Shown piece after piece: positions 1 to 64,000 of a stretch of DNA of 64,000 bases (positions are counted from its first letter, which is position 1; every line of letters begins with the position of its first letter). The DNA is from Flavobacteriaceae bacterium (lineage in GTDB: Bacteria > Bacteroidota > Bacteroidia > Flavobacteriales > Flavobacteriaceae): assembly GCA_050300615.1 (NCBI GenBank), contig JBNKYB010000041.1, positions 6,814-70,813 of the forward strand, read 5' to 3'. The notes under the pieces were generated by a model, which searched no databases, was not told the origin of the DNA, and saw only the letters and a list, made by a program, of their open reading frames with translations. The position numbers and the translations under genes are program-made.

Positions 1-310
1 ATTCACGCTTAATTAAACCCTTCCAGTAAACATAACGTCCGGCAGACAAGATGTTCTTAAAGTTTCCTTTTTCGAAAACCAAAACCAACTCATTATCCAT
101 CACCTCAATAACATCAAGCATCTCTGCTAACGTTTTGTCTTGTAGTAAGAGTTCTAAGGCTATTGGAGAAGCAAAGGCAGTTTCTAGGCTATAAACCAAC
201 ACATGTTGATTAAAACCTAACCAATGTTTCCCTTCGGTAATCACTTTAAAATAGTTACCACTTTTGAAAACCAAACCTACTTTTCCTGCATTAATTCTTA
301 CTCGTTTCAT
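1..310 (-). CDS. SPFH/band-7 (slipin-like) protein, N-terminal part; the 3' end lies outside the window
   Basis: Own translation of the minus strand from ATG (308-310): MKRVRINAGKVGLVFKSGNYFKVITEGKHWLGF...RYVYWKGLIKRE. Open to the window edge. Resembles N-termini of flavobacterial slipin/SPFH proteins. Absent from the ORF track because it is truncated. Confidence 0.5.
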   Translation of the reverse strand, partial: MKRVRINAGKVGLVFKSGNYFKVITEGKHWLGFNQHVLVYSLETAFASPIALELLLQDKTLAEMLDVIEVMDNELVLVFEKGNFKNILSAGRYVYWKGLIKRE

Positions 311-778
311 TGTTTTTATTTGTGTCCTTATTTATTTTTAAGAACGTTAAACATTAATTTTTGCCAATTAAGGCGAGGTATAACCTGTAACGGAAGGGTT
401 GCCAACTTCAATTTATAATGACGAGTTCATTAGTTCATGAAGTGTATTTTAAAATTATTTTTATTTTGAAAACAGCAGATTATAAATCATCTTTATAGTA
501 CGGAAATACTCATATTAAAAGCTTCTATAAATAGTGTTTAGTAGTTGAAGAAAAACCTTTATATGCTATAAATAAGCATGTTGAAATTAATCCTAAAAAC
601 AAAACAGTAGTTATGTCTAACTATTAAAAATCAGTATTTCAAAGTACTTTCCAGATTGCTTAATTTTATTAATTCCGCAAAGGCGAAAATCTAATTAAGC
701 CGATTTATAATCCACTATTTTTGCCATTTTTTTGGAGCAGTGTGACAAACTGCAGCTATCAGTTTAACAAGATGATAA

Positions 779-848
779 GCTTTTGGGATCTCCTAAATCC
801 ATTTTCTACAGTAACAGTGTAGCACTCTACCAGTTGAGTTACAAGGAA
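779..848 (-). pseudogene. degenerate tRNA-Asn(GTT)-like cloverleaf
   Basis: Minus strand: TTCCTTG-TA-ACTC-AACTGGTA-GAGT-G-CTACA-CTGTTAC-TGTAG-AAAAT-GGAT-TTAGGAG-ATCC-CAAAAGC. D and anticodon arms are good (anticodon GTT). The T stem is only 4 bp with a non-canonical loop, and only 4/7 acceptor pairs form. Confidence 0.45.
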
Positions 849-854
849 ATGAAA

Positions 855-954
855 CCTTGGCAGGGCTCGAACCTGCAACAATAATCTGTTGTTCTAACCA
901 GACTGAACTATCTCAAACGAGTTGAGAGTGGGAATCGAACCCACGACCTACAGA
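855..954 (-). other. mosaic of tRNA halves: 3' half of a tRNA (954-921), 3-nt linker, matching 5' half (917-885), then an orphan canonical T-arm plus 3' acceptor strand (876-855)
   Basis: Minus strand: TCTGT-AGGTC-GTGGG-TTCGATT-CCCAC-TCTCAAC tcg TTTGAGA-TA-GTTC-AGTCTGGTTA-GAAC-A-ACAGA ttattgtt GCAGG-TTCGAGC-CCTGC-CAAGG. Upstream TCTCAAC pairs 6/7 with downstream TTTGAGA. TCTGT pairs 5/5 with ACAGA. Confidence 0.4.
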
Positions 955-1082
955 GTCGCGACTATTTTTTGGTTAACAGTCAAAACCTTCAAGTCTAGTT
1001 GAACATAAAAGCATCATGCATTGCTGCAACGTTTTATACAATAGTGCTATACCGAAACACCCAACAAGACCAGCTTGATTTT

Positions 1083-1610
1083 TTATTTCCCCTTTCTTTT
1101 TTTATTAGACTTTTTTCTTTTCTTTCTAGGTTCTATTTTATTTTTTACTCTAGATATTTCTTTTTTCACATAATCAATGAAACCGTTGTTTGTTGCTATC
1201 TTATTGGCCGTTTTAAATGTTTTAATGGCAGCTTTAAATTTGCCTTGTTTTTCAAGTAAAACGCCTTGCAATAGTTTTAATAATGCTTTGTCTGTACCTT
1301 TAATTGTAAACGCAAATTTTATTAGGTTGTCTGCTTCATTATAGTCTTCATTCCACAAAAGGGTTTGAATATAATAGGGATATGTTTTTGGCATTTCCAT
1401 ACTTTGTGCTATGGCTTCAGCAAAATAGTGTTTAGCTGTTTCGTAATCTTTTAATTGTTCGGCATAAACACGTCCCATTAGGCATAGTACTTCGGCATCT
1501 TTATCGTTATATGATAAGGCATAGTTTAATGCTTCTAAAGTTTCCTCTAGTTCATAGGGATATGCATCTAGAGCTTTAAATAAATAATTGTTATGTAAAT
1601 TTGTTTCCAT
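1083..1610 (-). CDS. TPR-like repeat protein with a highly basic C-terminal tail (hypothetical)
   Basis: 175-aa ORF with ATG start. Helical-repeat-like composition (YAEQLKDYETAKHYFAEAI...). The tail is PRKKRKKSNKKRKGK. No specific family recognised. Confidence 0.55.
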   Translation of the reverse strand: METNLHNNYLFKALDAYPYELEETLEALNYALSYNDKDAEVLCLMGRVYAEQLKDYETAKHYFAEAIAQSMEMPKTYPYYIQTLLWNEDYNEADNLIKFAFTIKGTDKALLKLLQGVLLEKQGKFKAAIKTFKTANKIATNNGFIDYVKKEISRVKNKIEPRKKRKKSNKKRKGK

Positions 1611-1706
1611 TTTGTTTTATTCAATAAATTGTTACAGTTTTTAAGGCACACGTTTTGTGAACTCTAGAAACCGAATCAGATTGATGTATTCTTAAATTTT
1701 TGGGAA

Positions 1707-1746
1707 TAAAAAATCCGAAACAGTTTGTTTGCTTCGGATTTTTTTC
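1707..1746. terminator. bidirectional intrinsic terminator hairpin
   Basis: AAAAAATCCGAA-acagtttgtttgc-TTCGGATTTTTTT: a 9-bp stem flanked by an A-run and a T-run, so it can terminate in either direction. Confidence 0.6.
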
Positions 1747-2132
1747 TGGAAAGTTATTTACAGAAAGTACCGAAGCCTTATGAATGACCCAAGGTCATTA
1801 CATAATATTTGAAATGTTATCATGTGTTTTAACATGGCTTCTTGTTTTTATGCATCCTGAATTTTTTCAGGAATGTTATTATTTATTATTGCAGTGTTTG
1901 TTTAAAACCGCGGTGCAAAGATGAAAACTATTTTTAAAAAAACAAATAAAATTTTAATTTAATTTATTGAAAATCAATTATTTATGTTTATTTTGAAGCA
2001 AAGAAATTCCTGTCCGTTTTTCAACAGATAGTTGAGTTTTTGTGCAAATGTTTGTCTACCAGTTGCTTACTCTTCAATGGTCAATATTTTAATATTTAAA
2101 ATGTATTATCAATATTTTTAATTTTTTTTCAT

Positions 2133-2162
2133 AAAAAAAGCGCCCAATTTTTTGGACGCTTT
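2133..2162 (-). terminator. intrinsic terminator downstream of the TerB-like gene
   Basis: Minus strand AAGCGTCC-aaaaaatt-GGGCGCTT followed by TTTTTTT. Confidence 0.6.
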
Positions 2163-2320
2163 TAACTATTATAGATATTTAGTTTAAATCATACTAAAAA
2201 ATGATTACAAATAGTTATAAAACGCCCTGTATGGAAATGATTTGTCATCTTAATTCCACGATAATCACACTGGCTAAACAGTGGGCTAGGAGCTTTATGT
2301 ATTATTGTTCTTCTCATTAA

Positions 2321-2752
2321 TTATTGATTCATATGTTTTATTTCGTAGATAAACGTTTCAAGGGTTGCGCCACTAGCGACAACTGTTAACGCCTTATCGA
2401 TAATATATTTAACGTTTACGGCATGAAAACCAAGACCAACACCAATTTTATTTAAAAGTTTAAGTTCGGCTTCGCCATGTATTTGGTCCACATGTACCAT
2501 ACGTGTTAAATCATATAAACGTTCTAAACGGTGGTCGTATGACACTGGCGGATTAATAGGATGCGATTGGTAATCTTTTAAAATGGTTTTATACTCAACC
2601 TCATCAATATCTAAATTTCGAGCTAATCTGTCTAAAAAAGACTTTTCATCTGAAGTAATAATACCATCAGCCATTGCAACCCGAACAATAGCAGCAAAGT
2701 GGTCTTCATTTCGTTTTTTAAATCCGCTATCAAATAAATCTGAAATTGACAT
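2321..2752 (-). CDS. TerB-family (tellurite-resistance TerB-like) protein
   Basis: 143 aa. AIVRVAMADGIITSDEKSFLDRLARNL and a second EAELKLLNKIG repeat are typical of TerB-like paired helical modules. Confidence 0.65.
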   Translation of the reverse strand: MSISDLFDSGFKKRNEDHFAAIVRVAMADGIITSDEKSFLDRLARNLDIDEVEYKTILKDYQSHPINPPVSYDHRLERLYDLTRMVHVDQIHGEAELKLLNKIGVGLGFHAVNVKYIIDKALTVVASGATLETFIYEIKHMNQ

Positions 2753-3032
2753 GTGTTTTTTTATTTTAAGTGCTGCAAACCTACATATTTTTTTAGTTTT
2801 TTTAATAAAAAATAGTTTCAGAAATCATATTTTTTATTCAAATACCAAGTATAAATACGTTGTTTTTAGATAAGTTCTGGCTATTCTAGCTGTAACAATG
2901 CAACATTTAAATGATAAATATATGCTTTATTAAAAATAATAAATCTAAATTCATTTTTAGTAATTCTTAAACTATATTTGCGTCTTTGTTGCTACAAATA
3001 GCATTAATACGAATCTCAAGAAAGGTAATTAG

Positions 3033-6000
3033 TTGAGTAAAGCAGCTTTGTTACAAACGTATGAACAGGTTTTGCAAACGCAAAATCTTGAGAATGCTAT
3101 TGCCAAAACGCAAGGTATTACGCACCTTAAAGGGCTGGTTGGTTCTTCGCTTTCTTTTATTATTTCGAGTGTTTTTAAACAATTAGAAAAACCATTTTTA
3201 TTGGTTTTTAATGATAAAGAAGAAGCCGCGTTTTATTTGAATGATCTCGAGCAATTATGTGGTGATAAAGATGTATTTTTTTACCCAGGTAGTTACCGTA
3301 GACCTTATCAAATTGAAGAAACAGATAATGCTAATGTATTATTAAGAGCAGAAGTTTTAAACAGAATAAACTCGCGTAAAAAGCCAGCCATAATCGTTAC
3401 GTATCCTGATGCGCTTTTTGAAAAAGTAGTTACCAGAAAAGAGCTAGAACGAAATACCTTAAAACTAGTTATTGGTGAAAATATTTCGATCGATTTTGTA
3501 AATGAAGTACTTTTTGAATATCAATTTAAACGCGTTGATTTTGTAACCGAACCTGGAGAGTTTTCTGTGCGTGGTGGTATTGTTGATGTGTTTTCTTTTT
3601 CGCACGACGAACCGTATCGTATTGAGTTTTTTGGTGATGAGGTTGATAGTATACGAACGTTTGATGTTGAGACTCAATTATCTCTTGAGCAGATTAAAAA
3701 GATTAGCATTATACCCAATGTTGAGAATAAATTTTTAGATGAACAACGTGAGAGTTTTTTAAAGTACAGTAAACAAAAAACAGTAGTATTTTTCAAGAAT
3801 GCCGATTTGTTTTTTTCAAGAATAGACGATTTTTATTCAAAAGCAGAAGAGACTTTTAAAACATTATCTACAGATATAAAGCACGCGGAGCCTAAGGAGT
3901 TATTTTGTAATTCTACACTTTTTAAAAAACAATTATTAGATTTTAATTTAGTTGAATTTGGAAGTGTTTCTACGCTTGCAAAAAGTGTCATGGCGAGTGA
4001 AACGAAGCAATCTGTTTCAAAGGATGAGATTGCCAAGTTGCAAGCTCCTCGTAATGAAGAAATTAGTTTCAATACGGTTCCACAACCAACCTTCAATAAA
4101 CAATTTAATTTGCTTATTGAAAATTTAAATGCGAATTACGATAAAGGGTTTACTAATTATATTGCTTGTGTAAGTGAACAACAAGCTAAACGATTTCATG
4201 ATATTTTCGATGATTCACACCTAGAAGTAAAACCCTATAAAACTATTGTATTATCCTTACATCAAGGGTTTGTAGATAACGAAAATAAGGTGGTTTGTTA
4301 TACGGATCATCAAATTTTTGAGCGCTATCATAAATTTCAACTTAAAAACGGCTATGCTAAAAAGCAGGCCATTACGTTGAAAGAGCTCACAAATTTAGAT
4401 ATTGGCGATTATGTGACGCATATAGACCATGGTATTGGACGTTTTGGAGGTCTTCAAAAAATAGATGTCGAGGGTAAAAAACAAGAAGCCATTAAGTTGG
4501 TTTATGGAGAGCGAGATGTGTTATATCTCAGCATTCACTCACTCCATAAAATTACCAAGTTTAATGGAAAAGATGGCAAGCCACCAAAAATATATAAACT
4601 TGGAAGTACAGCTTGGAAAACTTTAAAAGCTAAAACAAAAGCGCGCGTAAAGCATGTAGCGTTTAACTTAATTAAGTTGTACGCAAAACGTAAAACCGAA
4701 AAAGGCTATCAGTACAATCCAGATAGTTATATGCAGCACGAATTGGAGGCGTCTTTTATTTACGAAGATACACCAGACCAAAGCACGGCAACAGCCGATA
4801 TTAAAGTCGATATGGAAAGTGAGCGACCTATGGATCGCTTGGTGTGTGGTGACGTTGGTTTTGGTAAAACCGAAGTCGCTATTAGGGCGGCGTTTAAAGC
4901 TGTCGACAATGGTAAACAAGTTGCTGTGTTGGTGCCTACCACGATTTTGGCATATCAGCATTCCAGAACATTTTCAGAACGGTTGAAAGATTTTCCCGTA
5001 ACGGTAGATTATTTAAACCGTTTTAGAACTGCTAAAGAGAAAAGAGAAACCTTAGAAAATCTTGAAAAAGGTAAGGTCGATATCATTATTGGTACGCATC
5101 AGTTGGTTAATAAAAATGTAAAGTTTAAAGATTTAGGACTTCTTATTGTTGATGAAGAACAAAAATTTGGAGTCGCAGTCAAGGAGAAACTTAAAACTTT
5201 AAAAGAGAATGTAGATGTGTTGACATTAACGGCAACGCCTATACCAAGAACTCTGCAGTTTAGTTTAATGGCTGCGCGCGATTTATCAGTTATAACCACA
5301 CCGCCACCAAACAGATATCCTATTGAAAGCCATGTAATTCGTTTTAACGAAGAAACCATTCGAGATGCAATAAGCTACGAGATTGAGCGTGGCGGACAAA
5401 TATTTTTTATTCACAATCGTATTGAAAACATCAAGGAAGTTGCCGGCATGATTCAGCGTTTGGTACCCGATGCCAAAATAGGTATTGGTCATGGGCAGTT
5501 AGATGGTAAAAAGTTAGAACAATTAATGTTAGCCTTTATGGATGGTGCTTTTGATGTATTAGTGAGTACTACCATTATAGAAAGCGGACTCGATGTGCCT
5601 AATGCCAACACTATTTTTATTAATAATGCCAATAATTTTGGATTAAGCGATTTGCACCAAATGCGCGGTCGTGTGGGTAGAAGTAACAAAAAAGCATTTT
5701 GTTATTTTATTACACCCGAATATTCGGCAATGACCGATGATGCCAGAAAACGTATCACTGCGCTGGAACAGTTTACCGAATTAGGTAGTGGTTTTAATAT
5801 CGCCATGAAAGATTTGGAGATTCGAGGTGCAGGCGATTTATTAGGTGGCGAACAAAGTGGATTCATTAATGAAATAGGGTTCGATACGTATCAAAAAATA
5901 TTAAACGAAGCTATTGAAGAATTAAAGGAAAATGAGTTTAAAGATTTATATCAAGACGATTCTATTGAAAAAGAATATGTCAAAGATATTACGATAGATT

Positions 6001-6443
6001 CAGATTTTGAATTGCTATTTCCAGATGATTACATCAATAATATTTCAGAACGTTTAAGCCTGTATTCACAGCTTAACACGATTAAGAATGAAGAAGGTCT
6101 TAAAACTTTTGAGGCACAACTTATAGATCGTTTTGGAGAACTACCAGTTCCTGTGATAGATTTATTAGATAGCGTAAGAATTAAGTGGATTGCCAGTAAA
6201 ATTGGTTTCGAAAAAGTAATCATGAAACACGGAAAACTAGTCGGTTATTTTATTAACGACCAGCAAAGTAGTTTTTATCAAAGTAAAGCGTTCACAAAAG
6301 TGTTACAGTTTGTACAAGCAAATCCTAACAGTTGTAAAATGAAAGAAACGCAAACGCGCAATGGCTTACGGTTATTGTTAACGTTTGAATCGGTTAAATC
6401 AGTACGCCAAGCTTTAACAAAATTACAACCTATTGTGGCTTGA
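3033..6443 (+). CDS. mfd: transcription-repair coupling factor Mfd
   Basis: 1136 aa. RNAP-interaction motif GDYVTHIDHGIGRFGG. SF2 helicase motifs GDVGFGKTEVA, LIVDEEQKFG, TLTATPIPRT, QLHQMRGRVGRS. C-terminal TRCF domain. The ORF starts at TTG (3033); no upstream ATG is in frame. Confidence 0.95.
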   Translation: MSKAALLQTYEQVLQTQNLENAIAKTQGITHLKGLVGSSLSFIISSVFKQLEKPFLLVFNDKEEAAFYLNDLEQLCGDKDVFFYPGSYRRPYQIEETDNANVLLRAEVLNRINSRKKPAIIVTYPDALFEKVVTRKELERNTLKLVIGENISIDFVNEVLFEYQFKRVDFVTEPGEFSVRGGIVDVFSFSHDEPYRIEFFGDEVDSIRTFDVETQLSLEQIKKISIIPNVENKFLDEQRESFLKYSKQKTVVFFKNADLFFSRIDDFYSKAEETFKTLSTDIKHAEPKELFCNSTLFKKQLLDFNLVEFGSVSTLAKSVMASETKQSVSKDEIAKLQAPRNEEISFNTVPQPTFNKQFNLLIENLNANYDKGFTNYIACVSEQQAKRFHDIFDDSHLEVKPYKTIVLSLHQGFVDNENKVVCYTDHQIFERYHKFQLKNGYAKKQAITLKELTNLDIGDYVTHIDHGIGRFGGLQKIDVEGKKQEAIKLVYGERDVLYLSIHSLHKITKFNGKDGKPPKIYKLGSTAWKTLKAKTKARVKHVAFNLIKLYAKRKTEKGYQYNPDSYMQHELEASFIYEDTPDQSTATADIKVDMESERPMDRLVCGDVGFGKTEVAIRAAFKAVDNGKQVAVLVPTTILAYQHSRTFSERLKDFPVTVDYLNRFRTAKEKRETLENLEKGKVDIIIGTHQLVNKNVKFKDLGLLIVDEEQKFGVAVKEKLKTLKENVDVLTLTATPIPRTLQFSLMAARDLSVITTPPPNRYPIESHVIRFNEETIRDAISYEIERGGQIFFIHNRIENIKEVAGMIQRLVPDAKIGIGHGQLDGKKLEQLMLAFMDGAFDVLVSTTIIESGLDVPNANTIFINNANNFGLSDLHQMRGRVGRSNKKAFCYFITPEYSAMTDDARKRITALEQFTELGSGFNIAMKDLEIRGAGDLLGGEQSGFINEIGFDTYQKILNEAIEELKENEFKDLYQDDSIEKEYVKDITIDSDFELLFPDDYINNISERLSLYSQLNTIKNEEGLKTFEAQLIDRFGELPVPVIDLLDSVRIKWIASKIGFEKVIMKHGKLVGYFINDQQSSFYQSKAFTKVLQFVQANPNSCKMKETQTRNGLRLLLTFESVKSVRQALTKLQPIVA
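3986..4058. repeat. palindromic repeat-family copy lying in frame inside mfd (encodes about VMASETKQSVSKDEIAKLQAPRNEE)
   Basis: GTCATGGCGAG...CGAAGCAATCTgtttcaaaggatGAGATTGC...CTCCTCGTAATGA. Ends match the reverse complement of the 36.7-37.7 kb repeats (GTCATTGCGAG / TTCCTTCGTAATGACG). AAGCAATCT and GAGATTGC are identical to the repeat core. Outer stem pairs 9/10 and inner stem 7/7. Confidence 0.5.
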
Positions 6444-6473
6444 TTATTGCCGATATTTAAATAAATTTATATC

Positions 6474-7796
6474 ATGTTAAAACAAATTATAGTTTCAGTT
6501 TTATTATTACCTAGTGTGTTTTTTGGACAACATACCATTAAAGGAACATTTGTAAATGCAGATGATTATAAACATGCATTATTATACAAAATACTGCCTG
6601 TTTCAACTGAATATATTACAAGTTCTGAGGTAAAAAAAGATGGAAGTTTTGAGTTGCAACTTGATGCTAATGTTACGCCAGGTATGTATAAAATTGTGTA
6701 TGCCATTCCTAAAGACGAATACAGTTTTGATGTTATTTATAATGGTAAAGAAGATATTGAATTGACTTTCGATTCAGAAAAAGGAATAAGCTATCAACAA
6801 TCTGTAGAAAATAAATTAATGACAAGCTATTCAAGTAGTATGACTAAGATTAGTCAAAGTATAGGCAATTTTTACAGACAACAAAGTACGGATACCTCAG
6901 CTTTAATGGCTATTTTTAAAACTCAACGAGAGACTCAGAAAAGTTTTGAAGACGCTGCAAAAGGAACTATAGCACTTGAGTTTATAAAGGCTAATAGACC
7001 CTATATTCCAAATCAGTTTGAAGATATAAAAACGTATATAGGTAATTTAGAAGCTCATTTTTTTGACAACGTAGATTTTAATAATAAAACACTTCAAAGT
7101 TCGAGTTTTTTGTCGGATCGTATGTATAATTATGTACTTGGAATGACGGCTAGTGGAGACAATATATTGGACTCTTATAAAAAGAATATAGATACATTTT
7201 ATCTAGCCATGAAAGATGCTCCATTAACCATTAAAAGTAGCTTATTATTGCAGTTGTGGGAAAAAATGCTAGACATGGAGCAAGAAAGTGTTGCAAACTA
7301 TATTTCTGACACCTATTTAATAGATATTGCAAAATCATTGAATGATCAAGTTCTTGTCAATGGTTTGTTACAATTAAAAAAAACCTCATTACATAGTAAA
7401 GCACCAGATTTTAGTTTAGATGGTACAGATAATGGAAAAAAGCTAAGTAGCTTAAACGGATCAGAGTACTATGTTGTTGTCTTTTGGAGTAGCGAATGCT
7501 CACATTGCTTACATGAGATTCCAATCCTTGAGTCGTATATAGAAACCTTACCAAAAGGGCATATACAAGTGGTAGCTGTTGGTTTAGAAGACGATGATAA
7601 AAATTGGTCTAAAAAAATCAAGGACTTTCCAGACTTTATTCATGTGTTAGGTTTAGGTAAATGGGACAACAAAATAGGAGATGATTATAACGTAACTGCA
7701 ACGCCAACTTATTTTGTTTTAGATAAAGACAAACGTATTATTGCTAAACCCAATACAGTTGAAGATTTAAAATCATTTTTTGATAAGCACCCTTAA
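6474..7796 (+). CDS. TlpA-like thioredoxin-fold thiol:disulfide oxidoreductase (secreted)
   Basis: 440 aa with an N-terminal signal-like segment. The C-terminal AhpC/TSA-thioredoxin module has the CxxC motif WSSECSHC and the ATPTYFVLD signature. Confidence 0.8.
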   Translation: MLKQIIVSVLLLPSVFFGQHTIKGTFVNADDYKHALLYKILPVSTEYITSSEVKKDGSFELQLDANVTPGMYKIVYAIPKDEYSFDVIYNGKEDIELTFDSEKGISYQQSVENKLMTSYSSSMTKISQSIGNFYRQQSTDTSALMAIFKTQRETQKSFEDAAKGTIALEFIKANRPYIPNQFEDIKTYIGNLEAHFFDNVDFNNKTLQSSSFLSDRMYNYVLGMTASGDNILDSYKKNIDTFYLAMKDAPLTIKSSLLLQLWEKMLDMEQESVANYISDTYLIDIAKSLNDQVLVNGLLQLKKTSLHSKAPDFSLDGTDNGKKLSSLNGSEYYVVVFWSSECSHCLHEIPILESYIETLPKGHIQVVAVGLEDDDKNWSKKIKDFPDFIHVLGLGKWDNKIGDDYNVTATPTYFVLDKDKRIIAKPNTVEDLKSFFDKHP

Positions 7797-8152
7797 AAGT
7801 GATAAAACGCATTTTCTAAATGCTCAATTTTAAATTGTTTTCCTTGTTTAACAATCCCAATTATATCGAAACGTACTTCAATATCTAATTCGTTAACGGT
7901 AACATATTCATTAACTGCTTTTACCTAACGTTGAATTTGTTTGGGTTTAACAAAATCCTGCGGATTTCCAAAATCGGAAGTTGAGCGCGCTTTTACTTCA
8001 ATTATGGCGAGAATATCTTCTTTTTGAGCGATGATATCTACTTCAGCCTTATCAAAACGGTAATTACGTTCCATAATATCATAGCCTTTTTCAATAAGAA
8101 AATTAACAGCTAGTTGCTCGCCTTTTTTACCAAGTTCGTTGTGTTGTGCCAT
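7793..8152 (-). pseudogene. yraN: YraN-family (UPF0102) endonuclease interrupted by one in-frame TAG at codon 76
   Basis: The track ORF ends ...KPKQIQR at TAG (7925-7927). The same frame continues VKAVNEYVTVNELDIEVRFDIIGIVKQGKQFKIEHLENAFYHF to TAA (7793-7795). Together these give a typical 119-aa YraN. Confidence 0.7.
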
Positions 8153-8237
8153 AATTTTTTCTCAAAAAATCTTTTTATTGAAAACTAATTTAGCGTTATT
8201 TTAATAAAAACTCGTATACATGTTTATAGCTTAAACA

Positions 8238-10490
8238 TCATTTTAGGGTATACCTCAAACCAAAAAACAACCGCCTACCTTGGTTGGGCGCATAAATATA
8301 ACCAGGGTCAAACGTTAAAGCATACGGGTTATCTGTCGTTTGAACCGCATTTCCATCATTGTCAAAAACCACGTTTTCATCAAAAGGGTCATTTGCCCTA
8401 GCAATGATAAAGGGGTTTCCTTTATTGGGAGTCCAGTTCAATAGGTTTTTAACACCGCCATAAAACTCAAAATTTGTTAAACCGTTATAAGTGAGTTGAA
8501 TGTTTTGAATACTCCAAACAGGAGATTCAGGCTTTCTTGGATCTAGATCGCCCAAAAGAGGTAATCGCATAGGTCCATAAATGTTACCTGTATAATCCAA
8601 TGTAAAATCGTAATTGAAATTTCTATATGAAACAGCCCAAGTTCCAGAAAACTTTTCGGTTAGTATTTGTTGCTCTTTAACACCATTGGTTTTTTGAGAC
8701 ACATCTTGCAAAGTAAATCCTGCCAATGCTTTAAAATTAGCAGATATTAAGGCATCTAAATTAAAGCTTAGGCCTAAACTGGATGCGCCTCCTTTTAAAT
8801 TGGTATAAATAACTTGGTTTGGATTGGTATCATAATCGGGTAAAATGGCATTGGTAAAATAAGTGTACCAAGCAGAAGCGTCAATACCAATAATCATATT
8901 GTTTTTGGTATATAGTTTTTTTAGGTAATTAAGGTTTATGTTATAGGATCTTTCAGGTTTTAATTCTTCTTCTATTACGACGTCTCTCGCACCATTTAAT
9001 GCAGCATGCTCCTCAGCAAACAGATTTACAACTCTAAAACCTGTTCCTGCGTTTAATCTGATAACATCGTCTTGTGTAGGTTTGAATTTATAAGCTAATC
9101 TTGGAGTGAATATATTACCATGTCTTTTATCATAGTCATACCTTGCACCAAGTAAAAGTTTGTTTCTTTCATTTAGGCTTATTTCATCTTGAACAAAAAC
9201 AGAAGGAATTAAAATTTTATCGGCTTTCTTTGTAACCGTGGTATTATCATTGTAGTAGTTGTAACGTCCTGCCATACCAAACAGCCAGTCATGGTTTAAA
9301 GTTGAAACGTCCCATGTTAATTGGCCAAACCCAATACGCTGTTGGGCTAAAAACAACGAGTTTCCATAAGCTGAATTTTGGTCATGATCAGAATACGAGA
9401 AATTAAACATTATATTTTCTTTCACGGGCAATTGATATTTTCCAATTAGCTCATATCTAGTGGTGTAAATGCTTTCGCCATAAACGTCGCTTCCACCTCT
9501 ATCATTAGGAGTCCATTGCATTTCGCCACCCCATCTGTCTTCATAAAAAAAACGTCCAGCGATAGATAATACCTTATGGGTTTTTCTATTAAAATCCCAT
9601 TTTTGAAACATCGAAATGCGGTCTTGCAATGTAACATCGGTAAAATTATCATTATTGTTATCAATAGGGTTTGAGTAATTAAAATAATTGACACCAAAAA
9701 GCACATTTGTCTTTTCTCCAACCCTTGCCTTAAAGCCTAAATCAACATTTAGTTCTTGCCAATCTGTAGCATACACATCTGTAAAAACTAAAGGAGCATT
9801 TTCTGGTATTTTTGTAATAACATTAATGAGACCGCCAACGGCTTCACTACCATATAAAGAAGATGCAGGCCCTTTTACTATTTCCACTTGTTCAATCAAA
9901 GAACTTGGGATTCCAGAAAGCCCATACACAGTAGAAAGTCCACTTACAATAGGCATCCCGTCAATTAGCACTAAAGTATAGGGGCCTTCTAAACCATTAA
10001 TATGGATGTCTCCAGTGTTGCAAACACTACAGTTAATTTGTGGTCTGACTCCATTTACGGACTGTAAGGATTCAAAGATATTGGGGGCTGGATTTTTTTT
10101 CAAAAAGGTTGTTGAGTACACTTCTACAGGAACTGGGCTTTCCAGTCTGTTTACAGGTTTCAGGGTTGCTGTTACAACAATCTCATCCATTAGCTCTACT
10201 TCTTGTAAGTTGATGTTGACTATAATATCTTGTCCTTTTAAAGAAACAGGTTTCTGAAACGACTTAAAACCTGTATAAGACGCTATTAATATGTAATCTC
10301 CTTCAGGCACATTTTCAATGACGAACTCACCATTTTCTTGACTAATTGAGCCAATTTTTGTACCTTTTAAATACACGTTTACATAAGCTAACGATTCGTT
10401 ATTGGTCGTGATTTTGCCAGATATATTAAAAGTGTTTTTAGCATTTAAGAGGCTTGAAAAAAACATAAATAAAACAATAAAGTATCTCAT
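8238..10490 (-). CDS. TonB-dependent receptor with N-terminal carboxypeptidase-regulatory-like domain
   Basis: 750 aa. Signal peptide, CarbopepD_reg-like segment (GKITTNN...VPEGDYILIASYTGF), plug (IVKGPASSLYGSEAVGGLINVITK) and a beta-barrel ending RYTLK. Confidence 0.9.
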   Translation of the reverse strand: MRYFIVLFMFFSSLLNAKNTFNISGKITTNNESLAYVNVYLKGTKIGSISQENGEFVIENVPEGDYILIASYTGFKSFQKPVSLKGQDIIVNINLQEVELMDEIVVTATLKPVNRLESPVPVEVYSTTFLKKNPAPNIFESLQSVNGVRPQINCSVCNTGDIHINGLEGPYTLVLIDGMPIVSGLSTVYGLSGIPSSLIEQVEIVKGPASSLYGSEAVGGLINVITKIPENAPLVFTDVYATDWQELNVDLGFKARVGEKTNVLFGVNYFNYSNPIDNNNDNFTDVTLQDRISMFQKWDFNRKTHKVLSIAGRFFYEDRWGGEMQWTPNDRGGSDVYGESIYTTRYELIGKYQLPVKENIMFNFSYSDHDQNSAYGNSLFLAQQRIGFGQLTWDVSTLNHDWLFGMAGRYNYYNDNTTVTKKADKILIPSVFVQDEISLNERNKLLLGARYDYDKRHGNIFTPRLAYKFKPTQDDVIRLNAGTGFRVVNLFAEEHAALNGARDVVIEEELKPERSYNINLNYLKKLYTKNNMIIGIDASAWYTYFTNAILPDYDTNPNQVIYTNLKGGASSLGLSFNLDALISANFKALAGFTLQDVSQKTNGVKEQQILTEKFSGTWAVSYRNFNYDFTLDYTGNIYGPMRLPLLGDLDPRKPESPVWSIQNIQLTYNGLTNFEFYGGVKNLLNWTPNKGNPFIIARANDPFDENVVFDNDGNAVQTTDNPYALTFDPGYIYAPNQGRRLFFGLRYTLK

Positions 10491-10578
10491 TTGTATTTTA
10501 GATTGATTATAGGTTTTGGCAAATATACTATTTTTATTAAGTCTAAATAAGAATAAAATTATTTTTTTAAATCACCAA

Positions 10579-10594
10579 TTTAGGTGAGGCTAAA
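10579..10594. promoter_or_regulatory. candidate DtxR/MntR-type operator in the divergent TBDR / regulator intergenic region
   Basis: TTTAGGTGAGGCTAAA: palindromic arms TTTAG/CTAAA. The 19 nt from 10580 match about 13/19 of my recalled DtxR consensus TTAGGTTAGCCTAACCTAA. Lies 53 nt upstream of the regulator ATG. Confidence 0.3.
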
Positions 10595-10646
10595 AATATT
10601 TTTACATATAAGTAAATATGTGTACATTTGAACCTATTTTTATAAT

Positions 10647-11300
10647 ATGGTTACATTATCTGAAGAAAATTATTTAAAGGCTATTTATCATTTAGGTAAA
10701 CAAGGAAAGGAAGCTGTTAGCACAAATGCCATTGCTGAGCATATTGAATCGAAAGCGTCCTCAGTAACCGATATGATTAAAAAATTAGCTTCTAAAAAAT
10801 TAGCTAATTATATTAAATATCAAGGTGTTAGTTTGACCGAAGAAGGTAGGTTAGCTGCTGCATTAGTTATTAGAAAACATCGCCTTTGGGAAGTGTTTTT
10901 AGTAAATAAGCTTAACTTTTCTTGGGATGAGGTTCATGAAATAGCCGAACAGTTAGAGCATGTTAAATCATTGCAGTTAGTTAATAAATTAGATGCTTTT
11001 TTAGAGTATCCAACACACGATCCGCATGGCGATCCAATTCCTGATAAAGATGGAAATTATTCACCTATAAAAAGCATTAATATTTTAGAAATAGGAACCG
11101 GAAAAGAAGGTGTTCTGTCATTTGTAAAAGATTCTTCAGATGTGTTTTTAAGATATTTAAATAAAAACAATTTGGCTCTTGGAGATACCATTAAAGTATT
11201 AGACTTTGAGCCTTTTGATAATTCTTTAACGATAGAAACAACCACTAAAAAGATGATCATTTCAAAAGAAGTGGCGCAAAATTTATATTTAAGCGTGTAA
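10647..11300 (+). CDS. DtxR/MntR-family metal-dependent transcriptional regulator with C-terminal FeoA/SH3-like domain
   Basis: 217 aa. N-terminal wHTH (SEENYLKAIYHL...VSTNAIAEHIESKASSVTDMIKKL). Metal/dimerisation region (RKHRLWEVFL...HEIAEQLEH...HDPHGDPIP). Confidence 0.85.
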   Translation: MVTLSEENYLKAIYHLGKQGKEAVSTNAIAEHIESKASSVTDMIKKLASKKLANYIKYQGVSLTEEGRLAAALVIRKHRLWEVFLVNKLNFSWDEVHEIAEQLEHVKSLQLVNKLDAFLEYPTHDPHGDPIPDKDGNYSPIKSINILEIGTGKEGVLSFVKDSSDVFLRYLNKNNLALGDTIKVLDFEPFDNSLTIETTTKKMIISKEVAQNLYLSV

Positions 11301-11301
11301 G

Positions 11302-12324
11302 ATGAATACATACAATCCCATATCGGCATTAATTCTGTTTTTTGTTATTGCAGTATTGCTTTTTGCTTTGTTCAGACCAATAAAAGGTTGGTTTTGGATT
11401 CTGAAAAAGAATTTTACAAGCAATGAGAAAACCATTATTGAGGACATTTTAAAACAGTTATATCATTTTGAAAATTCAGGAAACCGAGTGGATATGAAAA
11501 CCTTGGTTCAAGTTTTGGATTTTAATAATAATAGAATAGTTGAAGCCATAAAAAAAATGACGATTAACGATTTGATATATTTTGAATCAGATATCTTAAA
11601 GTTAACAGATACAGGTAGAGAATATGCGCTTCGTATTGTACGGGTGCATAGATTATGGGAGCGCTATCTGGCAGATAAAACAGGGTTTAATAAATCTGAA
11701 TGGCATGATAGAGCAGAGTCGATGGAACACCTTTTAACCCATGACGAAGCAGAGCAATTGTCAGTTCGATTGGGTAATCCTAAATTCGATCCACACGGAG
11801 ATCCTATTCCAACTAAAACAGGAAAAATGGCTCAAGTAAACGGAGTGGAATTACCCTTATTACCTGTAAATTCTATAGGGAGAATAACTCATATAGAAGA
11901 TGAACCGGAGGTTATTTACAAACAAATTATTGCCGAAAAAATTCACATAGGCTCCCTTGTAAGAGTGGTTGAAAATAATGCTACGCGTATTGTATTTTTA
12001 TCAGAAGGCGAGGAATTTAAATTAGCACCTATTGTAGCGGCTAATTTAACCGTAGCACCTATTGAAAAAGAAGTTGTTGTTGAAGATAATATTGCAAGAT
12101 TATCAAGTTTAGATGAACATGAAACGGCAAAAATTATTGGGATATCAAAAGAAAGTAGAGGGGAAAGCAGACGACGCTTGTTAGATTTAGGCTTTGTAAA
12201 AGGTGCTGATATTAGTATCGATCTTATGAATCCGTTAGGCGAGCCTCACGCTTATTTAATTAAAGGAACGTCGATTGCATTGCGAAAAGATCAAGCGGCA
12301 AAAATTCTTATTAAAAGAGATTAA
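11302..12324 (+). CDS. membrane-anchored DtxR-like dimerisation domain fused to two FeoA domains
   Basis: 340 aa. N-terminal TM helix (ISALILFFVIAVLLFALF), RVHRLWERYL...FDPHGDPIP, then two FeoA-like SH3 modules. Starts 1 nt after the upstream stop. Its own stop lies 3 nt before the FeoB-N start. Confidence 0.7.
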   Translation: MNTYNPISALILFFVIAVLLFALFRPIKGWFWILKKNFTSNEKTIIEDILKQLYHFENSGNRVDMKTLVQVLDFNNNRIVEAIKKMTINDLIYFESDILKLTDTGREYALRIVRVHRLWERYLADKTGFNKSEWHDRAESMEHLLTHDEAEQLSVRLGNPKFDPHGDPIPTKTGKMAQVNGVELPLLPVNSIGRITHIEDEPEVIYKQIIAEKIHIGSLVRVVENNATRIVFLSEGEEFKLAPIVAANLTVAPIEKEVVVEDNIARLSSLDEHETAKIIGISKESRGESRRRLLDLGFVKGADISIDLMNPLGEPHAYLIKGTSIALRKDQAAKILIKRD

Positions 12325-12327
12325 ATT

Positions 12328-13092
12328 ATGGATACGAAAGTAAAAAGTGCTTGCGAGACTTGTGCTCATTTTAATGCAGAAGGTTTAAAAAAATTAGGAA
12401 TTCATACAGACGATTTTAATTTTGTAGTGGCTTTAGCTGGCAACCCTAATACAGGAAAAAGCACAGTTTTTAATGCTTTAACAGGACTGCGACAACACAC
12501 AGGAAATTGGCCTGGTAAAACAGTAACCAGAGCAGAGGGTGGTTTTGAATACAATACACAAAAGTTTAAATTGGTAGATTTACCAGGAACGTATTCATTG
12601 CTTTCAACGTCTGAAGACGAAGAGGCTGCTAGAGATTTTATTTTGTTTGGAAAACCTGATGTTACCGTTATTGTGGCTGATGCCAATAGGTTAGAGCGTA
12701 ATTTAAATTTAGTTCTTCAAATTTTAGAAATTACAGATAAAGCAGTATTGTGTTTAAATTTAATGGATGAAGCTAAGCGAAACCATATTTCTATAGACGA
12801 ACGAACATTGGCTCGCGATTTGGGAATACCGGTGGTTCCAACGAGTGCTCGGTTTAATAAAGGAATACCAGAACTTATTCAAACAATTAGTGATATTGCA
12901 AACGGGACTATTGTATGTAAACCACATCGTATAAAAAGTGTTCCTGATAACATAGATAAAGCAGTAAAAAAATTAACAACCGAGATTGAGAAAGAATTTC
13001 CCGGTATTCCTAATAGCCGTTGGATTGCCTTTAGGTTACTTGAAGGGGATACTCAAATAATTAATGCGTTAAAATCAGGCGAACTCGTTTAA
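12328..13092 (+). CDS. FeoB N-terminal GTPase (G-domain plus helical domain) as a separate polypeptide
   Basis: 254 aa. G1 [10 protein letters not shown]3 DLPGTYS, G4 NLMD. Ends at TAA before any membrane segment. Confidence 0.9.
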
Positions 13093-13102
13093 ATTTTTTC
13101 AA

Positions 13103-14521
13103 ATGAACAAAAAAAATATCGATTCTATTATTGAATTGTCTAACGAATTACGTTGGCAAATAGGAGATGATTTTCACGATAATCTAACAGAAAGTATTTA
13201 TGCAGATGCTTCAGAAATTGTAAAGGATAACGTGCAATCTGACACGTCTAATAAACGATTTCGGTTAGATGCAAAAATAGATAAGATTGTAACTAGCAAA
13301 ACATTTGGGTTTCCTATTATGTTTTTAATTTTAGGAGTAGTCTTGTGGCTAACTATTGTTGGAGCAAACTATCCCTCATCTTTATTAGCAGAATTACTTT
13401 TAGACACTATTCATCCAGCATTAAAAAGCGGAGCAGCCAGTATTAATATGCCATGGTGGCTATCTGGGTTTTTAATTGATGGTGTTTATTTGGCGGTAGC
13501 ATGGGTTGTAGCGGTTATGTTGCCCCCAATGGCTATCTTTTTCCCCATGTTTACATTACTTGAAGATTTTGGGTATTTGCCCCGTGTGGCGTTTAATTTG
13601 GATGCCTTATTCAAAAAATCAGGAGCTCATGGAAAACAAGCGTTAACTATGAGTATGGGGTTTGGATGTAATGCGGCAGGGGTGGTAGCAACACGAATTA
13701 TTGATAGTCCCAGAGAACGCTTAATAGCCATTATTACTAATAATTTTTCGCTTTGTAACGGGCGGTGGCCAACACAAATATTAATTGCAACTATTTTTAT
13801 AGGAGCTGTTGTTCCTAAGTCATTATCTAGTTTAGCATCGTTATTAGCTGTTATCGGTATAGCTGTTTTGGGTATGGCGTTTATGTTTACTGTATCGTGG
13901 GCATTATCAAAAACAGTTTTAAAAGGAGAAGTTTCTACCTTTAATTTAGAATTACCCCCTTACAGACCACCTCGCTTTTGGAAAACTATTTACACTTCAT
14001 TAATAGATAGGACCTTAATTGTATTATGGCGTGCTGTGGTATTTGCGGCTCCTGCTGGAGCAGTTATTTGGTTAATCTCTAATATTTATATTGGTAACGA
14101 AACTATCGCCGCTTGGGCTATAGATTCGATGGATGGTTTTGGATTTCTTTTAGGATTAAATGGCGTTATATTACTGGCTTATATTGTGGCCATTCCTGCT
14201 AATGAAATAGTAATTCCCACCATTTTAATGCTAACGGTTTTGGTTACAGGAACTTCAGGTGGAGCAGGAGCAGGAGTTATGTTTGAATTAGACTCTATGA
14301 ATGCTACAGGCGATTTATTAAGGGCAGGAGGATGGACGCTGTTAACTGCGGTTAACTTGATGTTATTTAGTTTATTACATAATCCATGTAGTACCACCAT
14401 TTATACCATTTATAAGGAAACAAAAAGTTTAAAATGGACTGTTTTTGCATCAATAATGCCAGTCATTTTAGGGTTTGTGGTTACGTTTTTGGTAGCACAA
14501 ATCTGGAGACTTATATTTTAA
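13103..14521 (+). CDS. FeoB C-terminal membrane (gate/nucleoside-recognition) domain as a separate polypeptide
   Basis: 472 aa, polytopic. [26 protein letters not shown] and GFGCNAAGV motifs match the FeoB core. Own ATG 10 nt after the G-domain stop, in a different frame. Confidence 0.9.
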
Positions 14522-14535
14522 AAAGAAGAAAGTTT

Positions 14536-14670
14536 TTAATGGCACCCACAATCATCATTACCACAAACTTTTTTAGAGTTCTTTTTTTTCAGGAAAAACT
14601 TTGTAATTAAAAATCCTAGAGCTAAAATTAGCGCCGTAATTGCTAAGATATTTTGGATTAATGGATTCAT
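14536..14670 (-). CDS. FeoB-associated Cys-rich small membrane protein (44 aa; not in the ORF track)
   Basis: Own translation: MNPLIQNILAITALILALGFLITKFFLKKKNSKKVCGNDDCGCH. One TM helix, a basic stretch and a C-terminal CGxxDCGCH tail, as in the family found downstream of feoB. Confidence 0.7.
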   Translation of the reverse strand: MNPLIQNILAITALILALGFLITKFFLKKKNSKKVCGNDDCGCH

Positions 14671-14717
14671 AATTATACAGTCGTTTTTATGAGCGATATT
14701 TTACAAAAAAAATAGGT

Positions 14718-16817
14718 TTATTTTAAAACCTGAAATGCAATAAGGGCTACAACATAAGCAAAGCCACTCATGATAATTAATTGTAGCATAGGCCATTTCC
14801 AGCTATTTGTTTCTTTTTTAACAACCGCTAGTGTACTCATACATTGCATGGCAAATGCATAAAACAATAAAAGTGAAATTCCAGATGCAAAATTAAATAA
14901 AGGTCCACCAAGGATGGGGTTTATTTCGCCTGCCATTCTGTTTTTAATAGTTTCTTCTTGATCACTACCAACACTATAAATCGTGGCTAATGTTCCAACA
15001 AAAACCTCTCTAGCCGCAAAGGAACTTACAATAGCAATTCCTATTTTCCAATCGTATCCTAAAGGACGTATTGCAGGTTCAATAGCACGTCCTGTTAAAC
15101 CAATATAAGAATGCTCAAGTTTATAAGAAGCTATTTTTTGATGTAATTCTTCAGAACTTAAATTTTGGTTGGCATATTCTTTTTTAGTAATGGTTTCGGC
15201 ATTATTAAAGTTTTCACCCGGCCCATAGGAAGCTAAAAACCATAAAACGATAGAGATAGCTAGAATGATTTTTCCAGCACCAAACACAAAAGCTTTTGTT
15301 TTTTCTAAAACCGTAATCGCTACATTTTTTATAAGAGGCAATTTGTAATTGGGCATTTCAACAACAAAAAATGTTTTGCTTTTTATTTTTAGTACTTTAT
15401 TTAAAATATAGGCTGATATAATGGCCGCTAAAAATCCAATAAGGTATAAAAACATGAGAGTTAGCGCTTGGTAACCAAGACCAAAAATACGTCCTTCTGG
15501 GATGACTAGAGAAATGATGATTAAATATACTGGAAGCCGTGCAGAACAAGTAATAAAAGGCGTTACTAAAATGGTTATTAGACGTTCTTTCCAGCTTTCA
15601 ATATTTCTGGTGGCCATAATGGCGGGAATGGCACAAGCGGTACCCGAAATAAGAGGTACAATACTTTTTCCGCTTAACCCAAAACGGCGCATAATTCTAT
15701 CCATTAAAAATACCACTCGGCTCATATAGCCACTTTCTTCTAGTACGGAAATAAACAAGAATAAGAACGCAATCTGGGGAATAAAAATAATAATACCGCC
15801 AAGACCAGGAATAACGCCTTCGGCAAGCAAATTAGTAAAAGCACCTTGTGGCAATTGGGTTTTTGTCCATTCGCTTAAGAAGGCGAACGTATTATCGATA
15901 AAATCCATGGGCACACTAGACCAATCGTAAATGGCTTGAAAAATAGTAAGTAAAATCACAAAAAATATGACATAACCCCATATTTTATGAGTGATAATTC
16001 TATCAAAACGCATTCTTAAATCTTTGGCACTCGCAACATCAATAGTTTGTCCTTTTTTAAGAACATCATTTATAAATTGATAGCGTTTTATCGTTTCTTT
16101 TTGTTGTAACCGTTTTAAATCTGCTTTGCTTTTAGTTTTAAAATTAGCAACCGCATCGATTTCATTTCTATCTGCTTTACCAAAGTTTACATCTTGAGTA
16201 ATAACAAGCCAAAGTTTATAAAGAAGTTGGTTTGGGAAAGCTGTTTTTAAATTTTCAAAATAATTTTTGTCAATTTCAGAAAGGTCTATACAATGGTTTA
16301 TTGAAAGCTCTTTATAGTTGGCAATTAAACTTTTAAGCCTATCTATACCTTGTTTTTTTCTGGTGCTTACTAAAGCAATTTTAGTTTTAAGGCGTTCTTC
16401 AAGATAGTCTAAATCCAGAGAAATTCCTTTATATTCCATTCTATCAGCCATGTTAATGACTAAAATAGTAGGTATTTCTAGATCCTTAATTTGTGTGTAA
16501 AGTAATAGGTTTCGTTTTAAATTTTCAACATCGCTTACTACTACAGCAACGTCGGGAAAATCCTTGTCGTTTTTATTTAAAAGTAATTCAATAACTACAT
16601 TTTCATCAAGCGAAGAAGCGTTTAAGCTATACGTTCCGGGTAAATCAATAATATGTGCTTTAACGCCACGAGGCAGTTTACAAATGCCTTCTTTTTTTTC
16701 AACCGTTATGCCTGGGTAATTACCAACCTTTTGGTTTAAGCCTGTTAGAGCATTAAAAACCGATGTTTTTCCGGTATTAGGATTTCCTATTAAAGCAACA
16801 TTTATTTGTTTACTCAT
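14718..16817 (-). CDS. feoB: ferrous iron transporter FeoB (full length)
   Basis: GNPNTGKTS, DLPGTYS and NMAD G-motifs plus a polytopic gate domain. I prefer the ATG at 16815-16817 (MSKQINV), which overlaps the feoA stop, over the TTG start used by the track (16823). Confidence 0.95.
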   Translation of the reverse strand: MSKQINVALIGNPNTGKTSVFNALTGLNQKVGNYPGITVEKKEGICKLPRGVKAHIIDLPGTYSLNASSLDENVVIELLLNKNDKDFPDVAVVVSDVENLKRNLLLYTQIKDLEIPTILVINMADRMEYKGISLDLDYLEERLKTKIALVSTRKKQGIDRLKSLIANYKELSINHCIDLSEIDKNYFENLKTAFPNQLLYKLWLVITQDVNFGKADRNEIDAVANFKTKSKADLKRLQQKETIKRYQFINDVLKKGQTIDVASAKDLRMRFDRIITHKIWGYVIFFVILLTIFQAIYDWSSVPMDFIDNTFAFLSEWTKTQLPQGAFTNLLAEGVIPGLGGIIIFIPQIAFLFLFISVLEESGYMSRVVFLMDRIMRRFGLSGKSIVPLISGTACAIPAIMATRNIESWKERLITILVTPFITCSARLPVYLIIISLVIPEGRIFGLGYQALTLMFLYLIGFLAAIISAYILNKVLKIKSKTFFVVEMPNYKLPLIKNVAITVLEKTKAFVFGAGKIILAISIVLWFLASYGPGENFNNAETITKKEYANQNLSSEELHQKIASYKLEHSYIGLTGRAIEPAIRPLGYDWKIGIAIVSSFAAREVFVGTLATIYSVGSDQEETIKNRMAGEINPILGGPLFNFASGISLLLFYAFAMQCMSTLAVVKKETNSWKWPMLQLIIMSGFAYVVALIAFQVLK

Positions 16818-17046
16818 GTACAATTTTTTTAATTAAAACATGAATAGCGGTCTCCTTTCTAATAGCTAAATGTGTTCCGTTAATGTTTAAGTACATGGGA
16901 TCTTGAAAAGGAGCAACTTGGACAAGCTCTACATAGTTTCCAGGTAAACAACCCATTTCTAGGAGTTTTAATGGAATATGAATAGATGATACATCTGTAA
17001 TGACACAGCGTTCTCCGCGTTTTAAATTTGCTAAATTGTCTTCCAA
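16810..17046 (-). CDS. feoA: FeoA
   Basis: 78-aa SH3-like protein (LKRGERCVITDV...LEMGCLPGNYVELV...). Translationally coupled to feoB. Confidence 0.85.
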   Translation of the reverse strand: MEDNLANLKRGERCVITDVSSIHIPLKLLEMGCLPGNYVELVQVAPFQDPMYLNINGTHLAIRKETAIHVLIKKIVHE

Positions 17047-17118
17047 GCTTATTTAGATTGATTTTAAAGAAGCAAAAGTAATGTAAAATTTCAGGCTAAA
17101 AAAATAGTTAACAAAAAA

Positions 17119-17793
17119 CTATTGGGTGTATTCTTGTTTTAGAATTTTTATATCATCCATTAAACGGTCAATATCTTCAGGATTGGTGCCATCGTAAAAC
17201 CCTCTAATTTGACGCTTTTTATCTATTAGCATAAAATTTTCGGTATGAACCATATCAAACGGGCCACCGTCACCAGTAGTTTTAACTGCCAAATAACTTT
17301 TTCGTGCCAATTCATAAATTTGTTTCTTATCTCCAGTGACTAAATTCCATTTGCTATCATCTACACCCTTCTCGATAGCATATTTTTTTAGTTGCGCCAC
17401 ACTATCTATTTCTGGAGTTACCGAGAAAGAGAGTAACATGACATCATCATCATTCTTAATTTTGTCTTGAATAGTAGCCATATGGTTTGTCATAATAGGG
17501 CAAATAGTTTGACAGGTGGTAAAAAAGAAATCGGCCACATAAATTTTATTGTTATAATCATTTTGGGTGATGGTTTTCCCATTTTGATTTGTAAGCTTAA
17601 AATCGGCTATTTTATGATATTTTTTTTGATATTGAATGGTGCTATCAACCAAATCTGTACTTACCATAGCAGGTTGATATATAGGAAGCGGTTGGTACAC
17701 ATTTAGTTTGTTATAAATAATAGAGATAATAATTATAGAAATAATTAAAAAAACAATGGCAAACTTTTTATAGCCTTTAAAAAATGACAACAT
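17119..17793 (-). CDS. SCO1/SenC-family copper chaperone / thiol-disulfide protein
   Basis: 224 aa. N-terminal TM helix, thioredoxin fold with CxxxC (FFTTCQTICP) and a downstream His (MVHTENF). Confidence 0.85.
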   Translation of the reverse strand: MLSFFKGYKKFAIVFLIISIIIISIIYNKLNVYQPLPIYQPAMVSTDLVDSTIQYQKKYHKIADFKLTNQNGKTITQNDYNNKIYVADFFFTTCQTICPIMTNHMATIQDKIKNDDDVMLLSFSVTPEIDSVAQLKKYAIEKGVDDSKWNLVTGDKKQIYELARKSYLAVKTTGDGGPFDMVHTENFMLIDKKRQIRGFYDGTNPEDIDRLMDDIKILKQEYTQ

Positions 17794-17962
17794 GTGTTAA
17801 AAAATAAGATTCAACTTGTAGCAAAAATACAATGAAATTTGTATACATTAAATTTTAAGCCTATTTAAATTATTGTTAAAAGGAATGTCGAAATAGAATT
17901 GGTTTTTTAAAGTTGGTTTAAAAGCGTACTTTTGTGCGATTAAAAAAATTGATTAACAATAT

Positions 17963-19309
17963 ATGGAGTTTGTTATTAAAATATCTCAATTTTTATTGAG
18001 TCTATCTTTGCTCATTATATTACATGAATTTGGGCATTTTTTACCTGCAAAGGCATTTAAAACAAGAGTTGAAAAGTTTTACTTATTTTTTGATGTAAAA
18101 TTTTCGCTTTTTAAAAAGAAAATAGGAGACACAGTTTACGGTATAGGTTGGTTACCCTTAGGTGGTTATGTTAAAATCTCAGGGATGATTGACGAAAGTA
18201 TGGATACCGAGCAAATGGCGCAGCCACCACAACCGTGGGAATTTCGTTCTAAACCAGCTTGGCAACGTTTAATTATTATGTTGGGAGGTGTAACCGTTAA
18301 TTTTTTACTAGCCATTTTTATTTATATAGGAATGAGTTATTACTACGGCGATATCGTGTTACCAATTGATAATATTAAAGATGGGTTATTAATTGAAAGC
18401 ACCGTTGCTAACAAAGCAGGCTTGTTAACAGGAGATAACATTATTGCGGTAGATGGCGAACCTATTAAGAATTTTTCAGAAATCTCGGAAAAAGTTCTTT
18501 TTGGTAAAACAGTTACTATTGAAAGAGATGGAAAAGAATCTACAGTAACATTGCCAGAAGATTTCTTATCTCAATTATTAGACTCAAAAGAAAAAAGGTT
18601 TATAAACTTAAGAGAACCATTTGTAGTTGTTGAAGTTCCAGATACATCGTTTAATAAAAATAGTGGATTAAAAAAAGGTGATATTATTTTAGGGTTAAAT
18701 GGCTACAAAACAAAGTATGCAGATCAAGTAAAGGATCTTTTAGAAAAATTTAAAGGGCAAAAAGTAGAAGCCAAAGTTTTAAGAGATAATCATGATGTTG
18801 TTGTGCCTTTATCAATTAGTGATGATGCTAAACTTGGGCTTGTGTATGCTGCTAGTTCTACGCCAAAAACATTAGAAGCTTTAGGTTATTATAAATATAA
18901 AACAAAAGAATACAGTTTTTTTGAATCGTTTCCTGTTGGATTGAAAAAAGCCAAAGACAGATTAACATCTTATTGGGATCAGTTAGGAGCTATTTTTACT
19001 CCAAGTACTGGAGCCTATAAAGGCGTAGGTGGTTTTAAAGCCATTTATGATATATTTCCAGACTTTTGGAGTTGGCAAGTTTTTTGGAAAATAACAGCCT
19101 TTTTATCAATTATGCTAGGCGTATTAAACCTATTACCAATTCCTGCGTTAGACGGTGGACACGTTATGTTTTTACTATATGAAATGGTGTCTGGAAGAAA
19201 ACCAGGCGATAAGTTTATGGAATATGCTCAAATGGTAGGATTTATTATATTAATAGCCTTAGTTCTGTTTGCAAACGGCAATGATATTTTTAAAGCTATT
19301 TTTAATTAA
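17963..19309 (+). CDS. rseP: RIP site-2 metalloprotease RseP
   Basis: 448 aa. HEFGH zinc motif in the first TM helix, PDZ-like segments, and the NLLPIPALDGGH motif. Confidence 0.9.
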   Translation: MEFVIKISQFLLSLSLLIILHEFGHFLPAKAFKTRVEKFYLFFDVKFSLFKKKIGDTVYGIGWLPLGGYVKISGMIDESMDTEQMAQPPQPWEFRSKPAWQRLIIMLGGVTVNFLLAIFIYIGMSYYYGDIVLPIDNIKDGLLIESTVANKAGLLTGDNIIAVDGEPIKNFSEISEKVLFGKTVTIERDGKESTVTLPEDFLSQLLDSKEKRFINLREPFVVVEVPDTSFNKNSGLKKGDIILGLNGYKTKYADQVKDLLEKFKGQKVEAKVLRDNHDVVVPLSISDDAKLGLVYAASSTPKTLEALGYYKYKTKEYSFFESFPVGLKKAKDRLTSYWDQLGAIFTPSTGAYKGVGGFKAIYDIFPDFWSWQVFWKITAFLSIMLGVLNLLPIPALDGGHVMFLLYEMVSGRKPGDKFMEYAQMVGFIILIALVLFANGNDIFKAIFN

Positions 19310-19328
19310 AAGTTTTTTAAAAATTATA

Positions 19329-19359
19329 TTTGTAGTAAATAAAAATATATATATATTTG
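19329..19359 (+). promoter_or_regulatory. Bacteroidota-type promoter for tRNA-Asn (TTTG-N19-TATATTTG)
   Basis: TTTG at 19329-19332. TATATTTG (matches TAnnTTTG) at 19352-19359. 19-nt spacing. Lies 27 nt upstream of the tRNA 5' end. Confidence 0.45.
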
Positions 19360-19385
19360 CGCTCGCAAAAGCGAAAAGATAACAC

Positions 19386-19459
19386 TCCTCCTTAGCTCAG
19401 TTGGTTAGAGCATTTGACTGTTAATCAAAGGGTCCTTGGTTCGAGCCCAAGAGGGGGAG
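19386..19459 (+). tRNA. tRNA-Asn (anticodon GTT)
   Basis: Hand-folded cloverleaf: acceptor TCCTCCT/AGGGGGA, D arm GCTCAGTTGGTTAGAGC, anticodon arm TTTGA-CTGTTAA-TCAAA, T arm CTTGG-TTCGAGC-CCAAG. Confidence 0.95.
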
Positions 19460-19474
19460 CAAGTTACAAAGGAA

Positions 19475-19503
19475 AAGTTCAACAGAAATGTTGGACTTTT
19501 TTT
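19475..19503 (+). terminator. intrinsic terminator after tRNA-Asn
   Basis: AAGTTCAACA-gaaa-TGTTGGACTT followed by a T-run. Confidence 0.6.
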
Positions 19504-19628
19504 GTATAAAAATATTTCATAATAGTTACATTATATAGATTCACTCCACAATTACTTCTTATTTTGTTGTGGATATCATTATTTATTTTGCTTCTTTTGC
19601 ATAATAATTTTTATAGTAATTAATAATT

Positions 19629-19700
19629 GGCTCCATAGTTCAAGGGATAGAACAAAAGTTTCCTAAACTTTAGATCCAGGTTCGAATCCTGGTGGAGTCA
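19629..19700 (+). tRNA. tRNA-Arg (anticodon CCT)
   Basis: Acceptor GGCTCCA/TGGAGTC, D arm GTTCAAGGGATAGAAC, anticodon arm AAAGT-TTCCTAA-ACTTT, T arm CCAGG-TTCGAAT-CCTGG. Confidence 0.9.
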
Positions 19701-19729
19701 CAAGAAGTGGAAGAACCAAAACCAAAAGC

Positions 19730-20704
19730 ATGGCCCTAAACACACCTATTACTTTTTATCCCATATTAAAAGAACGTATTTGGGGAGGAGGAAAACTAAC
19801 TACAGTATTTAAAAAAGAATCCAATAAAACTAATATTGGCGAAAGCTGGGAGCTTTCTGGTGTTGAGGGAGATGTCTCTGTAGTTGCTTCGGGTGAATTA
19901 CAAGGAAAAAGTTTAAAAGAACTAATTAAGACCTATAAAGGCAAGTTAGTTGGAGAAAAAGTTTATAAAACTTTTGGTGATGATTTTCCTATTCTTATAA
20001 AATATATTGATGCTAAAACACCACTATCTATTCAAGTGCATCCAAACAATGAATTGGCAAAAGAACGCCATGATTCCTTTGGGAAAAATGAAATGTGGTA
20101 TATTATGCAAGCCGACGATGATGCCGAATTAATAGTAGGGTTTAATCAAGATATCGATAAGGCAACTTATTTAAGTAAGTTAGAAGAAGGTAATATATTG
20201 GAAATATTAAACTCTGAAAAAATATCGAAAGGAGATACATTTTATATTCCTACAGGAAGAGTCCATGCCATTGGTGCCGGAGTTATGCTTGCTGAAATTC
20301 AACAAACATCAGACGTTACTTATAGAATTTATGATTACAAACGAGTTGATGCCACAACTGGAAAAGAGAGAGAATTACATACAGATTTGGCGGTAGATGC
20401 GATAGATTACAAACAGTACGACAGTTACAAAATATCATACGAGCTTAAGAAAAACGACTCGAGTGAGTTAGTGTATTCTCCTTATTTTAAAACCAACATT
20501 ATTCAACTTGAAGGAGCCGTTAAGAAAGATTACAGTAATTTAGATTCTTTTGTTATTTATATGTGTGTTGAAGGCGATGCTGTTGTAACCTGTAACGACA
20601 AGCAGTTTTCGTTACAAGTAGGTCAAACCATGCTTATTCCTGCAGCAGTTAGCAGCATTGAATTACAATCTGAAAACGCTAGAATTTTAGAAGTGTTTCT
20701 TTAA
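19730..20704 (+). CDS. manA: class I mannose-6-phosphate isomerase
   Basis: 324 aa. IWGG, GESWE, LSIQVHPN and GRVHAIG cupin/metal-ligand motifs. Confidence 0.85.
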   Translation: MALNTPITFYPILKERIWGGGKLTTVFKKESNKTNIGESWELSGVEGDVSVVASGELQGKSLKELIKTYKGKLVGEKVYKTFGDDFPILIKYIDAKTPLSIQVHPNNELAKERHDSFGKNEMWYIMQADDDAELIVGFNQDIDKATYLSKLEEGNILEILNSEKISKGDTFYIPTGRVHAIGAGVMLAEIQQTSDVTYRIYDYKRVDATTGKERELHTDLAVDAIDYKQYDSYKISYELKKNDSSELVYSPYFKTNIIQLEGAVKKDYSNLDSFVIYMCVEGDAVVTCNDKQFSLQVGQTMLIPAAVSSIELQSENARILEVFL

Positions 20705-20714
20705 TAAATGCTTG

Positions 20715-21071
20715 TTACTTTTTATGAATATAAAGTTTTGCTTGTTCAACAACCTGTTTTGAGTTGCCAATAAATATGTGGTCATTGGCAATAATAACTG
20801 GCCTGCTTAAAAAGGTATAGTGGTCAAGAATATAGTGTTTGTAGTCACGTTCTTCAAGAACTTGGTTTTTTAAGTCCATTTCTTTGTAAAGTTTAGAACG
20901 CTTACTAAAAAGGGCTTCGTAACTACCTGCAAGATCTTTCATCTCATCTAATTGCTTAACCGTTATTTCTTCAGTTTTAATGTCTTGCAAAATAAACTCA
21001 GAAGGTAGATTCAATTCTTTTAAAATTCTAATACAGGTGCTACATGTTTTTAGGTAATATACTTTTTTCAT
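20715..21071 (-). CDS. ArsC/Spx-family (YffB-like) reductase-fold protein
   Basis: 118 aa. N-terminal YYLKTCSTC motif, and length typical of the ArsC family. Confidence 0.75.
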   Translation of the reverse strand: MKKVYYLKTCSTCIRILKELNLPSEFILQDIKTEEITVKQLDEMKDLAGSYEALFSKRSKLYKEMDLKNQVLEERDYKHYILDHYTFLSRPVIIANDHIFIGNSKQVVEQAKLYIHKK

Positions 21072-21141
21072 CTGTTAATAATTTAAAAACAAAATAAAGC
21101 AATTATATCATTTAACCTATATTTATAAAAAAATAAATATC

Positions 21142-21606
21142 ATGCATTTTACATTAGAAGTACTTTCAAACACACGAAGATTTTTCAGGAAATATTTAGA
21201 TGATTTATCTCTTGAAGACTTAAATAAAATCCCAGAAGGATTTAATAATAATATTATCTGGAATATAGGGCATATCCTTGTTACGCAACAGTTATTAGCC
21301 TATAAACTATCAGGATTGCCTATGATGATTAGCGATACGCTAATTGCTAAATACATGAAGGGCACAAAACCAGAAGGATTTATAGATCAAGATGAAGTAG
21401 ATGAGATTAAAGAATTGTTACTTTCTACAATTGAAAAAACACACGAAGATTTTAATAACGGGCTCTTTAAAAACTTTAAAGAATATACAGTTTCAACAAC
21501 AGGTAACACCTTAACAACTATTGATGACGCTTTTCAGTTTATTTTATTTCATGAAGGGATGCATTTAGGCTATGTTATGGCCTTATTGCGTGGTTTCAAA
21601 AACTAA
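21142..21606 (+). CDS. DinB-family four-helix-bundle protein
   Basis: 154 aa. IWNIGHIL...FHEGMHLGY His-triad-like spacing typical of DinB_2. Confidence 0.65.
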   Translation: MHFTLEVLSNTRRFFRKYLDDLSLEDLNKIPEGFNNNIIWNIGHILVTQQLLAYKLSGLPMMISDTLIAKYMKGTKPEGFIDQDEVDEIKELLLSTIEKTHEDFNNGLFKNFKEYTVSTTGNTLTTIDDAFQFILFHEGMHLGYVMALLRGFKN

Positions 21607-22302
21607 AAGTGAGTTTACATCATCATATGGGATAGTGAATTCTATAGTACCTGCGGAATAGGCCGCTATTTCGTAGGTATTATACAATAAAATAATTCCA
21701 TCTTCGGTATAGCCAATATTGGCTGGAAGCACAAAGTTTTCCGAATCAAAAACCGCATCTTTTTTATCAATATTATTTTGGTAATAGGTTTTAGCTAGTT
21801 TAAAAAAGGCATCTTTATCGTTAAATAAATCAGTATTTGAAATTAAACTTCCTGTTTTTGCATTAAAGTTTAAAAAAGAAATGTTTAAGTTTCCGTGGGC
21901 GCCGCCAGTATCCATATAAGACGTTAGAGCAATGCTTATAATACTTTCAGACTGGTACATAATATCGCCATCTATTTGAGCTTCCCAGTGTTGGTCACTA
22001 TCAGGAAAATCATTTTTAAACGCTTCAAATTCTTTATTAAACGCCTTAATGCTTTTTTTGATGGTTTCTATTTTAGAATCATCATCATATTCCCCAATTT
22101 GTAAAGAAGCTATCACTTTGTTTTCAATAATTGAATTGATAGAATTTGCAGCAGGATTATCTCCTTGAGCTAAAGGAATATTTACTTCGACGGTCGAGTT
22201 ATTACCATTGGTTATGCTAGTTTCTTTAAAAGTAATTAAGGGATCCTCTTTACAAGAAATCAAAGTAAAAAAACAACAAAGAATAAAAATATAATGTTTC
22301 AT
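21583..22302 (-). CDS. lipoprotein, DUF3298/DUF4163-like
   Basis: I prefer the start at MKHYIFILCCFFTLISC (lipobox LISC), giving 239 aa. The 29-aa upstream extension in the track ORF overlaps the divergent promoter. YMDTGGAHGN is characteristic of DUF3298. Confidence 0.6.
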   Translation of the reverse strand: MKHYIFILCCFFTLISCKEDPLITFKETSITNGNNSTVEVNIPLAQGDNPAANSINSIIENKVIASLQIGEYDDDSKIETIKKSIKAFNKEFEAFKNDFPDSDQHWEAQIDGDIMYQSESIISIALTSYMDTGGAHGNLNISFLNFNAKTGSLISNTDLFNDKDAFFKLAKTYYQNNIDKKDAVFDSENFVLPANIGYTEDGIILLYNTYEIAAYSAGTIEFTIPYDDVNSLLVFETTQ

Positions 22303-22391
22303 TGAGATAGAATGATTAAACACCCTAAAGGTAAATATTGCATTTGAATACACCGAATTATAAATTACTTTTGTATAAATACATCTCAAAA

Positions 22392-23531
22392 ATGAAGTTT
22401 AACACAAAAGTTATACATGGTGGTCAAGAGCACGATTTAGCTTATGGAGCTGTAATGCCTCCAATTTATCAAACAACGACTTACGCGCAAACAACACCCG
22501 GAGGTCATAAGGGCTATGAATATTCAAGAACTCATAACCCAACACGACATGCTTTAGAGAGTGCGTTTGCAAGTATTGAAAATGGTAATTACGGACTAGC
22601 GTTTGGCTCGGGATTAGCTGCTATTGATGCTATAATGAAACTATTAAAGCCTGGTGATGAGGTTATTTCAACCAATAATTTATATGGAGGTTCTTATAGA
22701 TTATTCACTAAAATATTTCGAGACTTTGGCATTAAATTTCACTTTGTGGAAATGGAAGATGCTTCTTATATTAAAACCTATATCAATGATAATACAAAAC
22801 TTATTTGGGTAGAAACTCCAACCAACCCAATGATGAATATTATCGATATCAAAGCAGTTTCAACACTTTCAAAAAAGAATAATATTTTATTAGCGGTTGA
22901 TAATACGTTTGCCACTCCTTATTTACAACAACCTTTAGAATTAGGAGCAGATATTGTGATGCACTCAGCCACCAAGTATTTAGGCGGCCATAGCGATGTT
23001 GTTATGGGTGGCTTGGTAGTTAACGACAAGGTGTTGGCAGATAAGTTATATTTTATTCAAAATGCTAGTGGTGCTATTTGCGGTCCACAAGATAGTTTTT
23101 TAGTATTACGTGGTATTAAAACCTTACATGTAAGAATGCAGCGTCACTGCGAAAATGGAAAAGCTATAGCTAATTTTTTGAAGACACATCCAAAAGTTGA
23201 CAAGGTTTTTTGGCCTGGTTTTGAAGGACATCCCAATCATGAAATTGCAAAATCTCAAATGAAAGATTATGGAGGCATGTTATCATTTACAATAACAGGA
23301 AATGATTACAAACAAGCCATAAAAACTGTTGAAAATCTTAAAGTTTTTACTCTGGCAGAATCGTTAGGAGGTGTAGAGTCACTTTGTGGTCATCCAGCAA
23401 GTATGACGCATGCTAGTATTCCAAAAGCAGAACGCGAAAAAACAGGTATTGTAGATTCTTTAATACGATTAAGTGTTGGTATAGAGGATATAGATGATTT
23501 AATTGCCGATTTACAACAGGCTTTGGGTTAA
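22392..23531 (+). CDS. PLP-dependent Cys/Met-metabolism enzyme (cystathionine gamma-lyase/synthase family)
   Basis: Start taken at MKFNTKVIHGG. The SATKYLGGHSD motif carries the PLP lysine. About 380 aa, typical for the family. Confidence 0.9.
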   Translation: MKFNTKVIHGGQEHDLAYGAVMPPIYQTTTYAQTTPGGHKGYEYSRTHNPTRHALESAFASIENGNYGLAFGSGLAAIDAIMKLLKPGDEVISTNNLYGGSYRLFTKIFRDFGIKFHFVEMEDASYIKTYINDNTKLIWVETPTNPMMNIIDIKAVSTLSKKNNILLAVDNTFATPYLQQPLELGADIVMHSATKYLGGHSDVVMGGLVVNDKVLADKLYFIQNASGAICGPQDSFLVLRGIKTLHVRMQRHCENGKAIANFLKTHPKVDKVFWPGFEGHPNHEIAKSQMKDYGGMLSFTITGNDYKQAIKTVENLKVFTLAESLGGVESLCGHPASMTHASIPKAEREKTGIVDSLIRLSVGIEDIDDLIADLQQALG

Positions 23532-24331
23532 TTGAGATAAAAAATATAGCCAACATTAAACCAAATTAACCAATCGTTATATTTGTTGTTTTCTAATTGA
23601 TGGTTTAATCCATCAACCCAGTCATTAAAATAATATTGCCATCTTAAGTCTAGCATTAAATCAGAAATTCTATTAAGTTTATACCGAACACCCATACTAG
23701 AAACAACAGAGAATGTATTTCCAGAAGAGTCATTAACGGATCCTGGAGCCCATTGAGAATAAAAATTGGTAGGGTTTAATACATTACCATAAGCTAGTGG
23801 GTTTGGATTGTCATAGGTTGTGCTTACTTCGGGTGAAAAAAAGGTATAATGCACGCCTAAACTAACAAATGGCGCAAATCTAGGCGTAAAAGCTTCAAAA
23901 GCATGAATGCTTAAAGGATAAAATTCTAATTGTGTTCCAATATCAAAATTATTAGCCACTCCTTTATGACCTCTTAGCCTTTTGGCATCTTCAGAGGTTT
24001 TGCTAGGATCTACCAAATGTCCAAAATGTTCTAATTTGGTTTTATTCCAAGATATTTCGTTACGTACTTTAAAGTGTTCGTTAAAATAGGAGTCTCTACT
24101 AGAATATGAGTAATTTCTTCGGTAAGAAAAGTTAAAATATTGAACAATACCTATACCAAATCCCATATTTCCTAGGTTTGTTTCTGTGTCTGTCCTACTA
24201 CCAAAATCTGATTTAAATTGCACAGGACCAGTAATAATGCCAATTTCTGGTGAAAAACCTAATTGAGAGAATGCTGCCTGTGTTATTATAAATACGAAAA
24301 ATGTGGCAGCTAAATGTTTAAAATTAAACAT
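23528..24331 (-). CDS. outer-membrane beta-barrel protein (hypothetical)
   Basis: Start taken at MFNFKHLAATFFVFIITQAAFSQ (signal peptide). Alternating-hydrophobic beta-strand pattern. The penultimate residue is aromatic (FYLN). Confidence 0.5.
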   Translation of the reverse strand: MFNFKHLAATFFVFIITQAAFSQLGFSPEIGIITGPVQFKSDFGSRTDTETNLGNMGFGIGIVQYFNFSYRRNYSYSSRDSYFNEHFKVRNEISWNKTKLEHFGHLVDPSKTSEDAKRLRGHKGVANNFDIGTQLEFYPLSIHAFEAFTPRFAPFVSLGVHYTFFSPEVSTTYDNPNPLAYGNVLNPTNFYSQWAPGSVNDSSGNTFSVVSSMGVRYKLNRISDLMLDLRWQYYFNDWVDGLNHQLENNKYNDWLIWFNVGYIFYLN

Positions 24332-24474
24332 ATTATGGTTTGTTTGTTGAGGCATTAGCTAAGCAAATATATAAAAACAGAATTTAGAATCAAATCTTTA
24401 TAAAAACGCTGAAATTACAATAAAATTATTTGTTATGAAATTATAAAAAAAACGGCTTTTTTTTGAAGATATCG

Positions 24475-24482
24475 TATCTTTG
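24475..24482 (+). promoter_or_regulatory. candidate -7 box (TATCTTTG) upstream of gdhA-1
   Basis: Matches TAnnTTTG, 48 nt upstream of the ATG. No well-spaced -33 TTTG was seen. Confidence 0.3.
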
Positions 24483-24529
24483 TTATAATATATTGAAAAG
24501 TTCATAATTATTAACTCAAATTTGAATAA

Positions 24530-25873
24530 ATGAAAAGTAATATTGAAGCATTTTTAGATCTTGTAAAAGAAAGAAATGGTCAAGAACCAGAGTTTTTACA
24601 AGCTGTTCAGGAAGTTGCAGAAACAGTAATTCCTTACATCGTTGATCACGATATTTATTATGGTAGAAACATTCTATTGCGAATGGTAGAACCAGAAAGG
24701 GCATTAACTTTTAGGGTTTGTTGGGTAGATGATTCTGGTGAAATTCAAGTCAATAGAGGCTATAGAATTCAAATGAATTCAGCCATAGGTCCATTTAAAG
24801 GTGGTTTACGTTTTCATCCAACGGTTAACATGAGCATTTTAAAGTTTTTAGCTTTTGAACAGGTATTTAAAAATGCGTTGACCACGCTGCCTATGGGAGG
24901 TGGAAAAGGAGGAAGTGATTTTGACCCTAAAGGTAAAAGTGATGATGAAATTATGCGTTTTTGTCATTCATTTATGAGTGAATTATTTAGACATATAGGT
25001 CCTAATACAGATGTGCCAGCAGGAGATATAGGGGTAGGCGCTAGAGAAATTGGATTCCTATTTGGTATGTACAAAAAATTAAGAAATGAATTTACTGGGG
25101 TTTTAACAGGTAAGGGATTATCTTGGGGAGGTTCTTTAATACGACCAGAAGCAACAGGTTATGGAACTGTTTATTTTGCAGAAAGTATGTTAAAAACTAA
25201 AGGAGAAGATTTAAGTGGTAAGCATGTTGTTATATCTGGATCTGGTAATGTAGCGCAATATGCTGCAGAAAAATGTATTCAGTTAGGTGCAAAAGTCTTA
25301 ACATTATCCGATTCGTCTGGATATATTCATGATTCAGAAGGAATAGATTCAGATAAGTTAGCGTATGTAATGAATTTAAAAAACGTGAAAAGAGGAAGAA
25401 TAAGTGAATACTTAGAAAACTATCCTCATGCTAAATTTGTAAAAGGAAAAACACCATGGGATATTAAGTGCGATGTTGCCTTACCATGTGCCACACAAAA
25501 CGAGCTTCATGAATCCGATGCTAAAACACTGTTAAAAAATGGTTGCATTTGCGTAAGTGAAGGAGCTAATATGCCATCAACTATCGAGGCTGTGCATGCA
25601 TTTCAAAAGGCTAAAATTTTATATGCGCCAGGAAAAGCATCAAATGCAGGAGGTGTTGCAACGTCTGGTTTAGAGATGACTCAAAACTCGTTACGTTTTA
25701 ATTGGACAAGAGATGAAGTAGATTTAAAACTTAAAAGCATCATGTCTAACATTCACGATTCTTGTATAGAGTTTGGAACAGAAAAAGATGGTTATATTAA
25801 CTATGTAAAAGGAGCCAATATTGCAGGATTTGTTAAAGTGGCAGATGCCATGTTAGCCCAAGGTATTGTGTAA
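24530..25873 (+). CDS. gdhA: glutamate dehydrogenase (hexameric, about 50 kDa type), paralog 1
   Basis: 447 aa. KGGLRFHP, LPMGGGKGGSDFDPKG (catalytic Lys region), GSGNVAQY Rossmann motif. Confidence 0.95.
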   Translation: MKSNIEAFLDLVKERNGQEPEFLQAVQEVAETVIPYIVDHDIYYGRNILLRMVEPERALTFRVCWVDDSGEIQVNRGYRIQMNSAIGPFKGGLRFHPTVNMSILKFLAFEQVFKNALTTLPMGGGKGGSDFDPKGKSDDEIMRFCHSFMSELFRHIGPNTDVPAGDIGVGAREIGFLFGMYKKLRNEFTGVLTGKGLSWGGSLIRPEATGYGTVYFAESMLKTKGEDLSGKHVVISGSGNVAQYAAEKCIQLGAKVLTLSDSSGYIHDSEGIDSDKLAYVMNLKNVKRGRISEYLENYPHAKFVKGKTPWDIKCDVALPCATQNELHESDAKTLLKNGCICVSEGANMPSTIEAVHAFQKAKILYAPGKASNAGGVATSGLEMTQNSLRFNWTRDEVDLKLKSIMSNIHDSCIEFGTEKDGYINYVKGANIAGFVKVADAMLAQGIV

Positions 25874-25902
25874 AACAGAACACCGTTATAGTTTAAATAA
25901 AA

Positions 25903-28900
25903 ATGCATAAAAATAGCCTGCCAGATTTAAGAAATTACGAATTTGAAGAAGTTGCATTTGGAGAATTAATGCAAAACAGAATTAATAAAGTTCTTATAGT
26001 TTGTTCTAACTATGATTTTTATATGTTGGAAGAAGATGGTCGAATAGATGAACGCATTTTTAACGAATATACAGATTTAAACTTACGGTATCCTCCAAAT
26101 TTTGTGCATGCAAACTCTGCTAAAAGAGCTATAAAACTAATGGCCGAAGTCAAAATAGACTTAGTCATAACGTGGTTAGATATTGGTAATTATAACGCTT
26201 TTGAAACTTCAAAAGAGATAAAAGGGGCCTTTCCGGAGGTCCCTATTGCTGCTCTAAGTTTTTACTCTTCGGAATTAAGAAGTAAATTAGAAAAGAGCAA
26301 TAAAGGCATTATCGATACTGTGTTTCACTGGAATGGTAATGTAGATATTTTCTTGGCAATTATTAAATTGACAGAAGATAGAATGAATGCAAAAAGAGAT
26401 ATTAATCAAATTGGCGTAAAAGCCATTTTGATGGTAGAAGATTCTTTAAAATTCTACTCAAGATATTTACCCATTATCTATAAAATTCTTTTAAAACAAA
26501 CGCGCGCTTTTATGTCTGAAGGCTTAAATGAGCACAGAAGCATGATGCTAATGCGAGGGCGCCCAAAAATGTTATTGGCAACTACTTATGAAGAAGGTTT
26601 AGCTCTTTTTGAAAAGTATAAAAGTAATTTACTAGGCGTAATTTCAGATGTTAATTATTTTAAAGATGGTAAAAGAGACCCAGAAGCAGGATTTGAATTT
26701 TTAAAATATGTAAGGAGTTCTCAACGCTATTTTCCTTTTTTAATTCAGTCGTCTGATGAAAATAATGAAGAAAAAACCCATGAATTAAAAGGTAAGTTTT
26801 TATACAAGCATTCAGAAACACTAGGGACAGATTTAAAAAACTATATCAATAAATATTTTTCATTTGGAGATTTTGAGTTTTGGGATCCAGAACAAATGAA
26901 AGTGTTGGCGGTTGTTAAAAATTTAAGCGAATTCCAAAAGGCATTAAAAACGGTTACTAAAGCATCTGTTGCATATCATGCTAAGCGCAGTGAATACTCA
27001 AAATGGTTAAAATCCAGAGCTTTATTTCCGTTAGCTAATTTATTTAGTAATGTAGAGTTTGATGATTTTGATGACTTAGAACAAATTAGAGAATTTTTAA
27101 TAAAAGCTATACGGGCCTACAGTATTTATAGGTCTAAAGGTGTTATTGTAAAATTTGATAAGGATAAGTATGATGAATATTTAGGCTTTGCAAGAATAGG
27201 AGATGGTTCTCTTGGAGGTAAAGGACGCGGACTAGCGTTTATAGATTCATTTTTAAAACGCCATAAGCTTTTCAGGAAATATGAAGATGTTTATATTTCT
27301 ATACCCAGAACGGTTGTTGTAAGTACTGAAGTTTTTGATGAGTTTATTGAGCAATACGATTTAATTAGATTTGCTGCCAACTCAAATAGTGATGAAGAAA
27401 TTTTAAATAAGTTTATCTCCAAACCTCTGCCCCAATGGGTTCTGGATGATATTCAAGCATTTCTAAATATTGTAAAAAGACCAATAGCAGTTCGTTCTTC
27501 AAGTGTTTTAGAGGATTCTCATTTTCAGCCTTTTGCAGGTGTGTTTGCAACATATATGATCCCAAACACGAACGATAGCCAAATGCTTGAAACCATATCT
27601 AATGCTATTAAATCGGTAATGGCATCAGCTTTTTTTCAAGCAAGTAAGGCCTATTTAAAGGCAACGTCTCATACCATAGAGGAAGATAAAATGGCTGTTA
27701 TTCTTCAAGAACTAACAGGTAAACAATATGATGATATTTACTATCCAAATATTTCAGGAGTTGCAAGATCTATTAATTTCTACCCTATTGGAAATGAAAA
27801 ACCAAATGAAGGAATAGCTAATATTGCCTTAGGCTTAGGCGAAATTATAGTTGGTGGTGGTCGTAGTTTGCGTTTTTCGCCCTACCATCCTAAAAAAGTC
27901 CTGCAATTGTCTTCGCCAGATTCAACGCAAAGAGATACACAGCAATATTTTTACGGTTTAGATTTAGATCCTAAAAGTTATAAAGTCTCAATAAATGAAG
28001 GCGTTAATAAAAAGAAGGTTACTTTAAGACAAGCTAAAAACCATCCGTCTCTTAAATTTGTAGCTTCTACTTACGACTTGCAAAACAATATCATCAGACC
28101 AGGTGTTTTACACGATGGAATACGGGTAGTAACTTTTGATAATGTATTAAAGTACGGTTCATTTCCGTTACCAGAAATTTTAAAAGATTTATTGCACATT
28201 GGACAACGAGAAATGAGAAATCCAATAGAAATTGAGTTTGCTGTAAATCTAGATGTTCCCAAGGGGCAACCAAGAATTTTTAGTTTTTTACAAATAAGAC
28301 CTATTGTTGAAAGTGTTGTAACCAATAATGAGTTACCTAAAGACTTTAATGTTGATGATGCGATTATATACACAGAATCTGCATTAGGAAATGGTACTTA
28401 CGATTATATAAAGAATTTTGTATATGTAAAACCAGAAACATTTAACCCTGCAAACACGAGAGAAATAGCTTCAGCGGTTGAGAACATAAATAAAAAGTTT
28501 TCTGAAAAGGATGAACAATACATTTTAGTTGGTCCAGGGAGATGGGGTTCAAGCGACCCTTGGTTAGGAATTCCTGTTATTTGGCCACAAATTTCTTCAG
28601 CCAAAATAATAGTCGAAGCTGGTTTAAATGATTTTAGAATAGACCCGAGTCAAGGCACACACTTTTTTCAAAATTTAACCTCTTTCAAAGTAGGGTATTT
28701 TACGATTAATCCTTTTATGAATGATGGTTCTTTTGATTTAGACTACTTAAATAAACAAGAGGCCTGTTATGAAGACGACTACTTAAGACACATTTGTTTT
28801 AAGGATCCATTAACTATTATCATTGAAGGCAAAAGCAATAAAGCGGCCATTTTTAAGTCTGGATTTAAAATTACAAAGCATCAAGAATCCTTAGAAAACT

Positions 28901-28935
28901 CTATAGATGATTTGCCTCCTGAGGGGTTTATGTAA
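25903..28935 (+). CDS. REC-like + REC + PEP/pyruvate-binding (PPDK_N ATP-grasp) domain protein; lacks a His-swivel domain
   Basis: 1010 aa. The second receiver-like module runs KAILMVEDS...LLGVISDVNY. The ATP-grasp signature is GDGSLGGKGRGLAF...IAVRSSSVLED. I did not see a GGxTSHAA phosphohistidine motif. Confidence 0.7.
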   Translation: MHKNSLPDLRNYEFEEVAFGELMQNRINKVLIVCSNYDFYMLEEDGRIDERIFNEYTDLNLRYPPNFVHANSAKRAIKLMAEVKIDLVITWLDIGNYNAFETSKEIKGAFPEVPIAALSFYSSELRSKLEKSNKGIIDTVFHWNGNVDIFLAIIKLTEDRMNAKRDINQIGVKAILMVEDSLKFYSRYLPIIYKILLKQTRAFMSEGLNEHRSMMLMRGRPKMLLATTYEEGLALFEKYKSNLLGVISDVNYFKDGKRDPEAGFEFLKYVRSSQRYFPFLIQSSDENNEEKTHELKGKFLYKHSETLGTDLKNYINKYFSFGDFEFWDPEQMKVLAVVKNLSEFQKALKTVTKASVAYHAKRSEYSKWLKSRALFPLANLFSNVEFDDFDDLEQIREFLIKAIRAYSIYRSKGVIVKFDKDKYDEYLGFARIGDGSLGGKGRGLAFIDSFLKRHKLFRKYEDVYISIPRTVVVSTEVFDEFIEQYDLIRFAANSNSDEEILNKFISKPLPQWVLDDIQAFLNIVKRPIAVRSSSVLEDSHFQPFAGVFATYMIPNTNDSQMLETISNAIKSVMASAFFQASKAYLKATSHTIEEDKMAVILQELTGKQYDDIYYPNISGVARSINFYPIGNEKPNEGIANIALGLGEIIVGGGRSLRFSPYHPKKVLQLSSPDSTQRDTQQYFYGLDLDPKSYKVSINEGVNKKKVTLRQAKNHPSLKFVASTYDLQNNIIRPGVLHDGIRVVTFDNVLKYGSFPLPEILKDLLHIGQREMRNPIEIEFAVNLDVPKGQPRIFSFLQIRPIVESVVTNNELPKDFNVDDAIIYTESALGNGTYDYIKNFVYVKPETFNPANTREIASAVENINKKFSEKDEQYILVGPGRWGSSDPWLGIPVIWPQISSAKIIVEAGLNDFRIDPSQGTHFFQNLTSFKVGYFTINPFMNDGSFDLDYLNKQEACYEDDYLRHICFKDPLTIIIEGKSNKAAIFKSGFKITKHQESLENSIDDLPPEGFM

Positions 28936-29073
28936 TCTAAACCTATTCAATTATAAATTGGGATAAATACTTTTTAAAACCTTATACTATTTTACGACAT
29001 AAAATTTCAATTTAATTTATTGAATTAATAAAAAATGAGAACATAAATCATTAATTAATGAATTTAATATTGG

Positions 29074-29081
29074 TATTTTTG
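29074..29081 (+). promoter_or_regulatory. candidate -7 box (TATTTTTG) upstream of gdhA-2
   Basis: Matches TAnnTTTG, 35 nt upstream of the ATG. Confidence 0.3.
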
Positions 29082-29115
29082 CATTATATTTTAAACACTT
29101 TTATATTTAAAGATT

Positions 29116-30453
29116 ATGAATGTAAAAAACATAATGACAAACCTTGAAACCAAGCATCCTGGTGAAAAGGAATACTTACAAGCAGTACATGAAGTATTGG
29201 AATCTATTGAAAGTATTTATAATGAAAATCCACAATATGAGTCCGCTAAAATAATCGAACGATTAGTTGAGCCAGACCGTGTTTTAACTTTTAGAGTTTC
29301 TTGGCTAGACGACGAAGAGCAAGTACATGTTAACTTAGGTTACAGAATACAATTTAACAATGCAATAGGCCCTTACAAAGGAGGTATCAGACTGCATCCA
29401 AGTGTTAATTTAAGTATTTTAAAATTTTTAGGTTTTGAGCAAACTTTTAAAAACGCATTAACAACTCTTCCTTTAGGGGGAGCCAAAGGTGGATCAGATT
29501 TTAATCCAAAAGGAAAATCGGACACTGAGATTATGCGTTTTTGTCAAGCTTTCATGTTAGAGTTATGGCGTATTATTGGACCTAATACAGATGTGCCTGC
29601 AGGAGATATTGGTACAGGAGGAAGAGAAATTGGGTATATGTATGGCATGTATAAAAAACTTAAATCGGAAAACACAGGGGTTCTTACAGGTAAAGGACTC
29701 AATTGGGGAGGTAGTTTAATTAGACCAGAAGCTACTGGTTTTGGTGCAACTTATTTCACCAATGAAATGTTAGTATCTAATAACGATTCTTTCAAGGGTA
29801 AAATAGTAACGGTTTCTGGTTTTGGTAATGTTGCTTGGGGTGTCGCTCTTAAAGTAACAGAACTAGGAGGTAAAGTTGTAACAATATCTGGTCCTGATGG
29901 TTATATTTATGATGAAAAAGGATTAGATGCCGATAAAATAGACTATTTGTTAGCGCTTAGAGCTTCTAATAACGATATTGTTTCTCCATATGCAGATGAG
30001 TTTCCAGAAGCTGTATTTGTTCCAGGTAAAAAACCTTGGGAGGTAAAATGTGATATCGCAATGCCAAGTGCTACACAAAATGAATTAAATGGAGAGGATG
30101 CAGCACAATTAATTGCTAATGGGGTTAAATATGTTGCTGAAGTTTCTAATATGGGATGTACTCCAGAAGCTATTGAAGTGTTGCACGACGCAAAAATTCC
30201 TTTTGGTCCCGGAAAAGCAGTTAATGCTGGTGGCGTTGGTGTTTCTGGATTAGAAATGTCGCAAAACGCTATGAAATTAAATTGGACTGTAGATGAAGTG
30301 GATGCTAAATTACATCATATGATGTCGTCAATTCATATGGCATGTATAAAATTTGGCACTGAAGATGACGGTTATGTAAACTATGTAAAAGGTGCCAATA
30401 TTGCTGGGTTTATTAAAGTAGCAGACGCTATGTTAGACCAAGGTATCGTGTAA
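29116..30453 (+). CDS. gdhA: glutamate dehydrogenase, paralog 2
   Basis: 445 aa. Same motifs as paralog 1 (KGGIRLHP, LPLGGAKGGSDFNPKG, GFGNVAWG). Roughly two-thirds identical to paralog 1 by eye. Confidence 0.95.
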   Translation: MNVKNIMTNLETKHPGEKEYLQAVHEVLESIESIYNENPQYESAKIIERLVEPDRVLTFRVSWLDDEEQVHVNLGYRIQFNNAIGPYKGGIRLHPSVNLSILKFLGFEQTFKNALTTLPLGGAKGGSDFNPKGKSDTEIMRFCQAFMLELWRIIGPNTDVPAGDIGTGGREIGYMYGMYKKLKSENTGVLTGKGLNWGGSLIRPEATGFGATYFTNEMLVSNNDSFKGKIVTVSGFGNVAWGVALKVTELGGKVVTISGPDGYIYDEKGLDADKIDYLLALRASNNDIVSPYADEFPEAVFVPGKKPWEVKCDIAMPSATQNELNGEDAAQLIANGVKYVAEVSNMGCTPEAIEVLHDAKIPFGPGKAVNAGGVGVSGLEMSQNAMKLNWTVDEVDAKLHHMMSSIHMACIKFGTEDDGYVNYVKGANIAGFIKVADAMLDQGIV

Positions 30454-30477
30454 CTTAGTACTATAATTTATAATGAA

Positions 30478-30506
30478 AAGCTTCCTTTACCGAGGAAGCT
30501 TTTTTT
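30478..30506 (+). terminator. intrinsic terminator after gdhA-2
   Basis: AAGCTTCCT-ttaccg-AGGAAGCTT followed by TTTTTT. Confidence 0.7.
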
Positions 30507-30575
30507 ATATATTTATATCATTTTAAAGTAATACTCGTTAGATATAAATATATTTGAAAGTTTAAAACAGTATCT

Positions 30576-32921
30576 ATGTTTAAAAGAATAGTTGTATTTG
30601 CTATTTATCTCTTTCCGCTCTGTTATTTCGCTCAAGATTTTTCAGCTCTTTGGAAAGGCTATTTTTCGTTTTACAATATCAAAGACGTTGTTCAAGGCAA
30701 TAATAAAATGTATGTTGCTTCAGAAAATGCTGTTTTTAGCTATGATACACAGACTAATGATATCAAAGAAATTACTACGGTAAACGGGTTGTCTGGAGAA
30801 GAAATATCTACCATTTATTATAGCGAAGCTTATCAATTATTGATGATAGGCTATGAAAACGGACTCATAGAAATTGCATTTGATAATGATGATAATGTAT
30901 TAACTCTGGTAGATATTATAGACAAAGCAACTATACCGCCACCAAACAAAAGAATCAATCACTTTAATGCCTATGGCAATGTAGTTTATGTGTCTACAGG
31001 TTATGGAATATCTGTTTTTAACTTGGACAGACTAGAGTTTGGAGATACCTATTTTATTGGAAGTTTAGGAAGTCAGACCAAAGTGAATCAAACCACCATT
31101 TTTGGCGATTATATTTATGCGGCTTGTCAAGATGGAAACGGATTGCGAAAAGCACTTATTTCAAATCCAAATCTCATAGATTATCAAAATTGGCAAACCG
31201 TTACCACAGGTGATTTTTTGGCTGTTGAAACCGTAAAAGATAACTTGTATGCTATAAGAACCAACCAAAGACTTTATAGTGTAACAAATGATGTGTTAAG
31301 TGAATTAGTATTATATGATAATCCACCGCTGGATGTAAAATCGGTTAATGATAATTTAATAGTCACCACCAAAAGCAATGTTTTTGTGTACGATGCTAAT
31401 TTTAATACTCTTTCTCAAGTAGGGATAAACGCAGATTATAATACAACGTATTCATCTGCAAGCCTTGTTTCAGATAATTTATATATAGGTACAAAAGATT
31501 TTGGAGTTTTAAAAACGGCATTCCTATCGCCAATTACATTTGAAGAGGTACATCCTGATGGCCCTTTAAGAAATAACGTCTTTTCTGTACAATCTGATTA
31601 TGGTGGTGTTTGGGCTAGTTATGGAGATTATACAATTTATTATAATCCTTCACCTTTTCGATCTTATGGATTAAGTCATTTAAAAGACGAAAGGTGGATT
31701 AATATTCCCTATGACAGTTTATTTAATTCTAGAAATTTAAACACGATTGCAATAAACCCTCTTAATACTAGTCAAGCGTTTATTAGTTCTTTTCAGGATG
31801 GGTTATTAGAAGTAGAAAATGATCAAGCAGTAATCAGGTACGATCAAACTAATAGTGGTTTAGAATCTCTTGACCTGCCTGGTAGTCCAAACTATATTAG
31901 TTTAAGGTTGTCTGGATTAGTTTTTGATAGTTCAGGATTACTGTGGTCTATAACATCTTTGCTTAAAAAGCCTTTAAAGTCTTATAACCCAAGTACCAAA
32001 GAATGGAGAAGTTATGACTTCACAAGCCTTATTAACGATCCTATTCAAGATAATTTGGGTTTTAATAATATGGTTATTGATCCTTCAGGAACAAAATTTA
32101 TCTCTTCATTTTCCAAAGGAGTTATCGGTTTTAATGAAAATAATGGAAATCCATTATTGAAAAATATAAGTGAAGAAGCTAATTTGCCAGATAAGTCTGT
32201 TAGAGCAGTTGCTTTAGATAAACGAAATCAACTTTGGATAGGTACCCATAAAGGTTTGCGGGTTTTATACAATACGTCTAACTTTTTTACCGATGATAAT
32301 GTGCAAACCAATGATATTGTTATTCTAGAAGATGGAATTGCAAAAGAATTATTGTTTGAACAATTTATTACTGATATAGAAGTAGATGGGTCTAATAACA
32401 AATGGATAGGAACCATTGGCTCTGGACTCTTTTATTTGAGTTATGATGGGCAAAAAACAATCCATCATTTTACTAAAGATAATTCTCCATTACCATCAAA
32501 CGATATACAAGATATTTCCATTGATAATACAACAGGCGAAGTCTATATTGCAACTAATAAAGGGTTAGTATCTTTTCATTCAGGAGGCTCTAATCCGCAA
32601 GAAAACTTACAAAAGGCTTATGCGTATCCAAACCCTGTTCGCCCAACGTTTAATATAGTTGATGAGAAAGTTAAGATTAAAGACATTTCAGAAAATGTCA
32701 ATATTAAAATAACCGATATTGAAGGTAATCTGGTTGCCGAAGCCCAATCCAGAACCAATTTACGTTATAATGGGTATAACCTAGAAATTGATGGTGGTAC
32801 TGCTTATTGGAACGGTAAAAACCTTGCTAATAATGTGGTGGCTTCTGGGGTTTATTTAGTGATGCTTTCCGATTTAGATACCTACGAAACCAGAGTTATA
32901 AAATTAATGGTAGTTAGATAA
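30576..32921 (+). CDS. PorZ-like T9SS protein (beta-propeller repeats plus T9SS C-terminal domain)
   Basis: 781 aa. Signal peptide, repeated two-component-regulator-propeller-like segments (WIGT..GL), and a C-terminal AYPNPV...GVYLVML...IKLMVVR sorting domain. Sits immediately upstream of recO with a 1-nt overlap. Confidence 0.55.
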   Translation: MFKRIVVFAIYLFPLCYFAQDFSALWKGYFSFYNIKDVVQGNNKMYVASENAVFSYDTQTNDIKEITTVNGLSGEEISTIYYSEAYQLLMIGYENGLIEIAFDNDDNVLTLVDIIDKATIPPPNKRINHFNAYGNVVYVSTGYGISVFNLDRLEFGDTYFIGSLGSQTKVNQTTIFGDYIYAACQDGNGLRKALISNPNLIDYQNWQTVTTGDFLAVETVKDNLYAIRTNQRLYSVTNDVLSELVLYDNPPLDVKSVNDNLIVTTKSNVFVYDANFNTLSQVGINADYNTTYSSASLVSDNLYIGTKDFGVLKTAFLSPITFEEVHPDGPLRNNVFSVQSDYGGVWASYGDYTIYYNPSPFRSYGLSHLKDERWINIPYDSLFNSRNLNTIAINPLNTSQAFISSFQDGLLEVENDQAVIRYDQTNSGLESLDLPGSPNYISLRLSGLVFDSSGLLWSITSLLKKPLKSYNPSTKEWRSYDFTSLINDPIQDNLGFNNMVIDPSGTKFISSFSKGVIGFNENNGNPLLKNISEEANLPDKSVRAVALDKRNQLWIGTHKGLRVLYNTSNFFTDDNVQTNDIVILEDGIAKELLFEQFITDIEVDGSNNKWIGTIGSGLFYLSYDGQKTIHHFTKDNSPLPSNDIQDISIDNTTGEVYIATNKGLVSFHSGGSNPQENLQKAYAYPNPVRPTFNIVDEKVKIKDISENVNIKITDIEGNLVAEAQSRTNLRYNGYNLEIDGGTAYWNGKNLANNVVASGVYLVMLSDLDTYETRVIKLMVVR

Positions 32922-33640
32922 TGATTGTTTCAACCCATGCAATTGTAATTTCAAAATTACGATATCGCGATCATGATTTAATTGTAAAGTGTTACACGCA
33001 GCAATACGGGGTGCTGAGCTTTTTATTACGAGGTGTTTTAAAAAGTAAAAAAGGACTTGCTAAAACAGCCTATTTTCAATTATTAACGCAATTACAATTG
33101 GTTATTGTTTATAACCCAAATAGGTCGTTGCATTCCATAAAAGAAGCCAAACTTAACCATTTGTACAGCAGCCTACATTCTAATGTTTTAAAAAGTGCTA
33201 TTGTTATGTTTTTGGCCGAAGTGCTGTCAAGTATTTTAAAGGAAGAAGAAGAAAACAGCACGCTTTTTAGCTATATAGAAACCACCTTATTGTGGCTAGA
33301 TACACATACCGAATGCTCAAACTTTCATTTGCTTTTTTTATTAAACTTAACAAAGTATCTGGGGTTTTATCCTGAAAATACCACAGCCGATGTTCCGTTT
33401 TTTAACCTTCAAGATGGTAAGTTTCAATCTAAACCAATGGGATTGTATACGATATCTGGTGATAATTTTAACCTGTTAAAGCAATTGCTTGACACTAAGT
33501 TTGATGAGTTGTCTCAGTTAAAGATAAATTCCAAGCAGAGACAGGCATTTTTAAACATGATGCTACAGTATTACGAACTCCATTTAGGCGATTTTAAAAA
33601 ACCAAAATCGCTACACATATTAAATCAAGTTTTTAGTTAA
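32921..33640 (+). CDS. recO: DNA repair protein RecO
   Basis: 239 aa. N-terminal OB-fold pattern AIVISKLRYRDHDLIVKCYT...LLRGVLKSKKG, typical of flavobacterial RecO. Confidence 0.8.
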   Translation: MIVSTHAIVISKLRYRDHDLIVKCYTQQYGVLSFLLRGVLKSKKGLAKTAYFQLLTQLQLVIVYNPNRSLHSIKEAKLNHLYSSLHSNVLKSAIVMFLAEVLSSILKEEEENSTLFSYIETTLLWLDTHTECSNFHLLFLLNLTKYLGFYPENTTADVPFFNLQDGKFQSKPMGLYTISGDNFNLLKQLLDTKFDELSQLKINSKQRQAFLNMMLQYYELHLGDFKKPKSLHILNQVFS

Positions 33641-33656
33641 ATAACAGATTTTAAAT

Positions 33657-36206
33657 TTATTTTAAAATAGCTTTTTTAGTAACTAAAGCACCATTCGATA
33701 ATTCAATATTTGCAATAAAAATGGATTGATTTAAATGAGGAAGCTTATACGTTTCTTCATTACGACTTCCTTTTAATTGATATAATTGACGCCCTAACAA
33801 ATCAAAAATGGTAATCGTTTTAATGTTGAGGTTGTTAGATGCTTTAAAGTTTACATGTGTATTATCAACTTGTGAAACTTTTACTGTCGAGTCATCCAAT
33901 TGAACGTCTGCCGTAGATAAGGTGCTACTGGTTTTAAACACAATTTCAAATCGGTCGTTAAACTCGCCAACGTCTGAGGTAAATGTATAATCGGAGGTTG
34001 ATAAATCGTGTAAGGTCTTGGTAAGGTTGTCAAGTAAATAGATTGTGTTATTACTTAAAAAATCACCTTGTAATTTTGCTATGGACAAAGTGTATAGGGT
34101 TGGCACATCAATTTGAGTACTAAAACCTAGGTTTATAATTTCATCCTTATTTAAACTGGTTTCAGATTTACCTTGTATAGCAAAGGCTTTGTTTAAACCG
34201 TCAATTGTTGAATATAAAATAGCAGCTTTACTACTAGAATTTTTTTCTGCATCAAAATAAGAGCCATCATAATTGTTGGTAGCGCCTTTAACATATCCTA
34301 TGAGTGTTTGATTGAACACACCGTTATTTGAGGTTAAATTTACCCAAAGCTTATTTATGCTTGATGTTGATGATTTAGATTTTGTGTTTGAATTTTTAAA
34401 AAACTGACTATTATCTGAAGCACCTTTTACACGCATGGAGTTATTGAAAGTCACTGTACCCTGAGCAATAGTATGACCATCGCTATTAACAGTTGTTGAA
34501 ATAGGTGTAGCTGTATCAGACATAGAAATAAAAAAACCTTGTCCTGAAGGGATAAGTCTATTTGGTTTTACTCCATCTCCACCTGCAGTTTGACCAGTTC
34601 CATTAATGATGGCATAATCGGAATCAGAAAAATTACGATCTTCATTACCATTTGCTGTTGAAGAGGGTTCTGTGTTTTGAGACCATAAATAAATAGCGCC
34701 ATCCATATAGGCATTCCCTTCATAACTAATTCCTTCAACATCTTGGGCAATATTGGTATTTGTATCCAGAAATAATTGAGCGTCTATAGCAGACGGATAA
34801 GGATTTCCTATAAAATTCAAGTTGTCATCAGCTTTGTAAGAGTCATTCCTGTATATGGGGACGGTAACAACTCCATTATTAAAAGGACCTTCAAAAATAT
34901 ATTTAAATTGATAAGGTGGATTTTCAAAGGGAATAATAAAACCAGCTTCGTCATGAGTTGAAGCATAACCAATACCGGGTTCCATAATATCTGTAGCACT
35001 TACTGGTTGCCATGCATCACCATTATCATCAATACCATCAGAGCCAGGGTCTGTAGCTCCATTATTATTACTTTCCATAGTGGCATCTAAATAGTTTTTG
35101 GCATCGAATTTAAAGCGTCTATGTACATCAGAAAAACTTAAGGCAACTCCTATTTCAGGTTGAAAGACAGGGGAACTCCAATAGGTGTATTCGTACCATC
35201 TATTCATAGGAGCTGTTAATTTTTCAACTTTAATTTTAGTTTTGTCTGTTAAAACATCTCCGTTAACATCTCCAAAATCATTTTTTTGCACAAAAGCACC
35301 ATAGGGGTTAACAATAATAGTTCCATCAACAGTTAAATCATTTTGCACTTCAACATAGGTGTTATCAGCAATTGTTAAGCTAGCACCAGAATTAACTGTT
35401 AAACTACAGGCAGAAAAACTTCCTTCAATTGATGAATCGTAAGAACCATTAATTTGAACTTCATTTGTAATATCAGGACCAACAATATTACTCCATGTTG
35501 AAGTAGCTCCATCCCAAATTACTAATGAACTGCAAGGAATAAGAGTACCCCAAATTTCTATATTATCAATTGCTATATCTTCATCACCGGAGTCAAGAGA
35601 AAACTCGATTTGGATATCCAATAAGTTTCCAGTTCCTGAAATTGATTGAGCGAATTGAGAAAATGTATCTGTTATTTCTGTAGAATCACCAGTTTCGTCA
35701 AAATTTGCATCAATAAAAGGCGCAGAGTTATATGTGCTCCCATCATTTTCAATCCATAATAAAGGAGAAAATGAACCGCTGCTATCTAAATCATAATTAA
35801 AATGTACATAGTCGAGTATATCCCAATCTTGATTTGTCCCAGCATCATCCTCCGCCAAATGGACTCTAAATTCGAGATTTGAATATCCACTTATATTTAT
35901 ATTATTAATTAAAAGATTTACTGGTAAAACGGCACCTTCTCCATCAATATCTTGTGCTGCAAAATAATATGTTCCTTGTATATTTGAAAAGATTTCTGAA
36001 CTAATGTTTGAACCATTTGTTCTAATAAAATAATCTTGACCGTTACCTGTAGCTTGATTCGTAAATTCTGGAATACTTGTTAAATAGCCTCCAGGAGTTT
36101 CAAATGTTATTTCGGCTAATTTTGTCTGACCATACCCAAAAGACACGGCGAAAAATAGCGTTAATAATAGCGACGGAAATTTTATAGGAGTAATTTTTGT
36201 ATTCAT
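33657..36206 (-). CDS. large secreted T9SS cargo protein (adhesin-like; function unknown)
   Basis: 849 aa. Signal peptide, rich in Asn/Asp/Gly/Ser/Thr. The C-terminal ~80 aa (ITIFDLLGRQLYQL...ALVTKKAILK) matches a T9SS type A sorting domain. Confidence 0.75.
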   Translation of the reverse strand: MNTKITPIKFPSLLLTLFFAVSFGYGQTKLAEITFETPGGYLTSIPEFTNQATGNGQDYFIRTNGSNISSEIFSNIQGTYYFAAQDIDGEGAVLPVNLLINNINISGYSNLEFRVHLAEDDAGTNQDWDILDYVHFNYDLDSSGSFSPLLWIENDGSTYNSAPFIDANFDETGDSTEITDTFSQFAQSISGTGNLLDIQIEFSLDSGDEDIAIDNIEIWGTLIPCSSLVIWDGATSTWSNIVGPDITNEVQINGSYDSSIEGSFSACSLTVNSGASLTIADNTYVEVQNDLTVDGTIIVNPYGAFVQKNDFGDVNGDVLTDKTKIKVEKLTAPMNRWYEYTYWSSPVFQPEIGVALSFSDVHRRFKFDAKNYLDATMESNNNGATDPGSDGIDDNGDAWQPVSATDIMEPGIGYASTHDEAGFIIPFENPPYQFKYIFEGPFNNGVVTVPIYRNDSYKADDNLNFIGNPYPSAIDAQLFLDTNTNIAQDVEGISYEGNAYMDGAIYLWSQNTEPSSTANGNEDRNFSDSDYAIINGTGQTAGGDGVKPNRLIPSGQGFFISMSDTATPISTTVNSDGHTIAQGTVTFNNSMRVKGASDNSQFFKNSNTKSKSSTSSINKLWVNLTSNNGVFNQTLIGYVKGATNNYDGSYFDAEKNSSSKAAILYSTIDGLNKAFAIQGKSETSLNKDEIINLGFSTQIDVPTLYTLSIAKLQGDFLSNNTIYLLDNLTKTLHDLSTSDYTFTSDVGEFNDRFEIVFKTSSTLSTADVQLDDSTVKVSQVDNTHVNFKASNNLNIKTITIFDLLGRQLYQLKGSRNEETYKLPHLNQSIFIANIELSNGALVTKKAILK

Positions 36207-36276
36207 ATGCGTTCAAATTAAACTTTGTGTTTTTTAAATGCCTAATATGTCTGTTTCAATTGTTACTTTTGGGTTT

Positions 36277-36750
36277 ATGCAAACCAAAAAAACATATACG
36301 GTACAAGAAGCTACCAAAAAATTAGAGCATTATTGTGCGTATCAAGAACGTTGTCATCAAGAGGTTAAAAACAAGCTAACCAATATGCATATGATTCCTG
36401 AGGCTATCGATGTGATTATCGTTCACCTGTTAGAACATAACTTTCTTAATGAAGAACGTTTTGCCAAAACATTTGCTAGCGGTAAGTTTAAAATTAAGAA
36501 TTGGGGGAAACGTCGAATTGCTTTTGAACTTAAGAAAAAAGACGTTTCCAAAATTAATATAAATCAAGCACTTACAGAAATAACTGACGAGGAGTACATC
36601 GATGTTTTTAATGATTTAGCCGAGAAAAGAGTTAATTTAATCCAAGAATCCAACGTTTTTAAAAAGCGGAAAAAGTTTGTTGACTATTTTTTATACCGTG
36701 GCTGGGAGTCGCATTTGGTGTATGAAAAGGCGAATGAGTTGATACAATAA
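36277..36750 (+). CDS. recX: RecX regulatory protein
   Basis: Start taken at MQTKKTYTVQEATKKLEHYCAYQERCHQEV, the typical RecX N-terminus. Three helical repeats, about 157 aa. Confidence 0.8.
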   Translation: MQTKKTYTVQEATKKLEHYCAYQERCHQEVKNKLTNMHMIPEAIDVIIVHLLEHNFLNEERFAKTFASGKFKIKNWGKRRIAFELKKKDVSKININQALTEITDEEYIDVFNDLAEKRVNLIQESNVFKKRKKFVDYFLYRGWESHLVYEKANELIQ

Positions 36751-36752
36751 CT

Positions 36753-37208
36753 CGTCATTACGAAGGAGGCACGACTGAAGTAATCTGTTTAATAGGAGTT
36801 TATAAATCGTGAGATTGCTTCGCTTTGCTCGCAATGAGGGTTCCATGTCGTCACTACGAGGAATTTATAACGTGGGGGTCTTTAACGTTGTAGTTATAAT
36901 CATTAGATTGCTTCACTGCGTTCGCAATGACGTTTATTTCGTCATTACGAAGGAAGTATGACTGAAGTAAACTGTTTAATAGGAGTTTATAAATCGTGAG
37001 ATTGCTTTGTTGAGCTCGCAATGACGTTTCCATGTCGTCACTGTGAGGAATTTATAACGTGGCAGTCTTTACTTTGTTTATAATCATAAGATTGCTTCGC
37101 TTTGCTCGCAATGACGTTTATTTCGTCATTACGAAGGAAGTATGACTGAAGTAATCTGTTTAAAAGGAGTTTAAATCATGAGATTGCTTAGCACTGCTCG
37201 CAATGACG
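36753..37208. repeat. five contiguous palindromic ~85-nt repeat units in A-B-A-B-A order
   Basis: A units: 36753-36838, 36940-37026, 37124-37208. B units: 36849-36932, 37036-37116. Each starts CGTCA(T/C)T(A/G)(C/T)GA and ends TCGCAATGA(C/G)G (terminal inverted repeat). Each has an inner inverted repeat (A: GAAGTAATCT/AGATTGCTTC). Confidence 0.85.
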
Positions 37209-37243
37209 TTCAGAAAGAATACAAGAAATCATTATATTTATTC

Positions 37244-37543
37244 ATGCACAAATCATATGTCTATTTTATGACTAATAAAAACAACACCGTTATTTATATT
37301 GGTGTTACCAATGATTTATTAAAAAGAGTATATCAGCATAAAACAAAATCTTATAAAGGGTTTACACAGAAATATAATTGTAATAAATTGGTTTATTTTG
37401 AAGAGTTTACAGATATAAACCAAGCTATTTTAAGAGAAAAGCAATTAAAATCTGGAAACAGAAAACGAAAAAAGGATTTGATTAACGCTACCAATCCAGA
37501 GTGGAATGATTTATCTGATGGCTGGCTCTTTTATTTTGATTAA
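37244..37543 (+). CDS. GIY-YIG nuclease-superfamily mini-protein (UPF0213/COG2827-like)
   Basis: Start taken at MHKSYVYFMTNKNNTVIYIGVTNDL (the GIY..YIG motif). R/E catalytic region LREKQLKSGNRKRK. About 99 aa. The track's upstream 22 aa (MRLLSTARNDV...) are translated repeat sequence. Confidence 0.85.
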   Translation: MHKSYVYFMTNKNNTVIYIGVTNDLLKRVYQHKTKSYKGFTQKYNCNKLVYFEEFTDINQAILREKQLKSGNRKRKKDLINATNPEWNDLSDGWLFYFD

Positions 37544-37568
37544 AATTACGTTATTACTAAGAAAAACT

Positions 37569-37654
37569 CGTTATTACGAAGTAGGTACGGCTGAAGTAAT
37601 CTATTTAAATGAGTTTATAAATCATAAGATTGCTTCGCTCCGCTCGCAATGACG
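37569..37654. repeat. sixth A-type palindromic repeat unit, downstream of the GIY-YIG gene
   Basis: CGTTATTACGAAGTAGG...GAAGTAATCT...AGATTGCTTCGCTCCGCTCGCAATGACG. Confidence 0.8.
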
Positions 37655-37667
37655 ATTACAGATGAAC

Positions 37668-37705
37668 AAAAAAGCTGAAAACAATCATCTTGTTTTCAGC
37701 TTTTT
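37668..37705. terminator. bidirectional intrinsic terminator
   Basis: AAAAAAGCTGAAAACA-atcatct-TGTTTTCAGCTTTTT, with an A-run and a T-run on either side. Confidence 0.7.
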
Positions 37706-37723
37706 AAATAGTATAAAGAGCTT

Positions 37724-38215
37724 TTACAAATTAAACGTCGCTCCTAAATTTATCGTAAACTGATTGTATAATTTTTCAGCAGGAGTTAAAGTATCGGTAT
37801 TAAATTTAGCAAAAGGGATGTTTAATTCAGTAAAAATTCCAAAACCATTTGAAAAGAAATAACGCATTCCTAAATGACCACCAAAGTTTTTAAGGCTCAC
37901 ATCTAACCCAGGGTAAACATCAAAGTTATCATCTATATTCACGACATTTCCTAAGTTAGCATTAAAGCGCGCTTTTAAATCGAACCGATCTTCGAACTTG
38001 GCATCAATAGCCTCATTTACATTTAGGGCATACGATGAGGACAATCCTAACGAAATGTTTTCTCCCAGACCCACATCATAACTTGCATTAATTCCTGTAG
38101 CATTATCTTGAAAACTAGCACCTATTTGAAACTTGTTATCGCCGTTACCTTTAAAGGCTTGTGCATTGATAAAAGAAACAGTAAGCAAGCTGGCTATTAA
38201 AATTAGTTTTTTCAT
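37724..38215 (-). CDS. small outer-membrane beta-barrel protein (hypothetical)
   Basis: 163 aa. Signal peptide MKKLILIASLLTVSFINAQA, alternating beta-strand pattern, C-terminal ...LGATFNL. Confidence 0.55.
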   Translation of the reverse strand: MKKLILIASLLTVSFINAQAFKGNGDNKFQIGASFQDNATGINASYDVGLGENISLGLSSSYALNVNEAIDAKFEDRFDLKARFNANLGNVVNIDDNFDVYPGLDVSLKNFGGHLGMRYFFSNGFGIFTELNIPFAKFNTDTLTPAEKLYNQFTINLGATFNL

Positions 38216-38315
38216 GTTTTTTTATTTTAAAATTACTTGGCAAAGATACCAATATGGCGTAATAATTTTCTTAAAAAATATACAAATAATAATGGGTTTT
38301 ACCAATAGAAATAGT

Positions 38316-39188
38316 CTATGAAGTCATTCTGTTTTTGGTATGTGCTCGTATAATGGCTTGGTTGTTTTTCCAGTCAATCCATTTTTGTCCTTTTAAGCGT
38401 CTCATCATGTTGTCAAAGTTTCTCATAACTAACAGATTGTAAATAGCTTTGCTTAAATTTAATGGATTTCTGGGAATGGCACGTAAACTCATAGAAAACC
38501 CGGGTGTTACATAACGCATATAATGCCAGTAGCCTTCTGGCATATACAATATCTCACCATGTTTGAGTTGGGTTTTATAACCTTTAGCTCTAGTAAGTAG
38601 GGGCCATTTTATAAAATCGGGGTTGTTAAAGTCAATATCTTCTCTAGTAATTAAAGAGTGTGGTATTTTGTATAAATAGTCACTTTGTTTTTGATCAAAC
38701 AAGATGATTTCTTTGGTGCCTTGAAAATGGAAATGAAAAATATTAGCCAAATCGATGTCATAATGCATAAACGTATAGGAATCATAACCACCAAAAAATA
38801 GCATAGGAATATCTTTCATAAGGCGTAAACCAAAATCTGGAAAGGTGAAATCTTGTTGAAGCTCTGGGATTTCCTTTAATGCATTCCATAAAAAAATACG
38901 GTATCTGGTAGGCTCACGCTTCAATAAGTCAATATAATCACTCATTTTCATAGTTGCATGAGGCTCATTAAAACCATCTTTATAATCTACTGGGCGGTCA
39001 TCATACAACGGAATTGTAATATGTCCTGCTACCGTTTTCATATAGTCTAAATTCCATTTGCTATAAGCAGGCCAGTCCTCAGTAAAACGCTCAATAACCA
39101 CAGGCTTTTGTGGCTTAAAATAGTGTTTTAAAAACTCCTCTTTAGTAATAGTTTTTACTCTAGGAATATCTTGTAGATTTAGTGCCAT
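38316..39188 (-). CDS. cupin-like / JmjC-domain protein
   Basis: 290 aa. FMHYDID and a later ...GEILYMPEGYWHY resemble the HxD...H 2-oxoglutarate/Fe(II) cupin pattern. Confidence 0.65.
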   Translation of the reverse strand: MALNLQDIPRVKTITKEEFLKHYFKPQKPVVIERFTEDWPAYSKWNLDYMKTVAGHITIPLYDDRPVDYKDGFNEPHATMKMSDYIDLLKREPTRYRIFLWNALKEIPELQQDFTFPDFGLRLMKDIPMLFFGGYDSYTFMHYDIDLANIFHFHFQGTKEIILFDQKQSDYLYKIPHSLITREDIDFNNPDFIKWPLLTRAKGYKTQLKHGEILYMPEGYWHYMRYVTPGFSMSLRAIPRNPLNLSKAIYNLLVMRNFDNMMRRLKGQKWIDWKNNQAIIRAHTKNRMTS

Positions 39189-39432
39189 TAATAATATTTA
39201 ATGAATCTGTAAAGTTAAGAAATCGTTACCAAATTAAGAATAGTATTTTGGTATTCCCTTAAAGGTTTTGTCTTCGGGACTTTGAGGTATTTTGCTTTAA
39301 CAACAGTTTTGTATATGAAATGTTGCGTGTTTGTGTGCGAGGATTTTCCGAAGAAAATCAGATGCAAGCAAACAAAGCAACTCACATTGGATAAGCTAAA
39401 ATCAGTTTATATAAAAAAATATTTTCTAACTT

Positions 39433-39657
39433 CTAAAAAGTCAAAACATTAGACCATTTTAAAAGATACAATATAAGAACTGTAATTGCGGTGCTGGTGT
39501 ATAATGAACTTTGCCAGAAATAAACCTTACTATTCCAAGTCTTCCACATCTTTTCACCAGATACTTTTTTTACATAACCATTAAGACTTTTATAAAAAAG
39601 AAAATTAATTATCAAGAAAATTGTAATTGCGATTATTATTATCCAAATTTTATTCAT
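39433..39657 (-). CDS. small two-TM membrane protein (hypothetical)
   Basis: 74-aa ORF with two hydrophobic helices. No family recognised. Confidence 0.35.
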   Translation of the reverse strand: MNKIWIIIIAITIFLIINFLFYKSLNGYVKKVSGEKMWKTWNSKVYFWQSSLYTSTAITVLILYLLKWSNVLTF

Positions 39658-39718
39658 AGTTCAAATATTTAATAAGGTGTTCTATTTTAAATTGTTGCCA
39701 ACTAACTCATAAAAACAG

Positions 39719-40684
39719 TTATTTTAGTTCGAAAAACGTATCAAAAAGTGCATAAAATTTTTCAGGTTCTTCTAAATAAGGGTTGTGTCCACTATTCTCA
39801 AATATTACAAACTGGGCTTGTGGCATAAAAGTTTTATACTGCACATTAAATTCGGGAGTAGATACACCATCATACCTGCCAGATACTACGAGTGTTTTGG
39901 CTGTTACGTTTTTTAGTTGTTGTCTAAAATCTTGGTTAATCATGCTGCCACTAACATCAAAATCTCCATCTTTCCCAATAATAGTTGTGTAGACATCGTT
40001 AGCCCAACCTCGATATGCTTTTTTAGGCTCATTTCCTTTAATAGATGTATCGTGATAATACACATATTTAGTTGGAATACTGCCGTACAATGATCTTAAA
40101 GGTTCTTGGCTAGACAGATAACCCAAGGCTCTTAAGGAGTCAACTTGTTTCCACTTTTCAGGAAAATGGGTTTTAACATAATGGTTGTAGCTATCGCAAT
40201 TGGCTTGCCACATAGCACCACTATGAAAACCACTTATAAGCATTAATTTATCAATGTTATTGGGATATTTAATTGCATAAGCTTGAGCAGGCACGGTTCC
40301 GTAAGAATGCCCAACAATCGATATTTTATCAAACTTTAAAAGCATTCTTAGGTTTTCAATAAGTGCGACATCATTTTCAACCGAATATTCTGATTTATCT
40401 TTAGCATCATCACTTTTTCCTCGTCCTAAAAAATCAAAAAATACGACCGTATTGGTTTTGTAATATTGGCCAAAATTAGCTTGCATATAGTCGTGGGAAT
40501 TTCCTGGACCGCCAGGTAAAAAGAAAATAGGATCACCAGTTCCTTTGACTTCTACATTGATGTTGTAGCCATCAATGACATAGAATTTGGATTCAAATTT
40601 ACTGAAGATGTCTGGGTCTGTCTGAGAATAAGCATTAAAAGATAATAGTATACCTAAACATAATGCTAACGTAGCGCGTATCAT
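39719..40684 (-). CDS. secreted alpha/beta hydrolase (proline iminopeptidase-like)
   Basis: 321 aa. Signal peptide, HGGPG-like PGGPGNSH oxyanion motif, nucleophile elbow GHSYG, C-terminal His (SGHNPYLEEP). Confidence 0.85.
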   Translation of the reverse strand: MIRATLALCLGILLSFNAYSQTDPDIFSKFESKFYVIDGYNINVEVKGTGDPIFFLPGGPGNSHDYMQANFGQYYKTNTVVFFDFLGRGKSDDAKDKSEYSVENDVALIENLRMLLKFDKISIVGHSYGTVPAQAYAIKYPNNIDKLMLISGFHSGAMWQANCDSYNHYVKTHFPEKWKQVDSLRALGYLSSQEPLRSLYGSIPTKYVYYHDTSIKGNEPKKAYRGWANDVYTTIIGKDGDFDVSGSMINQDFRQQLKNVTAKTLVVSGRYDGVSTPEFNVQYKTFMPQAQFVIFENSGHNPYLEEPEKFYALFDTFFELK

Positions 40685-41082
40685 AATAAGTTTGTTTTTG
40701 TAAAGATACTTATTTTGAAAACAAACTAAATGGGGTATTCCCTCATTTATAAGACATTAGTAGTTGATTAATTATCTTCCTAATTCGGCTAAAAAAGAAA
40801 ATCGAATCGTATTGTACTCGTATTGATTATCGTTAAAAATCCGATTATTGTTAACGTTAATCGTCGCTGTAATAATGTATTTTTTTATTAATAATATAAG
40901 CACAATCTGTTAAAAGCTTCGTTATCACTAACTGCAAATATTTTTTATTTCAGCAGTAAAAGTGCTTTTAAAATTAGGATTGTCTATGGTATTGTTAACG
41001 CTTAAACAAAAGAGAATAATGATTAAAAACAGAAAACTTCATGATGATTTTGTTTTTATAAACAACACTGATAAATATAAAT

Positions 41083-41108
41083 AAAAAAACCGCCAATTGG
41101 CGGTTTTT
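41083..41108. terminator. bidirectional intrinsic terminator downstream of the flotillin gene
   Basis: AAAAAAACCGCC-aatt-GGCGGTTTTT. Confidence 0.75.
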
Positions 41109-41111
41109 GTG

Positions 41112-42548
41112 TTATTCGATAACGTCCTCATCTTTTTTATTGGAGGTGTTATCCTCTTTTGGTTTTGTCTTTTCTTCAACATTTTTTCCTTTTAAGTATT
41201 CAGGTAAATCCATACCGGCCATATTAAACATGTCTTGTAATGGCGGAACCGATTTATACATACCCGAAAGGAAATTAGCCGTAGACGATTTTCCATCTTT
41301 TCCGTTGCCGTTATCCCAAACCGTTACTTTATCTATTTTAATATTCTTAATAGCTTCGGCTTGTATTTTAACCAATTCTGGTAATTTATCGGCAATTAAT
41401 AATAACACGGCATCTTTAGAGTTATTACCTGCGGCCTTAACAATTTGATCTAAACCAGCAGCTTGTTTGGTTAAGACTTCATAAAGACCTTTTGCTTCCG
41501 CTTCGGCTTTTAAGAAGATAGCATCTGCTTCCCCTTTTGCACGGCGTCTAATTTGTTCTGCTTCCGCTTCGGCATCAATTTCTACTTTCTTTTTATCGAT
41601 TTCTGCAGGTACAATAATATCGGCCATTTGAGAGGAACGTTCTCTTTCTGCCCTGGCTATTTCGGCTTCTTTTTCTGCTGCATATGATTCTTCTAAAGCT
41701 TTTGCAGATTGTACTTTTTCCGAAGCTATCGCTACGCGCTCTGCTTCAGCTTCACGCTGACGACGTAACGAATCTGAATTAGCAACTGCAATTTTAGCCG
41801 TATTTTCGCCTTCTACTGCTTGTGCATTTGCAGCAGCCACTTGAGTTCTCTCATCCTGTAAAGCGTTGGCTTCACCAATAGAACCGTCACGGTTTTTTTC
41901 GGCAACCGATTTACGTGCAGCATTTATAGCATGAGCAGCGGCTTCTTTACCTAAGGCTTCAATATATCCAGATTCATCAACAATATCTGTAATGTTAACG
42001 TTAATTAGTTTAAGACCTACTTTTTTAAGTTCGGTTTCAACACTCTGCGAAATATTGGTTAAGAATTTATCACGGTCGTTATTAATTTCCTCGATATCCA
42101 TAGAAGCCACTACCAAACGCAACTGACCAAAAATAATCTCTTTAGCCAATTCTTGAATGTCTTGCAAGCCTAAACCTAATAAACGTTCGGCAGCATTTTG
42201 CATTACGCCAGGTTCTGTAGAAACACCAATTGTAAAACGAGAGGGCACGTTTACCCGAATATTTTGTTTACTTAAGGCATTTACAAGGTTTACTTCAATG
42301 GAAATAGGGGTTAAATCTAAAAATTCATAATCTTGAATAACGGGAAATATAAACGCAGCACCACCATGAATACATTTGGCAGATTGTCCTCCACCAACTT
42401 TACCATAAACTACTAAAATCCTATCTGAGGGACAACGCTTATAGCGCCTTACAAGGACAATAAAAAATATAAATACAAAAAGGACTGCTGCAATAATGGT
42501 TATTGGAAGTCCAAAACTAAAGGCATCTTGTGCAATAAGTGGTAACAT
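41112..42548 (-). CDS. flotillin-family SPFH protein
   Basis: 478 aa. N-terminal membrane hairpin, SPFH domain, and a long Ala/Glu-rich coiled-coil region (EAEAERVAIA...EAEIARAERE). Confidence 0.9.
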   Translation of the reverse strand: MLPLIAQDAFSFGLPITIIAAVLFVFIFFIVLVRRYKRCPSDRILVVYGKVGGGQSAKCIHGGAAFIFPVIQDYEFLDLTPISIEVNLVNALSKQNIRVNVPSRFTIGVSTEPGVMQNAAERLLGLGLQDIQELAKEIIFGQLRLVVASMDIEEINNDRDKFLTNISQSVETELKKVGLKLINVNITDIVDESGYIEALGKEAAAHAINAARKSVAEKNRDGSIGEANALQDERTQVAAANAQAVEGENTAKIAVANSDSLRRQREAEAERVAIASEKVQSAKALEESYAAEKEAEIARAERERSSQMADIIVPAEIDKKKVEIDAEAEAEQIRRRAKGEADAIFLKAEAEAKGLYEVLTKQAAGLDQIVKAAGNNSKDAVLLLIADKLPELVKIQAEAIKNIKIDKVTVWDNGNGKDGKSSTANFLSGMYKSVPPLQDMFNMAGMDLPEYLKGKNVEEKTKPKEDNTSNKKDEDVIE

Positions 42549-42551
42549 AAA

Positions 42552-43130
42552 TTATTTGTTAAGTGGTTCTACAATTAAAATTCCGTTTTCGGTAACATCT
42601 TTTACTATGATAACAGAACCCGATTTTAAATCTGTTTCTGAATCTGTAAGGGCTTCAAGTTCTCTTAAAGCACCTTGAATTCTCACATGTGCTTTTCCAA
42701 TCGTTGTCCTTTTTGCTCCAATAGTTAAATAAACTTCGCCAACAGCATTTATGGCATTTTTAAAGTCTAGTGTACCACTGTCGTTAAGTTTTTGCATATA
42801 ATAAAACATGGCTGCCATAATAGCCATCATTGCTAAACCACAAATTAAGGATATGATAACGGTAAGAGGTTTAGATAAATCGGAATCAATACAAGCTATG
42901 CCACTCCAACCAAATATGGTAAAGAATCCAACTAGATTTTTGAAGGTTATAAATTGAAATCCTATACCGGTGTCAGACTCTATATCTGTATCTACATCTG
43001 TGTCAAGACCGTCTGTTTCTGCACCAATAAAGGTAAAAAGCATCATAAAGATAAATACTAAAGATGCTATTAATGCTATACCCCAATAAACTTTAGGAAA
43101 TAACTCTAAGTTTGAAAACCACTCAACCAT
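42552..43130 (-). CDS. NfeD/YqiJ-like membrane protein partnered with flotillin
   Basis: 192 aa. Several TM helices, then a C-terminal OB-like segment (GEVYLTIG...GKAHVRIQGALRELEA). Its stop lies 3 nt upstream of the flotillin start. Confidence 0.7.
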   Translation of the reverse strand: MVEWFSNLELFPKVYWGIALIASLVFIFMMLFTFIGAETDGLDTDVDTDIESDTGIGFQFITFKNLVGFFTIFGWSGIACIDSDLSKPLTVIISLICGLAMMAIMAAMFYYMQKLNDSGTLDFKNAINAVGEVYLTIGAKRTTIGKAHVRIQGALRELEALTDSETDLKSGSVIIVKDVTENGILIVEPLNK

Positions 43131-43249
43131 AAATAATAAAACTTAAATAGTTTTGTAAGATAAAACTTTAAAAAGAGTTTTACAATACTAAAAGATAATT
43201 TTATTAATAGGTATTTTAAACTAATTTTTTGTTACAAAAAATCTCGTAA

Positions 43250-45079
43250 TTATTTAAAATGGTAGGTGAGTCCAAATAGCATGTTTCCTTTAGGCATAGG
43301 CACTAGGTTAGTTTCTGTATAGTCTGTATTAAAAATATTATTTGCAATAACAGACACTTCAAAAGTATTAAATATTGCATTGATACTGGCGTCTACCACC
43401 GAATAACTTTCTCTGTTGGTCCTTTCGGCGTACTTGTAGACGATATTTTGAGTAACATTCTTTATAAAACTGGTGCTTAATTTGGAGGTTACATGATGTT
43501 TTAAAGAGTTAATGGAATATCTAGAAAAGTTTACGTTTAAACTTTTAATATCATCTTCTAAAAACGAATAAGATAGGTTTAAATCTTGATTTAAGTTACC
43601 TAGTTTAAAATTGAAATTGGTCGCTAACTCAAAGCCTTTGGTGTTTAATTGCCTTATGTTTGTTGCTTGCCAAGGGTCGTCTGCATTGTCTTTAACAAAA
43701 TCAATAAGTTTGTCTGCATCTCTATTAAAAAATGCGACTGATGCGCTAAAATTATTGGTAAAAAATTTTAATCCTAATTCTTCAGAAATGGCTTCTTCAG
43801 GCTTTAAATTGGGATCTCCAAGCGTTGTAGGATCGCTATAATATAAATCGGTATAGGTTGGAATTCTGTACGTGTAGCCAACATTTCCGTAAGCTTTTAA
43901 CTGATCGCTTAATTTGTAACCGATATCAATTCCTGGAAAGGCATGAAATTTAAAATCGGAAAAATAAGTAACGGCAACACCAGGCGTAATATCCAATTTA
44001 TTATCAGCTAATTTAAAAAGGTGTTCAAGGAACATGGTGGTCATAAAACGGTTTCGGTTTCCTAAATTATTACTAGACAGATATACCTTAGCAATATCAA
44101 CACCAAAACCGGTGACTCCTAAATTAGAGTTGTATTGCATGTTCATTTCGGCACCAACCTTATTCGTTTGGTGTAGGTTTCTGTAAATTGATGGGTCTTG
44201 ACGCACAAAAATATATTCATCTTGATTGCGTCTCCAATACATACGGGGTTTTAAAGTAAGACGTTCCCTTTTTATTTCAGTTGAAACGCCTACCAAACTC
44301 GTTTGTATTTCTTCATATTGATTAGTAGCTGTAGGGCTTGCATAAAAACCATTCGCCCCAAATTTTCGTTCCGAAAAAGAAGTAATCATATTTATAGGAA
44401 GCGTTGCTTTATTAAAGGTGCTTTTAATAAAATAGTTTTGATTGTCGTAATCGGTATTATATCGGTAGCCATCAGAAACATTTCTTGAAACATGAACTAA
44501 ATGCGAAGAATTTTTTAAGTTATTGGCAACTGTGACTGAAGCATTTTTTTGTCCGTAAGAACCTGCTTCAACACCAAGAGACATCGAGGTTTCCTGATTT
44601 TTTTTAGTCACAATATTAATAGCGCCCGTAAAAGCATTCTGCCCAAATACTCTAGCAGCCGATCCTTTAATAATTTCAATACGTTCAATAACCTCAAGAG
44701 GCAGAGCCATATTCATGGAGTGGTGTCCCGTTTGGGCATCATCTACTTTAATACCATCAATAAGTAATAGGGTTTGATCAAAACTACCACCACGAATGTA
44801 TAAATCGGCTTGCATACCAGAAGTGCCTCGACGCCGTATATCAACACCTGCAAATTGTTGTAATACATCGGCAACGTTGGTAGCAGCACTTTGTTTAATA
44901 TCTTCGGAAGAAATCACCGTTATGGTTCTTGAGTTTTCTTTAAAAGGCAAACTTATTCGAGTAGAGTTGATTATAACTTCACCAAGTGCTGTAGTATCTT
45001 GTGGTGTAATTTGCTCATTTTGAGCATGTAATATTACAGACATTAATATGGAAATTCCTAAGAAATAGTATTTTTTCAT
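43250..45079 (-). CDS. TonB-dependent receptor (small, about 610 aa, BtuB/vitamin-type size class)
   Basis: Start taken at MKKYYFLGISILMSVILHAQ. Plug motifs (IEIIKGSAARVFGQNAFTGAINIV), beta-barrel, C-terminal LTYHFK. Confidence 0.85.
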   Translation of the reverse strand: MKKYYFLGISILMSVILHAQNEQITPQDTTALGEVIINSTRISLPFKENSRTITVISSEDIKQSAATNVADVLQQFAGVDIRRRGTSGMQADLYIRGGSFDQTLLLIDGIKVDDAQTGHHSMNMALPLEVIERIEIIKGSAARVFGQNAFTGAINIVTKKNQETSMSLGVEAGSYGQKNASVTVANNLKNSSHLVHVSRNVSDGYRYNTDYDNQNYFIKSTFNKATLPINMITSFSERKFGANGFYASPTATNQYEEIQTSLVGVSTEIKRERLTLKPRMYWRRNQDEYIFVRQDPSIYRNLHQTNKVGAEMNMQYNSNLGVTGFGVDIAKVYLSSNNLGNRNRFMTTMFLEHLFKLADNKLDITPGVAVTYFSDFKFHAFPGIDIGYKLSDQLKAYGNVGYTYRIPTYTDLYYSDPTTLGDPNLKPEEAISEELGLKFFTNNFSASVAFFNRDADKLIDFVKDNADDPWQATNIRQLNTKGFELATNFNFKLGNLNQDLNLSYSFLEDDIKSLNVNFSRYSINSLKHHVTSKLSTSFIKNVTQNIVYKYAERTNRESYSVVDASINAIFNTFEVSVIANNIFNTDYTETNLVPMPKGNMLFGLTYHFK

Positions 45080-45125
45080 AAATAAACAATTGACTCTTTT
45101 TGAACGATGCAAAATTCGTAACTTT

Positions 45126-45147
45126 CTGGACTAGTTAAGTAGTCCAG
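45126..45147. promoter_or_regulatory. perfect 8-6-8 inverted repeat in the TBDR / MocR divergent region (candidate operator)
   Basis: CTGGACTA-gttaag-TAGTCCAG. Ends 10 nt upstream of the MocR-type regulator ATG. Confidence 0.35.
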
Positions 45148-45157
45148 TTTTAAAATA

Positions 45158-46654
45158 ATGAATAGTCCGGTTAATATACTTTTAAAGCAATTAATTTTTC
45201 TTGAAAAATCAAATTCAACAGCCATTTATATTCAGGCTGCACAACAAATTATTAATGCCATTCAACGTGGGTATTTAACAGAAGGCACTTGGTTGCCAGG
45301 TACGCGTACGTTTAGTGAACTATTTAATATTAATAGAAATACGGTTGTTGCTATTTACGATGAGTTAGCCTCACAAGGGTGGGTAGAAATTATACCGAAT
45401 AAAGGGACTTGCGTTTTAGTTCCGGAACAAAAAACAGCAGCCATAAAAGCGACCTCTCAGCGAATTGATCAGGTACACGATTATTCAAAAACAACAGGTT
45501 TTCCCTTTCAACCGTCTTTTAATTTGGCACCTACGCGAGAACAGAATCAAAAAAAGTACAGTATTAATGATGGTCAACCAGATTTGAGATTGCATCCTAC
45601 GCATCAATTTTCAAAATGGTATAGCGCCTCCATGAAACGAAAATCTTTAATTTCAAAATGGAATCAAACATCGTTATCTTCTTATTCTAGCTTCGAAGTA
45701 CAACTTTGTAATTATTTAAATGCTACACGCGGATTTCATATAAAATCCCATAATTTAATGAGTACAAGAAGTATAGAAATGAGCCTGTATATTGTGTCTC
45801 AGTTATTATTAAAACCAAAAGATATTGTGTTGGTTGGAGATTTAAGTAATTATGCAGCCAATATGATTTTTCAACAATCGGGTGCTATAATAAAAACTAT
45901 TCCAACAGATAATAATGGTGTCGATGTAGACTACATTAGAAAACATTTTACAAAACATACCATTCGCTGTATGTATGTATGTGCTAATAGGCATTACCCG
46001 ACAACGTGTACTTTAAGTGTAGAGCGTCGTTTGCAGTTAATGCAACTCGCTAAAGATTATCAGTTTGCCATTATTGAAGACGATTTCGATTACGATTTTC
46101 AGTTTGATGGCTCTGCTATGTTACCTATGGCGAGTTCGGATGCCAATGGGGTTATTATTTATTTAGGAAAATTAGGGCAATCCTTGTTCCCTAGTTTTCA
46201 AACTGGGTTTGTAATAGCGCCAGAGAATTTAATTTCGGAAGCTAAAAACTATTTAAAACTATTAGATAGTCAAGGAGATTTAATTCAGGAACAAATGTTA
46301 TCCGAACTTATTTTTGAAGGAGAAATACATCGGTTAATTAAGAAAAACATTGTAATCTATAAACAAAGACGCGATTTTTTATGCGACTGTCTCACCAAAA
46401 ATTTTAAGGAACATTTATATTGGGAAAAACCATCGGGAGGTTTAGCATTATGGCTGTGCTTTGAACCAAAAATATCTTTAGTTAAGTTAGCTGAACAAGC
46501 TCAGAGATACGATTTGTTTCTACCCAAAATAATTCTTTATCAAAATAAAAACACCTGTTGCATTCGTTTTGGATATGGAGATTTAAACGAAGAAGAGATT
46601 GAAATTGTAGTAAAGAAGTTAAAAGCTGCTTATAATTTAGTCTTAAATAGTTAA
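45158..46654 (+). CDS. MocR/PdxR-type regulator (GntR wHTH fused to an aminotransferase-like domain)
   Basis: 498 aa. N-terminal GntR HTH (LPGTRTFSELFNINRNTVVAIYDELASQGWVEIIPNKGTCV), then a fold-type-I aminotransferase-like domain. Confidence 0.85.
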   Translation: MNSPVNILLKQLIFLEKSNSTAIYIQAAQQIINAIQRGYLTEGTWLPGTRTFSELFNINRNTVVAIYDELASQGWVEIIPNKGTCVLVPEQKTAAIKATSQRIDQVHDYSKTTGFPFQPSFNLAPTREQNQKKYSINDGQPDLRLHPTHQFSKWYSASMKRKSLISKWNQTSLSSYSSFEVQLCNYLNATRGFHIKSHNLMSTRSIEMSLYIVSQLLLKPKDIVLVGDLSNYAANMIFQQSGAIIKTIPTDNNGVDVDYIRKHFTKHTIRCMYVCANRHYPTTCTLSVERRLQLMQLAKDYQFAIIEDDFDYDFQFDGSAMLPMASSDANGVIIYLGKLGQSLFPSFQTGFVIAPENLISEAKNYLKLLDSQGDLIQEQMLSELIFEGEIHRLIKKNIVIYKQRRDFLCDCLTKNFKEHLYWEKPSGGLALWLCFEPKISLVKLAEQAQRYDLFLPKIILYQNKNTCCIRFGYGDLNEEEIEIVVKKLKAAYNLVLNS

Positions 46655-46724
46655 CCTTATTTATTACACGTAATCGTAATTATTTAAAAAAATTATTGTT
46701 TTTCGATAATTTTTTATATGTTTG

Positions 46725-46741
46725 TTATCGTTAAACGATAA
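46725..46741. promoter_or_regulatory. perfect 17-bp palindrome upstream of the first DUF2975 gene (candidate operator)
   Basis: TTATCGTT-A-AACGATAA ends 4 nt before the ATG at 46746. An extra CGATAA half-site lies about 20 nt upstream. Confidence 0.35.
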
Positions 46742-46745
46742 TATT

Positions 46746-47237
46746 ATGAAAAAAATTAAATTTCTAAATAAGTTAGTGATACTCTTAATTGTGCTTTATT
46801 CATTAACAAATGTATTAAGTATATATAGCGTTTTACCTGCTTTTGGTTATGGAACGTTTAATGGGTTTTTTAATTTTTTATTATTTACCAATTTCATATT
46901 AACTTTGGATTTCTTCTTTACATTAATCTTTTTTATTGGATTAATTTATGTTCATCGTGGATTGCTTAGTATTATTAAAGATGGGGTTTTTAATATTAAA
47001 ACAAAAGAGAAGTTTAAAAGAGGTGGTATACTTTTTCTTGTTTCTGGAACTTTAAGTTTTTTACTTGGATTAAGTTTACTTGTCAACGATAATTTTCAAG
47101 ACGATTATTATATTCTAATATTGATTTTTCTTGGAAAGGAATTCTTTGTTTTAGTTATAGGTTTTAGTCTTTATGCTTTAACCGATATTATTGATAATGG
47201 TCTTATGTTAAAACAAGAAAACGATTTAACGGTATAA
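46746..47237 (+). CDS. DUF2975-like polytopic membrane protein, paralog 1
   Basis: Start taken at MKKIKFLNK. Four or five TM helices. C-terminal LKQENDLTV. Confidence 0.65.
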   Translation: MKKIKFLNKLVILLIVLYSLTNVLSIYSVLPAFGYGTFNGFFNFLLFTNFILTLDFFFTLIFFIGLIYVHRGLLSIIKDGVFNIKTKEKFKRGGILFLVSGTLSFLLGLSLLVNDNFQDDYYILILIFLGKEFFVLVIGFSLYALTDIIDNGLMLKQENDLTV

Positions 47238-47239
47238 TT

Positions 47240-47809
47240 ATGAAAAAAGCGGCTTTAATTTTAAAATGGCTTACAATATTATTTTCCTTACGATTAGTAT
47301 ACTTATTATTTCGACAGATTTGGAATGTTATTCAGAGTTATATAAATGGAACTATCGAGAAAGATGTGTTTTTCGGAATTAAGATGCCAGAAGATATTGC
47401 ACATATTGGATATCTTCTTACTTCTCTTGTTAGTTGTATCATTTTAGTATACTTATTTTATCTACTTAATATTTTTAGGAGTGTTGTTCAAGATTTGGTA
47501 AAAAATCAAATTTTCATTTTTGAAAATGTAGAACAATTAATTAAAATCAGTAAGGGGTTATTCATTTTTGGTATGATATTATTTTTGATTCAATTAGTCT
47601 TAAGAATGATTCAACCTTTTCCTGAGTTACCAATAATTGATTCACCATATTCTGCAGGATACAGCTTGGGGTATATACTAGGGGTAAGTTTTAATTTGTT
47701 GCTATCAACAGGGTTCCCCATTTTTATTTATGCTCTTTTTATCTTTATTATTGCCAAACTTATTAAAGAAGGGCATCTTTTAAAACAAGAAAACGAACTA
47801 ACAATATAA
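47240..47809 (+). CDS. DUF2975-like polytopic membrane protein, paralog 2
   Basis: 189 aa, polytopic. C-terminal LKQENELTI. Starts 2 nt after the previous stop. Confidence 0.65.
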   Translation: MKKAALILKWLTILFSLRLVYLLFRQIWNVIQSYINGTIEKDVFFGIKMPEDIAHIGYLLTSLVSCIILVYLFYLLNIFRSVVQDLVKNQIFIFENVEQLIKISKGLFIFGMILFLIQLVLRMIQPFPELPIIDSPYSAGYSLGYILGVSFNLLLSTGFPIFIYALFIFIIAKLIKEGHLLKQENELTI

Positions 47810-47811
47810 TT

Positions 47812-48360
47812 ATGAAATCAATTAAGAATTTAAAAAAAATAATAGATATTTTATCTTTTACATTAATTGGACTTGCAATTTCTCTATTCTTGTTTATGGT
47901 AGTTCTCTATTTTTTTGGTGATTCATTCCTTCCATCTGATTATTCAATGGTAATAGAAATGACATTCCGTTCAATTTTTAGCTGGAAAATGATTATTGTC
48001 CCCTTAGTATTAGTTATTAATTTTGTGTTATTTATAATTGCTATCTTTTCTTTAAGAAAAAGTAGTTCATTATTTATACAAGCTGATTTTTATAATAAAG
48101 AAGTAATAAAAAATCTTAAAAAAGCAGGAAATATTTTTATTTTCATAGGGATTTCTACTATTATAATTACACTATACAGTGAAAGCATGCTTCTTATGTA
48201 TCAAAAAAAGAATGACTTTGTGTCTTTTTTAGCTGTATTAATTCATGCATTCGATTTTAAATATATTTTTTCTATTACTATAGGCTTATTTTTACTGTTA
48301 TTTAGTAAAATATTCGACAATTCTAGGGTGTTAAAACAAGAAAACGACCTAACTATTTAA
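47812..48360 (+). CDS. DUF2975-like polytopic membrane protein, paralog 3
   Basis: 182 aa, polytopic. C-terminal LKQENDLTI. Starts 2 nt after the previous stop. Confidence 0.65.
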   Translation: MKSIKNLKKIIDILSFTLIGLAISLFLFMVVLYFFGDSFLPSDYSMVIEMTFRSIFSWKMIIVPLVLVINFVLFIIAIFSLRKSSSLFIQADFYNKEVIKNLKKAGNIFIFIGISTIIITLYSESMLLMYQKKNDFVSFLAVLIHAFDFKYIFSITIGLFLLLFSKIFDNSRVLKQENDLTI

Positions 48361-48363
48361 GCC

Positions 48364-48570
48364 ATGCCAATAATAGTAAATCTAGATGTGATGCTTGAAA
48401 AGCGAAACATGAAAAGCAATGAGTTGGCAGATATAATAGGTATTACTACGGCTAACCTTTCCATTTTAAAAACAGGCAAAGCAAAAGCCATTCGCTTTTC
48501 AACTTTAGAGGCTATTTGCAAGGCGTTAGACTGTCAGCCTAGTGATATTTTAGAGTATGTTGAGGATTAG
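48364..48570 (+). CDS. YozG-like XRE-family HTH transcriptional regulator
   Basis: 68 aa. MPIIVNLDVMLEKRNMKSNELADIIGITTANLSILKTGKAKAIRFSTLEAICKALDCQPSDILEY is the classic short Cro/C1 HTH found next to DUF2975 genes. Confidence 0.85.
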   Translation: MPIIVNLDVMLEKRNMKSNELADIIGITTANLSILKTGKAKAIRFSTLEAICKALDCQPSDILEYVED

Positions 48571-48628
48571 TTTATTCTTTTTACTCTAAAAAATGTACTT
48601 TTGGAATATTCTAAATATTCTAGCTATT

Positions 48629-49042
48629 ATGAAAACGACCTTTTTTATGTTCCTGTTTTTTATTGTAAGTATGAGCTTTGCTCAAAACAATATCATTGTA
48701 AAAACTGAAGATGGTAGACGTGTGCTGTTGAAAGCCGATTATACTTGGGAGTATATTGATATGGAAAAACCAGTTGCCGATAATAGATGTAATCTGTCAA
48801 AGGATTTTGTTGAACCCGAATTGAACAATAAAATTCAATCGCAATTAAAAAGAGGGCATGCCACTATTGATGATGTAAAACAAAAAGTGGCGAAAGATTA
48901 TAATTGCGAAATCTCAGATGTTATACTTATGTCGTTTAAAGAACAAAAAGTAAAAGCCGTATACCATTTTTGTGCTAACGGTACAAAAGTAACTTATAAA
49001 CGAACAGGCAATGCTATTATTAAAAGCCCAAAGCTTTTTTAA
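48629..49042 (+). CDS. secreted hypothetical protein
   Basis: Start taken at MKTTFFMFLFFIVSMSFAQ (signal peptide). Four Cys residues. No family assigned with confidence. Confidence 0.5.
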   Translation: MKTTFFMFLFFIVSMSFAQNNIIVKTEDGRRVLLKADYTWEYIDMEKPVADNRCNLSKDFVEPELNNKIQSQLKRGHATIDDVKQKVAKDYNCEISDVILMSFKEQKVKAVYHFCANGTKVTYKRTGNAIIKSPKLF

Positions 49043-49095
49043 ATTGATAGTGTTAAAAAGCTAATTTTTTTTAAGGTTCTTGTATCTTTACCTGT

Positions 49096-50355
49096 ATGTA
49101 TGCCCTAGTAGATTGCAACAACTTTTACACCTCTTGCGAACGGGTTTTTAATCCCAGTTTACGCAATAAGCCTATTGCTATTTTAAGCAATAACGATGGC
49201 TGTGTAATTTCGCGAAGCGATGAAGCTAAAGTAATTGGTTTACCCATGGGAGCACCTATTTTTAAATGGGAAGGATTCTGTAAGGTTAATAAAATAGAGC
49301 TGTTTTCATCAAACTATCCTTTGTATGGTGATATGAGTAATCGGGTGATGGGAATTTTAGAACAATTTACACCAGATGTTGAAGTATATAGTATAGACGA
49401 AGCTTTTTTAGAGTTTAAAGGGTTTGAGAATTATAAATTTGATGATTACGGAAATCAAATGCGGCAACGTATTTTAAAATGGACAGGCATTCCAACTAGC
49501 GTTGGGATAGCACCTACAAAGGCCTTAAGCAAAGTGGCCAATAAAATTGCCAGAAAATTTCCAGAACAAACAAAAGGGGTTTATGTAATTGACTCAGAAG
49601 AGAAACGGATAAAAGCGTTAAAATGGATTAAAATTGAAGATGTTTGGGGGATTGGACGAGGTTTGCAAAAACGACTAAAAGCGAAAAATTGTAAAACAGC
49701 ATTCGATTTTGTACAACTTCCTGATACGTGGGTTTTGAAAAATTTTTCCATTACCGAGTGGAAATTGAAAAAAGATCTAGAAGGTATTCCCACGTTAAAA
49801 CTGGATGAGGTTAAGAATAAACATGCTATTGCCACCACGCGAAGTTTTGAATACACGTTTTCAGATATAGATAATATTAAAGAACGTATTTCAACCTTTG
49901 CCACAAGTTGTGCCGAAAAACTCAGAAAACAACAATCAAGCTGTCACATGATTGTTGTTATATTAAGTAGCGATAGGCATAAAAAAGAGTTGGAACAACA
50001 TAAAGCAAGTACTATGGTGAGTTTACCGTATCCTACTAATTCATCATTAATTATAAGTAATTGTGCTGTAAAAGCAGTAACTTCCATTTTTAAATCTGGT
50101 ATAAAGTACAAGCGGGCAGGCGTTATTGTAACGGGTATTGTGCCAACAAACAATCATCAACTAGATTTGTTTCAGCATGAAAATCCTAAGCATCAACCAT
50201 TAATGCACGCCATTGATAGTATGAATAAAAAGTACAGAGATTATAAAATAAAATTAGGTAATCAAGATTTAAAACGTACTTGGAAAATGCGTCAAGAACG
50301 ATTATCACCAAGATATACCACAGATATTAACGATATTATTACAGTAAAATGCTAG
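49096..50355 (+). CDS. umuC: Y-family translesion DNA polymerase UmuC
   Basis: 419 aa. MYALVDCNNFYTSCERVFNP, SIDEAFL, and HhH region VWGIGRG. Confidence 0.9.
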   Translation: MYALVDCNNFYTSCERVFNPSLRNKPIAILSNNDGCVISRSDEAKVIGLPMGAPIFKWEGFCKVNKIELFSSNYPLYGDMSNRVMGILEQFTPDVEVYSIDEAFLEFKGFENYKFDDYGNQMRQRILKWTGIPTSVGIAPTKALSKVANKIARKFPEQTKGVYVIDSEEKRIKALKWIKIEDVWGIGRGLQKRLKAKNCKTAFDFVQLPDTWVLKNFSITEWKLKKDLEGIPTLKLDEVKNKHAIATTRSFEYTFSDIDNIKERISTFATSCAEKLRKQQSSCHMIVVILSSDRHKKELEQHKASTMVSLPYPTNSSLIISNCAVKAVTSIFKSGIKYKRAGVIVTGIVPTNNHQLDLFQHENPKHQPLMHAIDSMNKKYRDYKIKLGNQDLKRTWKMRQERLSPRYTTDINDIITVKC

Positions 50356-50789
50356 TAAAAAACACTCAAAGCTTAACATTTTTTGTTCCAGAGTTCTCTA
50401 AAGGTTTAGAGATGCCTTATTTTAATACAGGCATATCAGCTGGTTTTCCGTCGCCTGCCGAAGATTTTAACCAAGAACGGTTGTCGTTAGATAGTATGCT
50501 TGTTAAGAATAAACTATCTACATTTTATGCACGCGTTAGCGGACAATCTATGATTGGAGCAGGATTAGATGATGATGATTTATTGGTTATCGATAGAAGT
50601 TTAGAGCCTGCAAATAATAAAATAGCCGTTTGCTTTTTGGATGGCGAATTTACCGTAAAACGCTTAAGAGTTGATAAAGACGAGGTTTGGTTACAGCCAG
50701 AAAACCCAAATTATCCCATTATAAAAATAACAAGTGATAACGATTTTGTTATTTGGGGTATTGTAACTAATGTTATAAAGAGAGTGTGA
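50349..50789 (+). CDS. umuD: UmuD-like S24 (LexA-type) self-cleaving peptidase
   Basis: 146 aa. Ser nucleophile in SGQSM and Lys in FTVKRL. Overlaps the umuC stop by 7 nt. Confidence 0.85.
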   Translation: MLVKNTQSLTFFVPEFSKGLEMPYFNTGISAGFPSPAEDFNQERLSLDSMLVKNKLSTFYARVSGQSMIGAGLDDDDLLVIDRSLEPANNKIAVCFLDGEFTVKRLRVDKDEVWLQPENPNYPIIKITSDNDFVIWGIVTNVIKRV

Positions 50790-51021
50790 TTTTTATAATT
50801 AAAAAGTGTTGGTTATTAAAAACAGAAAACACATAAAAATAAGCGTATAGCATTTTTTATTTAAGCAAATAAATTAGAAAATCTTCAATATCTAAGAAAG
50901 ATAACCATACCAAATTACTAACACACTTCTAGATTAGTTGTTTGTCGAAATAGCACCATCTTTAATGCTTTTTTTTATTAATATTAGCTTATAGATTCAA
51001 AAAAAAGCAACTAAAGTTACT

Positions 51022-53127
51022 ATGAGAAAGTATCCCATTATATTGTTGTGCTTTGTTAGTGTTATTTTAATAAAGGGCTGTAAAACCAATGTTAATATTA
51101 AACCACCAGTAGCATTTGGTCCTGTCCCGAATGCGCAACAGTTGCATTGGCAAGATGTTGAATTTTATGCATTTATTCATTTCACTATCAATACATTTAC
51201 AGATAAGGAGTGGGGTTTTGGAGACGAGTCGCCAAAGCTTTTTAATCCATCTCATTTTGATGCAAAACAAATTGTATCAACAGTAAAAAATGCAGGAATG
51301 AAGGGCTTAATATTGACAGCCAAACATCATGATGGGTTTTGTTTATGGCCAACTAAAACAACCGAGCATAATATAAGTAAATCACCTTATAAAAACGGAA
51401 AAGGAGATATTGTTAAAGAAATTTTTGATGAATGCCGTAAACAAGGTTTAAAAGTAGGTGTTTATTTATCGCCTTGGGATAGAAACAATAAAGCTTATGG
51501 TACTCCAGAATACATTACAATTTTTAGAGCACAATTAAGAGAACTTTTAACAAATTATGGTGAAATATTTGAGGTTTGGTTTGATGGAGCTAATGGCGGT
51601 ACTGGTTATTATGGTGGTGCTAATGAAGAACGGAAAGTAGATCTTTCAACATATTATGATTGGAAAAATACATGGAAAATGATTAGGGAATTACAGCCTA
51701 AAGCAGCTATATTTTCAGATGTGGGCCCCGATGTACGTTGGATAGGGACAGAAGAAGGGTTTTCTGGAGACCCTTGTTGGAATAGGTTTACTCCAAAGGG
51801 AAGAGAAGAGGGGCAGATGCCTGCTGGTGGTCAAACAAAATATTGGGAGTCTATTAATGGGCATCGCGACGGAAAATATTGGATGCCCGCCGAAACGAAT
51901 ACGTCTATTAGACCAGGATGGTTTTATCATAAAAGCGAAGACGATAAAGTAAAGACTCCAGAAAGATTAGTAAAACTATATTATGAAAGTATAGGGCATG
52001 GTACGTCGCTAATTTTAAATCTCCCACCAGACAGAAGAGGCGTTATTAATGAAAATGATGTAAAGTCTCTTACCGAGTTTAAGAAAATAATTGATAAAAC
52101 TTTTTCTATTGATTATGCGCAGAATTCAAAAGTAACAGCTAGTAATATAAGAGGTAATTTAAAAAAATACTCACCAAAAAATGTACTAGATACTAATGAT
52201 GACACCTATTGGGCAACAAATAATGACGTAAAAACAGCAAATTTGGTTATTGAGTTTCCAAAAGAGACCTCATTTAATGTGGTAAACATTAAAGAGTATA
52301 TTCCTCTTGGACAGCGTGTTTGGGGTTGGGCGTTAGATCGATGGGAAAATAATCAATGGGTTGAGTTTGCAAAAGGAGAGTCAATAGGTCATCGTAGGTT
52401 GTGGCGAGGTTCATTACAAGTTACCAACAAGTTGAGGTTTCGTATTACCGAGGCAGGTGCTTGCCCACTCATATCAAAAATATCTGTACATCAAGAACCA
52501 GTACGTTTATCAATACCAGTAATATCAAGAAATATAAACGGAGATGTAACCATTAAAAGTACAGGGACTATTCATTACACTATTAATGGTGATGAGCCCA
52601 CAGAAAAATCACCAATATTTAATACGCCATTTGCCTTAGTTAGTGGCGGTACTGTAAAAGCAAAAGCATTTTTTAAAGGTAAGTCAAGTGGAATTGCCAC
52701 AGCCTATTTCGCTTATTCAAAAAGAAATTGGAAAGTTGTTTCTGTTGGTTCTGAAGCCGAAAACTTTACTGGTAAAAATGCTATTGATGAGAATGAAAAA
52801 ACATATTGGAAATCATCTAAAGGAGAGCATGATAATATAGTGATTGATATGGGAGAAACACTACCTATAAAATCATTTATAATGCTTCCACGTACAGATG
52901 GTAGTAAAGAGGGGTTAGTCACTCATTACGAGTTTTATGTGAGTAATGATAATAGCAAATGGGTACTTGCTGCAAAAGGAGAATTTTCAAATATTTATAA
53001 TAATCCTATCCAACAGATAATTAATTTTGAAAAGAACTACAATGCTAGGTATATAAAATTTATTGCTAAGCAAGTTGTAAATAATGGTAATGCAGTTATT
53101 AGTGAATTAGGAGTAGGGATAGATTGA
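51022..53127 (+). CDS. GH29 alpha-L-fucosidase with two C-terminal F5/8 type C (discoidin) domains
   Basis: 701 aa. Lipoprotein-like signal (LIKGC), GH29 core (AKHHDGFCLWPT, YLSPWD, EVWFDGANGG), and two NPL/discoidin-like segments (YWAT..., YWKSS...). Confidence 0.9.
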   Translation: MRKYPIILLCFVSVILIKGCKTNVNIKPPVAFGPVPNAQQLHWQDVEFYAFIHFTINTFTDKEWGFGDESPKLFNPSHFDAKQIVSTVKNAGMKGLILTAKHHDGFCLWPTKTTEHNISKSPYKNGKGDIVKEIFDECRKQGLKVGVYLSPWDRNNKAYGTPEYITIFRAQLRELLTNYGEIFEVWFDGANGGTGYYGGANEERKVDLSTYYDWKNTWKMIRELQPKAAIFSDVGPDVRWIGTEEGFSGDPCWNRFTPKGREEGQMPAGGQTKYWESINGHRDGKYWMPAETNTSIRPGWFYHKSEDDKVKTPERLVKLYYESIGHGTSLILNLPPDRRGVINENDVKSLTEFKKIIDKTFSIDYAQNSKVTASNIRGNLKKYSPKNVLDTNDDTYWATNNDVKTANLVIEFPKETSFNVVNIKEYIPLGQRVWGWALDRWENNQWVEFAKGESIGHRRLWRGSLQVTNKLRFRITEAGACPLISKISVHQEPVRLSIPVISRNINGDVTIKSTGTIHYTINGDEPTEKSPIFNTPFALVSGGTVKAKAFFKGKSSGIATAYFAYSKRNWKVVSVGSEAENFTGKNAIDENEKTYWKSSKGEHDNIVIDMGETLPIKSFIMLPRTDGSKEGLVTHYEFYVSNDNSKWVLAAKGEFSNIYNNPIQQIINFEKNYNARYIKFIAKQVVNNGNAVISELGVGID

Positions 53128-53323
53128 TGTTGTTCAATAATACAATGTTGGCACTACGATAACCCAAAACGCGTCTTCATAAAAAACTAAATATTTTAAT
53201 TCTTCAATAAACTTGTCAGTAAAACCTTTGCCGATGTACATTTGTTATTAGTCGAAATTTTTAATTTAAATAATTGCTTATTGGTAGTTTTATTTTATTA
53301 ACTAAATCATCAACTACCAACAA

Positions 53324-55261
53324 ATGATTACAGAAGATATCAACGTTAAGGAAAAAGAAGGGATAAGTTATAAAGAGGCGGGTAAATTTGAAGATACACG
53401 TTTTGAAAAAATTCATAATGTTATTTTTAATTCTTCCTTAGAAGCCTCTATATTGGTAGCACAAGAAATTGCTAATTTAATTCAAAGAAAAGAAGAATTA
53501 AATGAGCCTTGTGTGTTGGGTTTAGCAACAGGATCTTCACCTATAAAGGTGTACGAAGAACTTGTTAGAATGCATAAAGAAGAGGGTTTAAGTTTTAAAA
53601 ACGTAGTAACTTTTAATTTAGATGAGTATTATCCTATGGATAAAGATAATATTCAAAGTTATTTTTACTTTATGCATGATCATCTTTTTAATCATGTAGA
53701 TATCCTTCCAGAGAATGTAAATATTCCAGACGGAAAAGTAAGCCCAGAAGAACTTCGCCAGTATTGTATAGATTATGAAATGAAAATAAAATCCTATGGA
53801 GGATTGGATTTTCAATTATTAGGTATTGGCAGAACAGGTCATATTGGCTTTAATGAGCCAGGGTCCCATATTAATTCGGGAACAAGAAGTATTACTTTAG
53901 ACCATATTACCCGTGTTGATGCTGCCCCAACTTTTTTAGGAATAGATAATGTTCCTAGAAAAGCCATTACAATGGGAATTGGTACTGTAAGAAGTGCCAA
54001 ACGAATAGTATTACTTGGTTGGGGAATTAGTAAGGCAGAAATACTAAAAAAAACTATTGAAGGTGAAATTACCTCTCAAGTACCGGCTACCTATTTACAG
54101 GAACACAACAACACCACTTTTGTTTTAGATAGTGATGCATCTTCACAATTAACAAGAGTAAAGACCCCTTGGTTGGTTAAATCTTGTGTGTGGACTGATG
54201 AATTAAAACTTAAAGCGGTTGTTTGGTTGAGTGAATTAACCGGAAAACCATTTTTAAAGTTAACAGATAAAGATTATAATGATAATGGTATGGCAGGTCT
54301 TTTAACCGAAGAAGGTACCGCTTACCACTTAAACATTAAAATGTTTAATAAATTACAGCATACCATAACGGGCTGGCCCGGAGGAAAACCAGATGCTGAC
54401 GACACTTATAGGCCAGAGCGCTCAACACCTGCAAAAAAGAGGGTTATTATTTTTAGTCCGCACCCAGATGATGATGTTATTTCAATGGGCGGTACTTTCG
54501 ACAGACTTGTAGAGCAAGGCCATGACGTACATGTAGCATATCAAACTTCGGGAAATATAGCAGTGTCTAATGAAGAAGCTTTAAAATTTGCTGAAGTTTC
54601 TATGGCACTAAATTCTAAGTCATCAGAATCAGAAGGAATTATAAACTTTTTAAAGAATAAATCTGATAATGATATTGATTCTGTAGAAGTTAGAAAACTT
54701 AAAGGCATTATTAGAAGAAGCGAGTCTTTGGCAGCTACTAGATATTTGGGCGTTCCAGATGAAAATGTTCACTTTTTAGATCTTCCTTTTTATGAAACAG
54801 GAACTGTAAAAAAGGCAAACCTATCTGAAGAAGATATAGATATTATGTGTAATCTTATTGAAGAGGTAAAACCACATCAAATTTATGCGGCAGGAGATTT
54901 AGCTGACCCACACGGAACACATAAAGTGTGTTTGGATAGTTTGTTTGAATCATTAAAGAGATTAAAGGATAAGCCTTTTATGGCCGATTGTTGGGTTTGG
55001 TTATATCGTGGCGCATGGCATGAATGGGAACCTTATCAAATTGAAATGGCTGTACCTATGAGTCCAGATCAAGTGCTTAAAAAACGTCATGCTATTTTTT
55101 ATCATCAATCTCAAAAAGATGGTGTGATGTTTCAAGGAGACGATTCTAGAGAGTTTTGGGTAAGAGCCGAGGATAGAAATAGAGAAACCGCAAAAAAATA
55201 TAATGATTTAGGGTTAGCAGACTATGCTGCCATTGAAGCCTTTAAGCGGCATTACTTTTAA
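53324..55261 (+). CDS. nagB: long-form glucosamine-6-phosphate deaminase (NagB domain fused to a LmbE/PIG-L-like domain)
   Basis: 645 aa. GLATGSSP and LLGIGRTGHIGFNEPGS (NagB). C-terminal SPHPDDDVISMGG (PIG-L family motif). Confidence 0.9.
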   Translation: MITEDINVKEKEGISYKEAGKFEDTRFEKIHNVIFNSSLEASILVAQEIANLIQRKEELNEPCVLGLATGSSPIKVYEELVRMHKEEGLSFKNVVTFNLDEYYPMDKDNIQSYFYFMHDHLFNHVDILPENVNIPDGKVSPEELRQYCIDYEMKIKSYGGLDFQLLGIGRTGHIGFNEPGSHINSGTRSITLDHITRVDAAPTFLGIDNVPRKAITMGIGTVRSAKRIVLLGWGISKAEILKKTIEGEITSQVPATYLQEHNNTTFVLDSDASSQLTRVKTPWLVKSCVWTDELKLKAVVWLSELTGKPFLKLTDKDYNDNGMAGLLTEEGTAYHLNIKMFNKLQHTITGWPGGKPDADDTYRPERSTPAKKRVIIFSPHPDDDVISMGGTFDRLVEQGHDVHVAYQTSGNIAVSNEEALKFAEVSMALNSKSSESEGIINFLKNKSDNDIDSVEVRKLKGIIRRSESLAATRYLGVPDENVHFLDLPFYETGTVKKANLSEEDIDIMCNLIEEVKPHQIYAAGDLADPHGTHKVCLDSLFESLKRLKDKPFMADCWVWLYRGAWHEWEPYQIEMAVPMSPDQVLKKRHAIFYHQSQKDGVMFQGDDSREFWVRAEDRNRETAKKYNDLGLADYAAIEAFKRHYF

Positions 55262-55320
55262 GTAAAAATATTGATTAGTAGTAGTATTAAATTGTTGAGT
55301 TTAGTTGTTTTTTAGTTATT

Positions 55321-55360
55321 GATGGTTATCACTTTGAATAGATGATAACCATCTTTTTTT
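55321..55360. terminator. intrinsic terminator between the convergent nagB and response-regulator genes
   Basis: GATGGTTATCA-ctttgaataga-TGATAACCATC followed by TTTTTTT. Confidence 0.7.
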
Positions 55361-55369
55361 AAAGAAGCT

Positions 55370-56083
55370 TTAAATAGAGGAATTTAAAATTTTCTGTTTT
55401 ACATCTTCTAAATAAGACCTACCAATTACATATCTTAAGCCTTCAATTTCAACACTATTTCCTTCAATAGCATCAATTTTATCAATTGCTATAGTGTAAG
55501 ATCTGTGGATGCGTAAAAAATCTCTAGCGGGTAATAAACTTGTAAAATCGGTTAAGGTGCTGTGTACAATATATCTACCTGTTAAGGTGTTTATTTTTAA
55601 GTAATCTTTCAAACTTTCAATTACTAAAATTTCATCAAGAAAAATTTTCTTCATTTTCTTTTTATCAATTTTCACAAAGATAAAAAGACGTTCTTTCGCA
55701 TTTTCTACAGGTGTTTTTTGGGTTATTTCTAATCTTCTTTCAACTTTATTGAGCGCTTTCATAAATCTAGGAAACTCAATAGGTTTAACTAAGTAATCTA
55801 AAACATCTAATTCATACGTTTCTATAGCAAATTCATCATAGGCACTTGTAATTATTAGTAATGGAGGGTCTTCTAAACTTTTAATAAAATTTATACCATC
55901 TAATACAGGCATATTGATATCTAAAAAAATAACGTCAACGGTGTTGTTTTTTAAATAGTTTAAGCCATCAACGGCGTTGCTAAAAGAGTTTGTTAGTTCA
56001 AAATTTTCAATTTGATCTAAATAATTTTTAATAACCTTAATAGCTAATGGCTCATCGTCAATAATCAAACAACTTATATTCAT
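55370..56083 (-). CDS. LytTR-family response regulator
   Basis: 237 aa. REC (LIIDDEPLA...DVIFLDINMP) plus a LytTR DNA-binding domain (FLRIHRSY). Confidence 0.9.
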   Translation of the reverse strand: MNISCLIIDDEPLAIKVIKNYLDQIENFELTNSFSNAVDGLNYLKNNTVDVIFLDINMPVLDGINFIKSLEDPPLLIITSAYDEFAIETYELDVLDYLVKPIEFPRFMKALNKVERRLEITQKTPVENAKERLFIFVKIDKKKMKKIFLDEILVIESLKDYLKINTLTGRYIVHSTLTDFTSLLPARDFLRIHRSYTIAIDKIDAIEGNSVEIEGLRYVIGRSYLEDVKQKILNSSI

Positions 56084-56150
56084 TTTTTTTGCTATTTATT
56101 AATTAAAAGAAATTATGTTGAGCATTAATTTTATGGCACTTATGTTTAAT

Positions 56151-57212
56151 CTAACCTACTTTAATTTTAAGCTTCACAATAAATTTATTTTTTCTGCTAT
56201 TAATGACTAGTTTGTAATCATTTTTATCGTAGCCTAAAGCAAGTCTTTTTTTAACATTTTCTAATCCAATACCGCTAGATTGCTTTAAATTATCTTTATG
56301 GTTGGTAATTAAAGGCATTGGATTTGTAATGGTAAAATAAAGGAAATTTTCTTTAATTTTAAAGTTAATATCTATTTTCACTTTACCTATATTTTTGTTT
56401 GCACCGTGTTTAAAGGCATTTTCAACAAATGTTAACAGTAAAATAGGAGCAATCTCTTTATCTTGTATGTCACCTGAAATGTACATGTTTACTTCAAGCG
56501 AATCATCATACCTAACACGTTCTAAATCTAAATAATTTTGAATGCATAGTATTTCATTTTGTAAACTTTGTCGCTTTGATTTGGTGTCATAAAGCATATA
56601 ACGCATTAACTCAGATAGCTTTAAGATTATTTTAGGTGTCTTATTAGATTTTATTACAGATAATGAATAAATATTATTAAGTGTATTAAAGAAAAAATGG
56701 GGTGAGATCTGGTTTTTTAAAAATTGTAACTCGGTTTCCAATTGTGTTTTTTCTAAATCGGCTACCCGTTTATGTTCTTTTAAAAAATCCAAGGTTAATT
56801 TAATAGAGGCTACAAACCCTACAACATAAAGTTCACCAATCATCATATCTATGGCATAATTGAGTGACAATCTACTGATGTGTTCCGGTCCCTCTGGCCA
56901 AACTTTGTCAGGGCCGAATAACAGATAGGTTAAATTAAATTTTACCATAACCATAATAAATATGGTTGATAAAATTGAAATGACATATAAAACATATTTT
57001 TTTCTGTATACCAAAAAAGGCATAAAGACAAGAATGTTTAAGTAACAGGACACCATATGTATGGGAAATCCAAGCAAATTAGACTTGAATGAATATAAGT
57101 AATCATTAAAATAACTTCCCCAACGAAACGTGTTAAACATGAAATATACAATCCAAAATATGACGTGATATTTCCACGATATTCGGTAGAATTTGTTATC
57201 ATCATAGTTCAT
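56151..57212 (-). CDS. LytS/YehU-type sensor histidine kinase
   Basis: 353 aa. N-terminal TM helices, His_kinase motif QISPHFFFNTLNNI, HATPase region (ENAFKHG...GIGLENV). Confidence 0.85.
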   Translation of the reverse strand: MNYDDNKFYRISWKYHVIFWIVYFMFNTFRWGSYFNDYLYSFKSNLLGFPIHMVSCYLNILVFMPFLVYRKKYVLYVISILSTIFIMVMVKFNLTYLLFGPDKVWPEGPEHISRLSLNYAIDMMIGELYVVGFVASIKLTLDFLKEHKRVADLEKTQLETELQFLKNQISPHFFFNTLNNIYSLSVIKSNKTPKIILKLSELMRYMLYDTKSKRQSLQNEILCIQNYLDLERVRYDDSLEVNMYISGDIQDKEIAPILLLTFVENAFKHGANKNIGKVKIDINFKIKENFLYFTITNPMPLITNHKDNLKQSSGIGLENVKKRLALGYDKNDYKLVINSRKNKFIVKLKIKVG

Positions 57213-57337
57213 AGCTCAACAAACATTTTAACTTTAGTTTTTTTGGTGTTTAGGGCTTTTAATATGTTATCCGTCTAAATTACTTTTATTTGAAGTAAAA
57301 TTAATGAAAATTTAAAGTTAAATTACGATGTTACTAT

Positions 57338-59590
57338 ATGAAAAACTTTACCCTTTTTATTTTATTACTAGTTTTATTTTCTAGTTGCAAAGAAAGTGTT
57401 AAACAGAATAATCAGCATCAAGCATCAGTTGCAAAGTTTGTCGATCCCTTTATAGGTACGGGAGGACACGGGCATACATACCCAGGAGCAACGGTTCCCT
57501 TTGGCATGGTGCAGGTGAGTCCAGATAATGGTATTTCAAGTTGGGATTGGTGTTCAGGGTATCATTATTCAGATTCTATTGTTGTTGGTTTTAGTCATTT
57601 ACATCTAAGTGGAACAGGTATTGGCGATTTGGCCGATATATTGTTTATGCCAACAAATAAAACAGTTGATTTAACCATTAATACAACTTCACGAGATTCA
57701 CTTCCTTACAAATCATCGTATAGTCACACTAACGAGAAATCAAGCCCTGGATACTATCAAGTATTTCTTGAGGATCCGAAAGTGAATGTAGAATTAACAT
57801 CTTCTTTAAGAACAGCCTATCATAAATATACATTTACGAATAATGATGATCAATCGGTAGTTGTTGATTTGGGATTTGCTATTAATTGGGATAAAGCTTT
57901 AAAATCTTCTATAACGATTGAAGATGACCATACGATAAGTGGTTATCGTTTTAGTACGGGTTGGGCAAAAAACCAAAAAGTGTTTTTTGTTGCTAAATTT
58001 TCCAAACCTATTTTAAAGTACACATTGGCATATAATCAAAATAGTATTGATGGGCAATATGTAGAGGGGGAAAAAGCTAAAGCGCAATTATTTTTTAATG
58101 CCGAAGGCAGTAGCGAATTACTTGTAAAAGTAGCCGTTTCATCGGTTAGTGTTGCCAATGCCAAAGAGAATTTAGATTCAGGAGGTTTTAATTTTGAGCA
58201 AGTAAAAACGGAAGCTGAGAATACATGGGATACAGCCTTATCAAAAATAGAGGTTGAAACCCCAGTTGATTCGCTTAAAACCATTTTTTATACGGCGTTA
58301 TACCACACACAATTGGCACCAGTCACTTTTAGTGATAAAAATGGTCAATTTAGAAAAGAAAATGATAGCATAGTAACGGCCACAAATTACACGGCTTATT
58401 CTACCTTATCGCTTTGGGACACTTTTAGAGCAGAAAATCCTTTGCTTACTTTAATAGCGCCAGATAAAACGTCTGATATTATCAACTCAATGTTGGCCTA
58501 TTACAGTACCAAAAAAATATTGCCTGTTTGGACGCTTTATGCCAATGAAACCAATTGCATGACAGGGTATCATTCCATTCCTGTTATTGTAGATGCTTAT
58601 TTGAAAGGAATTAAGGGGTTTGATGCTGAAAAAGCATATGAAGCTATGAAAGCAACTATGATGCAAGACGAACGTGGTTTAGATCTTTATAAAAAGTACG
58701 GATATATACCGTATAATTTATTAGACGAATCTGTTACCATTACCTTGGAATACGCCTTTGATGATTGGTGTGTAGCTCAAATGGCAAAAGCTTTAGGTAA
58801 AGAGGATGATTACAATTATTTTCTAAATCGTTCTAAAGCATATCAAAATGTATTTGATTCTAAAACAGGGTTTATGCGAGGTAAATCTGATGATGGTAAA
58901 TCTTGGAATGAACCTTTTGATCCAAAGCATTCCAATCACAGAGAACATACTGATTATACCGAAGGTAATGCGTGGCAACATAGTTGGTTTGTACCTCAAG
59001 ATGTTGAAAATCTAGTTCAGCTACATGGAGGGGACGATATTTTTACTAGCCGCTTAGAACAATTATTTACAGAAAGCTCTGAAATTACAGGTGAAAATGT
59101 TTCGGCTGATATTTCAGGTTTAATCGGTCAATATGCACATGGAAATGAACCGAGTCATCATATTGCTTATATGTTTAACCACGCTAATAAACCATGGCTA
59201 ACACAATATTGGGTGCGTCATATTTTAGATACCCAATATAACACTACACCAAATGGATTAAGTGGTAATGAAGACTGCGGACAAATGTCGGCTTGGTACG
59301 TGTTCAGTTCCATAGGTTTATATCCAATGAATCCAGCTTCTGGTTATTATGAAATTGGAAGTCCAATTTTTGAAAAGTCAACCATTAATCTTCCAAATGG
59401 AAAAACATTTGTGATTGAAGCAGAAAATGTTTCAGACAAAAACATTTACATTAAAGCAGCCACACTTAATGGGGAAGAATTCAACAAGACATCAATCTCT
59501 CACAAAGACATTATTAAAGGAGGCGTTCTTCATTTAGTTATGAGTCCTAAACCAAATAAAAATTGGGGTTTAACAACTAAAAAAGACTAA
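57338..59590 (+). CDS. GH92 alpha-mannosidase (lipoprotein)
   Basis: 750 aa. Signal with Cys (LFSSC), GTGGHGHTYPGATVPFGMVQ, GNEPSHHIAY, GNEDCGQMSAW. Confidence 0.9.
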   Translation: MKNFTLFILLLVLFSSCKESVKQNNQHQASVAKFVDPFIGTGGHGHTYPGATVPFGMVQVSPDNGISSWDWCSGYHYSDSIVVGFSHLHLSGTGIGDLADILFMPTNKTVDLTINTTSRDSLPYKSSYSHTNEKSSPGYYQVFLEDPKVNVELTSSLRTAYHKYTFTNNDDQSVVVDLGFAINWDKALKSSITIEDDHTISGYRFSTGWAKNQKVFFVAKFSKPILKYTLAYNQNSIDGQYVEGEKAKAQLFFNAEGSSELLVKVAVSSVSVANAKENLDSGGFNFEQVKTEAENTWDTALSKIEVETPVDSLKTIFYTALYHTQLAPVTFSDKNGQFRKENDSIVTATNYTAYSTLSLWDTFRAENPLLTLIAPDKTSDIINSMLAYYSTKKILPVWTLYANETNCMTGYHSIPVIVDAYLKGIKGFDAEKAYEAMKATMMQDERGLDLYKKYGYIPYNLLDESVTITLEYAFDDWCVAQMAKALGKEDDYNYFLNRSKAYQNVFDSKTGFMRGKSDDGKSWNEPFDPKHSNHREHTDYTEGNAWQHSWFVPQDVENLVQLHGGDDIFTSRLEQLFTESSEITGENVSADISGLIGQYAHGNEPSHHIAYMFNHANKPWLTQYWVRHILDTQYNTTPNGLSGNEDCGQMSAWYVFSSIGLYPMNPASGYYEIGSPIFEKSTINLPNGKTFVIEAENVSDKNIYIKAATLNGEEFNKTSISHKDIIKGGVLHLVMSPKPNKNWGLTTKKD

Positions 59591-59596
59591 TAATAA

Positions 59597-61474
59597 ATGG
59601 ATATCATAGATTTAAGCATTATAATTTTTTACGTCCTCTTAACTGTTGGAGTAGGCGTTTGGATTTCTAAAAGGGCATCAAAAGGGTTAGATCATTACTT
59701 CTTAGGGGGGAAATCTATCAAATGGTACTATTTAGGTTTAAGTAATGGCTCAGGTATGTTTGATATATCTGGCACGGCATGGATGGTTGGTATTTTGTTT
59801 TTATACGGCGTAAAAAGTTTCATGTTTATGTGGCTTTGGCCCATATGGAATCAAATTTTTGTCATGATGTTCTTAGCCGTTTGGATTAGGCGATCTAAAG
59901 TGATGACGGGTTCTGAATGGATTTTAACGCGCTTTGGAAATGACAGAGCAGGTAAAGCATCTCATATTATAGTGGCTATTTTTGCTATTGTTTCGGCCAT
60001 AGGGTTTATAGCCTACTTTTTTGAAGGGATTGGTAAATTTATGACCGTTATTTTACCTTGGGATTTAACCCTTCATTTAGGTCAGTCCGTCTTATTTAGC
60101 TCAGAACAATCATATGCATTGATTATCATATTCTTAACTACGGTATACACGGTTAAAGGAGGTATGTTTTCTGTGGTTGCTACCGAAGTGTTACAGTATG
60201 GTATTATGGTCATTGCGGGTATTCTTGTGGCAGGTTATACGTTAATATATTTCACAGATATTCAAATAACCTCTGTAATTTCAGAAGAATGGAAGAATGT
60301 ATTTTTTAATTGGGAACTTGATGAGCAATGGAGTTCAAAATATCAAGTTTTTAATAATTTAATAGATTCTGAAGGCTATAAAATGTTAGGGGCTTTGGTA
60401 GGAATGTCTCTATTTAAAGGATTTTTTGCCAGTATTGCTGGGCCAATACCAAGCTATGACTTACAAAGGATACTGTCTACAAAATCAGTTAAAGAGGCAG
60501 CTTACATGAGTGGTTTTACCAATTTAATTTTATTTATTCCAAGGTATTTATTAATTGCAGGTATTGTTGTTATTGCTTTAGTTACATTGGCTCCGGAGAT
60601 GGCTTCAAATACAGCTTTAAGTGGTGCCGATTTAGAAATATTATTACCAAAAATTATAAATTTTCACGTACCAGTGGGGATAAAAGGGTTATTGTTAGCA
60701 GGACTATTGGCAGCTTTTATGTCCACATTTTCTGCATTTGTAAATGCAGGGCCAGCTTATATAGTTAATGATATTTATAAGAAATATTTTAAACCTAAAG
60801 CAACAAGTGAGCACTATATTAAAATAAGCCATATAGCCTCATTTGTAGTTGTAGGTTTAGGTGTTTTTATGGGCTTTTTTGCAGACTCTATTAACTCATT
60901 AACATTGTGGATTACAAGTTCTTTATTTGGAGGTTATGTGGCAGCCAATTTTTTAAAATGGGTATGGTGGCGTTTTAATGGATGGGGGTATTTTTGGGGA
61001 ATGTTTTCAGGACTTGTGATAGCTTCATTGCAATTTGTTTTAGATCAAAATAAAGGAAACTTTACAACAGGAACATTTTTTTATAATTTATCAGAACTAC
61101 AGGCTATTTACTTATTTCCAATCATATTTGGGTTTTCAATAATTGGGTCACTTTTAGGAACCTTCTTAACAAAACCTACAAATATTGATGTATTAAAATC
61201 GTTTTACACCAATGTAAGACCTTGGGGGTTTTGGAAGCCGGTTTATAATACATTAAAATCTGAAGACGCCTCTTTTACAAAGAATAAAGATTTTTCAAGA
61301 GATATGTTAAACTGCGTTATAGGAATTGTATGGCAATCCAGTATGATTGTGCTGCCAATATTTCTGTTAATTAGAGACTATCCAAAGACAATAATTTCGT
61401 TGATTGTGTTTTTAGTCACTTCAATCATTTTAAAATATACTTGGTTGGATAGAGTTAGAAGACTACCTGATTAA
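59597..61474 (+). CDS. sodium:solute symporter (SSS) family transporter
   Basis: 625 aa, about 13-14 TM helices. Typical SSS N-terminus (YFLGGKSI). Confidence 0.8.
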   Translation: MDIIDLSIIIFYVLLTVGVGVWISKRASKGLDHYFLGGKSIKWYYLGLSNGSGMFDISGTAWMVGILFLYGVKSFMFMWLWPIWNQIFVMMFLAVWIRRSKVMTGSEWILTRFGNDRAGKASHIIVAIFAIVSAIGFIAYFFEGIGKFMTVILPWDLTLHLGQSVLFSSEQSYALIIIFLTTVYTVKGGMFSVVATEVLQYGIMVIAGILVAGYTLIYFTDIQITSVISEEWKNVFFNWELDEQWSSKYQVFNNLIDSEGYKMLGALVGMSLFKGFFASIAGPIPSYDLQRILSTKSVKEAAYMSGFTNLILFIPRYLLIAGIVVIALVTLAPEMASNTALSGADLEILLPKIINFHVPVGIKGLLLAGLLAAFMSTFSAFVNAGPAYIVNDIYKKYFKPKATSEHYIKISHIASFVVVGLGVFMGFFADSINSLTLWITSSLFGGYVAANFLKWVWWRFNGWGYFWGMFSGLVIASLQFVLDQNKGNFTTGTFFYNLSELQAIYLFPIIFGFSIIGSLLGTFLTKPTNIDVLKSFYTNVRPWGFWKPVYNTLKSEDASFTKNKDFSRDMLNCVIGIVWQSSMIVLPIFLLIRDYPKTIISLIVFLVTSIILKYTWLDRVRRLPD

Positions 61475-61542
61475 GTAAGTATAACTTATCTTTATAGAAA
61501 ACAAAAATCAAATTAAGTTCAATAATAAAACAATAATAAAAA

Positions 61543-62508
61543 GTGAGCAATATTCCTTGGCAAGATAAACCTGAAAACAGTAATGACGTTATGTGGCGTT
61601 ATTCTGAAAACCCCATTATAAATAGGTACGACATACCATCTTCCAATAGTATTTTTAATAGTGCAGTGGTGCCCTTTGGAGATGGATTTGCCGGCGTTTT
61701 TAGATGCGATAATAAAGCGGTACAAATGAATATTTTTGCAGGTTTTAGCAACAACGGAATTGATTGGGATATTAATCATGAACCTATTGTCATGCAAGCC
61801 GGTAATACAGATATGATAGATTCGGATTATAAATACGATCCTCGGGTTGTGTTTATTGAAGACCGCTATTGGATAACTTGGTGTAATGGCTATCATGGGC
61901 CAACAATTGGCATTGGTTACACATTCGATTTCAAGGAATTTTTTCAATGTGAAAATGCCTTTTTACCTTTCAATAGAAATGGCGTTTTATTTCCTCAGAA
62001 AATAAACGGAAAGTATGCTATGTTGAGTAGACCTAGTGATAACGGCCACACGCCGTTTGGTGATATTTACATTAGTTACAGTCCAGACATGAAATATTGG
62101 GGAGAGCATCGTTGTGTTATGAAAGCAGCCCCTTTTGAGGACAGTGCGTGGCAATGTACTAAAATTGGCGCAGGCCCAATTCCAATTTTAACAGATGAAG
62201 GATGGTTGATGTTATACCATGGTGTTATCAATACCTGTAACGGATTTCGTTATGCTATGGGTGCCGCTATTTTAGAAGAAAATGAACCCGATAAAGTAAA
62301 GTATAGAACGCAACCTTATTTATTGGGTCCTGCGGTTTCTTATGAGCAAAATGGGGATGTACCTAATGTGGTATTTCCATGTGCTGCCTTACACGATATT
62401 AAAGAAGATAAGCTAGCTGTATATTACGGTGCAGCAGATACGGTTGTTGCAATGGCTTTTGGAAAATTAAGTGAAGTCATTGAATTTACAAAGAATAACA
62501 GTTTATAA
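61543..62508 (+). CDS. GH130 glycoside phosphorylase (beta-1,4-mannoside phosphorylase family)
   Basis: 321 aa with a GTG start in the track ORF. Five-bladed-propeller family motifs ([41 protein letters not shown]). Confidence 0.85.
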
Positions 62509-62514
62509 TTAAAC

Positions 62515-63588
62515 ATGCAAAACAAGTTTAGGATAGTATTAATAGCAGTAAATTTGATATCCTTGTTTGGTTGTGCGCAATCAAGCAAGGACATCACCCC
62601 ACGAACATATATTGCTTATAATACATCAGAAAAAATAGTTATTGATGGTGATGATTCCGAAGCGTCTTGGAAACAAGCACAGTGGACGGATGCTTTTATT
62701 GATATTGAAGGTGTTAAAAAACCTAAATACAAGACACAGGTTAAAATGCTTTGGGATGACACCTACTTTTACATTCTGGCAAAACTGGATGAGCCTCATG
62801 TTTGGGCGACTTTAAAGCAACGTGATACCATTATTTTTTACAATAACGATTTTGAGGTATTTATAGATCCTGATGGGGACACTTATAATTACTACGAATT
62901 AGAAATGAATGCGTTGAATACCGTTTGGGATTTGTTCATCAATAAGCCTTATAGAGAATTGGGGAATGTGGTTTTAAATGATTGGACATTAACTGGATTA
63001 AAATCAGCAGTTAAGATAAACGGTACCATCAATAATCCATCTGATACAGATGAAGGTTGGCAAATAGAATTAGCGATTCCATGGGCTGCTTACAAAACAT
63101 CGTATTACCAAGATAATGTGCCAAGAGACCAGTTTTGGCGTGTAGATTTTTCAAGAGTCAACTGGCAGCATTCGGTTACAAATGGAACATATGAACGGAA
63201 AAAGGATGCAAACGGTGAATTTCTTCCTGAATATAATTGGGTATGGTCTCCCATAGGTGTCATTAATATGCATGAACCAGAGAAATGGGGGTATGTCTAT
63301 TTTTCTTCAAAAGAAATTGGTTCAAAAGACACATTTTCAATTCCACAAGATGACAAAGTTAAATGGGAATTGTATAGTTTGTATAGAGCACAAAAAGCGT
63401 ATTATAAAGATCACAAATCTTGGGCAACCTCAATAGATAACATTTCAAAAGAACCTGTTTCTATTGATGGTAACATATTAAAGCCTTCTTTAGAAAATCA
63501 TTCAACCGGATTCAATATTTCAATTAAGAGTCCTTTTTCAAATAAAACTTTAATTATTAAAGAAAACGGAAAAATTGTATCAAAATAA
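62515..63588 (+). CDS. carbohydrate-binding family 9-like lipoprotein
   Basis: 357 aa. Lipobox LFGC. IDGDDSEASW...YFYILAKLDEPHVWA...DFEVFIDPDGD...YYELEMNALN resembles CBM9/DOMON-like modules. Confidence 0.6.
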   Translation: MQNKFRIVLIAVNLISLFGCAQSSKDITPRTYIAYNTSEKIVIDGDDSEASWKQAQWTDAFIDIEGVKKPKYKTQVKMLWDDTYFYILAKLDEPHVWATLKQRDTIIFYNNDFEVFIDPDGDTYNYYELEMNALNTVWDLFINKPYRELGNVVLNDWTLTGLKSAVKINGTINNPSDTDEGWQIELAIPWAAYKTSYYQDNVPRDQFWRVDFSRVNWQHSVTNGTYERKKDANGEFLPEYNWVWSPIGVINMHEPEKWGYVYFSSKEIGSKDTFSIPQDDKVKWELYSLYRAQKAYYKDHKSWATSIDNISKEPVSIDGNILKPSLENHSTGFNISIKSPFSNKTLIIKENGKIVSK

Positions 63589-63594
63589 ACTATT

Positions 63595-64000
63595 ATGAAA
63601 CTATCAAAACTCGTATTACTACTGTTTGTAATTAGCCTCTTTTCATGTGCTAATAAAGAAGCAAAGCCAATAACAAAAGAAGAAATTGAACCAGCCTTTA
63701 ATTTTGGAGTATGGACTTCTGCGGATTCAAAAAAATCAAATGAAGAGTATGTTGCTGAATTTCAAAAATATAAAAAAGCAGGCATTGATGAAGTTTTAAT
63801 AAACACTAACACAGATCCAGAACTTTTAAAACGATTAGTGCCTCTAGCAACTAATGAAGGTTTAAAAGTGCATGCTTGGATTATGACCATGAATAGACCA
63901 GGAGATTCTATTGCTTTGCAACACCCAGATTGGTATATGGTAAGCAGAAGCGGAAAATCATGTTTTGATGATAGACCCTATGTAGATTATTATCAATGGT
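63595..64000 (+). CDS. lipoprotein, probable TIM-barrel glycoside-hydrolase-like protein (5' part; runs off the window)
   Basis: Own translation: MKLSKLVLLLFVISLFSCANKEAKP...GIDEVLINTNTDPELLKRLVPLATNEGLKVHAWIMTMN...DYYQW. Open to the window end. Family uncertain. Confidence 0.45.
   Translation, partial: MKLSKLVLLLFVISLFSCANKEAKPITKEEIEPAFNFGVWTSADSKKSNEEYVAEFQKYKKAGIDEVLINTNTDPELLKRLVPLATNEGLKVHAWIMTMNRPGDSIALQHPDWYMVSRSGKSCFDDRPYVDYYQW

Follow-up and report, generated by a model that had tools for sequence, protein, structure and literature searches.

An in-frame hairpin repeat in a length-variable linker of Mfd in Flavobacteriaceae

In the 64,000-nucleotide stretch of Flavobacteriaceae DNA analysed here (the window), the mfd gene contains, with a probability that we put at about 85%, a copy of a multi-copy hairpin repeat: two inverted units with outward-facing (C)GTCAY tags, which lie in frame, contain no stop codon, are translated and add 24 residues to a linker of variable length. 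According to domain and structural models, the UvrB-homology module lies on one side of this linker and the lineage-specific D3 region of Mfd on the other. Judged from their sequences, the repeats have the layout of the CGTC-tagged REPs and of the hairpins flanking Ssn nucleases, and this genome appears to encode such a nuclease, a candidate, inside an array of the same repeats.

Results

The gene and the parts of the element within it are as follows.

3033..6443, forward strand: mfd (transcription-repair coupling factor) coding sequence, 1136 aa, an intact open reading frame that reads through the element
3987..4058, forward strand: palindromic repeat in mfd, translation VMASETKQSVSKDEIAKLQAPRNE, codons 319-342; two inverted hairpin units (a dimer), tags outward
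3987..4013, forward strand: left hairpin unit, read from sequence, with tag (T)GTC at 3986/3987-3989, stem ATGGC at 3990-3994, 12-nt loop, stem GCAAT at 4007-4011 and tail CT at 4012-4013
4014..4026, forward strand: central spacer GTTTCAAAGGATG, shorter than the ~23-nt, stop-containing spacer of the intergenic units
4027..4058, forward strand: right hairpin unit, inverted, with AG-ATTGC at 4027-4033, loop, GTAAT at 4051-4055 and degenerate tag GAA at 4056-4058

The original prediction had set the limits of a palindromic element at 3986-4058; the location was right, and the limits are here refined to 3987-4058, exactly 72 nt or 24 codons, V319 to E342, in which GTC is read as a codon; the extra base is the T of the TGTC tag. 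All the words that it quoted are present in the element at that region (GTCATGGCGAG at 3987-3997, with one mismatch to GTCATTGCGAG; AAGCAATCT at 4005-4013; AGATTGC at 4027-4033; CTCGTAATGA at 4048-4057), and the stems pair as it described, the outer with eight Watson-Crick pairs, one G-T pair and one mismatch in 10, the inner at 7/7. The left unit has the same layout as the intergenic units of the window, CGTC-ATTGC-GAGCAAAGCGAA-GCAAT-CT, and the mfd copies of relatives have ATTGC where the window has ATGGC. Similarly, the right-end tag is GAC, in full GACG, in relatives versus GAA in the window, and the copies of L083-L087 have CGTC at both ends (AACGTCATT...AATGACG), while the window has TGTC at 3986-3989. 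Read in the frame of the mfd element, the intergenic copies run ...GAT TTA TAA..., with a stop in the spacer. The predicted fold of the element is -20 kcal/mol as RNA (z=-1.98; 7/200 shuffles equal or better) and -12.8 kcal/mol as DNA (z=-3.0; 1/200 shuffles as good).

The window protein is 100% identical to protein P0001 and 95% identical to the Mfd of Yeosuana marina, and its Pfam domains are UvrB_inter (143-229), RID (455-509), DEAD (580-741), Helicase_C (777-884) and TRCF (991-1083); the RID match agrees with the RNA polymerase-interaction domain that had been claimed near residue 458. The insert had also been expected to fall between domains, and structural mapping gives a weak answer: an AlphaFold model built from 50 close orthologs, which is poor (pLDDT 47, pTM 0.29) and was used for secondary structure only, predicts residues 310-353 as coil between a strand and a helix, within the stretch from UvrB_inter to RID. 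Residues 230-411 did not align when solved Mfd structures were searched by sequence and by profile, so the insert is not mappable onto E. coli Mfd; the D3 region of Mfd has been described as non-conserved (PMC7864632). Lying between Pfam domains and in predicted coil, the insert region is modelled as a tolerant part of the protein. A further in-frame site occurs close to the mfd N-terminus in L028 and L035.

The repeats with which the mfd element was compared form an array in another part of the window.

36753..37210, reverse strand: five intergenic repeat units of 86-89 nt each, same family as the mfd element, 66-81 bits each (nhmmer)
37244..37540, forward strand: single-domain GIY-YIG nuclease gene, ~99 aa, within the repeat array; Pfam PF01541, E=1.8e-17
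37569..37656, reverse strand: sixth intergenic repeat unit, downstream of the GIY-YIG gene, 81.5 bits

The five-unit array begins 3 nt past the stop codon of the upstream open reading frame. When an nhmmer profile was made from the six intergenic units at 36.7-37.7 kb alone, with the mfd copy excluded, its top match after the training copies was mfd 3987-4057 on the forward strand (20.7 bits, E=2.6e-5, HMM positions 4-85 of 87), and the runner-up in the window (E=0.11) was again the mfd site, on the opposite strand. The proposed kinship of the mfd segment with these repeats is thus real and extends over nearly their full length. The same profile also matches the mfd site of six orthologs (37 bits in L085, 30 in L084, 30 in L083, 26 in L087, 20 in L001 and 18 in L004), and over 2.17 Mb it finds few matches besides mfd sites. 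Within the window, GTCATTGCGAG (at most one mismatch) occurs 8 times versus 0.48 expected and AAGCAATCT 9 times versus 1.06 expected; the former has one further match, and the latter two, that lie neither in the array nor at the mfd site. The word matches at 60209 and 23141 were rejected as repeats, as they lie within genes and are non-palindromic, and are taken as chance matches. No Rfam family reached its gathering score for the repeats, the sole weak match being DUF2815 RNA (E=0.69). We also rejected a derivation of the intergenic repeats from mfd, since in several genera members of the family are found next to GIY-YIG genes and since the mfd site holds many unrelated repeat types.

The suggestion that the segment is an insertion is supported: orthologs show a 24-residue insertion over a 10-11-residue baseline, and it is not limited to this genome. 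Most Flavobacteriaceae Mfd orthologs have 10-11 residues at this site and about a third have 15-36. Among 78 usable mfd loci of GTDB species, the segment is at most 13 aa long in 51 and at least 15 aa long in 25, and GTCAY/RTGAC tags are present in 17 of the 25 long segments versus two of the 51 short ones. The extra DNA consists of palindromes of several distinct families whose ends are mostly GTCAY...RTGAC, and the site of L017 is longer or shorter than that of its congener L016 by 72 nt exactly, L016 being empty. The window's element occupies the same position in many Algibacter, Hwangdonia, Wocania and Mariniflexile-like orthologs; other elements there, in L002 and L048, read ATCCTGAA-CTTGT-TTCAGGAT, with an 8-bp stem and a 5-nt loop, and the site of Algibacter agarivorans (L002) encodes the peptide RHPELVSGS. 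The copy of Y. marina has lost 39 nt internally, different internal deletions mark P0100 and P0082, and Y. aromativorans retains the remnant of a different repeat type. The window protein and a 99%-identical relative differ at eight residues; two of these lie in the element, and both changes lead away from the consensus. The mfd element is, then, an insertion relative to an empty ancestral state, which is read through and has later decayed by point changes and internal deletions.

A sceptic might hold that the resemblance arose by chance, or that the segment is an ordinary low-complexity linker, given that the linker is hypervariable and that short words match by chance elsewhere in the window, as at 60209 and 23141. 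We regard this as extremely improbable and reject it: the HMM match is near full length, six other genomes provide independent matches at the orthologous site, the element folds as a palindrome (z=-3.0 as DNA), and the tags are tied to the long segments.

One mfd site has been occupied repeatedly by different repeat families. It holds no fewer than eight sequence types, of which several form strong hairpins (z -3.4 to -8.8), and the 72-nt elements of L017 (Winogradskyella) and L019 (Aquimarina) are 86% identical while the congeners L014, L016, L073, L020 and L021 are empty. The similarity between L017 and L019 is elevated only in the insert and in about 25 nt on each side, and these flanks are closer to each other than to those of congeners. 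In 1.78 Mb there are 75 GTCAYNNYGARC tags, versus 9-19 in shuffles; 18 lie inside long open reading frames, 11 of them at the mfd site. A strict palindrome detector was specific, yet missed most copies, and a generic hairpin detector (GTC plus a stem of at least 5 bp) was dropped, since it returned 213 hits versus 236 in shuffled sequence.

Such recurrence could mean that the mfd site is actively targeted, with elements gained repeatedly at the exact position, whether inserted site-specifically or moved between lineages by short-patch transfer, an alternative that we consider rather unlikely. The independent gain of near-identical elements in L017 and L019, the likeness of their flanks, the many unrelated repeat types at one site and the share of intragenic tags found there all speak for it. 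However, the 51 empty sites contain no target motif (4/51 contain GTCA/TGAC). Moreover, a tolerant linker combined with purifying selection elsewhere would also cluster the surviving intragenic copies, and the second in-frame site in L028 and L035 lies elsewhere in mfd. In a comparison of host with element distances, the hosts are about equally distant (star-like).

Nucleotide conservation within the element is higher than a strictly passive model would predict. In seven orthologs, identity at third codon positions is 0.786 in the element's 24 codons versus 0.544 +/- 0.047 in the rest of mfd, where the highest non-overlapping 24-codon window reaches 0.673, and amino-acid identity is 0.57 in the element versus 0.86 in the rest. 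Because third positions are more conserved and the protein less so, conservation acts on nucleotides and not on the protein. The hairpin might accordingly be retained at the nucleotide level for a function in DNA or mRNA and not as a passive passenger, for example because the GIY-YIG nuclease binds or cleaves it, because it tunes mfd expression as a pause or stability element, or because recombination takes place there; we think this unlikely. Column identity is 0.82 in stems versus 0.72 elsewhere in the element, 88-91% of stem cells are still paired across the seven orthologs, and the seven mfd copies have a common 72-nt length and a spacer that is not found in intergenic copies, as expected if they descend from one copy and were not made anew, each time, from the repeats of their own genome. 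Against a functional hairpin, covariation is not significant in these seven sequences, for either the long-range or the local hairpin, and decay is seen in the window lineage and in Y. marina (substitutions that weaken stems, and the 39-nt deletion). Many orthologs have no element, which is therefore dispensable. Third positions are equally conserved in stems (0.78) and loops (0.79), and a younger age fits this pattern as well as structural selection does; were the site targeted, repeated gains would make the mfd copies younger than their host genes, and their low divergence would be explained.

The intergenic array contains the GIY-YIG gene, with repeat tags on both of its sides. The Pfam match spans residues 3-76 of the 99-aa protein, for which there is no NCBIfam equivalog; among solved structures it comes closest to UvrC (E=0.004) and UPF0213 BH0048 (E=0.026). 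From its sequence, we consider it a candidate Ssn-family ssDNA nuclease and, possibly, a protein that mobilises or binds the repeats. Inverted tagged hairpins lie on either side of its homologs in L054, L048 and L017, those in L054 being of the same ATTGC repeat type as the mfd element, and in L055, L027 and L045 the bracketing is one-sided or degenerate. Judged by eye in seven homologs, six have GTCAY-tagged hairpins on at least one side, and the 12-nt tag lies within 400 nt of three of the seven.

Discussion

Our preferred reading is that mfd carries a translated copy of a multi-copy hairpin family. Copies would spread via intermediates of single-stranded DNA on which the GIY-YIG nuclease acts; within a conserved gene, selection would spare only in-frame, stop-free copies in a tolerant linker; and the added peptide would form a surface loop that is neutral or close to it. 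Against this reading, no transposition or copying event was seen and no target-site duplication was found. An entirely neutral passenger would also leave the 79% versus 54% identity at third positions unaccounted for.

The closest known relatives are the CGTC-tagged REPs, a superfamily that includes the Rickettsia elements RPE-4 and RPE-6, classed as CGTC-4 and CGTC-1, and for which the flavobacterium Gramella forsetii was among the genomes analysed and counted as positive (Di Nocera, De Gregorio & Rocco 2013, BMC Genomics 14:522, PMC3733652). Like these REPs, the repeats described here have a (C/T)GTC tag that stays unpaired, a stem that begins with AT and a short tail; they are present in many copies and frequently form inverted dimers. 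Of the tag CGTC and its variants TGTC and CCTC, the window's mfd copy has TGTC and its intergenic units CGTC. Members of the superfamily are multi-copy, mostly lie between genes and downstream of them and often form inverted dimers; the window has six intergenic units, which start 3 nt after a stop codon. The ATTGC/GCAAT stem of the window type starts with AT, but with 5 bp and a 12-nt loop it falls outside the ranges of the defined CGTC families (stems of 8-9 bp, loops of 4-5 nt), a departure that we counted against the comparison; the elements of L002 and L048 at the same mfd site are within these ranges. In-frame intragenic CGTC REPs encode 20-30 residues and occur in excess in replication and repair genes (uvrA/B/D, recBCD, polA, dnaE2), and RHSELVSGS, a peptide that the study gives for a CGTC-2 insert of Sulfurovum (PMC3733652), recurs as RHPELVSGS at the mfd site of L002. 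In contrast, mfd is absent from the host genes listed in that study, which lists no flavobacterial intragenic case, found no dedicated enzyme and does not describe one site with different families (PMC3733652).

Rickettsia palindromic elements are palindromes that lie in frame in functional genes and are translated (Ogata et al. 2000, cited in PMC3733652), and the original prediction had likened the mfd element to them. The analogy is apt: the mfd element is likewise a translated, in-frame palindromic repeat in a conserved gene and is missing from the orthologs with the 10-11-residue baseline, and the flavobacterial repeats share tag, AT-start stem and dimer layout with the superfamily. Because RPE-4 and RPE-6 are themselves classed as CGTC-4 and CGTC-1, the mfd element and the RPEs probably belong to one class, and their resemblance would be more than superficial. 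Unlike the RPEs, the repeats studied here occur in another phylum, in free-living marine Flavobacteriaceae; RPE-1 elements are longer. Our literature searches retrieved no intragenic repeat for mfd or for Flavobacteriaceae, so the claim that such behaviour had not been described for this flavobacterial family stands in the literature searched, although intragenic REPs in general, with their excess in DNA-repair genes, were described in 2013.

Ssn-family GIY-YIG ssDNA nucleases (CDD cd10448), which have a single domain of about 100 aa and cleave ssDNA site-specifically beside the hairpin, are flanked by NTS/SRM hairpin repeats (Chenal et al. 2025, Nat Commun 16:2388, PMC11893778). The same repeat-ssn-repeat layout surrounds the gene at 37244-37540, and a small single-domain GIY-YIG gene lies between CGTCAT-tagged hairpins in the window, L054, L048 and L017; canonical NTS-like copies (TGTCATTCCCGCGAAGGCGGGAATCT) are present in L001 (4206-4233) and L047 (501-528). 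The published SRM pattern, HGTCWYN(0-2)YYVSBRHN(0-5)WNVSBRGN(0-2)RNCYNB, does not fit the mfd repeat type: it has six matches in 2.17 Mb (four in shuffles), two of them canonical NTS-like, and none at the mfd element or the window's intergenic units. NTS are rarely intragenic (2%), and a role of Ssn in copying repeats is put forward as a hypothesis only (PMC11893778).

It is also conceivable, if improbable, that the mfd linker is, across Flavobacteriaceae, a recurrent and possibly targeted landing site for GIY-YIG-associated hairpins, which are then held at the nucleotide level as functional DNA or RNA hairpins. If true, an ssDNA nuclease or the transcription machinery may act on mfd itself through the hairpin, which would not be tolerated junk.

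On the preferred reading of a translated repeat copy in a tolerant linker, the inserts inflate Mfd length differences, and the peptides VIAS..KQS..PRND, HPELVSGS..LKQVQHD and VTSSAVE..LDSARDD should be flagged as repeat-derived in annotation and alignments. The filled, half-deleted and empty states of the linker among close relatives provide a natural series for the gain and loss of CGTC/Ssn repeats, and the conservation of synonymous sites hints, in a way that can be tested, that neutrality does not hold for some intragenic copies. The in-frame colonisation of genes by palindromes, known from Rickettsia and from a few Proteobacteria and Verrucomicrobia, is now extended to marine free-living Flavobacteriaceae and to mfd, a case that adds to the unexplained excess of inserts in DNA-repair genes.

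A palindromic repeat read in frame within mfd

The source of the window is a Yeosuana-like bacterium of the family Flavobacteriaceae (G+C 33%), whose Mfd is 100% identical to P0001 and 95% identical to that of Y. marina. The original prediction, that mfd contains a palindromic repeat resembling those at 36.7-37.7 kb, is confirmed: Every quoted word of the repeat occurs in the flagged stretch, and a profile HMM trained on the six intergenic units only ranked mfd 3987-4057 best after its training copies (20.7 bits, E=2.6e-5, 82 of 87 model positions). The window has 8 occurrences of GTCATTGCGAG, allowing up to one mismatch, against 0.48 expected, and 9 of AAGCAATCT against 1.06; outside the mfd site and the array at 36.7-37.7 kb, the former has one more match and the latter two.

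Host gene and element
3033-6443 (+): mfd, intact ORF of 1136 codons, all expected Pfam domains present
3987-4058 (+): mfd element, exactly 72 nt (24 codons, V319-E342), with the tag GTC as one codon

The element folds into the two stems originally described, at -20 kcal/mol as RNA (z=-1.98) and -12.8 kcal/mol as DNA (z=-3.0). Each half carries a (C/T)GTC tag that stays unpaired, a stem whose first bases are AT, then a loop and a short tail, and the halves are mutually inverted with their tags outward. As for its supposed inter-domain position, the element does fall between Pfam UvrB_inter (143-229) and RID (455-509); its placement in a coil (310-353, between a strand at 305-309 and a helix at 354-370) comes from a poor AlphaFold model (pLDDT 47), and sequence searches gave no alignment of residues 230-411 to solved Mfd structures.

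Elsewhere in the window, a tRNA match at 783-844 (-), scoring 30.7 bits against the Rfam gathering score of 29 over model positions 5-66 only, could represent a tRNA that is truncated or degenerate.

Recurrent gains at a single site

We aligned 120 close Mfd homologs and sampled mfd loci from 80 GTDB species and 80 metagenome contigs; because the scan patterns lie outside the element, the species sample is not biased toward insert carriers. Measured between the conserved anchors ...EFG and FNTxPQPxFNKQF, the modal segment is 10-11 residues, so that the 24 residues in the window are an insertion, as predicted. Among 78 usable species loci, 51 have at most 13 residues and 25 have at least 15, and GTCAY/RTGAC tags are present in 17 of the 25 long segments versus 2 of the 51 short ones. 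That the segment would tolerate insertion is best supported by sequence comparison, since its length spans 7-36 residues while the flanks stay highly conserved.

The extra DNA belongs to several palindromic families, most of which end in GTCAY...RTGAC, and several types form very strong hairpins (z -3.4 to -8.8).

Repeat types at the mfd site
VIAS..KQS..EI..S..PRND (the window's type): Hwangdonia, Algibacter, metagenomic relatives
HPELVSGS..ILKQVQND: A. agarivorans and locus L048; remnants in Lutibacter
VTSSAVEM..LDSARDD: loci L017 (Winogradskyella) and L019 (Aquimarina)
Further types: Flagellimonas, Croceitalea, Microcosmobacter, others

The L017 and L019 elements (72 nt) are 86% identical and occupy the identical position in mfd, with similarity elevated solely in the insert and ~25 nt on either side. 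By neighbour joining on the Mfd core, the two loci fall within their own genera, and their congeners lack an insert there. These elements are independent gains rather than a common ancestral segment. Across 1.78 Mb, 11 of 18 GTCAYNNYGARC tags inside long ORFs lie at the mfd site; no target motif was found among the 51 empty sites.

Flagellimonas halotolerans (L028) and Allomuricauda sp. (L035) have a second in-frame site near the Mfd N-terminus (both 10079-10120), consisting of one hairpin unit (GTCACTTCGAGC..., read VTSSAVDK or VTSSSVEK) that is missing in L029, L040 and the window. In some lineages a smaller perfect palindrome, CCCGATAGCTATCGGG (read PDSYR), is nested in the loop of the mfd repeat (L003 10953-10972; A. 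agarivorans L002 14942-14961; proteins P0013, P0014, P0025); since it also occurs outside mfd in L002, a repeat has inserted into a repeat within the gene. The C-terminal linker of methionyl-tRNA synthetase contains the tag GTCATGCTGAAC in frame in two distant genera (L040 23188-23199, ..RHAELDSA..; L076 19625-19636, ..GHAELVEA..), which may reflect an old segment derived from a repeat or a coincidental match.

Age and conservation of the element

Y. marina retains the element with a 39-nt internal deletion, Y. aromativorans has a remnant of another repeat type, and in other orthologs the middle or one half is gone. P0002 (99% identical) differs from the window's Mfd at 8 residues, two of them within the element, and at both it is the window that deviates from the repeat consensus. 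Hence the copy in the window is an old one in decay.

Identity among seven orthologs with the window's repeat type (codon alignment, 1005 codons)
Third positions: 24 element codons 0.786; rest of gene 0.544 +/- 0.047
Amino acids: 24 element codons 0.57; rest of gene 0.86

The best non-overlapping 24-codon stretch elsewhere in mfd reaches a third-position identity of 0.673. Because the element's three codon positions are about equally conserved, its similarity is at the nucleotide rather than the protein level. All seven copies are 72 nt long and have a spacer missing from intergenic copies, evidence against their having been copied repeatedly from the repeats of their respective genomes. Selection on the hairpin remains one explanation, although covariation among the seven sequences is not significant and stems are just modestly more conserved than loops (0.82 vs 0.72). 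The other that remains is that the copies are younger than the genes and spread through targeted gain or short-patch transfer.

The GIY-YIG gene and its repeats

37244-37540: GIY-YIG gene (candidate Ssn-family; Pfam GIY-YIG E=1.8e-17), enclosed by the window's repeat array

CGTCAT-tagged hairpins (NTS/SRM) flank small Ssn-family GIY-YIG genes, whose nucleases bind and cut them as ssDNA (Chenal et al. 2025, PMC11893778), and the window's array likewise encloses such a small gene. Among seven GIY-YIG homologs in the fetched loci, the 12-nt tag lies within 400 nt of three, and six, when inspected, show tagged hairpins on at least one side; that in L054 is flanked by the ATTGC type, as in the mfd element. 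The published degenerate SRM pattern (PMC11893778) does not match the window's repeat type; its matches do include canonical, Neisseria-like ones from L001 and L047. These copies are almost identical to the Neisseria NTS core (TGTCATTCCCGCGAAGGCGGGAATCT; Hwangdonia L001 4206-4233, Polaribacter L047 501-528) and indicate that canonical Ssn-type hairpins and diverged AT-rich types coexist in the Flavobacteriaceae.

At 36691-37240, the array yields spurious ORFs of translated repeats (for example MEPSLRAKRSNL..., MRLLRFARNEG...) and gives the GIY-YIG ORF a false N-terminal extension (MRLLSTARNDV...); the true start probably lies at or after 37244. Members of the Tenacibaculum/Polaribacter clade have a GIY-YIG gene and its hairpin repeats within ~0.4-1.1 kb downstream of mfd (L045 13769-14008; L048 14401-14682; L055 14446-14727), and in L045 a window-type repeat begins 6 nt past the mfd stop codon.

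Relation to known intragenic repeats

Di Nocera et al. 2013 (PMC3733652) described CGTC-tagged REPs, whose layout the element shares. They classed Rickettsia RPE-4 and RPE-6 among them, included the genome of the flavobacterium Gramella forsetii in their analysis and counted this species as CGTC-positive, and reported in-frame copies inside genes, in excess in repair genes; mfd and flavobacterial intragenic cases are not listed there. The window's type (5-bp stems, 12-nt loops) differs from their defined families, whereas other elements at the mfd site fit the definition, and their Sulfurovum insert peptide RHSELVSGS recurs at the mfd site in L002 (as RHPELVSGS). The proposed resemblance to RPEs is thus supported, and in-frame insertion of REPs or RPEs, often in repair genes, is already known. 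As to the claim that such behaviour is undescribed for this flavobacterial family, the literature searched contained no report of it, nor of mfd as host gene, of the Flavobacteriaceae, or of recurrence at a single site. Judged from the loci compared here, the mfd site is a hotspot for repeats of different families.
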